A stretch of DNA of 64,000 bases from Fistulifera solaris (lineage: Eukaryota): positions 248,001-312,000 of the forward strand of contig AP026140.1 of NCBI GenBank assembly GCA_030295235.1, given 5' to 3'. Below are positions 1-64,000 of this stretch, in pieces; position 1 is the stretch's first letter, and each line of letters starts with the position of its first letter. The notes under the pieces were generated by a model, which searched no databases, was not told where the DNA came from, and saw only the letters and a program-made list of their open reading frames with translations. A program made the translations under genes and the position numbers.

Positions 1-202
1 ATCAGAGCAGTCCAGATTGCGGCTGACGAACGATTATGCGCCTCTTACCGCTCTACTCCGTCAATTCGATCAACAAGTATCTTCATTCACAGGGCAGATG
101 GAGCGCTTTGCCTATAAAGCTGCTCCAAGTTATGAAGGTCTTATCGAAAAATGGACACAAGAAGCCGCTCTTTCCAACGGGGACGATGGTGCATCTGCAT
201 GA
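1..202 (+). CDS. 3' end of an unidentified protein-coding gene (truncated by window edge)
   Basis: Open frame from the window start to TGA at 200-202 with protein-like composition; convergent with the next gene. Confidence 0.4.
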   Translation, partial: SEQSRLRLTNDYAPLTALLRQFDQQVSSFTGQMERFAYKAAPSYEGLIEKWTQEAALSNGDDGASA

Positions 203-285
203 AGTTCGAAGCCGAGGCCGGCAGTTGTAGCAATACTACAGTGCTCCCTATGTAAATACTCCGAAGTTAAGGCACTTTTATTCAT

Positions 286-2266
286 TTATGCTACATCCGC
301 GTCCGGAAGAGGTGCTTTGCAAGCACCTGCACTGGTTGATAAAGGAACGCCTTTGTAGGTGGCCACACCGGAGCTGTCAGTTTTGAGGTCGGGAAATACT
401 ACATCCAACATTTTCTTTTTTGATAATTTGGTTTTCTGTCGCGGGCTCTCCGTCAAACCCTTCTACCATGACACGCTCACCTATCTTTGCACCCTCAGGA
501 GGCTCTACGAATTTCACTTGATCGCCAGCCGATGCGCATAGCACCATCCCGTGCGAAGGAAATCCAACCAACTTTCGTTCCTTCAAGTTTGACAGCACCA
601 GAACACGCTGGCCTACTAAATCATCAACGCTGTAGTGAGCTCGGAGTCCAGAGGCTATTTTGCGGGGACCTTCCGGTTCCCCAATATCGATTTCTTCGCA
701 AAATAGCTTTTCGGCTTCTTCATGCTCCCAGGCCTTGGTGATAATGCCGACGCGAATATCAAACTTCGAAACATCGATTTCAGCAGATGGAGCTTGTTCT
801 TGTTTCTCAGATGCCGTCGTCAACTTTTCAGTTTCCTGTTTATTTAGGGCCTCTAATTCAGCAAGTGATCGGACGATTCGACTGGGTACTTTTTTCACCA
901 CGTGGGTCCGGTTTAGGCTCTGGCTGTGGTTTTCCAGATAAGAAATTCGACAGGCCTGCGAAATGGCGACTCAATTGTGAGCTTTGATAAATAATACTCC
1001 GTATAAAAAATTTAAATATGCTGCAAGCAACGTACCATCATCGTAAAAGTGCGGAAACTGCTCCAGGAATCGCTTGTCGTTTTTCGTGAACTCGCGCAAA
1101 TCCTTGACTCCGTGAATTACCATACAAAAGCGCTCGACACCAAAACCGGCCGCGAAACCAGAATACTCGTTGGGATCAATGCCAGCCATTTCCAAAACAT
1201 TCGGATCAACCATCCCGCAACCCAATACTTCCATCCATTTTCCACGAAAGAATACGTCGACCTCCATGCTGGGTTCAGTGAAAGGGAAGTAACTCCCTCG
1301 AAAGCGAACCTGAATGTCGGGTCCCAACATTTCTTTCAAAAAGTGTTCGACGGTACCTTTTAAATGTCCCAGATTGAGTTCACCGCGCTTTTCTAACGCC
1401 AAAATTTCAACTTGATGAAACATTAGAGAATGTGTGGCATCAATATCGTCTTTTCGATACACCCGACCGGGCGCTACAATCCGAAGCGGAGGTTTGCGCT
1501 TTTTCAACTGTCGGATCTGTACGGAGGAAGTATGTGTACGCAACAAATACTCCATATCTTCCGTCAAATAGAAAGTGTCCTGCATATCGCGAGCGGGATG
1601 ATCTTTGGGGCAGTTGAGGGCTTCGAAGCAGTTGTAATCGGTCTCAATTTCGGGTGAATCTTCGACGGACGTGACGGTATCGTAACCGAGACTCGTAAAT
1701 ATATCAATGGCTTTTTCCATGGTCATACTCAAAGGATGACGACGACCGATATCGGGGTATCGAGAAATTCCAGGCATGGTGACATCAATGTACTCGGCTT
1801 TCATTTTTTCTTCAATCATTCCAATTTCCAATTGCTTCATACTTTCGGTTACTCTCGTCTCTAAAGCTTCCTTAATTTCATTCACCACTGCTCCTAATTT
1901 AGGTTTATCTTCATTCGAGAGTAGACGCATGTACCCCATGGCCTTGTTAATGGGTCCCTTTTTTCCCAAATATTCTCGACGAATAGCTTCCGCATCGGCA
2001 ACCGTTTTTACTTGATCCATTTTGGCGTCAAATTCTTCCTTGACTTGTTGTAGCTCGGCGGAAACTTGCTCAATCGGAACAACTTGTTCGCTCGTTCCTG
2101 TCATGGAAAGCGCGCGGACAGGATCTCGCTGAGGTAGGAAGTTGGGATGCCGTGATACTGTGGTTGCCGTGTGAACACCGTGAGAAATTCGCAGGGACGT
2201 TGGAAGAAAGGCTTCGACAGAGATCGACGCCAAAACAGCAAAATGGATCCAGCAACTTAATTTCAT
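286..2266 (-). CDS. pheS: Plastid-targeted bacterial-type phenylalanyl-tRNA synthetase alpha subunit, apparently fused to a C-terminal EMAP-II/Trbp111-like tRNA-binding OB domain
   Basis: Motifs HPARDMQDTFY, LLRTHTSSVQ, YFPFTEPS, EVLGCGMV, FAAGFGVER. Signal peptide ending VEA-FLP from ATG 2266. GT-AG intron 1035..956 leads to DIRVG..KLFCEEID..IASGL..SHGMVLCA. Two +1 homopolymer shifts (~890, ~416); repaired frame ends ...ADVA* at 286. Confidence 0.85.
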
Positions 2267-2724
2267 GATGATTGTTGAATTTATACTACGTAATAATACA
2301 CCGCTGCTTCGAGGCCGAAGTAGGTTTAACAAAGATTATATGTGCCAATACTACACAAGGAGAATAATGATGATCTGAATCATCGTTTCATCGTCATCGT
2401 TGCCATCATGAACTGTTTTTTGAGGTTGTTGGTCTACGCGAACTTTACGTAGAACCGTAGTAGAAAAACGTACGCAAAAAGACCCGGAGTTGCAACAAAT
2501 CGGACGGACAGACAGACAATATTTTTCACACGTCAGCACGTCAGTCACTATTATTGTGGAAGATAATTGGCATTAAGGATTTTATTTGACTCTAAAACAT
2601 TTGATTTCAACTTGGTTAACCCTATTGAAGATAATTCGTGACATGAGTGAGTCATCAATCGAGCAACAAAAACGAAAAAAAGAAGGAGCACATTGACACA
2701 AAATAGAAAAGCATCAATGGAATA

Positions 2725-3561
2725 ATGTTTACAAAACAACTTTCAACACTAATTCTTGCATCGGTTGCTATTGTCGGAAAGAGCGGCTGCAATGCTTTCG
2801 TGACGCAGCAGCAGAAGTACGAAAGACTGGGCGAGCTGTCTGTATCATCGGAGGCAGAATCGTCGTGGATGGGCAGTCGCCGTTCATTGCTACAAACGAC
2901 ACTCTCAGCGTTGGCAGTGCCTCCCGTCATTTTTCTTCAGAGTACACCAGTCTCGGCTGCCACGAGAGAGCCCCTTGCTGACGTATTGTATCGGATCATG
3001 CGTGTGCGCGAAGCGACTCAACAAGAAACGAGACTCATCAAGACGGGAAAATTCAAAGACGTGCAACGAGCGAATGTGAAACTGGCCGTGAAATTTATGG
3101 TGGACAATTATCGTCTGAATGATGCCTTTGTGACGGCCAGCAGTTATTTGGAGGGGTCGGATTCTCGCCGTGTCGAGGCGAGTCAAGTCGGACAGACCGC
3201 CGTGCAGAATTTATACACGATTTTGGAATACTTCGATTCGGCCGATGTACAGAACCTGAAGGTAGGTGTTTTGTGTGTGTGACATGTTGCGAGACGAGCT
3301 ATTCGAACTGACAAATAGCAACCAAAATTGTGCCGAAACTCGCTCATGATAGGTTGGTCAAATGAGCGCCATGTCGGGAAAAGAAGAGTTGGTTTTCAAA
3401 GGCTTAGACGCAACGCGACGAAGTATCGATGACTTTTAGCATACTTCCCCAAAGCGGAAGTAGATGCGGTCTTAAGCAAAATTAAAGAGGAGAATGAGCT
3501 CAACGCCAAAGAATTCGATTCCTCATTTGGCGTGATTCTGAACATGCCGCCTCCGTCGTGA
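2725..3561 (+). CDS. Plastid, probably thylakoid-lumen, protein of unknown function
   Basis: Signal peptide ending CNA-FV, then a twin-arginine SRRSLL motif, a hydrophobic stretch and VSA. Intron ~3262-3352; one homopolymer frameshift ~3435; TGA 3559-3561. Confidence 0.65.
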
Positions 3562-4182
3562 AACAACTAGACCATGACAATGATTAGCGATGTTTTGTGG
3601 GTAAACGGATGCTCTAGAACTTTGAGTAATCCTAGCCTATACTATCCTTTTTGATTGCGTGTAGCCATTAGCCACTATTTTTTCTTGATCCTCACTAAAT
3701 GACCTGTCGAAGGTTGGACGCTCGCGCCAGAAAACGACGTACTTGTACTTTTGTTGTTATAGTCTTTTAGGCAAAGGTACACTTTAGTATCTTCTCGTAT
3801 CTTTGCGCGCATTTGTCAGCCACATAAAATGCTATAGTGATCAATCAGCGTCATGTTTCGATACGAAATCAAAAACCGCACAGATACCTCACATTTTGAT
3901 GCGATCTGACGTCCGTTTTTAGAGAACTTGACACTGATGACACCACTCTAAAAGGAGCAAGAAGAAGATCATTCTGTATTCTCACCTCTAATCCGAACAG
4001 TCTGAACCACGACGATCCGAGACGAGTGACGATACACCACGAAAAGAGACAATAGTCGGTATCTTCCGTCGCCAATCGGCTTGCTCGAATTATTCATGTC
4101 AGTGGCTGGATTCTGGGGTTGTCAACGTGATTGATGGATCTGTTTGTGGCGACATTATAGGCGCAGGCGAATTATAACGAAT

Positions 4183-7100
4183 ATGGAGCCGGCCATCGAC
4201 GTCATGAGCAGAGCATTGCAGGGGAGACCATGGGGCGCGCTCCTTCCTGGAAAGAACGACTACTATTTATGCTTTAGATGTCACAGATACGTCCAATGCG
4301 AAGACGTACGGTTGCTGGAATTTTATTCATCAAGCGATGAACGAGATAGAGAGATATGAGCTTGCGAATGATCCTTTCACGCCATCGAGCTTGGTGGCTC
4401 ATGCGCGACTGCTTTCAACCATGGCGTTAAAAGTGGCTAGAAGATCGCCAGCCAAAGATAGGGCTATGGTTGCGACTTGCATATCAAATGATTCACACGG
4501 CAATCTTTCTCCTGAGCAGTCGCAATGGCTTTTGGATCTGAATTTCGAACTTCGAGAAATTGTTATGGGTCGTATTGCAGCAATGGCTTTTGATTTTAGT
4601 TTTCACCGGTCGAGTGTAGGTCGTCATGGGAACTCGTCGTTTGCGGATCATGTTGTGATGGATACATTTTGCGCTGTTTTGTCGGCGAATGCCGTGACGA
4701 GTGGACCTCACGCTATACGACACTTTTCGACGGAATGGATTATTCCTTCTTCGAGAAATCTTCCTCCATTTGCTCTCGCTTCCGTTGTCTTTCATTTGGC
4801 AATGGAAAGTCAAAGAAAGCTGGCTCCAGCAGGTACAAAGGACACGCTACAACAACTTTCCAGCCCAATTATTTGTATCGTTCTTATACCTATACTAGCG
4901 GCAACAATATCGGAAGATGAAGAGTTAAGTGCTTCTTCTCGAGATGCTGAACGCATAGCAACCAAATGCCTTTGCGCGCTGAAAGCATGGTGCAATGCAA
5001 CGGACTTGAGTCTTCCGCAGATCAGCCATGTCTGTTTAAAATTTGGCGTAAGTACATTTGTGTTCGCCTTTGATATTAAGTCTTGTTATCAATCTAACCA
5101 TGGTAGGCGATTTTATCAGTCCAAGATTGTTGACCTGCTTAGTGACATCATGTACTCAGATTCGGGTTTAGTCATTGATGCGCTCGCGGAGCTTATTGAG
5201 ATAGTTGTACCTCTCTCAGATGAGAAAGTCATGTCAGAAGGGAGAATGAGTCAGGTTCGACATATTCTGCAAGTTGATGATTTAGAATTTCGGAGCAAGT
5301 TTTCTCCTGAGCAACTTAAGCTGATAGAGTTTCGAGAAATGGGTGCCATTGTGAATGAGCTCGTCTCCGCCGTCAGCTTGCAGCGATTTCGTTTCGTCGA
5401 AAGGCAGAAGAACGGTACGCATAATTTACTTTCTATGAAATGTCGCCAAACGCCGCTCACGTTGCTGAATACGTATTTCAGATGAACACGAAGTATGCCG
5501 AAATTTGGCGAGAATTGCAGCAACCGTTTGTTCAACACACATCGATGTAATGACCAGAGAAGAATCCGTAGTGCTAGATAAGGGTGTGCTGACTCTTCTC
5601 TTAAAAGCAGCAGCCCATCCTTCTGTCAATGTTTGTGCCATAGTGTTACCTGTGCTGACAAAATGCATTTCAATAATGTCATTGCTCGGTCCGGAACTGC
5701 TGCCGGTTCTGCAAAGAAGGGCGATCATTCCTCATACTCTTACGAGCAACCTCCTTTCCTTTGCGGTACCTAGCTTCTGCGATATCAACTTTTCTGAATT
5801 TTGTAGATTCAGGGATGATGTTCTCAGGAAAGCACTAATTGCATGCTGGAATGCGAACCGTTCATATTACGTTGAGTCATGCGCCTCGGCTGTTGAAGAG
5901 TTCTGTTCGATTTCATCATCAATCGAAGTCTCTTTGCAATTGGAGGCTGCCTTATTTTGCATTGAAATCATCGGTCCTGAAGCTACACATGTCGCTGATG
6001 GCTTCCCTCATGGTGATCAGTTGTCACAGATCATTGCAGCTCTTGGTTTGAAGCCGCAAAGTCTTATGTTGAATCCGCTGACGCTCGCGAGAGCATATAG
6101 AATGATGAAGATGGTGAGTTACTTTTCTGTGCTTCTTCTCCACGGGAGTAAGTTCTCTAATTTTGCAAAATTAGTACTCGGAATGGTGTCTCGCGGCAGG
6201 AAAAGATTCGATCGGCTTTGAACTTTGTGTCGCTGGATTTATAAAGGCCTCAAGGAGCATCCAGCTGAGCAGTGACCTTGTCGAATATTCCCTCTCGGTA
6301 CCAACAGAAGCTGCATCGTGTCTGAAAAACTTTATTTCTGGCCATCCCTTGCATTATGCAAGTGACACATGTGCTGCAGCATTGCGTGGTAAGTTTCTCT
6401 CTAGAATGCGTCGCGTTCTAGAAGCTCGAGTCTCATTTCAATATTTTGAAAGCCTGTTGGGATGCTTCACAGCCCACAATCGAAAGAACAGACGCTTTCA
6501 GTACCGAATCTCGATTGACCCTGGGCGCTGGTTTAATGCAGATATTCCAGGTTATGCCGAGAGAGCATCAACCTAGACTTCTTGAAGAGTTAGTCACATC
6601 ATCGATTGCGCGGTTGAATCATTTAAGCCAAGTTCTTGCAAGTGTCGACAGAAACACCTTCTCGTCTACTCAAATGGACAATGTGGCTGACGACATAGTG
6701 TTACTCTCTGGGCTAACAAGAGAGTATCTGCTCTCAACATCAAGTGATAACGAGGACATGGCAGACGACCACAGGACGCCACCGCTACCGGACAGTGCGA
6801 CTGATGTTGTCATGGCATCTCATGTTGTATCGTTGATTCGAAACTCTCTTCCCGCTATTCTTTTTTTGGTAAAAATGTTTCTTCGTGATGAGGTACGTGT
6901 ATGCAATTAAGTCTGATACTCGACCAGATGCGTCTCAAAAGCATTTCAGACTGTGCATGTTGCGTTTAAAACTTTTATTTCAGATCTCGTTCCTTTCTCA
7001 TCAAAATGGGGCGACTCTAGCCTCCTGTTGGACTTTTTGTTGCTAATAGACGATCTTCGTCTTGCAAGTGAAGATCATTTTCATGAATGCAGTCTTATTT

Positions 7101-8025
7101 TCCACATTCTACAAGAAATCACAAAAGGATAGGAAACGATATTGAAAATCATTTCATCGGAATACAGTCCTCGCAACCCTTTTCTGAGATCAGTAGATCT
7201 TTTGAGAACAAGGTGGTCATTTGCATTGGGCTATTAAACGTAATTGAGTTCAGTGGCCAGAAGGCTCAAATTGATGGAAGCGAAACAACATTGGTTTCAT
7301 CAGCCCCCTTAATTGAAAAAAACTGAAAAAGTTGACGAGGAGAATGTGGTGCTCTTTTTGGATCTTTTGACGGTGCTGCTTCAGTCGTGCCCTTCTTTTA
7401 CCATTCGATTAAAGGCAGAGAAGGGAGGCGTAGAAAGTGGAGACCGAATTGCCAACATAGCTGTAGATGCAGCTGCCAAATCGATGACCGTAGACGACGC
7501 TGGCAGCGTAAAAAGCGCGGTTCGTTTTCTCTTGTGCCTGGTGAGTCGGACATTTTCTCGCCATTGTTCACTCCTTGATTTATGCATGACTTGCTAACAC
7601 TTCGAGTACAGTTGCGTTTAACTCAAGCTTCCGATGAAAATCTGGTCGCTTTTGCTACACAAGCATCAGCGCATGTTAGACGAAATACAGTCGCTGCTAT
7701 GCTAGCAGGAGCATGTGGCAAACTCGACGTTGCTTTGCTGCATGACGTCGCCGATTTATTGGTTTTAACCTTGAAATGTACACCGCTCGGGGAAATCGAA
7801 TCACACTTAGTTTCAGCTCTGCGACAAGATTTCTTCCTGTGCGGGGATGACGCCAAAGATGCAACGCTTTCCTTTTTTGCAAAGTGTGTGCTTCAAGGCT
7901 GGCCAGAGGATGGCGTGCAAAACTTTCTTAATGAATTGTGGGACATGCACCAGGCGGAAGATGACGATTCACTCCATAACAGCGATCTAGTCGCTCGTTT
8001 TGTCACCAAATACCAGACACCTTGA
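4183..8025 (+). CDS. Large multi-exon HEAT/ARM-repeat protein, importin-beta family (transportin-3/importin-13-like)
   Basis: Chain of + strand ORFs joined by GT-AG introns; helical Leu-rich sequence; LEAALFCIEII resembles karyopherin-beta repeats. Start uncertain. Confidence 0.55.
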
Positions 8026-8157
8026 ACTGCACAATTAATGGAAAACTAACAAGATGGATTTGTTGAAGCAGAAGACCGATGGTTTTAACAAGTCAACGCA
8101 ATGTACATAAGGCTTGAGAATGAGAGCTGAGTAATATTATGAACTAAACGAGAATAA

Positions 8158-10792
8158 TTACTTTTTCTTCAAAAGCTCTGCTGTAGCTAGTTCCGCGGAA
8201 AAGGCTGCATGCTTTCCAGCGTAAGTGGTTGCGCGCTTGCGAGCATGTCTGTTTACCATGTAATAATTCTTGACGCAATATCCAAAAACTCTGCTTAGAA
8301 TGACAAGCCACACTAATTTTGGGTACGCTTTCTTCAAAAGATGTAGCAAAGATGCGCTCGAATCAACTGCAATAGGATAGAGTTGCATTTCCGACCAAGG
8401 CGTGGAAGAATTCCACTTAAAGACGGGCTGGCAATCACCAATTCAGAAGGATGTGTTTATTGAACGATCTCATTTGATTTGTGGCATTTAATGACTTACC
8501 TTCATTCCTCGAAAGTTCGCCATACCGTGCACTACAACAGATGGTAGAAGTATCTTCCACAGCGGCATCGCAACACCAAGCAAATCACGTTTTGCAAGGC
8601 CAAGGGCTGTTATAGTACCACATAGTTCATGAATAGGAAATACCCCCCTGCAAAACGAGAAGAAGCTTTTGCTTTCGTGGTGTGGTTTCGTGTATAAAAG
8701 AATCCGTCGGATGCTATCACACATCTTCAAACCCAAGGATGCGGCAAGCATCTGAGTCACGTGTTGGTTCGCGTTAACGATATCGACTTCTCCATCCCGC
8801 CGTTGTACCTGCTCTGGCACAAGCTCCGTCTTTGTCACCTGACTATGTTTGTCGGTCACAGTCTTCCTTCGCCAGTTGAAATTTCGCGGCAATGTCGCTG
8901 TCCATAACAAAATTTTCAATTTCACAAACTCTTCCACCACCGGACTCGCTATACAGCTTGTAAGAAAATCAGCAGCGAAAAGGGTAATGCGCTTCGGCTT
9001 ATATCCATTTTCGCGCAACACCCACGGCAAAATGAACAGGGGGGATTCGAGGCGAAAGATCGAAAATGCGTTTTTCCAAGAGACTGAACACCGCAAGTCG
9101 GATAACAGTAGCGAGCACTACCTCCGAAATAAATGCCATTGTATATCCCACGGAACAGGATGTGAAAAGCGTATTGATCACATCGTTTCGATTGTTCATA
9201 GCTCCATCATAAACCAGAGCCATTACTACAGCTGGAAAAATCAAAACAAGAGAAACAACCCGCGCATTCTCCAGGATGCGGAAACGATACTCGTCTAAAG
9301 GTAAATTGCGGGGAGATACTGCAGCGAAACACGCCAAAGATCCAGCCGCGATGAGTAGAGTTATCTGCTGTATTGACCTTCCAGTAAGAGAGCCATTTCT
9401 GTTGATCTAACAAGACGGAGGTCAGAGGATGATAAAGTTATCATAATGCGGCTTGTCGTGTCGTACTTACCACTGCAAGCTGGCCTTTTTCTGTGGAACT
9501 TAGCGGTGCTACATTATTGGAGAAAGCACTTGCAGCTGGCACCGGGTGTAAAGAACTCTGTGGGTGCTGAAAAACGACATTCGGTGTCTGTGGTTGCCAA
9601 GGTGACTGTGCTTGATTATTTCCTGCAGTCGGTGGAGAAGTCCATTGCGGAGGTGGCTGGTAGTGTTGGTATTCCGGAGGTATAGCATTGCTGGTGATAG
9701 AATTCGGCGGATGATTTCCGAATCCTTGCTGATGGATCGGTTGGGAGCTATAATAATGTGGAGGATTTTGGTATTGTTGAGCTGCGTACGCCTGTGCATC
9801 GTAAAAAATCTGGCGGTGGTGATTGCTGTGCGTACGTTTGTTGTGGATAGGAATGTGGGTAGTCAGCTGTAGTGGGAACCGACGGATGTTGCCTTTGACT
9901 TTCTTCAGCCTTCGGTATGTAGCTTGTTGTTGCAGGTGCGTACGAATTCGATTCGAGTATCGCTTCAGTTTCACTTTCTCCTTCCGCGTCGCTGTAATAT
10001 ACGGGCAAATTTGGCAGGGTATATCCCAACGCATCATCACTTTCTTCAGAAAGGTCGTCCTCCGAAAACGGCTGAACTGGAGGAGGAGGAGGTCTGTGTA
10101 TATTGGATGCTGGAGACGAAGGATTGTATGAATTGTTGCTTGATGGTGGGGCCTTTGGTCTGCTGGCTTCGTGGAGTCGATGTTGCCGCATTTGCTCGGT
10201 AAAGCCTTGATCCCTCATTTTCCGTTGCTGTTTCTTGTACTTTGCTCGATCTTTGCTGGTCCACAATGACTCTTTGGAAGCTCTCTGACTAGTTTTGTGT
10301 GTCGGCTTGGTCATGTAATCCGTGTCATCGAGCATCTGTTGTAGTCGATCCAACGTTTTCATGGATTGATAGGATGCCGAGTGTTTGTCACTTTGACTGG
10401 TTTCATCTCGAGGTTTCGTGCTGTCCTTTTGTTTTCTCTTCCCCGAAAAGTTGGAGGTCGCTCCGGGAACTGTGGAATAAGATATGGAAGTTGTTTCCAA
10501 ACGCTACAGGAGCATCCAGCAGAGAATGATCATCGTGATTGTCATCATCCGAACTCGACTCGGTTTCATTCCCATCATCGGAACCGCCAGCATCATCATT
10601 CCACCAACTGGTATCTTCATCGATTCGATTGCGAGAACTATTGTTGGATAAATTTTTATTCGTACTGCAAGTAGGCAAACTCCACGAAAAGCCGTCGGCC
10701 GGAGTGGTGGCAGCTGTCGTCAGCGGCAAGTAGTAGCAAGCCGCAAAGGAAACCAGAACGACCATCTGTCGGGACCGTTTTCTGCTTGGCAT
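8158..10792 (-). CDS. Membrane protein with long Pro/Gln-rich N-terminus and PrsW-like intramembrane protease domain
   Basis: N-terminal hydrophobic segment, low-complexity P/Q region, several TM segments with ASPVVEEFVKL (EExxK) and VVVHGMANF (HxxxN-type) motifs; introns and frameshifts split the ORF. Confidence 0.6.
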
Positions 10793-11251
10793 GTTTGACG
10801 CGTTCGTTCTATGTAGCTATATGGAAGATGAAGCTCTCTTAATGTTGATGAACACAAAAGAAGGAGTTGAACTCAACCACAGCGCTTGAATTTCGCATGT
10901 TCGCGATGGCGAGGCGCTGCGCTTTCATTGCAATCGAAGTCTCCGAGACTACTACTATAGCTACAGTCATTTACACCGGTATTCAGTTTTCTTATACATG
11001 AACTATGATAATCTTGTCCTACTGAGTAGAAAAACGTCTCTCTTGTTTTGCTGTATCACATATAGTAGGGGGGCGTGCGTACGCCAGCCGTCGCGGAAGA
11101 CCGCGAACCGCGAAAAAATGAGTGAGATGGAAATAATGAGTACCAGGTGTACCAGGTAAAGCAAGGAAAATGGTCTCCATTCAAATAAAGATGACAACTC
11201 TTTCTTGGTGAGACAGTTCATCCAGCAAAAGACACATAAGACTTAACAATC

Positions 11252-12268
11252 ATGTCGCTGGCGAAGTATAGCTGGCAGATAATTTTGCGGCGAGGAGCGT
11301 CTTCTCGAGCAGCAACATTCATCGCACAACGGCAGAGATGCAATCGGAATTGTCTTGTCATTCAACAAACAATACAGAGGGCATGGAACAGCAGTAAAAC
11401 ACCCAACAACACTATTGATAATGAAAATACAGACGATACATCCGAATGGATTCCTCCCAGTCATCCATTGGCGGGTGATCGAGGACAATCGCATCTCGAT
11501 CAGCGGTTTCACGAACCCAACCTGGCGGAAATTGAAAAGCAATTGAAAGAGATGGAAATGGAAGAAAAGACGTCCCGTACCAGCACAAATGAAGTCGACT
11601 GGCTTCAAACACGACGCAAAAAGATGGGTCCCATCGACATGCTACTGCCACACGAAGCCAAACTGAAGAAAGATGCCCTGGCGGAAATTCCCATCAAACA
11701 TCATACACTCTTATCGAAAGATGAAATCGCGACATGTTTAGAAGCCATGGGTGGCCGTGATATTACTGTCATACTGGATGACCCCCGGTATCGACGCATG
11801 GGGGGAGCTTTGGGCCTGATTCTGGTCAGTGCTTCCACGCATACACAACTCTCTATGATGGCGGATGCATTGGTGCGACAGATGCGGAGACGTGATTTGC
11901 ACCAACTGGATGTGTTAGGTGCCAAATATGGTCCGGAAGGCAATCAACGTAGTAGTAGTCAAGCAGAAGAAACGTGGATTGTGGTCGATTGTCGAAATTA
12001 TGTCGTTCATTTTCAAGATGAAGTCACACGAAAGTTGATTGATTTGGAAGCTTTGTGGTCGGGGAAGGATCCACTTTTCGAGATTAATTACCGAGACGAA
12101 GATCAAGTCGATGATTATGTTGCAAATCATCCTGTTCCTATGCATTACGGAAGATCGACGGTTGAGTTTGATAATGTGCTCAAGCAATTACACAAACGAC
12201 GGTATACTTCACCACACAAGCCTGTGGTGCGAAAGACAAAAAAGAAGTTGTCGAGCCGACGACGATAG
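11252..12268 (+). CDS. Ribosomal silencing factor RsfS/Iojap (MALSU1-like), mitochondrial
   Basis: WIVVDCRNYVVHFQDEVTRKLIDLEALW signature; Arg-rich N-terminal presequence. Confidence 0.85.
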   Translation: MSLAKYSWQIILRRGASSRAATFIAQRQRCNRNCLVIQQTIQRAWNSSKTPNNTIDNENTDDTSEWIPPSHPLAGDRGQSHLDQRFHEPNLAEIEKQLKEMEMEEKTSRTSTNEVDWLQTRRKKMGPIDMLLPHEAKLKKDALAEIPIKHHTLLSKDEIATCLEAMGGRDITVILDDPRYRRMGGALGLILVSASTHTQLSMMADALVRQMRRRDLHQLDVLGAKYGPEGNQRSSSQAEETWIVVDCRNYVVHFQDEVTRKLIDLEALWSGKDPLFEINYRDEDQVDDYVANHPVPMHYGRSTVEFDNVLKQLHKRRYTSPHKPVVRKTKKKLSSRRR

Positions 12269-12327
12269 ACATATGCAAACTCTAAAAATCGTTCTAGTTC
12301 GTACGTCTATCGCAATTGTTTCAACAA

Positions 12328-13329
12328 CTACTTTGGATTCTCGGCATATTTTCGATACTTGATAAAATCGGCCACAATCTCGTCCGACGGAGCCTTTCCC
12401 GTGTCGGCGTCGTCCGGCAAATACGATTCAAAGCCGGGCATGAGAAATTGGGGTAAATCCGCTTCGGGAATGACGTGCACTTTCTTACGGAAATCGGCCG
12501 CCAACATGGGTTTCATGATGTTCCAAATCTTATCAAACCAACCGGGTGGGTTCACGATAAGAAAGAGACGAACACGAACGGGGACTCGTCCCTGTAGCAT
12601 CATCATAAATTGGTAACAATAATTGATGGAGAAGTTTTCCATCTTCCAATTATTCATATATGCCATGAAGCCGATTCCTGTAAGCAGCAACCTTATCTGA
12701 GCAGAATCATCGTGACATCCCCTTTTTCCTTCCACACAAACCTACCTTCGGAACATGCCTTTTCCTTCTCTACCATAGTTTCCATGTAGTAGCCGAGATT
12801 ATCAATAATGGTTTTTGTAGATGTTTCCTTGGGAAAGTATCGGGCAGGATACATGAAAAACAGATCGTGACCGTCTTTCGTCTGCAAACCAGGAACCGGG
12901 TAGAGTGTCTATCGGTGATCGTAATTGCACACAGATTGAGACAAGAAAAACGCGATTCAAACAAGCAAAGCACGAAAAGACATGTATTACCTTAGTGGCA
13001 AGTTGTTTCTCGAGATCAATAGCATTTAATTCGAGATAACGTCGAGGAAAACTCTTCATGACTTTGAAGGCCGTCTTTTCGTTGAACTTTTCCTTCCCTG
13101 GACTGCAACGAGCAAATCGTAGATACATTTCATCCGAAAATGGCTCATAAGTCTTTTCCCACTTTTCTTTGAGATTATCGAAACACTTCTTTTCCGCTTC
13201 CGTGAGCGCGGCAATTTGCTCCGCAATCGACCGTTCTCCCGTCGGAGCAAAACGCATCGGTCCATCTCCTAATTCCTTGCGCGCGGTAACAAAGTCAATC
13301 TTTGTCTCATTCGTTACTTCAATCGTCAT
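12328..13329 (-). CDS. CRAL-TRIO/Sec14 lipid-binding domain protein (3 exons)
   Basis: SDEMYLRFARC N-domain; PVRVRLFLIVNPPGWFDKIWNIMKPML..RKKVHV and LP..YLP motifs; introns ~12990-12900 and ~12745-12680. Confidence 0.85.
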
Positions 13330-13536
13330 TCTAGTATTTGGTGAACGAGAAGGAGATGGAAGTATACAAGCAACGGGCTTTTTGAGTTTTTGTTATTAAT
13401 TTTTTTATGTGGAAATAAGAGCTTTCGCGAAGATGTAAAAAACGCAAGAAGCCGAACGAGGGTTTTTCGCGAAGATCTAAAAAATGCGCGCTTTAAAATC
13501 TACTATGGGCCGAAAAGTATTGTCCACCTTTCTTCG

Positions 13537-13557
13537 CATGACTGAGTTTCAGTCATG
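13537..13557. promoter_or_regulatory. Palindromic CATGACTGA-gtt-TCAGTCATG element, one member of a recurring promoter motif
   Basis: Perfect 9-3-9 palindrome ~210 bp upstream of the CRAL-TRIO ATG; related copies at 13769, 23635, 47898, 52669 and 53058. Confidence 0.45.
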
Positions 13558-14117
13558 AGACACGAGACACATCCCTACCGTCTTGTCTGCTTGAATGATA
13601 AGTTACCATTATTTGTAGCGCCAGTGGTAATTTTCTCTCGTGTACCATGAATCTCGTAAGGTTTCCTGGGACATGCAACGCATCGATCGTTTGCTTTGCG
13701 TCAAAATTTCTTCCAAACGTTGATTTTTCTTAGTCGACTGTAGGCCTAAGTGTAGATTACTTTTTTTGTGTGACTGGATAGCAGTCACGAGTCATGGGAT
13801 TCGATGAGTTCAATAACTCGTTTCGTGTGTTGCCTTTTTTGTTTGCTTGACTTAAAATAGTCTAAATAATGGATTATTACTTCTTTCGTTTTCAATTGAT
13901 TGTACCAGCTACCGGAAGCTCGGTGGCGTTCGAAACTATCAGAGACTTCTTACAAAGTAGGCATCGAGCAGTGATAGCCATTACTTTACGGCAACAAAAT
14001 TGAAATTAGTGAAGAATTGGAGAACAATTTACAAGCCGTTTGGAATCATTCACAACATATAAAAAGTATATTTCATATTGAAAATATATGTGTTTATTTA
14101 TTATCCATGGCAACGCC

Positions 14118-15094
14118 TTACAAACGTCCGCCACTGCCCGCCACAAGGTTCTCCTCCTTCTTGGCTTCTACTGGCTTTCCAGTGTCGGCAACTTTTTCAT
14201 CCGCACTGTGCCACTCCATGAGTTCAGTGACATCAAACTTGGGCTTCTTTAGCACCTTGACCTTACGAATGTAGCAGTCCTTGACCGGGAAGATCGATGA
14301 GGCATCCTTGGCGATATTGTCTCCAATGGGGGCCGAGATGAGTTCCTTCACAAGAGATTTCAAGTCACCCTTTGTTCCGAGTTCCGTCATGGTGGCGGTC
14401 ATCTTGGCGCGGATGGCTCGTGCCTGAGCGGACTTGATGTAGCAAGTGTTCTTGATCTGGTTCTCCTGGGGACGAGTGAAAGCAATGCAGAACATGCGAA
14501 CGACGTATCCGTCCGTTGTTCGAACATCCACCGATCCTTCAATGATGGACTGCTTCTTTCGGATCAAACTGCAAAGCTTATCGCGCGTCATGTCCATTCC
14601 GTGGAAGTTCAGCAGACAGTTGTATCCCTGAACGTCCTCTACACACAAACGCACTTTTCTCCAAGCCAAAGCCTCATTCTTGTTCAAATCGGCCAAACTG
14701 ACTTCAACAATACGTCCTTTCAAGTAATCCGAGGCAATCTTTGTACCTTGGGTTTTTGTAATAAGAGTACGACCGCAGTCCTTGACCGCGAAAATGGAAG
14801 GAGCAACGAGCTTGTACCATTCCTTTTTCAAGAAAGGATCGACCGCCTTTTGCGGCTTCCCTTCTTGCTTTTCGTCAATCGCTTATTCTTTCCCTGTTCG
14901 ATTAAAAATGAGAATGAGAGAGTGGCATTAGACTGGTTCTACCGGAAGACAAAATGGACAATGGAGTGCAGAACGATGCAGTGGAGAGTTTTTTATTGAA
15001 CCATCCATAAGGACTACGTGGCGCTTCCATTCCTCTCACTAGCCCTGTATTTATTCTCTTCTCATACACAAGAATATTAACTTACGACTGCCAT
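14118..15094 (-). CDS. RPS3A: 40S ribosomal protein S3a (eS1)
   Basis: MAV|GKNKRL..DPFLKKEWY..KTQGTKIAS..KGRIVEVSLADL..KVKVLKKPKFD; intron ~15085-14895; 1-nt homopolymer deletion near 14850. Confidence 0.97.
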
Positions 15095-15456
15095 GGTGAT
15101 CAACTGTGTATGTAACTCGGAGGAATAGCACAACAATTGCCGAACGATGATGAAGGCGGATCAAAAACGCACGGTGCGGTCTCGTCTCGTTTTTAGTAAA
15201 CCGAAAAGTGATTCTGCGTCTGGCCTGTGTACGACATCCAGACTCATTCGGGAATAAAATATTGTTGCGTGACTGCTTCCAAACGTACGACAGACCAAAG
15301 ATCGCACCTCTCGTACTGGTTCAACTTGAGTATCTTACGTTGGGCTGACGATTGGCTGTTTGGACTGCGAGAAAAAAGATTGCAAGTCAACTTTGCAGCA
15401 GCAGCACCGGTCGCTTTCGTCCAATTTTATACCTGTGTTTACCTTTCGAAAAGACC

Positions 15457-16047
15457 ATGAAGTTCTACACTCTTCTCGCTCTTCTCGGCTCTGCCGCTGC
15501 TTTCGCTCCGGCTTCTCAAACAAAGTCATCCAACACGGTCTTGTCGGCTTGGAAGGACGATGCCGTCGTCGGAAAGACCGCCCCGGCGGGTTATTTTGAC
15601 CCCTTGGGTTTGTCAAAGAACAAGAGCGACAAAACTATGGCTTACTACCGTGAAGCAGAATTGAAAAACGGTCGTGTTGCCATGGCGGCTTGCTTGGGAT
15701 GGTACATTACCGCCGGAGGAACTCACCCGGCCTTTGGTGGTTCCCTTTCCGATGATCCTTTGAAAGCGGCCGGTGAACTGTCTTTCGTTGGATGGTTGCA
15801 ATTCATTTTTGGATGCGGTGTCATTGAATTCTTGGGTGAGAAGATCAAGGAACGTCCAGGATATGTTCCCGGAGATATTCTTGGTGCCAGCTTCTGGGTT
15901 GACAACAGCGATGAGGGATGGGTCATGTACCAAAACAAGGAGCTCAACAACGGTCGCCTTGCTATGCTTGCCTTTGTTGGTATCCTCACTCAGGATATTC
16001 TGTACGGAAACTATGGAGATATGATCTTCAAGCCTTTGGTGAAATAA
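15457..16047 (+). CDS. Fucoxanthin-chlorophyll a/c light-harvesting protein (LHC/FCP)
   Basis: AAA-FAP presequence; FDPLGLS, REAELKNGRVAMAA, NKELNNGRLAMLA. Confidence 0.95.
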   Translation: MKFYTLLALLGSAAAFAPASQTKSSNTVLSAWKDDAVVGKTAPAGYFDPLGLSKNKSDKTMAYYREAELKNGRVAMAACLGWYITAGGTHPAFGGSLSDDPLKAAGELSFVGWLQFIFGCGVIEFLGEKIKERPGYVPGDILGASFWVDNSDEGWVMYQNKELNNGRLAMLAFVGILTQDILYGNYGDMIFKPLVK

Positions 16048-16251
16048 ACTGATATTTACGTATGTGATCCTGTCGTGATGGTAAATTGATTTTGTTTACT
16101 AGAAGGATAATACACCCGCTCAGCCTGCTCGCTGGAGCTAGGACCCTAAATGCAAGCTGCGTTTTGTAATACGCTAGAATCTAGATGAAACAATTCTCGC
16201 ACTTCGTAAACCGTGAGAGTCGGATCGACTTCCAGCAGAACCGCCTTCCGA

Positions 16252-16962
16252 TCATTGTATCTCAGCCGTTCCGCGTGTAGCATCTTGTAGTTCCTCCCGC
16301 AGTCGCACTTCATTTTCTTTTTCGCATGTAATGTCGATCGACAAAGTCCCATCCACTCCATACTCGTCATTCGATGTTTGTCCTCCGCATTTGGCTGCCA
16401 ATTCGTAGACAATTCCGACGAAGCTGGCTGGCACTTTGACATGCACTGTGATCTTGGGCGTGAGGACTAGGACGGGCGCTTCCCGCAACGTTTGACGCGC
16501 CGTTGCTCCGTACGCTCGAATCAATCCACCGGCACCGAGTTTGACACCACCAAAGTAGCGCACGACGATACAGATCGTATCCGACAAAAATTCTCCCTGA
16601 ATGGCACCCAGAATCGGTAGTCCGGCCGTGCCTGTCGGCTCGCCGTCATCCGAACATCGTTCCGTCACAGGATCAGTACCTCCACGATATCCATAACACC
16701 AATGGCGTGCTTTGGGGTGTACTTTTTTGATGTGCTCTAAATAGTTTTGTGCTTCTGCCCACGAGTCGACGTGACTCGCGTACGCCAGAAACCGACTTTT
16801 CTTCATTTCGTATTCAGTCAGGTGTGATCCTGGTGCCAGTGTTCGTATTTCTTCCGTCTTGGACAGGAAGAACCGCCGTTGTCGTCGTGCGAGGCTGCTA
16901 TAATTTGTTGGACGACTTGTCGAGAAGGCGACAAGGATTGTCATTCGGGTGCTCCAGCACAA
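16252..16962 (-). CDS. IMPACT/YigZ family protein
   Basis: KKSRFLA, HPKARHWCYGY, SDDGEPTGTAGLPIL, VVRYFGGVKLGAGGLIRAY. Confidence 0.92.
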   Translation of the reverse strand: MCWSTRMTILVAFSTSRPTNYSSLARRQRRFFLSKTEEIRTLAPGSHLTEYEMKKSRFLAYASHVDSWAEAQNYLEHIKKVHPKARHWCYGYRGGTDPVTERCSDDGEPTGTAGLPILGAIQGEFLSDTICIVVRYFGGVKLGAGGLIRAYGATARQTLREAPVLVLTPKITVHVKVPASFVGIVYELAAKCGGQTSNDEYGVDGTLSIDITCEKENEVRLREELQDATRGTAEIQ

Positions 16963-17039
16963 AAATCCCCCAAAGAGAGACGCCAGCGAATAAACGATTG
17001 TTATAAACGCGATAAATCATACTATTCTGGTCATTGGGT

Positions 17040-17720
17040 TCATGTAAGTTTTAGTATCGCGTCAGTCAAGTCAATAACATCAGATTTTTATGTTGTTCAA
17101 ATAATTTTGTTGTTGTCGTTCCAGAAATTCTGGGATGAGTTTGTGGACGTTCGAGAAAATCTGGAAACGATGTTTTTGGTTCATACAGAACATCTGTGTA
17201 AGTCTACCAGGTAACCTCCAGAAAATCTGGATTTCGGATTTTGGGTCAAACAAAAATTCGGTGTGAAGTCCAGAAAATCTGGAACATTCGCGTTTGCATA
17301 CAAACAGCAATTCTGTCTGTCTATGGTCCAGAAGTTCTGGACCATCGATGTTCGAGATCATACCAAACTTCTCAAGAAACTTTGGACCTCTTTGTTATAG
17401 ATCTTATTGAACTTCCGTGCTCTTTCAAGCAAATATCTGGAAACGACCTTTTCAATGAACATCGGTTCCGAGTTAAGTCCAGAAATTTTGGACCATCAAC
17501 GTTTGCTATAATACAGAAATTCTGTGATGGTCCAGAAACCCTGGACCAGGTGTTTCATCTAATAGATATTATGTGGGCGTTCAAAAAAACTTTTCACCTC
17601 GTTGGTATAGATAGAAACGGTGTTTTTCAACAAGCATCGTTTCCGAGTAAGTTCGTGGAATTCGGGAAACCGCGATCTACTGTAAACATACAAAAATTCG
17701 GTTGACATTCAGAAATTTTG
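17040..17720. repeat. Degenerate array of CCAGAAA(A/T)TCTGG-core repeats, same family as 27244-28070
   Basis: Repeated tccagaaattctgg / ccagaaaatctgg / catacaga(a) motifs with diverged spacing. Confidence 0.7.
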
Positions 17721-17725
17721 TGTAA

Positions 17726-19423
17726 ATAAATTTCCTACGGTGGCTACGTAGAGTACGCGTAGACGCAGGAAGCGTTGAATCTTTCGACTAATTCTTGTAT
17801 CACTGTCATCTTGGAGTTGATTATTGTTTAACGTCACGCATTAGTAGTATGTAGTATTGGGCAAATTATGGTTGATATGGGTGTCCGAGAACTGCGGAAA
17901 ATGATGTGATCAAAATTACAAAATATCCGGTTTCCCCTCTGTCGATAAATTTCCCTACGACAGCTACGTGAAATTGCGTAGACATTCGAAGCGTTGCGTT
18001 GTTCGTTCCGTCATCCTTTTGTTTTTCAATTCACTTCGGTGGCGAATATTACTTACCGCTACGACGCCCATTCGGTGCGCAAGATAACGTTGACGTTTGT
18101 GCACACTTTAAATCCAAAAATTGGATGATGGTGAAAATGCGATCTCCGGGTACCCCTGCAGAGATAAATTTCCTACGGAGGCTACGTAGAGTACGCGTAG
18201 ACACAGGAAGCGTTGAATCTTTCGACTAATTCTTGTATCACTGTCATCTTGGAGTTGATTATTGTTTAACGTCACGCATTAGCGTTGTTGGGCAAATTAT
18301 GGTTGATATGGGTGCCCGAGAACTGCGGAAAATGATGTGATCGAAATTACACAGTGTCCGGTTTCCCCTCTGTCGATAAATTTCCCTACGAGAGCTACGT
18401 GAAATTGCGTAGACATTCGAAGCGTTGCGTTGTTCGTTCCGTCAACCTTTTGTTTTTCAATTCACTTCGGTGGCGAATATTACTTACCGCTACGACGCCC
18501 ATTCGGTGCGCAAGATAACGTTGACGTTTGTGCACACTTTAAATCCAAAAATTGGATGATGGTGAAAAATGCGATCTCCGGGTACCCCTGCAGAGATAAA
18601 TTTCCTACGGAGGCTACGTAGAGTACGCGTAGACACAGGAAGCGTTGAATCTTTCGACTAATTCTTGTATCACTGTCATCTTGGAGTTGATTATTGTTTA
18701 ACGTCACGCATTAGCGTTGTTGGGCAAATTATGGTTGATATGGGTGCCCGAGAACTGCGGAAAATGATGTGATCGAAATTACACAGTGTCCGGTTTCCCC
18801 TCTGTCGATAAATTTCCTACGAGAGCTACGTGAAATTGCGTAGACATTCGAAGCGTTGCGTTGTTCGTTCCGTCAACCTTTTGTTTTTCAATTCACTTCG
18901 GTGGCGAATATTACTTACCGCTACGACGCCCATTCGGTGCGCAAGATAACGTTGACGTTTGTGCACACTTTAAATCCAAAAATTGGATGATGGTGAAAAA
19001 TGCGATCTCCGGGTACCCCTGCAGAGATAAATTTCCTACGGAGGCTACGTAGAGTACGCGTAGACGCAGGAAGCGTTGAATCTTTCGACTAATTCTTGTA
19101 TCACTGTCATCTTGGAGTTGATTATTGTTTAACGTCACGCATTAGCATTGTTGGGCAAATTATGGTTGATATGGGTGTCCGAGAACTGCGGAAAATGATG
19201 TGATCGAAATTACACAATGTCCGGTTTCCCCTCTGTCGATAAATTTCCCTACGAGAGCTACGTGAAATTGCGTAGACATTCGAAGCGTTGCATTGTTCGT
19301 TCCGGAAAGGACGTTAAAATTCTGCCTTTCAGTTCAAGTTTCTTCGTAGAGCCTAGAGCCTACGGCGAAGCAGAATTTTAACGTCGTTTCCCCGTCAACC
19401 TGTTGTTTTCACTTCGGTGGCGA
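17726..19423. repeat. Tandem array of ~431-bp units, about 3.7 copies
   Basis: The anchor ataaatttcctacgg recurs at 17726, 18164, 18596 and 19027; copies are near-identical, giving repeated ORFs at 17999/18430/18861. Confidence 0.95.
19304..19391. mobile_element. 88-bp miniature inverted-repeat element inserted in the last satellite copy
   Basis: 22-bp terminal inverted repeats (ggaaaggacgttaaaattctgc / gcagaattttaacgtcgtttcc, 1 mismatch); flanked by CC on both sides, whereas the empty sites in the other copies have a single CC. Confidence 0.75.
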
Positions 19424-19717
19424 TTTCTGTGCCATGGTTGTCATCATTCGGGACTGCGCGCGCCTGTTTAACAACCTGTGTTGTAGAATACGTCGGTGTT
19501 CAATCCCACGAAACGCACTACTGATTATTACTACCAGAGGGTGCTTGTCGGAAGTCTCTCCGTGACAGAATATGTACACTTAAAGCTTATATGACATGAT
19601 TTTTACCGATAACGTTGAACTCCTACAGAACTGTATCAACAAACATCCGGTTTTTAATCACGTTTTATCTCCTAAATATAAATTTGGTTCATTCCTATGT
19701 AATTATCCTTTTTTGGC

Positions 19718-20845
19718 GTAGAGAGAAATTTCTCACTGTAGAGAGAAATTTCTCACTATAGAGAGAAATTGCTCTCTCAAAGTGCATTTTCTCCCTATAG
19801 AGAGAATTTGCTCTCTATAAAGAGAAATATCTCTCTAGCTCGATTGAGTAAGTAACGAAACTCAACAGCAATAACACGCTTTTCAATTAAGGTTTTTGCG
19901 TTTCAACGGAATCCGACGCAAACTCTCATCGCTCATCGCTCATCGCGTTCACATAATTCACAACACTCGCAAATCTCACTCGTTCAATCTTTTATTTAGA
20001 AAAAGGCCCATTTAGACTATCCAAACAAGATAATCTTGAAAAATATCTATTGGGAATTCATAGGCAAATGCTGGTTCATGAAATCAGTGCGAAATGTAGA
20101 TTGGGTTCTTTGACGGGCTCTCACACCGACGGCTCGTGGATGCGACCGTGAGTTTTCTATCGACCCAGCATCCAAAGCCAACAGGATAGACCTCTTGTTG
20201 GTCCTTTCCTTTCTTCTTTGCAGCAGCGTAACGTTCTTTCTCCCACTCCTTCGGTCAAAGAATCTTCTGGCTCTAAAGCTGCAATTTTTTCGAGTAAGAA
20301 TCAAGTATTGCTGCTGATAAACGAAGCAGCCCCGGACCGCGTAAATTTGCCAGACTTCAGTCAGCATGGAAACAACATGCTTTGTTCAAGATGAGCCTCG
20401 GATCAAAAGTGCGCTTGTCACAATAAAACAATGGTGGTGGTGAAATTGGCTCGTCGTAACCAGCACATGAAGCCAAGAATGGCACTCGGCCTGCAAACGC
20501 GCCATCCTTCTTTCCAGAGCTAAGCCCCAACAATCCTGTTGAAGGAGGTTGATTGATAATAAGTAATTAGAAGTGTTTGTGTAACTCCGAAGCCTTGTTG
20601 TTGTGTTGCGGTCGATTCGCGGTCGCTGATGAGAATTTTCGGTGATGCTTCATTTTTGGAAAAATCATAACCTTAATTGAAACCACAAGTAAGACACGGT
20701 TAAAATTTTGAAAGAGAGATTTTTCTCACTATAGAGAGAAATTTCTCACTATAGAGAGATTTTTCTCTCTAAAGAGAGCAAATTCTCTATAGAGAGAAAA
20801 TGCTCTCTTGAGGGAGCATTTTCTCTCTATAGAGAAATTTTTCTG
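19718..20845. mobile_element. Putative non-autonomous DNA transposon with long, internally repetitive inverted termini
   Basis: Arrays of ~20-bp tatagagagaaatttctcac-like units at 19718-19840 and 20710-20845 match in inverted orientation; an inner inverted match tttcaattaaggtt (~19880 vs ~20670) extends the similarity. Confidence 0.6.
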
Positions 20846-21212
20846 TGGCTAATAAAGTACCAACACGTTTTAAGGGCTAAGTAATTTAACCGTTTCGAAC
20901 GCTCAAAGTAAACATTTATCGCCGATAGCTATTTTTACTGTTACAATAAATTATATCAATACGACATGAATGCCCTCTATTCTGAAACCGGTCGGACGTA
21001 GCAGTTTCCGCCAAGCTCCCAGGTATATGCTTTGATTGTGTCACTTTTCTCGGAGCAACGAAAACATCGCCAAAAACGAAAACACGACGAAACATCTCGA
21101 TGCTTATTTCTTATTTCTCGCTATTTGTCTGCATTGTTTGTTTCTTGTCTATCCTTCAATCACAACGTCTAACTTATAAACACGGCGACAACCTTTAGCA
21201 CCCGCTTCTACA

Positions 21213-23326
21213 ATGAATGACGAAGGGGAAGGATCACCTTCGCCCGAGACGACGACGCCACGCAACACACCCCGCGATGTATCGTCTTCACCAAAAGAAC
21301 AAGCCACTGTCGACGACTTTCTGTACGGTATCTCATCGTTTGATGCCATCGTAAAGCCTGTCTTTGTCACAATGATCTTGGCAGCTCTTTCCTCTGTGTA
21401 CATCAGTACCCCCGAGTCGAGACAAGAAGGCGAAGAATCGCTTTCGAATTCCTACACCGTCTTACAAGGCTCCGAAGATGATACGGACGGCCAAAAGCTG
21501 GGACAGAGTCTCGTTAACGGTCTCGTCATTGTGCTGGTCATTACTGTCATGACCTTTGTGATTGTACTGTTGTACAAATATAGATGCATGAAACTATTGA
21601 TCGGATACATGATTGTCGCCATGACGAGTTTACTCGGTTTCGTCAGCTCGCAAATGTTCACCATTGCCATTGAACGCTACTCGCTGAAAATTGATCGCGT
21701 CTCGTACGCCATCACCATTTATAACTTTGCCTTGGTCGGAACAATATCGCTCTTTTTTGGTCGAGGTATACCGGCTTACATTTCACAATGCTACTTGATT
21801 GCCATTTCGGTCATTGTTGCTTGGCAATTGTCCCATTTCGATCCGTGGACTGGTAAGTTCATGCCGATTCGATTATGAAACGTCTTGTGTACGCACTCAC
21901 TCCTTGTTTCTCTTGTTGGGAATAGCCTGGGTACTACTAGTTTTGTTAGCATTGTACGATCTGTTTGCTGTTTTGTCTCCCTGTGGACCATTGAAAGCAC
22001 TAGTGAACTTGATGAGTCAGTCCGATGCGCCGCATTTACCTGGTCTACTGTATGAAGCGAATCTGAACGTGGGACAACAGCAGCAGCAGCAAACGCAAGC
22101 GCAAGCGCAAACGCAACAACCCGCTCCAGTATCCGATCATATTGCGCAGTCGACGTCAACCAGAAATGAAAGTAATACGACAACAGATGACAAAGTTCAA
22201 TATCCAATAAGTCCCATTCAGAATATGTCAAACACACGGATTTTAAACTTTGCAAGTACTACGATGACGAATGTTTCGTTTTCGAAGGAAGATGTCTCCG
22301 AGGAAAAGAAGTCAGAGGATATGGTGGAGGATGGCAATGTCGAACGCGGGAAAGTTTTGTGTGGAACGATCCCTTTGGGATTGGCAATCCGCTGCCAAGT
22401 GCCACTTGCGAATGGACAAGTGAACACAGCGGATGCGTTCAGCGCTGAGGAATTGCAAAAACCCATAGAGGTGATTTTTTCCGAGAATGGACCTTTCATA
22501 ACCCTCCACGATCGACAGTCCGATGGGGAACCACTTCGATACAATGTACTCGATTCCGACAACAATCTGCTGAAAGTTGTGTTTGTTGATGACCAAGGAC
22601 GCGTCATGGAAGATCAACGCCATTTGCGACAAACTGGGACGATCCCATTGGCAATTGCGAAACTGAATAAGCTTCGTTTCGTACAGGGACCTCAACCTAG
22701 CTGGATCCGAAGAGCCGAACATCCGACGGAAGACAATATCCTTGACGATACCTGGACGCCGGAGGAACTACAACGTGACGTTGAGGTATTCTTCCCCAAA
22801 GGATGGCAAATCGTACGACACGTGGAGCAGCGAAACAATGAGGCCACTCGGTATGCCGTAATAAAACCGGATGGGAGTATTAAGCGAATTTTGTATGTAA
22901 ACAGCGAAGGGAACGTATTTGAGGATCGAAGAGATAAGAATAAAAAAGACGACAGTGATCAGAAAGAAGGGAGAGGCTCGATTCGATTGGGACTGGGTGA
23001 CTTCATTTTTTATTCAATCCTGGTTTCAAAAGCAGCGCTCTACAGCTTTACAACCTTTGCGGCTTGCGTACCAGCTATTCTCATTGGATTGGCGCTCACA
23101 CTAGGCATCTTGGCTTATTACGGGAAAGCCTTACCAGCCTTACCGATCTCGATTTTCCTCGGTGTTACCTTTTACTTCATAACACGGTACTCCGTGCAAC
23201 CCTGGTAAGTTCCTTGCAGATGTTGATCATGTCGTGTCATCCAGTTTTATAGTATCTCATATTGCTGGCTTTTATCCGCATGTCCATAGGGTCGAAGATG
23301 TCTTCATTCAGACCTTGTACGTCTGA
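21213..23326 (+). CDS. Presenilin (gamma-secretase catalytic subunit)
   Basis: LYKYRC, catalytic YD ([10 protein letters not shown]), [16 protein letters not shown]; introns ~21853-21924 and 23204-23289; C-terminus ..QTLYV*. Confidence 0.93.
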
Positions 23327-23803
23327 CAGCATCCGTAGTTGCTCACATTTTAGAATCCCTAGATTAAAAATAGAGTGCCCCGAGATACCTCAACTCTCTA
23401 AAATATGTTGGAGCTGAGAAACGCGACGGAAAATGTCGTGACGCGTTGCTAACAGGTGGGCTGATAGAAATGCTTTGGGGGCAAAAAATGTAACTTAGTG
23501 AAAGCCTAAAAGCAACTTCGCTTAAGCTACAACCCAATCAATGGTATAACAATCAGGAGTAGGCAAGTAAGCCGTGCAAAAATAGCCTATTTAGGTTCTG
23601 GCTTGGTCGCTAGGTAACACTTTTCATTGTAGCTCATGACTGAAATTTAGTCGTGGAAATTGTCGTCTACACTTTGGACCATAGTTTATTTGCAGTGCGA
23701 CGCGAGGCCGCAGACGACGTTGATGGTCTGATGATGATTTTATCTGAATGTATTCACAAGGTATTCACAACAATGCCATGTTGGTATGAACAATGTTCTT
23801 ATC

Positions 23804-24751
23804 ATGTCAGAAGGGTATGCGTCTCGATTAAAAGAGTATCCCAACAAGGGAAAGTGCGGGCTCCCGGAAATGCTCGATACCCGTCGGAGCTTAACGCAAA
23901 GGTGAAAAAACTCGCCCAACTCATCGAAGCATCGAAGCGCGTCGTCGTCTTAACTGGAGCCGGAATTAGCACCAGCTGTGGTATTCCTGATTTCCGTGGT
24001 CCCAATGGAATATGGACTATCGAACAGAAAGAACAGAATGCGGCGAAGAGAAGAAAAAATTACAAACGGCAAATTCTCTTCCGCTTCATCATCGTCAACG
24101 AAGAATGAATCGATGAAACGACCGAGGCAGCCAGTGCTGATGGACTTTTCTCAGGCGAAGCCGTCTCGTACACACAAAATCATCACAAAACTAATAAGCA
24201 CGGGTCATATCCACTTTTGCATCACACAAAATGTCGATGGATTGCATCGAAGATCTGGTTTGAGCAGACGAAAGCACGCCGTGTTGCACGGATGTGTCTT
24301 TACAGAAAAGTGCGAAGATTGTGGAGCCGAGCATTTTCGTGACAGCGATGTCGGTGGGATGAGTTTTCAAAAGACAGGAAGACAGTGCGATAACTGTGGG
24401 GGCGGTTTACGAGATACGCTTCTGGATTGGGAGGATCCGCTTCCGGAGGATGACTTTGCGAGGGCGACGGAAGAATGTGAAGCCGCTGATCTTGTGATAT
24501 GTTTGGGAACATCATTGCGGATTGAACCCGCTGGAAGTCTTCCTACGTATGCGAAGAAGTTTGTGATTATAAATATGCAAGAAACCCCGTACGATTCTCA
24601 GGCAGAATTAGTCATTCGAGGGCGCGTGGATGTTGTCATGCAAGAAGTCATGGAGTTGCTAGGTTTAGGAAATTGGGAAGAGTTTGATGTACCACCACCG
24701 ATTGAGCGAATCTTTCTTCTTACAAATGGTGATTCCAAGAGTCCTGAATGA
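23804..24751 (+). CDS. NAD-dependent deacylase, class IV sirtuin (SIRT6/SRT1-like)
   Basis: MSEGYASRLKEYPNKGKCGLPE, TGAGISTSCGIPDFRGPNGIWT, TQNVDGLH, LHG, two CxxC pairs, LDWED, GTSLRIEPA; two frameshifts (~23880, ~24050). Confidence 0.92.
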
Positions 24752-24840
24752 CACTGAGAAGTTATGGACGATTTTATTCTTCTTTCGATGGCCTCAAACA
24801 ATTTAAAATCTGTCGACTAGAATAAATAATCGACCCTTAT

Positions 24841-26626
24841 TTAAGTGCTGCTTTGAGGCTGCTCTAATTCCTGGGTTTCAGTTTCCACAGGACTCGAAGG
24901 TTCTTGATCTGCATGAGCATCTTGATTTTCCGCGGCTGATGTTGTTTCTTCGGTTTCCAAACTTCTGGTCGACTTTTTCGTTTTCCATTGACGGTTGCAT
25001 AGGGTCAGAGACCCGAATACTGTCAAGGTAGATCTCATAGAAGTGTCGCGCTCCTTCATTATTACCCAACGCAGCTTCCAACGAGCCTCGCAAGTAAGGA
25101 TCAATTGTTTGTGTATAGATTGACTTGAATTTCGCGGCTGTTTCGCGCAGCTGAGCGGCTTCTCCGCGAAATCCAGGTTTTAGCACAGCTCGTTCATTGT
25201 CCATAAGTTCCCTTTTGATTTCAGCTAGAAGGCTTTCCAAAGTACTTCGCAATTGACTGAAAATACCAGGTAACAGACAGCGTCGTAATTCGTTTAAACC
25301 CGTCAGAATCGCATTTACGAGCCGTGCCAGCGGTGGAAAGGCGAGCAACGCACGCGGTGGCACCAATGGGCCACCCGGCGCAAAGTCCAGTGCCGGATCG
25401 GCTTCCATGGCATCAAGGGATTGACTGACCAATGGCGACGCGACCCCGGCATCTCGACAGATTCGCAACGTTTCTCGCAATTGCTCGAATCCCTGCGTCC
25501 AAATGGAATCTACCAACGAAAGCATTTTGGGTTCAAACACTTCGGGCAATCGAGCGGTAAAATCCGCGCCGAGTCGACCCATGGAGTTGGCAAAGAACAC
25601 GGACGCTTCGAGTGCATCTCGCAGAGATGCCGCATCCTCCATGCGTGACAATTCCAGTCTAAGCAAATCCATGAAGGAACGCACGCGCCGTGCCATCCAC
25701 ATACTTAACAAGGGAACCGAATCGCTCGGGGACTGTGTTTGAGCACGGAATATTGCGTTATACTGTGTCGCCACTTCAAACACACTGTTCATGTAGTCAT
25801 TGTGTGAGAAAATCAATAAGATTATGACCATATCAAAGGTAAAACTGACTTACCGAGTTCGGTATCGCTCAATCGCGTCCAACAGTTGCTCATTCAGCGA
25901 AAGACTGGTTCCCCGAGACATGACTTCGGTCGATTTGGTCTCCAACCAGACATCACGAGCTTCCAAAAAGTCCACCTGCAAGCGCATTTCCATACTGGCG
26001 TGTACACGCTCCATGTTGATATCCGATCGACGTTCTAAATCAATCGAATTCAAGCGTCGCAGTGCGGTCACAATTTCCAAACATTGCGGCATGGTGACCG
26101 ATACTTTCATACGCTGCAGCAAATGTCGTCGGAGATCGTCTTGGCGCGAACGAATTTGCGAAATGACCTGTTGCAAAACAGGATTGTGATCGGGATGGTG
26201 ACGACGTTCCAGCGTGTTGGCGAAAGACGCCACTTGCAAAGCCTCGTCGTACAGAAAGTTGGATCGGACGCAAGCGTCCATGAGGGAAGGCAGTTCGAGT
26301 AATTCCAGCAGTGAAGAATGCTGCAAGAGCGTCCGACGACGAACGCGATGACGTTCCGACAAGACCGCCAAAGAGGTGCTGCCCTCGTCCGACGGATCCA
26401 AATGGCCTTGCACGGATTCAATCTTTGTATCGATGACTTGTTGAGTGGCATTTAATAATTCTTGAAGAGCTTCTTGCAAAGCCCGACCGCGGCGTTCGAC
26501 TGCAACAAAGGTCCCCGCGTACGAGGCACAGAGTGACTGAAGTTGCTCCTCCGATGCTTCGAGAGCGGCTGTAGCAGCTTCTCGTTCATCCAGTTCGCTT
26601 CCCGCGGATGACAAGATGTCAGTCAT
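24841..26626 (-). CDS. COG8: Conserved oligomeric Golgi complex subunit 8 (Dor1 family)
   Basis: LLELLELPSLMDACVR..YDEAL, FLEARD, FEVATQYNAIF, SMGRLGADF, FPPLARLVNAILTGLNELR; intron ~25853-25795. Confidence 0.85.
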
Positions 26627-27243
26627 TGAATATAAAAGGCAAAGCTTAAAGAAACATCAACACTTGTGATGATATGATTTTGATTATTATTAGACCCTCT
26701 AGTGCGACAACCGCCATTAATAAAACCAGAGGGGGGCGGCGGCGTGGCGGCGGCGACCACTACGTTTCGCGACAAAGGTTAATGTTAACAATGTCTACTA
26801 CGGAGTGTGTCATGAGTCATGAAGTATTGTCTTAAGGGACTCAACCGAACTCCAGCACCGGCCTAGAGAGCAGAACTTTCGAAAAAACACATTCATTCTA
26901 CAAACATTACAAATGTTTTTGAAAGCAACTAGCATTGGAAGAATACCAGGTAACAGGCGGATGCTAGTGATGATAATAATTCATGATTGAAATGCAGTCG
27001 CGGTTGCCTAGAACCTACACTTCGGTCTATAGTATTTGCGGACGAGACCGGTCGAGCGTCCTTTGGACCCACAAAACTAGCTCGCGCATTCTTCACTAAT
27101 GATTCTAGTAAAGCTGCACATTGTGTATGTATTAAAGCTCCATGCTGGGAGAACGGGCGGAAGATAGTGTGCATGGACTCATATTCCGATGTCGATGGGA
27201 CCCGGAGGGGCGAGGTTCGATACGGTACCGGTAGTTGATCGAA

Positions 27244-28070
27244 AAATGGACCAGATGGATTTCAATCATACAGAAGCTCTGGGCTGGTCCAGAAATTATG
27301 AACCAGGTGTATTTCAGTCATACAGAAAATCTGGGGCAGTCCAGAAATTCTGGACCAGTTGTATTTCATTCTTACAGAAAATCTGGGGGTCTCCAGAAAT
27401 TCTGGACCGGTTGTAGTTCATTCATACAGAAAATCTGGGGGTCTCCAGAAATTCTGGACCGGTTGTAGTTCATTCATACAGAAAATCTGGGTTGGTTCAG
27501 AAATTCTGGACCCGCTGTATTCCTTTCCTACAGAAAATCTGGGTTGGTTCAGAAATTCTGGACCCGCTGTATTCCATTCCTACAGAGAATCTGGGTTGGT
27601 TCAGAAATTCTGGACCATTCATACAGAAAATCGGCCGGTCCAGAAATTCTGGACCACTTCTATTCTCATCCATAAAGAAAAGCTGGGCTGGTCCAGAAAT
27701 TCTGGACCAGCTGTATTTCATTCATACAGAAAATCGAAGGCGGTCAAAAATTCAGGACCAGGTGTATTTCGTTCATACAGAAAATCAGGGCTGGTCCAGA
27801 AATAATGGACCATTTGTATTTCATTTCTACAGAAATTCAGGGGAGTTCCAATAATTCTGGACCCCTTGTATTTCATCCATAAAGAAAATCTGGGCTGGTC
27901 CAGAAATTCAGGATAAGCTGTATTTCATTCATACAGAAAATTGAAGGCCGTTCGAAATTTTGGACCAGTTGAATTTCAATCATACAGAAAATCTGGTTGA
28001 TTCCAGAAATTCTGGACCAGGTGTATTTCATTCATACAGCAATTCTGGGTATTTCCTGAATTTTCAGAAT
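27244..28070. repeat. Minisatellite, 52-bp unit, about 16 diverged copies, with a palindromic core
   Basis: Unit cagaaaatctgggggtctccagaaattctggaccggttgtagttcattcata repeats at 27375 and 27427, and the next unit starts at 27479; core (gg)tccagaa-a-ttctgga(cc). Confidence 0.92.
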
Positions 28071-28130
28071 TTCGGGGGTACCCGGAAATGGGTGCCAGTA
28101 TTATACCCTCGCGTTGCAAAAAAACACAAA

Positions 28131-28741
28131 ATGGCAAAGACACTTCTTTATCGGCACTTTACAAACCTAAGGAATCAAAGCATGTTGCTAAAAGAAAACA
28201 TTCGCTTTCAATCAGAAGTCAGAGGGGAGACGGCGGTTCCGGTCTATTACGGATCCTGTACAACTCCATTTGGAGAGGCAACTCTTTTTGGGATCATCAA
28301 CACGCTTTGTGCGGCTTGCACCAGGGTGACCCGCATCAAGCAATGAAAATGGCTGAAAACGAATGGGGGCTTGTGTCGCAAGGAAAGTCGGATCCGGCAA
28401 CGGCGACCCAAATTTTAGATGCTATTTTAAACGATAAAGTCAGTGAACCCCTTGCTCTGCGTGTGAAAGGTACTCCGTTTCAAGTCAGTGTTTGGAAGGC
28501 ATTAATAGACGTTCCCTTCGCCGATACATGGACTTACCAGCAACTGGCTCGACATGTTGGAAATGAAAAAGCCGTCCGGGCAGTAGGGACAGCGGTCGGC
28601 AAAAATCCGCTCCCGATTGTCATTCCTTGCCATCGCATCGTTCGTGGCGACGGTAGTATTGGTAACTACAATGGTGGTATAGAACGCAAGCAAAAAATTT
28701 TAGACTGGGAGAAAGCAAACAAACAAAACGTTCTGCAGTAA
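28131..28741 (+). CDS. Methylated-DNA-protein-cysteine methyltransferase (Ogt/MGMT)
   Basis: GTPFQVSVWKAL, TYQQLA, AVRAVGTAVGKNP, active-site PCHRIV, YNGG..RK; likely frameshift at ~28285 joins TTPFG in the N-domain. Start uncertain. Confidence 0.88.
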
Positions 28742-28755
28742 AGACTACTATGTAT

Positions 28756-29329
28756 TCACACCAGCGCTTGCTGATCCTCTGGCAATAATTCTTTGATATT
28801 GTCGGGGACTTTCAACCGTCTCTGTTCCGGTGTCAACAAAAGATAACGAGCACCCAATTTCCTTAACTTCTGTTCTGTATGTTGTAATGTATTGACACGA
28901 ATATCTCGAAACATGGCAGCATAATCATCTCCATGCTTCGCCATGCACTTTTGAATGTACTCTTCTTCGTCCTTATCGAGCGGATGTTTTTGTCGAAAGG
29001 ACGATGCATCGGAGTCGGGAATATCAAACAATTCAATGATATCCGGGGCTCCCACAGGTTTCGTTTGTCCCTGCTGATTCGGCTTGGCCACCAAACCCAA
29101 AGCTTGCAAATTGGCGGCCGGCGACAAACTTGCATTCCATTTTTCTTTCAATTCTTTCGCGACTTTGGGATTGGGATCCCAGCGTACCCATGATCGGTTC
29201 TGTCGCACAAAAGTCGTGTGAGCTAACAAGTATCCATAAAAATGTCAAATGATTTTCATAACACACCTTGAGTTTTGTTCTTCCATAACGGCCAGCTCTT
29301 CGCTTCTTCGTGTGTCCGTGTTTGACCAT
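28756..29329 (-). CDS. NOP16: Nucleolar protein 16 (ribosome biogenesis)
   Basis: Basic N-terminus, KWNASLSPAANLQALGL, KHGDDYAAMFRDIRVN..QHT..KLR; intron ~29266-29202. Confidence 0.8.
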
Positions 29330-29567
29330 TCTGTGCCGTTAAATGCTTTAGTCTGCTGATGTTGCGCTCTCTAATAAAAAAATTGGTGTGGAATGATAAT
29401 GCACTGGAAGGAGAAAGAGAAAGAGGGAAGCAACAAGAATAGCAACATGAACTGCAACAAGAATTATTTTCTTTGTTTTTTTATAATTCTGAGCTTTTTC
29501 GTGGTGGTCCACCGTTTTGCACGTCTGTAATGCGCACGTGCTGTTTGTGTGGTGAAGTTACCACTCA

Positions 29568-30143
29568 CCCACCACCCACATTTTCTGGATAGGTAAAAAT
29601 TCCTCGTTCCATAGAGCAGACCTAGACTACTTGTAGTCACACCTGATTTCCACACTCCCACATTTTCTGGATAATAAGTGAAAATAGAACACCCCACATT
29701 TTCTGGATACGTGAAATTACCACACTCCCACATTTTTCTGGACAAGTGAAAAACCACGTGCCCACATTTTCTGGATAATAGAAAATAGCACGGCCCCACA
29801 TGGTGCTCCTTCGCGATCTACCGTTTCCCTTCTGAGCGTACCAGATACGTCGTACAACTGATCCTCGTGTTAGACAAGCATAGTAGAGAAAGTAATACTA
29901 TAAAGGACAAGTTTCAAAAAAAAAAAAAAACATTTTCTGGGTACGTGAAATAGCACTCCCCCACATTTTCTGGGTACGTGAAATAGCACACTCACCCACA
30001 TTTTCTGGAGATGTGAAAATAGCACTCGCCCACATTTTCTGGACACGTGAAAATAGCATTACCGGTACCCACATTTTCTGGACACGTGAAAAACCACCTC
30101 CCCATATTTTCTGGACACGTGAAATTACGCCCACATTTTTTGG
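29568..30143. repeat. Degenerate ~33-bp minisatellite in two clusters
   Basis: About a dozen copies of cccacattttctgg(a/g)..gtgaaa(a)tagcac at 29568-29800 and 29930-30143, separated by unique sequence and a poly-A tract. Confidence 0.85.
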
Positions 30144-30470
30144 AATGCACGTCTATAATCAGCAAACGCAGTCCAGCCAAAACAATGATGCCGGTGATAA
30201 TGAATGACATAACGCAAATCACATCATAAAACAAAAAGCCAAGCTGCGTACTTGCTTTAGCCGCCGGTAGGAAAAGGCGGAATTTGTTGCGATTTTTCTC
30301 AATGGGACCGAACGTCTTTTGCAGTTTGACAGGATGCGAACCCGAACACATGAGTTACCAGATTTTGTTGGACTGGAAGTGATCAACATGTCACTACAAA
30401 AAACGATTTCGTCGTTCCTTACACGCAATAACCTTCAATCTCTAAAGATTAAATTCTAATTCGTTCGATC

Positions 30471-32555
30471 ATGGCCGCAATGTCAATAACAACAACGGAG
30501 AATGATATTGAGAAAGGTGTCTCCGTATCCCTTCCCAAGTCCTTTACGGATCCATTTGCTCCACGAGAAGGACGAACCCTTGTCTGGACCGATGTCAACA
30601 TGGTGTTGGTACGATTTGAAGGGGAAAGGTGATACAATATGAGCGTTTCTGACCTTGCCTTTTCTCTGCCAATTCATTCTCAACAGAAAGGACACGGCGG
30701 TCTCCCCGACCGCACCATTCTCGATCATGTTTGGGGAGAAGTTCCACCCCAACAAACGGTAGCGATTCTCGGACCGTCGGGAGCCGGTAAAACGAGTCTA
30801 CTCAACGTTTTGGCCGGTCGTTCGAGTACCCACGGACGTATTCATGTCACGGCGGATGTCCGGTGGAACAATTATGCGGTGGAGCCAACCGACATGAACA
30901 TTCGTCATTCCATTGCTTTCGTGGCGCAAGAGGATTCTCTGCAAGTAACCGCCACTCCTCGTGAGGCAATTCTTTTCTCGGCAAAGCTTCGTTTGCCTCG
31001 ATCCACGACGAATGCGGAACTCCATCAGTTGACATATCGCATGCTCGAGGAACTCGGCTTAACCAATTGTGCCGACACCATTGTTGGTTCGGAATTAGTC
31101 AAAGGAATATCGGGAGGAGAACGCAAACGAACCAGTGTGGGTGTGGAATTGGTGACCCGACCGGCGGTGCTGTTTTTGGATGAACCCACCAGCGGCTTGG
31201 ATTCGTTCTCGGCGGTGCAACTCTGTCAAGTATTGAAAAAGTTGCGGCCGCGGGAGCGTCGGTTTTGTTCACCATACATCAACCGGCTTCCGAAATATTC
31301 AATTCGTTTGATGGTGTTATACTGATGAATCAAGGTCGTGTTATGTATCAGGGCTCTGTGTCGAATGTGCCAGCTTATTTCGGTCAGCGTGGATATCCTA
31401 TTCCTGTCAACCATAACCCTGCAGACTGGATCATTGTGAGTGACATCTTTGTGTGTTCTCTTTAGTTTGTTATGCCGGATATCTCATGTCGTTGTTCTTC
31501 CAGAACGTCGCGCAATCTGCCACTGTTGCCGAGCTTCAAACGGCTGGTTTTTTCCCAAACGACGAACGCAAACTGGGGGATTCATTGGAGCTTGACGACA
31601 AGCTGACTGGTCTGGGACTCGTGGCAGATCGCAAGACCGACAAACCAGTCGGTGTTGCAACGCAGACACAGCTGTTGGTTCTCCGTGAACTCGTGAACCT
31701 GAAAAGGAATGCACCGGTGCTACGTGCTAGACTGGGCCTGGCTTTGTTTATGGGTTTGCTGGGCGGTATCATTTTTCTAAATGTTGGAGAAAAAGCACGC
31801 GACAACTTTTTGGTGGTGCAAAGTCAGTTTGGGGCGATTGTTATGGTGTTGATAATGAGTATGGTGAGCACAGCCATGCCGACGTTAGTTGCATTCCCTC
31901 AAGAACGTCCCGTCTTTCTACGGGAATATTCTACCAACCACTACTCGGTCGTCTCCTACTTCATGTCGAGATTGGCGATCGAAACTCTGATTACAGCTGT
32001 TCAAATTTTCGTTCTCTGTGTATTGACCTATTACTTGATTGGTATGCAAGGGGGATTTGGTATTTTCTATACTGCAATATTTGCGCTGGCTATGTCAGGC
32101 ACTGCGTTGGGCGTGGCCGTGGGATGTTCGACTGTGGATCCCAAGATGGCTATTGAACTTTTGCCCGTCATGATTGTGCCGCAAATTCTTTTTGCTGGCA
32201 TCTTTGTTCAGATTGATTTGATTCCAAAGGTAAGAAAGAGAAGAGGACTTGTCTCATTGCCTCATAATGTTCTTTGCGCTCACAATCGCTACTTTTTTAG
32301 TTCCTGCGATGGGCCCGCTATCTGTTTGCTCTTACCTATGCGCTTCGGGTCCTTGTAATCAACGAGTTTGAAGATTGCGCGTCTGACGAACTCTCGCAGC
32401 CAAACCCTCTAGATTATTGTAGTCTGGTCCTCGAAAACACCGATTCAGATCCAGACGAGACTTGGTGGAACTGGCTTGTACTCGTATCTTTGTTCGGCTT
32501 TTTCCGTCTTCTCGCCATGCGTATTCTTCAGGTGAAAGCAACTAGATACTATTAA
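30471..32555 (+). CDS. ABCG (White-family) half transporter
   Basis: Walker A GPSGAGKTS, signature ISGGERKR, LFLDEPTSGLDS, TIHQP, NPADW, ERPVFLRE, C-terminal TMD ending ..KATRYY*; three introns; frameshift ~31240. Confidence 0.93.
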
Positions 32556-33003
32556 TAAAGTACTTGATATGTATTAGAAAGGTAGCTTCAGTTTTTGGTT
32601 AATTGAGTACTACGTACTATTATCACTTCGAAAGTTGTTACCCTTAGTGTTGCGTGACCGAGTCCAGTTTGTTCACGAGACGCACTCGATGCTCGATGTT
32701 GTGACTTGTGACGCAGAAATTCGATGAGTTGGTCATTCCCGTGGAACAAAAACGGATGATGTGTTCATCGCAGTCATCCAAAACGAGAGGATTTGATTGG
32801 CTAAAATCGCCGTTGAAAATTAGAGTATAGGATAATATTGTATAGTTTTTCCGTTCTGACTTTTACCTCATCCACGCAACAACACGAGAAAACCCGTCCC
32901 TCTCAAAATCGCGGAAGCAAAAAAATTGTTCAACCTCGTCATCAAAATCGCCCATCAACTCACATCCAGCAATTATCATTCATATCTCTACCTACCATCT
33001 ACC

Positions 33004-33856
33004 ATGAAACTTTCTGCTGCCACCTTTTCGCTTCTTTTCCTCAGCCCGGTTCTCGGCTTCGCACCAAATAAGGTTTCGAGAACGTCCACTGCCTTGAAGA
33101 ATGACCTGTTTAAAGAGCCTAGTGGCGACAAGAAGAATGAAATGTCTAAAGCGCTTCCCTTTGTCAAACGACCGAAACTACTGGATGGAACCCTCGCAGG
33201 AGATGTAGGCTTTGAGTAAGTGTGCAGTTGTTTGGAATGATTTTGCTTGATACTCTGACTTCTCACTTTGCAGTTTTTCCCTCTGACAGTCCTTTTGGCT
33301 TTGCCGGAAACGACATTCCCACTCTCGTTTACATGCGGGAGGCTGAGATCAAGCACTGCCGCTTGGCCATGCTTGCTGTGGTCGGATGGCCCATCGCTGA
33401 GCTTTTTGATAAGCCCATTGCCGAGACGTTGGGCTTGCCGACCGCTTTGACCAAGTCGGGAGCTTCTCCGTCAGTCCTCAATGGTGGATTGGATCGAATC
33501 GATATTGCCTACTGGGTAAGTAATGCGGGCAGTGATCATATCAAGTACCAATTAATAGGCTTCAACTCACTTGAGCTCTCTGCTAGGTTGCGGTGGCTGC
33601 TTTGGCCGGAATTGTCGAGCTGGAGAATGCTAAAGTCAAAGAAGCGAAAGGAAAGAAATACACACCGGGCGACTGCGGATTCGACCCCCTTAACTTATAT
33701 CCTAAGAGCGACGCGGATAAGAAAGTAATGCAGACCAAAGAAATAAAGCATGGCCGTGTTGCCATGATGGCGATTTTGGGCTTCGTCGCCCAGGAAGCTC
33801 TCTACCGAATCCCTGTCGTTCAAGAGACGCCAATGTTTTTCAAGCCAATTTTCTAA
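33004..33856 (+). CDS. Light-harvesting protein, Lhcz/Lhcr-like (3 exons)
   Basis: VLG-FAP presequence, SKALPF..LDGTLAGDVGFD, REAEIKHCRLAMLA, SPSVLNGGL, GDCGFDPLNL, KEIKHGRVAMMA. Confidence 0.92.
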
Positions 33857-34289
33857 ACAATAAAGAATTGTGCATTGTGTGATTTAAATTTGCTACTATG
33901 TCTAGGTTTGAAGCTTGAGTTATAAGTTTCATTTCGTGAAGCGTAGCATTCATAACCAGGTACTATCATGTAAAGTGTAGCAAACTTTTTTCACTATTGA
34001 CTGAACTGACATCGAGTCACGTGTCCCGAACAATCTTTGACCTAATTATTCCTTTAAGACTATAAAAAGTCTTTAGCTCATTCCAAGCAGCGAGGATTCG
34101 CCGTAATGTACGCGCTTTCATAGGAAAAATATATGCTAAACATTAAAAAAATAGATGCTATTGTTCTTATTGGTTTGAATGATTTTTGGATAAGCCTTAG
34201 CAAGAAATTCCGTCGATTGCCTGTTTACTCCAAAAGACTATAGACTACCACGTAGGTGCTATATATAATGGTAGTTACGGGAAAATAAA

Positions 34290-34735
34290 ATCGCAACAAT
34301 GATGATTTTTCACGTCGAAAATCCGAGGGTCGACATTATGAATTTCCACTATGAAACGGAGTGTTGGTTTACGCCAGCCAAGAATGGATTGTACACTAGT
34401 CATGAGTCATGAACCGAACAACAAAGGAATCCGTTTTGCGTCTCTCGCATCCGTCCATTGTTATTCAAATTCGAATATAATCATATTTACGGATAAGTTA
34501 AGTCGCAACAATGATGATTCTGAACTACTTTTTAAAAAAGTTTCTTTTATTTTCACGTCGAAAATCCGAGGGTCGACATTTTGAATTTCCACTATGAAAC
34601 GGAGTGTTGGTTTACGCCAGCCAAGAATGGAATGTACAGTAGTCATGAGTCATGAACCGAACAACAAAGTAATCCGTTCTGCGTCTCTCGCATCCGTCCA
34701 TTGTCCATTGTCATTTAACTGCGAATATAATCATA
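34290..34735. repeat. Intergenic tandem duplication (core offset 243 bp)
   Basis: tttcacgtcgaaaatccgagggtcgac...gcatccgtccattg occurs twice with few substitutions; the duplicated ORF starts at 34351 and 34594. Confidence 0.9.
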
Positions 34736-35162
34736 CTCCTGGAGTAATTACGATAGCTATTGTCAAAAAGATTGTCTTCCGCATTGGATCATCATCACGA
34801 CGGTAAAACTTTTCCGCCATGCATTTACCATTTACTCATGATGCAGGCGTCAGCGACAATGTACATATCAGTCGATAGTAATTCGATGTCCGGGTTACCT
34901 GTACGGAACAACTACTAGTACAAGTACAGTACCTGTTTTTATTGCCTCGTCCTTTTTTTGGATGAAACGAAAAAGAAAGTGCGGCGGTAAAATAGCAGCA
35001 AACCATCTTTGTCGCAAGTCCTAGCAATTCCAGCGGTTATAAGCAGCGAAGTTTTTACACGAACGCGCGAGAATAATTACCGATTCGAATCGATTGTTCT
35101 CCAGCATTTTCGTGATTCACTTCTCAAAGATACGTTGAAGCTTATAAACAATCGGAGGGAAC

Positions 35163-38100
35163 ATGTGGAACGGCAACAACAATCCGAACGATCATCGGAA
35201 TCGACATTACCCACCGCAGCCACCGCCAGGCTATCATTACCGTCAATCGCCTCCTACGTACCCCGATCCGCGATATCCCCCGCATCCTCCTCCTCCCTAC
35301 GGTTACGGTGGTCCTTATTGGCCTCCGCCGCATCATCCGCACGGTAGTGAACGCCCCCGGAGCGGCAGTCACGGAGAGAACGTGTATTACCCGGAAGTCC
35401 GGCACCGTTCCGGAGACAGAGAAGAAGATAGGTTTGTGCCCGTCGCACACCCGGATGATGACGAGGAGGTCGCGGATGTCGCCGTGAGTGAAGTAGCTCC
35501 CCGAGGAAAGCCGGAAGCCATGGCGCAAGCATTGGCGGCCGCAAAAATTGAGACAAAGCGTGAAGAAATTGCGGAAATGAAACGCAAAGAGGAGGAACGC
35601 ATGAAGTTTGACGACGACATGGAGGAAGATCCTGTCATGGACGTGGAAGTCGAGGCAGAACCCATTCCAGAAGAAGACGAAGATGACGCCATTGCCGAGC
35701 CAGTAGTTCAGTCATCGTCGTCGATCATCAAGAAACCATCGGAAACGAAAAGAAAAGTCCTACCCGCAAGAAGAAACCAAAGCCGCCGATGTCATCGTCG
35801 AGGTTTGGAAGGGGCCGGCTCAAATCTTTTGAGTCGCCCGGTGGATCCTGTTACCGAAGTGGAGTGGGAAAATTTGGATGCTTTGATGAATCAATTCTGC
35901 CGCGTTCCTTTGTTGGCAGAATTCAGTCGTCCTGTCTCGCTTTTACACCCAGAAGTAAGCATTTCGTAGGGAATGCAGCATTGTTGAGCGATTTACCGGA
36001 CTAACAACGACTTTTTCTGTTTATTGCAGCTTATTTCCACGTATTCAAAAATCGTCAAGCATCCATTGGATCTCGGCCATATATGCCGAGGCATACGTCG
36101 TCGGCAATACAAAAACCTTCGCGATATACGCCTAGACATGTGGCGCGTCTTTGCCAACTGCGTCAAGTATCATTCGCACCCGAACAACAAAGAGGCGGTC
36201 CCCTCCTTTGTTTCAATTGCCTTGCATTTGCGCGAATTCTTTAACAATTTGTGGAACGAACATATGCTACCCTCGGATCTTCCGGAGAACGCTTCTGACA
36301 CTATGAAAGAAATGTTTCAAACGAGACAAAAAGATCGCAAATCAATCATGGAAAGCTCGGGCGTGCTTTCCATTACTCCAAAGATCACCGGCGTTACGTC
36401 TCGTACAATCAAGAAATTCATCAAGGACGGTGGCCGGGTCGATGGGCTGGACAAAGATGCTGTCTTTGGGCCGGATGCAAAAGAAAAAGATAGAGATCTG
36501 GAAGTCGTCGTTGCGAATTTGACAAAGATCGGAGAAAAGGTGATGTCGTGGGATGAGGATTATACTCTTGAAAAATTTTACCAGGAGTTGAAAGCTGTCT
36601 ACACAGTTGATGTTCTGGAAGAGAATCCGGCTCTTCGCAATCGTATTGGCAACCGTATTACACGTATGTTTTGGAAATTGTTTTTGCCCTTGCACGAAGC
36701 AAATTCGAGAGGTGTGTCGCAGTCGAGTATCTGGGGCAACATCGCTGCGACTATCTGGGCCAGAGAAAGCAGTAAGAAACCATTTTGGCCGGCGATTTGC
36801 CTCGGAATTTTGGCTCCAGAAGACCAAAGAGAGTCGTGGCACGAAAGTATTACGCAGCGAAATGAAATGAGGCTCCCGGAGAAGCTTCGAGCGCCGTTGG
36901 AGGCGTCGCGAAACAAGTGTATCTTGGCACAACAGCGACAGCCCCTAAGTTACTTCATGGTTGAGTTTCTTGGAACCCACGAATTTATCTGGGTCCGCGA
37001 AACGGATATCATTGAAAACTTCGATGCTAGCAAAGACCCCAACAAAGATACTTCTTCTTCAAAGAAGAAGCGTGCGTCGAGAAGCGCAACGTCTAGTGTT
37101 ATTGGATCGAAGACTTACGCGACGGCCCTGGAGGAATGTACTTGGGCCATGGAAGAATACGAATCCGTGTTACAGGATTGTTACAATTACACAAGTGTTG
37201 GTGACACTGCCCAGGTCGATGAAGAAGAAGACGGCGATGATGTCAACTACAGCTACGCTGTGTTGGCACAGTCCGATGACGAAGCTGACGACGAAGATAC
37301 TCATGGATACGCTTATGATGATGCGACAATGTCCTTGTCGGATGTAGATGAAGCTAATTTCCTCTTGGAGCATGCAGGCTTACTAGACACTAGTTCCGAA
37401 GGGCGAAAGAATGCTAAAAAAGCGGGCACAGGCCATGAAGAAAAAGAATATCGAAAAGCACGGCGACACAAAGTCAAAGGGACGTAAAGATGTCAAATCA
37501 AAGAAAGACTCGAAACGAAAGGATGCCCAAAGGGCGAAAGACGAAAAAAAGCCGAGAAGCTCAGCGAGCAAAGGACTTGGACCGGGAGTTGAGGAAGGAA
37601 GAAAAGGAATTAGAAAAACGAAGAAAGAAGCGTATGCGAGAGCGAGAGAAGGCTCTTCGACTAGAGACCCGCAAAAATAAAAAGCGGAGGTCGAGTCTCG
37701 GTAATGAAGACGATGATCGCGGACTGACTCTCGATAAACGAGCCCGAGCGACGGCGATAGTAAAAGCGTATCTGACTCGGCTTGCGCAAGATGACGATTA
37801 TAAAAATCTTGGTATTGGTGGGGTAATGAACATCCCTGCGGTAATGATTGACTCCACTGGACTTCTCGGAATGGCACTCGCTTTTCGATCTGCTGCTGGC
37901 GAGATTCCTGTCCCCGATGATGGGGACGATTCGATGGCTAAATTGAAGCCCTGGGCTGCTGTTGACACGGAATCGCACAAAACAAGTGCTGAGCGTATTG
38001 AAGCTCTTCAGACCAAGATACGACTTCTAGAAGACCACATTGAGAAAAAGAGAATCAATATTAAGATACGAGAGGAGCTGACACAGGAAGCAATATCCAA

Positions 38101-38431
38101 ACGGATTCGTATGGAAGAGAGAATTGTTGCGGACGATGAGCTGGCGCGCCGCAATCCATACAAGAAAAAGAAGCGCTACCCTTCACCGAAATCGACGACG
38201 AAGTCGAATCTGTCAAAGGAAGCAAATGACGAGGCTGAAGACGACGAGGAGGAGGAGGAGGAAGAAGAAGATGATGCTGGAAGTGAGAAGCTAGGGAGGG
38301 AGGACGACGACAACGGTGACGATGAAGATGACGACGACGACAAAACTCTTGAAAGTACCAATCGCTCCGATGAAGATGTAGAGAGTGCAGCGTCAGCTGA
38401 CATCGACGCCATGGACGTTGAAAACTCTTAA
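35163..38431 (+). CDS. Chromatin reader with bromodomain and PWWP domain, coiled coil and acidic tail
   Basis: EFSRPV..YSKIVKHPLDL..DMWRVFANCVKYH (bromodomain); IWA..PFWPAI..VEFLGTHEFIWV (PWWP); intron ~35954-36029; frameshifts ~37420-37500. Confidence 0.85.
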
Positions 38432-38476
38432 AGTGTACTCCCTATTTAGAATATCCTGCCATAGTCTCAATCATAA

Positions 38477-40259
38477 TTAATCGTTCACGGCATCCAAGTG
38501 GGGCTCGAATCGAAAATGATGATCTCTCTTGTTTTGTCTCATAATTTCGAGAAAAGTTTGCTCGTAGCCAGAGAAGATTAGATGATCTTGAGGATAAAAA
38601 ATAAATTAGCTTGACAAGTGCGAAAATCATTCCATGATATGTGGCTGCTGACACGACCTACCTTCTGCCATCCTACGTGTCACGTCAATCTCAGAGAAAA
38701 AATCATTCGGTACGTAGCATCCTGCCATGCCCACCCCGTCTCTATAAATATGGATCACTTTCCCAGGAACGAAAATCTGCGGCCTGATGCGATTTGTGAC
38801 ATCCCTTTCAATCAAATGACCAAAGTGCTCTCGAATGAGCGGAGTAATCGTCTTACGGATTTTGCGAACCGCATCATCGCTGAAAAGTACAGAGTTGAAA
38901 CCTTTCAGTGCTTTCAGAATGCTATCGATGTCTCGCTGACTATACGGAATCCAATCAAACTCCTGCATAAGACACAATTCACGTACGTGAAAAGATAAGA
39001 AAGAACGCTGCAATGTTCGTACCCAATACCGTACCCATGAAACGTACCACTAGATTGAGCAGAAGATTGGTAATTGTAGCCGCACTGCACCGCGGAATCG
39101 CATCCGAATCATTAACAACAGTGGTGATGAAAGTCGACTTTTCGGCCAAATCTTTGGAGAGGCACGCCGGGCAACCGAAACCAACGACCTCGACTTCGAA
39201 ATTGCTCAATTCGTTGAACTCGATACCTGCAATCGACGCTGCACCCGCGCCCAGCGAATGTCCCACTAATTTGAGTTTGATCTTGGACCTCCCCGCCTTT
39301 CTACAAATTTCTTCTAACGTTGCTCTATGTTTTTCGAATAAAAACTTTCCACCTTTCAATATGTAACCATGCGCCTTGCCTCCTCGATACCGTTCCGAAT
39401 CACACAAAATATCGGTGATCGCATCCGCAATGGATTTGGTTCCTCGCACCCCCATGATCACTTCCAAAGGCGGTGCCGTCAAAAATCCTTTCGTCTCTTG
39501 ATGACGCGGAATGGCGACATAATGCGCGGGCTCTCCGGGCGCACTGTCGACATTCGCATACACTAAATCTGCCGGGACGGCGGCTCCACTCAATCCTTTT
39601 TCAATGTCGGTGACCGTGTCCGCATACGCCAGTAGGGCCAATTCGAGATCGCGGTTGAGTTCATCCACCTTGTCCAAGTCAATGGTGGAACAAAATCGGT
39701 GCATGCGCGCCTTCCAACTCGGATTCTTTCGTTCATCTTCGCGCTCCAAGTAATATATAAAAGTTGTGGGTGTCAATTTGGACAAATCAATGCCTCCGAC
39801 ATATTTATCGGCGACTTGTTGAATGAGCGCGACGTACGTTTTGACCAATTCAAAGACTTCCTCAATGGTTAAATTATCGTGCAACTCTCCTTTTTGCATC
39901 TTGTCGCGGGCTTGTGCTACGAGATCCGCCAAAGCTTCATTTTTCGCTTCCTCATTCCCACTAATCAGTGACATGAAACCGGTCGCGATTTGTTGAAAGG
40001 CCATGATGGTCTCTTGCTCGCGTTTGTCTGGTGCGTCCGTTGTTTTGTCGTCGTCAAGTGCGACTGCTTTTTGGAAGGTCTCTTTGATATTAGCGATATC
40101 GAACGGAAAATCGGTCGGTGGGCGTTCTAATAGCGTTCGAGACGTGTGAAAGGATGTAGCAGCGACTACTGTAGCCAACAAGGCACGCGTCGTCGTTGCC
40201 GGAACGAAGATTCTTCGTGAAACGGACCTCCGTAACTTTGTCGCTGACGATCGAAACAT
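38477..40259 (-). CDS. Class 3 lipase (DAG-lipase-like), probably mitochondrion-targeted
   Basis: VRGTKS, GHSLGAG, DAIPR, PGKVIHI, and a catalytic His in E|DH after an intron ~38661-38588; a second intron near 39050-38975. Confidence 0.85.
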
Positions 40260-41063
40260 GCGACCGGCTTTACCGGGAAATGATCTACTCTAATGAAGCC
40301 GATAGATCAGTCGATAACAAGGAGATCTTTTTAGCTGAAGGAAAAAGAGACCTTGGTTATAATAACAAATACTTGTAGTAGTAGCTTTGCGTTATTCATT
40401 CGCGGCTTTTTGCAACGGTTATTGGCATGGAAAAAAAAACGATGCAAGAGGTGCGAAAAAGTCGTCCGGTAAAAACGTGACTATACTTCATAGTGGTATA
40501 AAAACCTTCCATCCGGTACTCGCAGCGAAGAACGGAACGCTTTCCGCCTGTACTTTATAAACGATAGTGCAATGCGATCGATCCCAAACGCGACCGGGAA
40601 GAATAAGAGGGACGACGACGTCGACTTTATTTATTGCGACCGAATGGGGGCTTATCATGACGATAAAAGAGATTCAGTGCATTGATTTAGGTATAAAAAG
40701 TCAAATCAAAGCTCAAAGTTTGTCATAACAAAGCAAGGAAGGTTTTTGTCTGAAAAATAAACTCGTCAAATCGCGTAGAGAAGCCCTATTCCCCCGCAAC
40801 AATCATCATCATGCCTTCTCCGCGTACGGCTGCTTCGTTCACAGGAAAGCGTGAAAAACGTGTCGAATTTTCTCCGTCGCTTGAATCGATCGACCAGGAG
40901 CAATCCGAGTCACCGCACCATTCGAGTGCCGTCCCATGGGATACCGAGACAGGTACGGACTGCTGTGCTCTCGGATCTAATTATTGAAATGTGTTCTCTC
41001 GTTTCTCAGTCTTTTTGTGTCTTTTGTTTAGACCACATGCTCTCGTATTTTCTCGGCGGAGAA

Positions 41064-42734
41064 ATGGGACACGGCCCAACTCCCACATTCTCGACGGCCG
41101 ACTCCTCGAGCAAAAAATATTACGAAGACGAGGAGGAGGCACCTCCGACGACACCGGCTGTTCCTTATTTTTATGCGGGGGCTCATCGTCGCAACAATAA
41201 TAAAACCGAATCGTCGTTGCAACCCATGGCCGCTTCCTTGATTACCGGTGGACCCATGGTCCGACAACAAATATTGCGACAGTCCTCCTCGACGCACACG
41301 ATGGATTCCTTGGAAAATCCTTCACCGATTTCACCCGCTGCCTTGATTGGGAATGCACACGAAAATTTAATGTTACCGCACAGTGATGATATTTCTCCCC
41401 TCATTGCCTTTCAACGGCAGCAGATGACGTCTTCGGATGCGAAGCCCATGGCGTTTTCGCAAACGATGGGAAATCGACAAGAAAGAGTGATTCCGCCACG
41501 ACCTCAGAACGGAGAAGTAACCTATCAAGATCCGAAAAACACCGAGACGAGTCAACAACAGCAACAACAACAACACATGGCTTGGTTACAAGAGATTAAT
41601 GCCCGCGCTAAAATGGCGGGTCCGTCGTCCACGAGTACACAGTTTGTAGCACCGCCCATGCCGATGCAACCCATGATGGCGTATTTTCCTCATCCTCATT
41701 TAATGGCGCAACACCCGTACTTGTTTGCGGCCGCCATGGCGCAACAACAGCAACAACAAGACTCTACAACTCCGGTCGAAAGTGAGGAGAAACGAGTGAA
41801 GCGTTTGGAACGCAATCGAGAGAGTGCTCGGAAAAGCCGTCGGAGGAAGAAGGAACGTTTGGAGACGTTGGAAGCCAAGGTGAACCAATTGCACGAGCAA
41901 ATCGAGAACGAACGCAAGACATTGATTCATGTCATGATTGAAAATACCAAGTCGTGGAGATGTGCGGAAATGGAGAAAGGACAGGTACCGTCCGAGCAGG
42001 TGGTTCGTTACACCAGTCCCTTTAGTCCCCTCACTCGTGCGGTCACGGAGTTTCAATACAATCGGTTACGGCAAGTGACGCTTCCGGGGTATCACAAATT
42101 CTTGTTGTGGTGTGTTTCACGAGAAGATGCTTTTTACACGTCGGCTCGAGAACAGTATGTTAAGCGTGTGGGGAACTCGGGAGGTGCCAACCGCTCGTCG
42201 GCCAACAAGATTAGTTCCAAACAGATCGGGGAAGAGTTGTTCAATGCTGGTACAAAGGTAGAAGAGAAAGAAGACCGACAGTTTCCGGCATCGTCGTTTA
42301 CGGATGATTATGAGAAAACGTGGCCATTGATATGTTTCGAAATGAAATTCAGCGTTGATCAGGAAGAGAAATTCATGGCATGTCGGAAGAAAGCCCGCGA
42401 GATTCCCAATTTGGATTACATTCAGTCGGAGACGACCACAGCGGTCCGGACGGTCGAAAGCTTGAGCTCGGCGGTCGAATCGGTCAGTTACGCCGTGGGG
42501 AGACGTGAAGAAGCATCGTTGAATTCCATTTTGACTCCGGCACAGACGGCTGCCTATCAAGGGTGGCTAGCGCGAAACCGTAATAAGTGTCATCAAGCTT
42601 TCCACCGAGCGCAAGTGGATCCGTTGCCGGCAGCAGCCACCAGCGAGGCGGGTGTCATTCCAGCCAAGGATACCTCTCTGGTCGACATCTGCCGACGACT
42701 GAATGAGGTTCTTCGAATTTCTAAGCCGCAGTGA
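41064..42734 (+). CDS. bZIP transcription factor
   Basis: EEKRVKRLERNRESARKSRRRKKERLETLE basic region plus zipper; poly-Q tracts. Start uncertain (frame open from 40851). Confidence 0.88.
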   Translation: MGHGPTPTFSTADSSSKKYYEDEEEAPPTTPAVPYFYAGAHRRNNNKTESSLQPMAASLITGGPMVRQQILRQSSSTHTMDSLENPSPISPAALIGNAHENLMLPHSDDISPLIAFQRQQMTSSDAKPMAFSQTMGNRQERVIPPRPQNGEVTYQDPKNTETSQQQQQQQHMAWLQEINARAKMAGPSSTSTQFVAPPMPMQPMMAYFPHPHLMAQHPYLFAAAMAQQQQQQDSTTPVESEEKRVKRLERNRESARKSRRRKKERLETLEAKVNQLHEQIENERKTLIHVMIENTKSWRCAEMEKGQVPSEQVVRYTSPFSPLTRAVTEFQYNRLRQVTLPGYHKFLLWCVSREDAFYTSAREQYVKRVGNSGGANRSSANKISSKQIGEELFNAGTKVEEKEDRQFPASSFTDDYEKTWPLICFEMKFSVDQEEKFMACRKKAREIPNLDYIQSETTTAVRTVESLSSAVESVSYAVGRREEASLNSILTPAQTAAYQGWLARNRNKCHQAFHRAQVDPLPAAATSEAGVIPAKDTSLVDICRRLNEVLRISKPQ

Positions 42735-42924
42735 ATAGTGTTGAATTTGTGAAACCATTAAAGCTTTATAGACTATATCATTATACACGTAATCAATGGA
42801 AATAACAAACTTAGATTACAGTGACGCGTTGAGAAGTGTGGATTCGTTCGTTGTCAAAATCAAAAATCATATGATCCACGAAGCTCTCTTCGGCGAAAGA
42901 GCTATGCATTCAGCTATACTTCTT

Positions 42925-43783
42925 CTATCCTGTACTACCTTGAGAATGTATCGATCTAGATGCTTGGGCGTTCTCGTAATGCTGTGGCGGCGAAGGATAC
43001 TGGTTCCCAGGCGGAGGAGGATAAAACGGCTGATGACCTCCGCCCATCCAGTTTGGTCCGCTGGGATAAGAAGGTCCGTAATTTCGGTGCATGTGAGGGG
43101 GCATGTGATTTGGGGGACTTGCGTAATACCCTCGATAATCGGGCGGAGGAGGACCTTGGTGATAGGGCAATGGCGGAGGACCCAGCGATGGTGGTGATTG
43201 ATGGGAGTAATATGGCTGATGAGGAAATGGGGCCGTTGCCCTTGCTGCCGTTTCCGATGGACTGTTTGCCATGCCTCTTCCGAGATCGTTGTCGACTGGT
43301 GTTAACGTTGGAACCATCACGAGCACTTCCTGAAGGTAATCAAACATCATGTGAGTCTACAATTAGAAAACGAGGACACTTTAACATCATATCTCACTCA
43401 CTTTGTCATCTTTTTTCTTCTCCGTTTCGACCATGAATTCTTCTTAGCTCCATATTTTCGTTGTGTAACCTCCGAAGGACATCTACACTTTTCCCTATCA
43501 GATCCAAACGAGTCGATCCAGCGTTATCGACCGTATCCAAATCTGCTGCGTCCCCGACTGATTTCCTTCTTCGCTTTTGTTGCCGATTTGACATCGATTC
43601 CGATGCTTCCTCCGGATCTATCAAGGACAATATTGCCGCTAATTCGTCAAATGCGTTGGCTAAATCCGATCGGCGTTGTCTCTCGCGCTGTCGCTTTCGT
43701 TCCGATTTAGTCGACTCATCTCCGCCCGCAATATCAGCATCCAAATCTTCTCCCGTAAAAGCAGTCTCTCTTACGTTTTCCAT
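42925..43783 (-). CDS. bHLH transcription factor with Pro-rich C-terminus
   Basis: KRQRERQRRSDLANAFDELAAIL ... TRLDLIGKSVDVLRRL; intron ~43401-43330. Confidence 0.78.
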
Positions 43784-44607
43784 TCTATAATTAACACATT
43801 GCCTTCCTGAGTTTATTATTCGATTTGAATTTTAGATGCTCTATGTCGCAACTTCGGGTCGAGTGAAATCGAAAACCCAGAGTTTTTCGTCTACTTACCG
43901 TATGGACGAGAAATGACATTGCTGGCGGTCGCTGCTGCCAATAGTGAGTACCCTCTTTTCTACACAACAATCTTGCAATTTCAAATAATTAGGGGAGCTA
44001 AAGGCCTTTCACGGAAATGTGTCGTCATTGCCAGCGCACGTACGACTGAACTAGTATGAATAACGTACGTGTCCGATGAGGAAAAGAGCCTCACAACTCT
44101 ATCAAGCGCACGTGCCTTTTGTGATAACAGCGTGGCTTTCGGCTTTCATTACATTGGTATAAGGTTTTGTTTAAAGTCTTAGAGTTAAGGTTAACGGATG
44201 ATTTGCCCCTCCACCGCAAGACCGCACGTTTCGATCTGCGATACAAGGTGCGAAATAGATTGTGTACTACGCTCCCTAAGTATAAATAACTTCATCATAG
44301 TAAAATCCATCCTAATTTTGAGGAGATTCATTGAGTACCTTTTTCTCAGTACTCCAATGTCATAGTATCCGTCCGAGCGATCGAACTTACTGGACGCTGC
44401 TTGTTAACAAACGATTGCTCTTGGACGATAGGCAGTTTTCTTATTACACCTCACAAAACATTAGCGAGGGATGTTGGAAGTCACAATTAGGAAACCAGAC
44501 GTTGCGATGCGTTCGGAGAGTGATGCGTTTCAGCCTTGTTGCCGGGGCGATATTCGCTCTTCGAGAACACAAATGCAACAAGCCAATCTCTCTACAAGGA
44601 AGTGAGC

Positions 44608-47507
44608 ATGAAGTTCTTCCTTCCGACTCGACTAGCCACGGCTAGTCTTCTTCTCTCTTCTGCTGCAGCAGCTAGCGGAAAGGCCCATGATGAAGATAGC
44701 AGCTTTTGGAACCGATTTTTGCAAACAGATGGTGCTCAGAGTTTGACACCTGCGCCCACCACGCCTCGTACCCCCGCACCCACTTCTCCTCCGTCGGAGG
44801 CTCCCTCGCAAAGTGTTGGCTGTTTGGTCGCCGTGGAGCTCACTTGCGCTACCAGCTCGGGAGCATCCTGCGACACAATTGCACCTCCGCCGTCCTTCCA
44901 GTGCTCTGCCGGTGCCGACATTGACACGCTCACATTCGCTTACCAAGGAACGCCCTGCAACCCCAGCGGCAACTCTCAGGGAACCGAGGCTACATGCGTT
45001 GACAGTGCACCGTTGACCCCTGAAACGCAGGTCACCGTTGAATGCGTTGACGCTGCCAACGGATCGCCGATGACCGTCGAGCCCAACGTCGTGGATCCCA
45101 CCATTTTCGTCGTCACTGGCCCCGGTGGTGCAATCCTCCCTGAGAAGATTACTTGCACTATCTTCGCCGCTGCTGATGACACCCAGCTTCAGACCAACAC
45201 CATCGACACGGGTGTCAACGCCCCGCTCAACCTTCAAGACACTTTCGGTGCGCTTCAACTCTTGTCATGTGATGACCTCACATGCATCGAGACACTGGCG
45301 TACAACGTGAACATGGAGAACATCGGAACAGTCATTATGGACATCACGTTGGCCTCTTTCACTTTCAACGGAATCAACGAAGACTTTTTGCCTTTCATTC
45401 CCATTAACCCGCTTGAACCTGGTCAGTCAACTTCGGTTGATCTCAGACAGCTGATTGAGATCTGTGAGGGTGGCAGCTTCGCTGCTGCAGTCAGAGTTGA
45501 GGCTACTCCTCCTAACAACGACATTTGCCAAGATCAGCAGTCCTACGAGTTCAATGTGACTCCGCCTGTACCAGTGCCAGTCCCTGTTCCCGTTCCTGTG
45601 CCGGTGCCGGTGCCCGTTCCTGCACCTCTTCCTGTGCCTGTTCCTGTTCCAGTCCCTGTGCCGGTACCTGTGCCCGCTCCTTTGCCGGTTCCTGTCCCTG
45701 TGGTCACACCGGAACCAACGGTTCCTCGAACAGAGGCTCCCGTGCCGGTCCCTGTGCCGGTGCCGGTTCCCGTTCCCGTTCCCGTTCCTGTGCCCGTTCC
45801 GGTCCCAGTCCCAGTCCCTGTGCCGGTGCCCGCCCCTGTACCTGCTCCGCTCCCGTCGCCTACTCCGGACACCTCGGCCGCTCCTACCACAGAGTGCAAC
45901 CTCTTCGTCGCAGCCGAATGTACGATTCAGTCCGGTCAGTTCCAAGGCTTCACGTGCGAGTCCCCTGGTATTGGAATCGAACCGTGCCGTCAGCGTCCTA
46001 CTGGAGCTACCATGCTTTACAATGGTGGAGACTGCTCTCAGAGTGACAACCGTCAGTTCCTCAAGTTCACTTGTCAAGATTTCGGAGACGGTCCTCCCAC
46101 TGAATTGGGAACAGAGTCTTGGATTGTTGTCACGGACTTGACAGGCCAGGTTGTTTACCACGAAGACTTTGTCCCGGTCGGAGAGAACTACTTCCTCCGT
46201 ACTCCTCCCGACCAAGAACGCTTCGTGCCTGATCAGATCATCAACATTTACAGCTCGTCGGATGCCACCGAGGCTACCTTACTTCAAACCATGCAGTACC
46301 ACAGTTCGTGCTCTAGTAACCTGGAGCTCAAGAACCGTTTCGAGCAAGTCAGTTGGTTGAGTTCATCAATGAACTCCAGGGTAATGTCACCTGCTTCAAC
46401 GACGCCAACTTTGGATTTGATATCGTTGTCCCTGTTACCATTGATGGTGATGCCGCTGAGATCATCACGCTCACGGCGCAGACCAACTTTGCCGGACTTC
46501 TTGACTTGAGTGACCAGGTGGCTGGCCAAATCGTTCAACCTGGTGACACCATCTCTGCAAGTATCACCACCTCGTTCGATTTAAGTACGCGACAGAGATA
46601 CACCTTGTTGATTCAGGTTACGGCCTCGGCGATCCCCACCGGTACTATCTGCCAAGGAACCAACTTCACCGAGTTTTTGGCTGGTAACCCGCCTCCCATT
46701 GGAAGTACAACAGAGGCACCTACCCGAGGCCCGACGATCTCGCCCGCACCCACACCTGACCCAGAGACCACCGCCTGCAGCGTCGAGGGAGAAATCATTT
46801 GCCAGACTCTTGATGATCAAGGCCGCGTTGCTAGCTTCTGTGATGATGTCGGTGATCCTAGCGAGAGCGTGTGCGGTGGTGACTTGGAGGCAACTGCTCT
46901 TGGATTCCGCTACAATGGTGGAGCCGGTTACCCTGAGCAAATTTGGTTCACGTTGGCTGGAGGTCGCACTGGAACCGTTGTCAGTCAGCGCCTGTCGGTT
47001 GGCGAGCGCGCTTATGGAGAAGGTGACTTCCGAGGAGAAGCGTTCGTTATTGTGACTGAGGTGAACGCTGCCGGTACGGGCCCTGGTGACTTTATTGAGC
47101 AGTTCCAGTTTGATACGAGCTGCACTGAAGGCGAGGAAGTTCTACGCTTGACGGATATCTATGGATCTCTTGAGCTAACTGACTATCGCAACGCTCTCGG
47201 AGTTCGATCAAGTCTCAGCAACGTCCGCATGTCCTACTTCGTGCGCAACTTGTTGGGCATTGCGATGATTGCCGAGGATGCCTTTGTCGATAGCGACTTC
47301 CAGGAGCTTGTCTCCGACTACATTCCCGACCCGACTGAAATTGAATTGGGTCCGAGACAACGCACTATTGTGCACGAGGAAACTCGTCCCGTTGATTTCG
47401 GCGCCAAGTTCGCCAATGGCGAAACTCTTTCGTTCTTTATGAATGTGACTGGTCGTGGTGAAGCTAGCTCCTTGGAGTGCTTTGACGACTTGTCGTATTC
47501 GTTTTAG
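44608..47507 (+). CDS. Secreted Cys-rich repeat protein with (Pro-Val)n linkers (cell-wall or adhesion candidate)
   Basis: Signal peptide [21 protein letters not shown], three related Cys-containing modules, PV tracts at 45563-45855; frameshift ~46342. Confidence 0.75.
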
Positions 47508-48086
47508 GACAATTAATATTTTTAGTCATAGTTATTACATTTAAAACCAACTTGTGAACTCCGAAAAATCGTCTTTTTATTCTCGCCTTCGACGTCAACC
47601 ATAGGATAGATAACACCACTATCAATGGAGACTTTCTAGAGTTGCTTGCACGCCTCTCGGGAGAATTCAAAGGAAGCTTCAAGATCGGGGGGCCCATCCT
47701 AGCTACGGAGTAGATGCTGACTCAACATTATAATCGGGTTCAAAATCACCACGGCCCAAGCAGTACGATTGATGTTGTTGTTGTTGTTGCTGCTGCAAGA
47801 TATGCTTAGGCTTTGGTAGAACTGCCTCTTTGCGTTGCGTTTATTTAGGGTGTCGACTTGTGGCCTTGACCTCGCATTTTTATTGTCACCCAGTTTTTAC
47901 GACTGGACTATTTAGTCATGAATAACTTGGAGCCGCGCATCATCGCACGTTTTCATTGCATCGATCGCATCTCCAAACTTCCAACTTCTTGCCGACAATA
48001 ATAATACGCGGTTATCATCTTTATTGATCTTTGTTATCACTTTACTTACCGGTCATTCCTTCATACAACCTGAGCAAGGTCAGAGA

Positions 48087-51000
48087 ATGAACTTTGAAAC
48101 GAGCTCTTCCGTGAGCAGTTCCGGTTTTTCATCATCGAGCTTTCGCAGCCAGTCAACAACAAGCCCATCTTTCAAGGACGCGAAACCGAAAACAACAGGA
48201 AGTGTCGGAATTATGCTCGTTGGAATAGGAGGATACAATGGAACTACTCTCTTGGCGGGTATTATGGCGCATCGCTTGAATATTACGTGGCGAGGACCGT
48301 TCGGAGATATACGGACGCCGAACTACAACGGTTGCATCACGCAATTGAACATGAAAGGCGGCGGTGTTGGGTTTAAAGATCGTGTCAAAGGACTCGCGGA
48401 TGCTACTTCTGCTGCCGTCGGCGGTTGGGTACGTCGTTTCTGCATTGCTGGCCTTGTGACTTTTTCTTGTCGGAACTCACGCAATTGTGTCAGGATATTC
48501 GACCCACCAAATGTGGAGATGCTCTTCTAGAACAACAAATATTAGACTACGATTTGGTGCGGCAAGTACAGGACGACCTTAACAAAATCAATATCTTCAA
48601 GGGGGCTTACGACAGTCGCTTCATCGGTCCTTCGCAACACGCCACCGCGACACACATTCTCACCGACTTTGAAGCCCCGAACGCATCGGAAACATTGAAA
48701 TGCATACGAGCTGATATTCGATACTTTAAATGGAAAAATGGTGTAGTAGGTCATACAACAGTCATCTGGAGTGCCAGCGTGGAGCCCAACAGTGAATTGG
48801 TGGGAACCTGGAAATCGGCCGATGAATTGCTCGCGGCGTTTGAACAAAGTGAATCCCAGCGCGGTGGACCCATTCCGCCCAGTCTTATCTACGCTACCGC
48901 CGCATTACTCGAAGGATGTTCTTTCATCAATGGTGGTTCGCAGAATACATTGGGTTGTCCTGGTCTTATGGATTTGGCACGGCAGCAACAGGGTGTTTAC
49001 TGCCTGGGAACAGATTTCAAAGCGGGACAGACAAAGTTCAAGACGGCGGCAGTGGAATATTTACGAACCATGGGATTGACTCCATTAGTCATAGCCAGTT
49101 CGAATCATTTAGGCAATAATGACATGCGGAACTTGGCTTCGGCCCCGGATACTTCGAAGGCTAAGCTGCGTGTCAAGCACGATATATTTGCTCCTTGGGA
49201 AGAAAACATTGATCATAAAGTCAGTATTATGTATACGGAGCTTATCAATGATGAAAAACGAGACTTTGTCGAATATACCAGCGCTGGATTTTTGGGGCAA
49301 CTTCACACCATGGTGACTTACACACGGGCGTCGGATAGCGTTTTGTGCGTTCCTTTGATTCTTGACGGTGCTGTCTGGTGTGATTTCTTTTCTCGGTGCA
49401 GTTGGCCTTACGAAAAAGTCGCCAAGGCATTAGCGTATCTCTTTAAGGTACCAGAAGGTGCAGCGACGGGTGCCGATCCCGGGTTTTTCGCGCAAATGCG
49501 AGAGCTCGACGCACAAGCTATGGCAGCAAACGAGAGTCGCGGTTCCGGTAAAGACGCTGGTAAGCGGGTTCGTATCATTACAAATGAAAAGGCAAAGACG
49601 GAGTGGGCGGTCCCTGAAGGAGGTGTTATTTGTGCCGGCCTAGCTTGCGTAGATATGCAACTAAACAACGCGACGGGGGGTGACGGCGGAGAAGGAATTG
49701 AGTCATTTCAAGGCGAAAAGAGTATTGGTGGTGGAAGCGTCAGTATGGCTTGCAAAACGTTGGCACGTCTTTGTCATGGTGAAGCACAGGATTCAGTGCA
49801 CGCTCAGACTCCGGCAGTACTTTCAAACATTGTTCCGATTTGCAAGATTGGTATGGATGGTACTGGAGACAAGTTGCTGAATTTGTTAGAGGCAACCGGT
49901 GAAACATGTCGGAATGTGAATGTGCGGCATTTGAAAAACAATCGCGACCCTGAAGGCAGAACTGCTTTGTCTGTCTTGCCTATCTATCGTGACGGTCGAC
50001 GCGGATGCTTCTTTGATGCGGCTTCAAACGTAACATTCTCAGCAAAGGAAATCATCTCGGACCTCAAGTCCTTGAGAAATGGAGAAAATGCGACATATGG
50101 CGCATTTCTCTTCGGCTATCCTCATTTACTTCCCGAACTTCAAGGTCAAGCACTGGCGCAAGTTTTAATTGAAGCTCGCAATGTTCTGGTGAACGGAGGA
50201 ATATGCGCTGTCGACTTAAACGGTGTACCTGAAGTCTTGTTCCAGCGAGACAAAAGAAGCGGTTTACGTGCTGATATGAAAAGTGACCCCGTTATCGGGG
50301 CCGCTTTGCAGCACACAGACATACTTCACATGAATGTAAGTTGGTATTTCTGGAATGCTAATGGCGTCCAACAAAAGAGAACCTGTACTCACGGTTTTCA
50401 ACTACAGGAAGAAGAATTGTGTCTGCTTACCGGTTGTATAATGACAGGAAATACCGTTCAGGACGATGGAACAATTCGACAAGCAGTCAAATTGTTTTTG
50501 GACGCAGGAGTAGGAATTGTTGTGGTGACCCGAGGCAAACTGGGAAGCGTCGTGTATTGCAATAGTAAACTGCGCCCCACTCTCCCGGCATCGTGGGAGG
50601 GTGGCTCTGTAGCCACACCTGCATCAATGTTGGCGAGAGGGACGATGATTAACTCCAACGGAGCTGGAGATGCGTTCACTGCAGGATTCTTGTTGGCGGC
50701 TATGCTCCGACACACTGGTGTCGATGTAAAGGACGACGCGGAAATGAGTAGTCCATCGTCGCGAGGAACTCCCACAAAAAGTCCGGCGAAAAAGCAACTA
50801 ACTCCGTATGCCTTATACATGCAAGAAAATTACCTTACTTTGAAAACGCAACTTCAAGGAGATAAGAAAGCAATATTTTCCAAATGCCATGAATTGTGGG
50901 AAAATGAATCGCCTGCTGTCAAGGCAATGTACGAACGTCGTGCCTCCGAGGAGAATAATACAGCGACCCAAACTGAGGATGTGAATTCTTCCTTTGACTC

Positions 51001-51184
51001 GAGCCAAATGATGACCGACTCAATCAAAGAACGCACTTTGTCACTGGAATCTGCCGCTACATTAGCCACTCTCATCGCCGCGCGCCACATTGATGTTTCC
51101 ACTCGAGATGACTTGCATCTGGATTTGAACACTTTACTCGAACATTGTCTGTTATTACCCAACGATGGGCTCGAAGAAATTTAA
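48087..51184 (+). CDS. Fusion protein: myo-inositol-1-phosphate synthase + PfkB-family kinase + HMG-box-like insert
   Basis: MIPS motifs [60 protein letters not shown]. PfkB motifs [26 protein letters not shown]-like [28 protein letters not shown]. Introns 48429-48493 and 50336-50407. Confidence 0.88.
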
Positions 51185-51250
51185 CGAATAACTTACGCTG
51201 CTAATTTATCGACTTTCTACTGCCGCAATTTGTTCTTTCTAAAATTAGCA

Positions 51251-52382
51251 CTACAATCCCGCAAACGGATCGTCGTCTTGTTGTGATTGGGAAATACTCG
51301 TACTGGCCGTATTACCGACAAATGGGTCAAATCCGCTTTGAAATGCAGCTGTCGGTGCGGCAGTCACGGCGAATGGATCATGATAAGTGGCGGATGGAAC
51401 GGGCGCTGCTGCTGGAGCTGTCGTAAAATCCAGCAAATCATTGGATGCAAATGGATCGGATGATGGTTGGTGTGCTGGTGGGTAATTGGCTGGAGGTGCC
51501 ACATACGTGGGTGGAGGTGCCTGATACACCGGCGGTGGTGGCGGCGCCGAATAGGCAGTGGGTGCAGGATTCGAGTAAACAGATGGCGGTTGTGGTGGTG
51601 GATAATTGCTGGAGGTGGACGATGGTGCCGTACTCGCCCACGGCATACCATTCGATGGCGGTTGCGGCGATATTCGAGCCGGTTCGGTTCCCGCCGCCCC
51701 CAGGGAGGCACATCCGGGTTAACCGGTCCTCCTCCACTTTTTTCTTCTGCAACACTCTCCCCACTCAATTCCGCCAATTCCTTTTCTTTGTCGGCCCGTT
51801 TTCGTCGTATCTTTTCCACATCCCTTCGACAAATATCATAAAAGGATCGAATTTCTCGATCCGTCGGCAACCATTGTTGCGTATCTTCCAATTTTCCAGA
51901 TCCGCATACATTTTGACGCCAAATTCTTGTTTGTGTTTCGTAATTTGTCCCTGCACCATACTGAGTTCGGTGGTCAAGGCGACTTCTTTGCCGGCGTAGG
52001 CGGTGGTTTTCCCCGCATTGGCCAATTTTTCTTGCCAATTGGTGGCCGGTGCACACGAAGCGGCTTTTTCGACGCCCGTCAATTGGACTTTTTGTTTCAA
52101 TTTGCCAACTTTAATTTCGAGAGCGGCAATTTCCCGTTGGGCCGCAATGAAATGCGGTTGAATCGATGCCGTCAACAAATCGTCGGAACTGTAAAAACTG
52201 TGATGTTTCGCCAGCGGTGCGACATAATCGTACAATTGTACACCGAACGCGTATTGTCTATTGGCAAGCTCGCGATCAATGAACATAAGATCGGCTTTGC
52301 ATTTGGCTTGCATCGATGCTTGACCGGCGACTTGTCCGACGGCCGCGGCGCCTTTGATGACCGTCGACCAAAGAACGTCCAT
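51251..52382 (-). CDS. Hypothetical coiled-coil protein with duplicated FGVxxY motif and Pro-rich, DPF-containing tail
   Basis: ORFs 51765-52409 and 51251-51646 linked by frameshifts; FGVQLYD / FGVKMYAD internal repeat; several DPF motifs. Confidence 0.55.
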
Positions 52383-53179
52383 TCTTTGTAGAGTGCTGCT
52401 CGTAATCAAGGGTTACAGATGCAGCAATGCATGCAAAGCAATAAGAACGCGTGCTTCTGTTGAAAGCTAATACAGAATGCTTTGGTTGTTTGTTTCGTTT
52501 TGCGCTTTTGAACAAGAATCAAAACGCACCGCATTATTGCAAATAATTACGTGGTGTTTTTCGCCTTTAGCATTCTGTGTGGGTGTTTGTGTTGCATTAC
52601 ATGTTTTGGGAATACGGCATTCGGTACCCGGTTACTATAGCTCCTAATGTATGTTGTCCGGATTTCACCACGACTGCATTTCAGTCATGAATCAGAATGG
52701 GTCCTAAATGGCTACTAGAATTTACTATGCTTACGTCCTATCCCTACAAGAGAACCGAATCCCTAATACAAGTTAGAGAAACACAACTGACCCAATGGAC
52801 AAAATGGATGAAATCCACCGAACACCGAACCGCTGCCAGGTCAAACATGTGAATCATGTCCTATGTGCCCGACATTGATTGCAGCTCCATTCATTCGGCA
52901 AAATGATAAACTACCACTGCTTGAAAAATACAAACAATAAGATGTCACCGTTCTTTGACAGGCGCAGCATCCATCTTCTGTCCATCTTCTGGTCCAAAAG
53001 CTGAAAGGATGGTGGTGGTTCCTAGTTACTATAGGTAAAAGTGTAGATTACTTTTTTCACGACTGCCGCGTATTTCAGTCGTGAGACGCAAGAACGCGCG
53101 ACGACAACGAGAGAAATAAATGCGACGACCCTTTTGCGCATAGCCAAAAATCGAACGAATATCGGCGTAAGAAGAAACA

Positions 53180-54725
53180 ATGAGTTTACTTTTCGCAATA
53201 GCGGCCTTTGTGACGACTACCGTCGTTGCGGCGGCCCCGTACACGGCGTACCCGGTCTATCCGCCCTACTGTTCGACTCCGGAACAAATGCAACAACGTG
53301 GGGTTCCTCCCTTACAGCAAGGTAGTAGTTACGGTGCCTCACAGTTGCGGCATGTCACCGCGGTCATTCGACACGGGGCACGGACTCCGTGGGCCGGCAA
53401 TTTGCCCTGTTGGGCCGATTTTGATCCACAACCGTGGAATTGTGAATTGCAAACGACCATCACACCGGAAGTGTCGGCGGCGTGGTTTCGCAAACAATAC
53501 GATGCTCTGCAATCTCCCGAATATAATTTGACCAACGAGTTAATCGGAGGAACCTGTCAATTGGGACAATTGTTGGAACTGGGAGTCGTGCAAGAACTCT
53601 GGAATGGAGAACAGTTGCGGGATGCCTACTTTGATACTGCTTCTCCCAACATGCTGCTCAGCCCCAACAAGCCGTGGGAATCTTTGTCTTATCGAGCCGA
53701 CGATGAACAACGGACACTCATGTCGGGACGCGTCCTCTTGAAGGGATTGTTTGGGAATGAAGTGACAGCACCATTAACAATTCCGATGCATACGGCCGAT
53801 TATGAACGAGACGTCGTGGGGGAAAATGAAAATCTGTGTCCGCGATTGACGCAATTGCGGGAATTGTTTTATGGGACGGACGAATTCCGTCAATTCAATG
53901 CATCGGCCGAAGCACAACAATTGCGTGACTTTCAACGGCGTCAACTGCATACGGACCACGATCTGGAATTGGATTGTTTCATGACGACCATTTGTACCGA
54001 TCGTACCTTACCCGATGCCATTAACGATTATGCCGGAGAAGAGCAAACGGAAAGTATGTTTTTGCGTCTCGTCAACTTTTATATACGACAATATACCAGT
54101 TTTGCCATGGCCAATGATGCGGAATACAGCAAGTTGGCGATGGGTCCTTTAATGGGCGGAAATTATGGACAACGTCGATCGTGTCATTGCGGAAAATGGC
54201 ACAGCCTACCCACGCTTGGCGCTGTTCAGTGGACATGATACGACCATTATTGGTCTCCTGGCGAGTCTATCAAAAGTCTACGATGGCTCGTGGCCTCCGT
54301 ACGCCAGTAAATTGCTGTTGGAAATTCACGAAATTGATCTGGACGGTCGAAAAGATAAAGCATTGTACACGACGGGGTATGGATTTCGATTGATTTACAA
54401 TGGTCAAGTGTTGACCGACCAAGTGGAAGGATGTCCCAAAGACACTCACATTTGTGATGTTTCTGTCCTGAAACGTCATTTGAATTTCCCGTTACGGGAT
54501 CGCGATTGCTCACTATTGGATATTCCGACAACGACGACCGCCTCCGGTGTCGCGCAAGTCTTTGATTTGTTCTTGTCACCCTCGGGCTTTGGCGTCTTTG
54601 TGGTGGTTGTACTGAGTAGTATGGCCGTGGGCAGTGTCCTCATGTTTGTGTTGTTATCGAAACTGCAACCCCAATTGATTCATCGAAGATCGTACGGAGC
54701 AGCCTCTCAAGAGAATCCGGAATGA
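53180..54725 (+). CDS. Histidine acid phosphatase (branch 2), signal peptide plus C-terminal TM anchor
   Basis: RHGARTP, GQL..LG, RTLMS, SGHDTT, PPYAS; frameshift ~54155. Confidence 0.9.
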
Positions 54726-54875
54726 ATAGTGGCGTGTGCGGGGTATGATTTTGCCTTGTAAGCATTTCGAGATCACGTTACAACAATAAACAATACATAG
54801 TTTGTTTTCAAAGACTCTGATGTTCATTTCTCCATAATTAGTTAATAGTTATTCAAAAACGACAACACCATGAAT

Positions 54876-55519
54876 TCATCGCCGCGCAAATTCGAGTTCC
54901 TCTTCGTCGTCCAACAATCCCCGTCGTTCCGCGGCGGGCGTTACATCGGGCGGTGGAGCATTCTTGTTGAATCGAGACGCCAGCATCCGGAATTGCGACG
55001 ACACATTTTCACCAAATTCATTCAAATGTTTCTGGACGGTTTGCAAATTTTGTTGCAAGACGGGTCCGATGGGAGGTGCTGCCGTTCGTTGTTGTGTAGT
55101 AGCGGGGGTTCTGCGTGGCGCCGGACGCTCTCGTTGCTGATTTTCTTCCTGTTGCAACCGCCGCGCCAAGGCTTCATCACTTTCGGTATCGGCCGGATTG
55201 TAACCGGGAATGCGCAAAAGTCGTCCGGCAACACCGTGGGGGTACCGCGTTGGCTGTTCGTACTCTCGGTGTGTGCCAATTGTCGCGCCAATTCCGCATC
55301 CATGCGGGTCGTCGAATCGTCCGGATTGATTCCGGCTTGCAACTGTTCCATGAGTTGCTGCGGATTTTGATCCATGTGCCGCAAAATAAAATCGACCGTA
55401 TTTTCCATATGACCTTTTTGAAAGCGCAAGACGGCATCGAGGGATTCCCGGGTCCATGACGACGATTCGGAGAACATGGATTCGAGCGTCGACAATGCTT
55501 CTTCGTACGAGAGTGCCAT
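54876..55519 (-). CDS. CUE/ubiquitin-binding domain protein
   Basis: ALSTLESMF..LDAVLRFQKGHMENTVDFIL (CUE-like); DAELARQL and DEALARRLQ motifs; frameshift ~55205. Confidence 0.7.
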
Positions 55520-56052
55520 CTTATTATAATGATGTTGTTTCTTCTCGTGCTCGTCAAAAGAGAGACCTTTCTCTTCACAGTTCTTTATATCTGCGAGATG
55601 CTTTCGTTGCCTCGGATGTTCCGGAGAAGGTTGAATGATATTATTTGCACCCTTTGATGATGATTCGTGCAGAATGAAACACGCAAAATGCGAAAAAGAT
55701 CGCTGCTGCGGTTTCGACCGCGCCTTCGTTTATTGCCGCACGTCATCACGAACGTCTCTTTTTCGGTGGTTCTGTAGAAAACGTAATAACAAATGAGACA
55801 ACAGTAAGTAACCGAATGGTAGTACCGGAACGATTTCTTAGCATTCTTGTTTCATCTTTCGAGGCCGTCTGACTGTCGCCCGATGAGAATGATCCTCCGC
55901 CGTTTTTGCACGGGACGCGCCTCCATCGCAATGAAAACGCCAAATAACAAAAAGATGCATTCATTTATTGTTGCTATCGAACTGCATGAAAAAGCGAATT
56001 ACAAAGACGACTTTGAACACAGTTCCACACTCTTTGACACTCAATAAACGAC

Positions 56053-58773
56053 ATGTTGCTCTTCTGGCTTTCTTTACTAGCAATATTATACACTGCGTCG
56101 GCCGACAACGCTCAGTGCGAGCAATTGCCATCGACCTTGACGTATACACAAGAAGAAGCTCCCCGTGATTTATCCGGATTGGTGCGTCAAAGAATAGACC
56201 CCTTACTATTATTGGTGCTATACTATACTCACATTCATTCTTTCTGTCTCGACAGTTACCTGTTGTTGTGCAACGCATCAATCAAGTATTGGATGGTGTT
56301 GTCGATGTCGAAGTCGAATGGACGGGAGCCGATTTGCACGGCAAAGTCGGAGAGCATATGGTACAAACCAAAGTCACGCGTCATTTGACACAAGCATTAG
56401 TGACACAATGTTTTCAAGTACCCTTTCGGATTTTGGATACGAACGAATGTGTGTTGCCGGAAGGGCATTTTATGAAGCATCACTGTCATGCTTCGGCGAT
56501 TTGTATCAATACCATTGGTTCGTACGAATGTTTGTGTCCCACCGAAGGTTGGTCGGAAGAAGGTATGACAGTCGAAGAACCGGCCGTCTTGATCGAACTC
56601 ATCGCGTCTCGCACCAATCCTTGGGAATTGTCCTTTGCCACCAGTCGGTTAACCTCGTGTCCGTCCTTACCGTCGACGCACAAATGCTGTCCCGAAAACG
56701 ATCACGCGTGTCGTGCCGCCTTTCGATGTCCCGAAGATCCTTGTCTGACTCGGAATGATTGTGTCGCGACGGCCCAATGCGAACGAGCGGCATCGCCCTT
56801 GCAACAACCCAATTATACGTGTCGGTGTCCGGCCGGGTTGATGGGAAACGGACACCAATGTAAGGACCACGATGAACCGCCCATCCCGAAAGTCATGTAC
56901 GATGGTGTCACTCCGACGGAAGAAACGGTCCGCAACAACTATTATTGTGATTGCACCAAACCCATCATGGATGCGTGTTCGGGTTATCCGCCGTGTGCGG
57001 GCAAACACGAAGTTTGTTTGGTGAATGCCGAGAATGCACCGTATTGCGGATGCAAACCAGGATATGTGTGGCACGAAACGTACGGATGCGTCGACAAGAG
57101 TCCGCCGGTCTTGCGACTCAAACACGATGAAAGTGGTACCATGAAATTGCGTCAAGGCGATGTCTATCACGAATACGCCGTCGAAATTCAAGACGAGAAT
57201 GCGGAAGAATACATGCGCTCACTCAAAATCGCTTACAGTCGTCCCATTCCGCACGGCTGTTTCACGCAAATGGGAAACTTTCACGTCAATTACACGATTG
57301 CGACTCCGTGGACGACCCCGCCCTTTGTGCAAGTGACCCGACACGTTGTCATTGACGATATTGATGAATGTTCCCTGGATCCCGCGAAATACGAAACGAC
57401 GTGTCCTTCGTTGATTCCGCGCTGTGATGTGGCGGCGGGAGCGAAATGCGTCAATACCGTAGGGAGTTACACGTGCCAATGTCCGCCCCACACGGAAGGA
57501 GATGGATTTTTGAAAGGCGTATCGTTCGAATCGTCTTCTCCACCCGGGTTTCAAGGAGGCACGGGTTGTAAAGATACCTCCCAACCGGTCATTCAGTTAC
57601 AAGGACCGAATCCCAAAGTGTTTTCGGTGTGCGCGTGCCAGGGTATTACGGGTGTTATCCAGGACAAGGCGAAGGACAATAAATACCCGGATTTACGGCA
57701 ATCGCAACAAGGACACTACCATCAAGATATCAAGGTGCGTTCACTAAGAACATTTGTTGCGCGGTCACAAATTTTCTTTTGTTCACTCACAAATTGCTTT
57801 TTCAGGAGCTTGTCCGAAAGACAGCCGGTGCGGAGCTGTGTGCCACGCCCACCCATAAAAATCCCAAACCAACGGATTGCGCTCAAGCGTACGATGACAC
57901 ATACAAAGGACGTGTGAATCTTTCGGACAAAGTACGAATCGGAGAACCTGTTCAGAAATCCGCTTTGCATTGGGTGGTCTCCTATGATGTAACGGACGAA
58001 GCAGGAAACGCTGCGGCTACTGTATGGAGAGATATCATGGTCGAGGAAGTTGACTTGGCAAACTTTCAGCGAGACACCGATGTTGATGCTTTAGTCCAGA
58101 AGGCTTTGCAGGAAAAGAGAAAGAGCATGAATTAGAGATGCGCAGAAAAATCGCAAAGGCTGTTGAAGAAGATCGTCAGAAGAGAGCCGGGAAAGCCACC
58201 TCGTCATGTCCCGATTGCCCGAAATGTGATTGCGCTTCAGGGTCAGTGGACGTTTCCAACTGCGAAAGCTATTGCAAAAATAAAATGCAAACATGCACTT
58301 TAAGTCACTATCAAGATTCAGCTTTGATGAAAGTCATGATGTGGCTGGAAGAATATGTACCTTGGCAAATTGTACCATTGCTTGTGACCTCCGTCGTTGT
58401 GATCTTCGGTGCAACTCTGCTGCGATGGATGATTACTGTTTTGCTGAGACCCTCCACAAGGCCACGAACATACATCGCGTCTGACGAGCTGGAACGCCAG
58501 CTGCAAAGTGCTGCTACAATACTGACGTCCCCCAACGGCAATATTGTAAACGGAAACGGCTATCATCCACCACAGCAACAACAACAGCTTTCGCAGCCAC
58601 AGGCCCCATTCTTCAGCCCTGGGTTCGGATCGCCGCCAACCGAGGGCAGGGTTGCGGATGTTCCTCGATCATCTGGCTACGATGATATTTATGCTTCACC
58701 GCCTCTCATAACCCCACGAAAAGACAGACTCCCGGCCTTAGTCGATAGAATTTGCCTCGTTGATGAGAATTGA
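56053..58773 (+). CDS. Type I membrane protein with calcium-binding EGF-like repeats and Ig/HYR-like spacers
   Basis: Signal peptide; DTNEC..CINTIGSYECLC and DIDEC..CVNTVGSYTCQC; YDVTDEAGNAA; TM WQIVPLLVTSVVVIFGATLL; introns ~56182-56255 and ~57735-57805. Confidence 0.8.
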
Positions 58774-58893
58774 ATGATGCATCTATCTCCCTTGCTTTAC
58801 CGCTACTCTAGTGTTTTGTAGAATAACGCGTGATAATAATGTTTAGCGTACCCAAGAAATTATAAGCCAGCACGCTTAAGTGCCCAGTATATT

Positions 58894-59915
58894 TTACATT
58901 GGAGGCGAACCAGGGGCACCACCCGTAATGGAAGAAATGTCGATCCCGGCCGATTGCCAAATTCGAACCATCGCTGCCGCAGCATACTCGCCAACTAAAG
59001 GATCTCCCTCATGATCGCTCATGGCACATTGCATTTTCGCGTAACCTTCTCCTCCAGAACCGAATCCCAGTTCTTCGACCAAGCTCGGGCTTCCGCCTAG
59101 GTATACTTGATTAATAATGACATTTTGTAGAACCTGGTGTTTCAGTTGCAACTCAATTTCCGGATCATCGTCTGCGAAAACAATAACAACAGTATGAGTG
59201 CGCTGAATCGTAAGTCCATTCAAACAAAAGCAGGAGTGCACTCACGACTAATTTTGGAGGACTGCGTTTGAATTTCCAACAAGACACTGGGTTCCATCAT
59301 CTTGGATGCCACTTTATGCATATGATTCCGAGCATCCACAATGCCGAGTGTAGGAATGTCTACCACATCCAAGGAAAACGCGGTGGCGACCATTTCTCTC
59401 CACGTATCTCTCCGAATGTCCGTGAGCACTTTTTGCACGTCGGGATCCGCCTTTTGCAAACACGATTGTAAATCTTGTGCATATTTCGAGAGTCCCTGCT
59501 CGTTTGCCGTGTATCCAATGGACCCAATGACATGCACTTGTGTCACTGAGAAAAATATAATTGAGTGAAATTGCGTATTTCTGCATGTTCTAATGCGCCA
59601 TTATTACTTACTCAAAAACACTTCCATCATCTTTTGCCATTTGTGTAGAACCGGTTGCTCCGATTGGGCCAAATGTTCGAGACGTTGTCGGGACAGACCG
59701 TAGCGCATATAAAACTGTGTAGTATCCGCAATGCCTTCGGCGATTTCGATGGTAATTTCTTTCGGAGATTGTGGTTTAAAATCGTCATCGTCATCCAACG
59801 ACGACGACAGGAACGCCCGGTCGAGTTTATAACAAGCGATGCGTGGCTGCCGCAGCAGCTGCGGCGTTATTTTGGCGCCAAACTGCGTAGAGACTTTCTT
59901 CGCTATAGAAAACAT
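58894..59915 (-). CDS. Hypothetical protein with mitochondrial-type presequence (3 exons)
   Basis: Three consecutive minus-strand ORFs separated by GT-AG introns; basic N-terminus MFSIAKKVST. Confidence 0.6.
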
Positions 59916-60215
59916 GTTTTTAAGAGAGTTGTAATAGTCACAATAGCAGGAGGAATGAACGGTATAATATGCGCAGTTTGTAAAAAAGATCGAAAAGCGA
60001 AAATAAATCTTGCCGCATCGGAACGGTACACAATGATACTCTTGTGATCTAGTTCGGTAAACAGTCTTTGACAAAAAGTAGAAGGCGCATTCAAGAAACA
60101 GCAAACGAGTGGAGAAGATTTTGCAGCCTCACATTTTGGATTGCGTTCTGTTTCTCTTCAAAGATGTCAGAATTTATTGAAAGAACTTCACAAAGAAATC
60201 GCTTAAACAATAACA

Positions 60216-61111
60216 ATGATGAAATCTTCTGTATTTGCTCTCTCGATTTTCGCTTCCACTGAGTCACTATCAGCGGCACCAGATACCTCCTCCAGAACCT
60301 TTCGTACTCACAAGTACTACTGCCCGGATCGACGATGGTTCTTGGGCTGGACGACCAGTTTGATCCCATCTTGTGCCATCGCGTTGACACCCGAGGAAGC
60401 ATCTCGTCAATATGATACCTATGCTCCTTCTTACGACAACTTGGATGGCGGAAAAGTCTCGGTAGCTCTGGGAATTGAAGATGCTCGTCGAGAAATGATT
60501 TCCAAGGCCAAGGGCGACGTATTGGAAATTGGGGTAGGCACCGGTACGCTCAAAACATCGTTCAACAGGTGTATTCGACGTTCTTTCGTCACTCACACTC
60601 GTTTTCTTCAAAAGGCCTGAATTTAGACAAGTACGTAGGCTCCCAACTGACTTCACTAACGCTAGTGGATATTTCGGAGGGGATGTTGAAGGAAGCGCAG
60701 AGTCGACTGGAGAGCTTGCCGAATGTAAAAAAGGTGCCTGTGAAGTGGGTACAAGCAGACGCAACCAGCCAACTGGTCGACTTATTTGGGAAGAATTCAT
60801 TTGATACAGTCATTGATAGCTTTTCGCTTTGCGTCATGGGTAATACAGGCGCATTACAATCGTTGCAACAAATGGCGGACGTTTCACGAAACGAGGTCCT
60901 TCTGCTGGAGAACTCGCGCTCGTCGAACGCGTTCTTGGGATGGTATCAGGATATCACTGCCGACGCAGCCGCAATGGCAGGTGGAAAAGGTTGCGTCTAC
61001 AATCAAGATGTTGCGGCAATGATCCAATCGACTAAGAACTTGCAGATTGTGAAGGAAACATCCTATTCAGCTGGGTTGTATCGATCGTTCGTTTGCAAGG
61101 TGATGAACTAG
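60216..61111 (+). CDS. Class I SAM-dependent methyltransferase, plastid-targeted
   Basis: VLEIGVGTG|LNL, VDISEGML, FDTVIDSFSLC, LLLEN; signal peptide and DRRWFL twin-arginine-like motif; intron ~60543-60614. Confidence 0.85.
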
Positions 61112-61299
61112 GCATTTGAATTCGCAACCAACAGGAATATACCTAACGTACAGAAATGTCAAGGTTGTTTGAAATATTCTATCATGCAATCTTCGACATG
61201 TACACGATTTACGACACAAGTAACATACAATTAGCAAGGAACGCGAGAGCTGTTGCTGTATGGCTCTTTGCCGCGTGAGGTGACGGCATATTTGTGATT

Positions 61300-63332
61300 T
61301 TAATGCAGACCGGCTGCTGCACCGGGGCCGTGTAAGCGACGATCGGTATAGGTGAAGCCCTCAAAGGGATTGTCGACGGGCGTGGCGGAGAATCCATGCA
61401 AACCACGATTCTGCGGGCTTAAAATGGGCATGTTGGTGAATTCCTTGTCGAATTGGCTCGTATCTAACATACCAGAAATCGTAGGCTTCCAGGGTGGAGT
61501 CATTTCTCCTGCCGCCAGTTTATTCCAGTCGATATCCTTGAAAAATTCGTGCGATTTGATTTCTTCAGCATCCGTTGGACCGCTTCCCAATCTCTTGGTC
61601 GGGTCTTTCGTCAGAAGCCCTACGAGCACGCTCTTTGCCGGTCGTGACAAACTAGGCGGATATGGGAGCTCACTGTGTCGAATCTTTTCGAAGAGGCGAT
61701 GTCGGTCTTGGCAATAAAACGGGGGTAAGCTTGTGAGCATTTCGTAAAGAAGAGCTCCTAGACTCCACCAGTCAACGGCTCGACCGTGTCCTTGGCGATT
61801 GAGAATTTCAGGAGCAAGATATTCCGGTGTTCCACAAAAGCTATTCGCACCACTCGAACTATTGCTAATCCCTTCTTTAGACAAGCCGAAATCTGTAAGA
61901 CGAATGTGACCTTCGGCATCTAGGAGAACATTTTCTGCAGGTTGTTAAAAACATGGCGTCGTGAGAAAAGTCTTGCAATATCGAACAGCCGAAGTGGCGA
62001 TCCAAAAACATATACGTACCGGGCTTCAGGTCTCTGTAAATAATGTCGAGACTGTGCACGTAACTGATCGCGAGAATGATTTCGGCTGCATAAAAACATG
62101 CGCGAGGCTCTGGAAACTTTCCTATCTTTCCTAAATGAAAGAAAAGTTCACCGCCGGCACAATAATCCAGAACAAAGTAGAGCTTATCTTTCGACTGAAA
62201 AGCCATGTTCATACCAACGATGAAAGGGTGGCGCACATACCCAAGAACACTACGCTCTGTCTTTGTATGCTCGACCTGATTTCGCTTAATGATGTTGTCT
62301 TTTCTTAACACTTTCAGAGCATAGATCTGTCCGGTCATGTTTTCTTTGACGAGAAAAACCTTACCTGTAATAAGTCGACAAAGAAACGTGAGAACGATTT
62401 GATTTGCGGTCTCACGAAGCGCTGCATCAGGACTTACCGAAAGATCCTTTACCGATCACCTTAATTAACTTGAAGGAATCTAGCCGCGGGGCAGACTGTA
62501 TAGGTTTAGAGTTGAAAGCATTGTTACTGCTAAAAGCATTCTCGGACTGGGCTCGCTCGATAGCACCGCCAATGCCTCCAGATGCGCCCTTGATTGCGAT
62601 TCCTCCCATTTTAAGCCCTTGTGGTACCTGAGCGTTCTGGTTTACATCATGCGTTCTGTGTTTGATTTCAGCCTGCAATTGTAACGATCTTCCTAAATGA
62701 GACGCCCCAAGACTTTGCGCCAAGGATCCGATATCTTCCACCATTTCAACTTCGCCAGCGAGATCCATAAGCTCCATTTCTTCGGCATTTGTTATCGCTT
62801 CATCCGTAGGTTTGTAACGTTCCAAGGCAGAGGGAATATAATCACCTTCATCAAAGTTGTCATCGTCTGCTACATCACCGTCGTCACCGGCCATGAACAT
62901 ATCATCCATTTCCATGTCATCTAGATTGGTAGTTCCTCCACCCGCATGCGCGCCATTGGGAGAAACCCGCTGTGGAGGAGCTGGATTGAATTGCGTCCAA
63001 GCGACTCCTTCGTATTGCGGCGGAATCATATTTGCCCCTTGGCTGAGAAAATTGCGCGCTTCGATGGATTCTTGTACTCCTGGATACATTAGGATATTAG
63101 TCAGCCATTCCTGCAATTCATTTCTTGCCAACATCAGTGCATTTAGATCGTATCCAGGAGATAAGGAAGGAGGGCACGGCGGAAGGGATGGCAAGAATCG
63201 TGATAACGTTTCACCCAGAACTCGTAACTCGTCATGAGATCGAAAGACAGTCCATGATTGAACGGGCTGATTGACCGTAATAGCACAAACGAGCCCTCCT
63301 CCCAGAGTCGTTGGGGCGCACCCAACAATCAT
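61300..63332 (-). CDS. AGC Ser/Thr protein kinase with N-terminal PX-like domain (SGK/Ypk/PKB-like)
   Basis: WTVFRSH..L (PX-like); IGKGSFGK, YALKVL, YRDLKPEN, DFG, FCGTPEYLAPE, VDWWSLG, hydrophobic motif FEGFTY; two introns. Confidence 0.9.
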
Positions 63333-64000
63333 GACGGCGAATTGGGCTTGTTGTGAAGAGTCGGTCTGGTGGAAAAGTAGAAAGGATGATACTATGGTGA
63401 GAAAAGTGGATCACGATGTTTCCAAGGTGACAACTGTATGGCGTCCTCTGAAGAAAGCACCCAAAACAGAAAGAACGTTTTTCACGCGTAGAAAGGTTTT
63501 CGACTGAAGAATTCAAATGCAAGCGTGCGACGTTGATTCTCATTAGTTTCAAAGGGCGGGCACCGCTGCGTTTGAAAAGCCATAAACGAAAACCCAACTT
63601 TTCTTTCTTCACGACGAGTCTTTTTTTTCTTTCGTTTTCTCACCTGTATCTTCCCCGGCGAAGCCATGCTTTCACTCTATTGACTACTCAAGAAAGAAAG
63701 ACCGATATATTTAGTCGGATAAGATGTATAACAACTACAACAACGAGTCATGTGTCTGGTGTTAATAATGAGCTAACTCCATCACGAATCCTTCTGATTT
63801 TCTCCTCCGCGCCGCCAACGAAAATTCGAGAAAGAGCCAGGATGCGGAGGGAGAGTGAGCAGAAAGCCGAGGTTCGGATCTACTTTTTCACGCCACGAAA
63901 GCCGAATGTCCAGCTCATTGTACAACATTCACGAGCGCTTGTACTTAAAAGCTTATTTTGAAAATCCAGGCACTGCGCAGATTGTAGGCCCAACTTTAAA

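Follow-up and report, generated by a model that had tools for sequence, protein, structure and literature searches.

A diatom gene predicted to join an inositol-phosphate synthase to a PfkB-type kinase with an embedded HMG-box

Gene model and transcripts

The gene FisN_6Hh344 of Fistulifera solaris lies at positions 48087-51184 on the + strand of the window (the 64,000-nucleotide stretch of contig AP026140.1 that was analyzed), and comprises three exons with a spliced product of 986 aa. The spliced translation is identical, letter for letter, to the public 986-aa protein P0004 (comparison with public proteins), which carries the NCBI name 'hypothetical protein FisN_6Hh344 [Fistulifera solaris]'; the protein is already present in public databases, under automatic names. 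Exon 1 (48087..48428; 114 aa, residues 1-114) encodes a Ser-rich N-terminal tail, predicted to be disordered over residues 1-37 (AF2, pLDDT <50), and the start of the Rossmann fold (GIGGYNG) of a myo-inositol-3-phosphate synthase (MIPS); this exon alone gives a Pfam match to NAD_binding_5 (3.5e-12). It is followed on the same strand by intron 1 (48429..48493; 65 nt, GT..AG), exon 2 (48494..50335; 614 aa), intron 2 (50336..50407; 72 nt, GTAAGT..CAG), and exon 3 (50408..51184; 258 aa, stop included). Because intron 2 is in frame and stop-free, the raw open reading frame (ORF) reads through it. The resulting 24-residue stretch of the raw ORF was considered as protein and rejected: by its sequence, the match to P0004, and a spliced contig, it is intron 2.

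Spliced contigs were sought in three public runs (X1-X3) whose RNA nature is a guess; X2 and X3 appear RNA-like because their contigs carry spliced joints, and X1 appears DNA-like because its contigs cover the introns. Intron 1 is represented by a 65-nt skip in a contig of X2 (46 letters on the shorter side), and intron 2 by a 72-nt skip in a contig of X3 (21 letters on the shorter side). Together with the identity to P0004, these two joints bear out the single spliced frame with two introns that was proposed in a first-pass annotation of this DNA; the three modules also lie where it put them. The continuity of the transcript is borne out in part: both introns are spliced in X2/X3 contigs, but a single F. 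solaris RNA contig across the domain junction was not found among X1-X3, where the sole bridging contig is from X1, and no record in these runs covers the whole gene. The gene is expressed, contains introns, and is one gene. The junction between the MIPS and PfkB domains falls inside one uninterrupted exon, with neither intron nor stop. In other diatoms, transcriptome ORFs of 1045-1149 aa carry the domains, four of which (P0049, P0113, P0117, and P0118) are marked 'type:complete'.

Synthase and kinase modules

The MIPS domain (48198..49537, +; residues 38-462, split by intron 1) is delimited by Pfam and by fold. In the spliced protein, NAD_binding_5 (PF07994) is matched at 1.3e-58 (199.4 bits vs. 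a cutoff of 25) and Inos-1-P_synth (PF01658) at 1.2e-19 (70.9 bits vs. a cutoff of 27); among 14 orthologues, Pfam finds the former in all 14 and the latter in 13. A PDB profile match to rice MIPS (9m53) reaches 2.8e-72, and the model of this region superposes on 1vko with a VIA Z of 41.6 (rmsd 2.6, 401 residues aligned) and on the archaeal 3qvw with a Z of 39.5; Foldseek gives an E of 6.9e-28. When the domain is aligned to yeast 1jkf, the NHLGNND, SK..AK, DEK, SDS, and FKVP positions are retained, and N318-D324, K338, K369, D395, and K432 are each conserved at >=90% across 83 orthologues; we take these positions, from the yeast structures, to have the catalytic Lys, Asp, and Asn roles of MIPS. 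MIPS converts glucose-6-phosphate to inositol-3-phosphate with NAD+ bound. The first module is predicted from these matches to be a divergent eukaryote-type MIPS that keeps the catalytic positions of the family, and its earlier description as a eukaryotic-type MIPS with recognizable core motifs agrees with the Pfam match, the similarity to 1vko, and the positions shared with 1jkf.

Two motifs of the module differ from the aligned canonical MIPS chains, which have WTANTER and GGNNG where WSASVEP and GG[AY]NG occur here; these are presumably the NAD and substrate motifs of MIPS. The reading of WSASVEP as the mark of a dead, degenerate MIPS was considered and rejected: because the motif is common to stand-alone diatom paralogues and to non-diatom fusions, it is better regarded as a clade feature. 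In one orthologue (P0117) the NHLGNND stretch is degenerate, and the kinase and HMG modules are kept.

The main part of the PfkB domain (49613..50719, +; residues 488-832, split by intron 2) is likewise delimited by Pfam, motifs, and fold. PfkB (PF00294) is matched in the spliced protein at 1.1e-11 (45 bits vs. a cutoff of 25.8), and in all 14 of the orthologues scanned (best 2.1e-17). Taking the PfkB motifs to be GG, NXXE, and GXGD, these are found on the + strand as G527 G528 (49730-49735), as N728 (50333-50335) with EEE from 50408, split by intron 2, and as GAGD (G813-D816; 50660-50671). Across 83 orthologues, G527 G528, N728 E731, and G813 A814 G815 D816 show no variation, and neither do the three motifs in a set of 11 sequences with non-diatom and stand-alone forms among them. 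The last PfkB helices (51038..51148, +; residues 939-975) complete the kinase fold after an insert: 306 of the 312 residues of YdjH (3in1) align to model residues 489-975, across the insert, with a Z of 30.8, and PfkB structural alignments extend to model residues 973-986. Residues 941-956 of these helices have a pLDDT of about 96 (AF2), and the helices align with the C-terminal helices of insert-free relatives. The C-terminal tail (51149..51184, +, including the stop codon) ends in LEEI, as in 58 of 83 orthologues, with E985 and I986 nearly invariant. By sequence and model, the second module has a complete PfkB/ribokinase fold, belongs to a small clade of red-lineage kinases, and keeps its motifs intact; the Pfam score and the invariant GAGD accord with the PfkB/ribokinase-fold domain with intact GAGD recognized at first pass.

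The affinities of the kinase within its superfamily are broad. A profile of the clade matches YdjH best in the PDB (4.9e-30), with ribokinases at 1.9e-25 and weaker, and among the matches listed the structures that come closest are those of YdjH, ribokinase, and pseudouridine kinase. The best NCBIfam match is IolC_N (35 bits vs. a cutoff of 300), all PfkB equivalogs being far below threshold. No myo-inositol kinase occurs among the best 50 to 60 PDB and fold matches listed; in the Protein Atlas, the kinase part resembles only generic bacterial PfkB clusters, at a score (0.90) in the chance range; and prokaryotic genome context yielded a single weak Trueperaceae PfkB (26% identity, E 7e-4) that is too distant to inform on substrate. 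YdjH is reported to act on a sugar or sugar acid, although a full-text literature search for its substrate returned nothing. The plant MIK/lpa3 is a ribokinase-family myo-inositol kinase. Ribokinase-family myo-inositol 3-kinases are described in excerpts of PMC5931981.

HMG-box cassette, basic motif, and distribution

The last PfkB helices are separated from the GAGD helix by a cassette on the + strand that consists of a disordered linker rich in Ser, Pro, Thr, and Lys (50720..50788; residues 833-855), a three-helix HMG-box (50789..50974; residues 856-917), and a disordered acidic linker (50975..51037; residues 918-938). The region after GAGD is ~100-140 aa longer in diatoms than in insert-free relatives, and sequence and model place the cassette in a surface loop of the kinase. 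The order (GAGD, box, final PfkB helix) is that proposed at first pass, with the box at 50789-50974 as against ~50786-50955, and the helix from 51038. In the AF2 model, pLDDT is <50 for residues 837-855 and 916-931 on either side of the box, and >90 for its helices (861-876, 881-893, and 897-917). The leading linker was originally described as basic and S/T-P-rich; the 13-residue segment on which this was based is present, but its basicity is not conserved, since the median net charge across 83 orthologues is 0 (range -9 to +6; length 23-66; composition S 18%, P 11%, T 9%, K 8%). The linker that follows the box has a median net charge of -3 in the same set.

Identification of the box depends on how it is scanned. 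HMG_box (PF00505) scores 22.5 bits in the whole protein (1.6e-4), below the cutoff of 25.4, and 27.3 bits when the insert is scanned alone (E 5e-6); it is matched at E<=0.01 in 12 of 14 orthologues (best 1.5e-6). Profile matches in the PDB include NHP1 (1.3e-3) and TOX (3.7e-3), and a single-sequence search of the insert against the PDB gives an HMG protein as the best match (E 0.055), the remainder being noise. In a Foldseek search with a model of the insert only, all 50 of the matches listed are HMG boxes, with probabilities of up to 0.99, TM up to 0.83, and rmsd of 1.4-2.5 A, yet E is 0.17 or worse; the E-values are poor because the model is short. The fold of the insert, and its Pfam match when scanned alone, agree with its first reading as an HMG-box.

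The hallmark positions Y862, F885, and W892 are invariant and P861 is conserved at >=90% in 83 sequences, and the core motif PY.L[FY][MI].E.[FY] occurs in 108 of the 120 homologues listed. Conservation is high in the box and low on either side of it: identity across orthologues is 61% in the box, 12% in the preceding linker, and 10% in the following one. Its mean top-residue frequency is 0.74 vs. 0.73-0.76 for the catalytic cores. By this measure, conservation of the HMG-box within this MIPS-fused kinase equals that of the enzyme cores. The Fistulifera box carries a net charge of +1, and the 83 orthologues range from -6 to +3 with a median of -2; a hand count gives +4 for the aligned portion of 2mrc, an HMG protein. 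KK or KKK precedes the box. A simple DNA-binding reading is weakened because the box, with this median charge, is not basic. The insert is best described, on sequence and model, as an HMG-box cassette: a lead rich in Ser, Pro, and Lys, the three-helix box itself, and a tail of acidic character.

The linker between the MIPS and kinase domains (49538..49612, +; residues 463-487) is predicted to be disordered (pLDDT <50 for 466-481) and carries the basic motif KRVRII (49562-49579, +), which is KKRVRIR in most diatoms; we take this to resemble the consensus of a nuclear signal. KKRVRIR-like motifs are present in 77 of 83 diatom orthologues and in none of eight non-diatom relatives checked. The motif appears to accompany the HMG insert in diatoms only, an association that is new here.

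Both MIPS and PfkB Pfam domains are present in 98 of the 120 homologues listed. The search for the same architecture in stramenopiles that the first-pass annotation had suggested was productive: more than 100 diatom sequences, from raphid pennate diatoms and the centric Chaetoceros, retain the full architecture, and non-diatom ochrophytes have the fusion without the HMG insert, namely Phaeothamnion (P0186) and a brown alga (P0172, a truncated model). Two further sequences, P0177 and P0194, also have this kinase clade fused to MIPS. The kinase alone is found in Fibrocapsa (a raphidophyte) and in three red algae. Both of these occurrences outside diatoms are new here. The MIPS-PfkB fusion predates diatoms and is older than the HMG insert, and the HMG cassette and the KKRVRIR-like motif are diatom-specific additions. 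The resulting evolutionary series, from the kinase alone (red algae, raphidophyte) to MIPS-kinase (other ochrophytes) to the form with the HMG-box and basic motif (diatoms), can be used to probe both the role of the kinase in inositol metabolism and the reason that diatoms have a chromatin-type module.

Diatoms also have a stand-alone MIPS paralogue that is ~55% identical to the fused MIPS and falls with it in one ochrophyte clade. Stand-alone and fused forms occur in one species in Seminavis robusta (P0368 and P0025), Cylindrotheca closterium (P0311 and P0398), and Amphora coffeaeformis (P0375 and P0057); the retention by diatoms of a separate stand-alone MIPS beside the fused form is also new here. 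From Thalassiosirales, only stand-alone MIPS occurred among the named sequences listed, which is no sign that the order lacks the fused form.

Proposed function and relation to known systems

Each module is well known, and their combination has apparently never been described. Full-text literature searches found no description of a MIPS-PfkB-HMG fusion, and the excerpted texts of PMC10276504, PMC4108028, and PMC6742357 contain no account of one; the view taken at first pass, that no protein of this architecture has been characterized, stands within these searches.

We give an even chance to the protein being a bifunctional inositol-phosphate enzyme that is partly nuclear or chromatin-associated via the HMG cassette and basic motif, with the stand-alone MIPS serving bulk synthesis. 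The MIPS domain would convert glucose-6-phosphate to inositol-3-phosphate, and the fused kinase would phosphorylate, with ATP, a metabolite that belongs to that pathway. A shared pathway is suggested because MIPS has this kinase clade as a fusion partner in at least three lineages of ochrophytes (Rosetta-stone reasoning), and working enzymes are to be expected because, in both domains, catalytic positions are invariant or >=90% conserved among 83 orthologues. The likeliest substrates of the kinase would be myo-inositol, which would give the same product as MIPS, as in the coupling of de novo and salvage production suggested at first pass, or inositol-3-phosphate, the phosphorylation of which would be the next step toward higher inositol phosphates by a route that bypasses lipids. 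With the latter as its substrate, the kinase would supply a missing step of lipid-independent phytate synthesis. The HMG cassette and basic motif would bring a fraction of the protein to the nucleus and chromatin, where inositol phosphates might be made, or their supply sensed; the stand-alone MIPS would supply bulk inositol, the fused form being a specialized paralogue. If the protein is nuclear, it would represent a hard-wired coupling of metabolism to chromatin in major, genetically tractable marine primary producers. A stronger version, in which the protein is a 'factory' from glucose-6-phosphate via inositol-3-phosphate to a phosphorylated product, is placed on DNA by the HMG cassette and the KKRVRIR motif, acts as a sensor of sugar status for transcription, and contains the long-sought inositol-monophosphate kinase of the lipid-independent pathway, is distinctly unlikely. 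Nuclear inositol polyphosphates are cofactors of chromatin remodeling and mRNA export in other eukaryotes, and by the 'factory' reading they would be produced on site, with a central carbon metabolite as their source.

The part assigned to the HMG cassette has a competitor, which we consider rather unlikely, in which the insert does not bind DNA and is a protein-docking or autoregulatory module beside the nucleotide pocket of the kinase, the protein being cytosolic. DNA-binding HMG boxes are typically basic, and this alternative draws on the negative median charges of the box (-2) and of the acidic linker behind it (-3), as well as on the insertion point: in ribokinase the loop after the GAGD helix borders the adenine pocket, and an insert there could gate ATP access. 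Against it, the HMG hallmark positions are kept, KK or KKK precedes the box, and the diatom-specific basic motif arose together with the box; genuine HMGB proteins also bear acidic tails. A comparably modest likelihood attaches to the fused kinase acting on neither inositol nor an inositol phosphate, and instead converting a hexose to a hexose-6-phosphate that feeds MIPS, or phosphorylating an unrelated sugar or sugar acid. Such a role is consistent with YdjH as the closest solved relative and with the lack of a family-level inositol-kinase match among the matches listed, and the stand-alone members in red algae and a raphidophyte indicate that MIPS is not obligatory for kinase function; but the repeated fusion to MIPS noted above argues for a shared pathway, and the identity to YdjH (~25%) is too low for transfer of substrate.

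It is very unlikely that one catalytic domain is a ligand sensor and the protein mainly a metabolite-responsive regulator, although the MIPS domain has diverged to ~30% identity with its canonical counterparts, the stand-alone paralogue could cover metabolism, and P0117 is without the NHLGNND stretch while retaining the kinase and HMG modules; the conservation of catalytic positions in both domains speaks against it. That gene prediction or assembly has falsely merged neighboring genes into this fusion has a negligible probability: its sole support is that no single F. solaris RNA contig in X1-X3 covers the whole gene, whereas MIPS and PfkB share one stop-free exon, and the architecture recurs in those 98 of 120 homologues listed, from many independent assemblies and including complete transcriptome ORFs.

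Canonical MIPS (yeast Ino1, 1jki/1p1j; C. elegans, 1vko; rice, 9m53) have the same fold as the diatom domain (Z 36-41.6 over ~400 residues) and the same Pfam families, but identity is only ~30-34%. The diatom MIPS is without the canonical N-terminal ~60 residues, alignments beginning at chain residue ~60, and, unlike canonical MIPS, it is fused to a kinase and belongs to an ochrophyte clade. E. coli YdjH (3h49/3in1) is the closest solved relative of the kinase, and YdjH and ribokinases share its GG, NXXE, and GXGD motifs and complete fold; in contrast to these, the kinase clade has its own invariant motifs (GRRGCF, FGYPHL, and DLNG), and the diatom kinase sits behind MIPS with its last helices split off by the HMG cassette. 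The myo-inositol kinases (Thermococcus MI3K, PDB 4XF7; Thermotoga TM0415) belong to the same superfamily and, going by excerpts of PMC5931981, would share a pathway logic with the fusion, in that a kinase yielding inositol-3-phosphate would stand beside MIPS, but none of them appears among the matches listed, where no specific sequence or fold affinity to the diatom kinase was seen.

HMGB-type proteins (HMGB1 box A, 4qr9/1ckt; SSRP1, 6l34; UBF box 5, 2hdz; BAF57, 7cyu) have the same three-helix, L-shaped fold as the diatom box and, like the diatom cassette, a layout of basic lead, box, and acidic tail; unlike them, the diatom box is set within an enzyme domain instead of belonging to a chromatin protein, is non-basic, and is of borderline significance by Pfam and Foldseek. 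The same idea of a link between inositol synthesis and chromatin is found in Arabidopsis MIPS1, which, as the excerpted text of PMC3597657 states, moves into the nucleus, binds to the chromatin of its own promoter, and has histone methyltransferases as interaction partners. Arabidopsis MIPS1 has neither the kinase nor the HMG box, whereas the diatom protein would have the link built in as one of its domains.

Gene model and enzyme domains

The gene FisN_6Hh344 (48087-51184, + strand) encodes one polypeptide in which two catalytically intact-looking enzyme domains, a myo-inositol-3-phosphate synthase (MIPS) and a PfkB kinase, are combined with a folded, conserved HMG-box module. Its three exons on the forward strand, 48087-48428 (114 aa), 48494-50335 (614 aa), and 50408-51184 (258 aa plus stop), are separated by intron 1 (48429-48493; 65 nt, GT..AG) and intron 2 (50336-50407; 72 nt, GTAAGT..CAG); because intron 2 is in frame and stop-free, the raw ORF 48377-51184 runs through it. 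Spliced by script, the exons give 986 aa, every residue equal to the public protein P0004 (NCBI, "hypothetical protein FisN_6Hh344 [Fistulifera solaris]"; UniRef, "inositol-3-phosphate synthase"), so the gene model of the first-pass annotation is the annotated one. Its claim of a single spliced frame joining MIPS, PfkB, and HMG-box is also borne out at both exon joints by contigs of public sequencing runs: an X2 contig jumps 65 nt at intron 1 (46 letters on the shorter side), and an X3 contig jumps 72 nt at intron 2 (21 letters on the shorter side). Contigs of a third run, X1, include the introns, and X1 resembles DNA; no contig of the three runs covers the whole gene. Exon 2 runs across the MIPS/PfkB junction without a stop, and other diatoms have transcriptome ORFs with these domains that are labelled "type:complete" and measure 1045-1149 aa (P0049, P0113, P0117, P0118).

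X1 contigs show clusters of substitutions at 49288-49372 and 49925-49987 (seven in one 384-nt contig, six in another), which look like a second, closely related gene copy, as fits the homologues P0102, P0119, and P0122 at 81-89% identity and agrees with the reportedly allodiploid genome of Fistulifera solaris. The upstream neighbor (44608-47507, + strand) appears to encode a large, secreted-looking protein in which long (PV)n repeats occur along with a pair of DUF7467 domains (E 6.4e-53); around 46320-46509 the gene switches reading frame, owing to either an intron or a frameshift. Neither ORF of the convergent downstream gene (51251-52412, - strand), the C-terminal part of which (51251-51718) is rich in Pro/Tyr/Ala/Gln, matched a Pfam family.

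The MIPS domain (residues 38-462) was identified by Pfam (NAD_binding_5, 1.3e-58; Inos-1-P_synth, 1.2e-19), and a profile of 14 orthologues finds MIPS structures from rice, nematode, fungi, and yeast (2.8e-72 to 7.5e-63), then those of Bacteroides (9e-35) and archaea (2e-9). In an AlphaFold model built on an alignment of 83 diatom orthologues (mean pLDDT 78.5), this part resembles 1vko (Z 41.6, rmsd 2.6, 401 residues). The domain is divergent (~30-34% identity to canonical MIPS), with WSASVEP and GG[AY]NG aligned to canonical WTANTER and GGNNG. Alignment with yeast 1jkf shows retention of NHLGNND and the next two Lys, the DEK Lys, the SDS Asp, and the FKVP Lys, positions that are at least 90% conserved in the 83 orthologues and whose catalytic roles are known from work on yeast MIPS. 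The transcriptome orthologue P0117 has unrelated residues instead of NHLGNND (columns ~430-450 of the orthologue alignment), with kinase and HMG modules intact; this lineage may no longer have MIPS activity. Residues 1-37 (48087-48197) form a disordered, Ser-rich tail in which a short conserved motif, approximately [ST]S.[FY]RH, precedes DS.H.PKT.GS directly ahead of the Rossmann fold, both in the Fistulifera protein and in its aligned orthologues; the conserved motif may serve in regulation or be phosphorylated.

The PfkB domain (residues 488-832 and 939-975; Pfam 45 bits, cutoff 25.8) is very likely an active kinase, judging from its motifs and fold. G527 G528 (GG), N728 and E731 (NXXE, split by intron 2), and G813-D816 (GAGD) are invariant both in the 83 diatom sequences and in an 11-sequence set with non-diatom and stand-alone relatives. 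By fold, the model (489-975) matches Escherichia coli YdjH (3in1; 306/312 residues, Z 30.8), with Arabidopsis ribokinase (Z 30.1) and pseudouridine kinase (Z 29.9) less than 1 Z unit away. Between residues ~644 and 646 (alignment columns ~800-825), an additional acidic stretch of ~25 residues, reading ..LD.S.MS.DD...Y.ADLE.MTP, is found in most pennate orthologues but is missing from the Fistulifera and Chaetoceros proteins. The C-terminal LEEI (residues 983-986; 51170-51181) occurs in 58 of the 83 diatom orthologues, nearly all of which end in EI, and is missing from the non-diatom relatives checked; it could be a docking motif.

The embedded HMG-box

The first-pass annotation also placed an HMG-box inside the kinase domain, and both profile and fold support it at residues 856-917 (~50789-50974, + strand). 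Pfam HMG_box scores 22.5 bits in the whole protein (slightly below the cutoff of 25.4), 27.3 bits (E 5e-6) with the insert alone, and E<=0.01 in 12 of 14 orthologues. The AlphaFold model has three helices (861-876, 881-893, and 897-917; pLDDT >90) between disordered linkers (837-855 and 916-931; pLDDT <50), followed by a helix (941-956; pLDDT ~96) that completes the PfkB fold. With an insert-only model, all 50 of the Foldseek matches listed were HMG boxes, including HMGB1 box A, SSRP1, UBF box 5, BAF57, and SOX/LEF (probability <=0.99, TM <=0.83, rmsd 1.4-2.5 A); with so short a query, E-values did not go below 0.17. Identity to orthologues is 61% in the box and 12% and 10% in its two linkers, the mean top-residue frequency (0.74) lies in the range of the MIPS and PfkB cores (0.73-0.76), and the core motif PY.L[FY][MI].E.[FY] occurs in 108 of the 120 homologues listed. 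From this island of conservation and the fold and Pfam matches, we conclude that a genuine HMG-box is embedded in the kinase and that selection maintains it.

Alignment with insert-free relatives, in which the GAGD helix (...NGAGDAF..G.L.A...) is followed by a short loop ("EGK-N" in YdjH) and then the helix L.LE.A...A, locates the cassette of box and linkers in this loop; the distance from GAGD to the C-terminus is 174-207 residues in diatoms vs. 62-86 in ten relatives. In ribokinase the loop after the GAGD helix borders the adenine pocket, so by analogy the insert could affect nucleotide access.

Relatives and stepwise origin

The kinase clade is very small: among 1.84 billion representatives, a 516-aa query covering kinase and HMG matched just 216 proteins at E<=1e-3, of which 141 reached <=1e-10 and 42 reached <=1e-30, and a scan of prokaryotic genomes gave one weak relative only. 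Stand-alone clade kinases occur in the raphidophyte Fibrocapsa japonica (P0150, a complete transcript) and in the red algae Porphyridium purpureum (P0182), Erythrolobus, and Timspurckia. MIPS-PfkB fusions without the HMG cassette are found in several sequences from outside the diatoms: Phaeothamnion confervicola (P0186, 857 aa), P0177 (788 aa), P0194 (832 aa), and the brown alga Discosporangium (P0172, a truncated model). An inter-domain linker motif, [KR][KR].?V[KR][IF][KRI] (typically KKRVRIR), is present in 77 of 83 diatom sequences and none of eight non-diatom relatives, and seems to have arisen along with the cassette.

Besides the fused form, diatoms carry a stand-alone MIPS paralogue (~470-495 aa, ~55% identical to the fused domain); both are present in Seminavis robusta (P0368/P0025), Cylindrotheca closterium (P0311/P0398), and Amphora coffeaeformis (P0375/P0057). 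Because this paralogue has WSASVERP, decay of MIPS was rejected as an explanation of WSASVEP, which is a clade trait. A C-terminal tail, G.xxGIITxEQAxxLxAL, is conserved among the stand-alone paralogues (P0368, P0311, P0354, P0307, P0375, P0312) and missing from the fused form.

Databases name these proteins "inositol-3-phosphate synthase", "hypothetical protein", or, in some JGI rows, "myo-inositol-1-phosphate synthase/sugar/nucleoside kinase", and searches of the openly accessible full-text literature found no description of the fusion or the HMG insert. The domains are known, the architecture is undescribed in the literature searched, and the origin is clearly stepwise. Unusual and conserved, the fusion lends itself to tests in transformable diatoms.

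Proposed function

The architectural part of the earlier reading is supported; its functional part, an inositol step for the kinase and a role at chromatin, is a proposal, and the mechanism of the fusion protein given below is inferred throughout. Homology does not name the kinase substrate: a profile of 19 stand-alone clade members matches YdjH (4.9e-30), then ribokinases (1.9e-25 and weaker), and NCBIfam matches are far below threshold (top, IolC_N, 35 bits vs. a cutoff of 300). That this clade has repeatedly been fused to MIPS argues for a common pathway of the two enzymes. The two most economical readings, which we rank equally, are that the kinase would phosphorylate myo-inositol, giving the same product as MIPS, or inositol-3-phosphate, as the first step that would commit it to a lipid-independent route toward higher inositol phosphates. 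A hexose or other sugar may instead be the substrate. For the myo-inositol reading, Thermococcus has a comparable pair, MIPS and a ribokinase-family inositol 3-kinase, both yielding the same product. That kinase is described in PMC5931981.

The HMG cassette and the basic linker motif suggest that diatoms target the fused paralogue at least partly to the nucleus, which would leave stand-alone MIPS for bulk inositol supply; KKRVRIR fits the classical nuclear-signal pattern K-K/R-x-K/R. The box itself is not basic (net charge +1 in Fistulifera; median -2, range -6 to +3, in 83 orthologues), and by our own count the aligned stretch of the HMG protein 2mrc carries +4. This counts against simple DNA binding. 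In a serious rival reading, the box would be a protein-docking or autoregulatory module. The cassette layout of Ser/Pro/Lys-rich lead, box, and acidic tail resembles that of small HMGB proteins, whose acidic tails modulate binding. A precedent for MIPS acting at chromatin is Arabidopsis MIPS1, which is reported to reach the nucleus and to bind the promoter of its own gene (PMC3597657).
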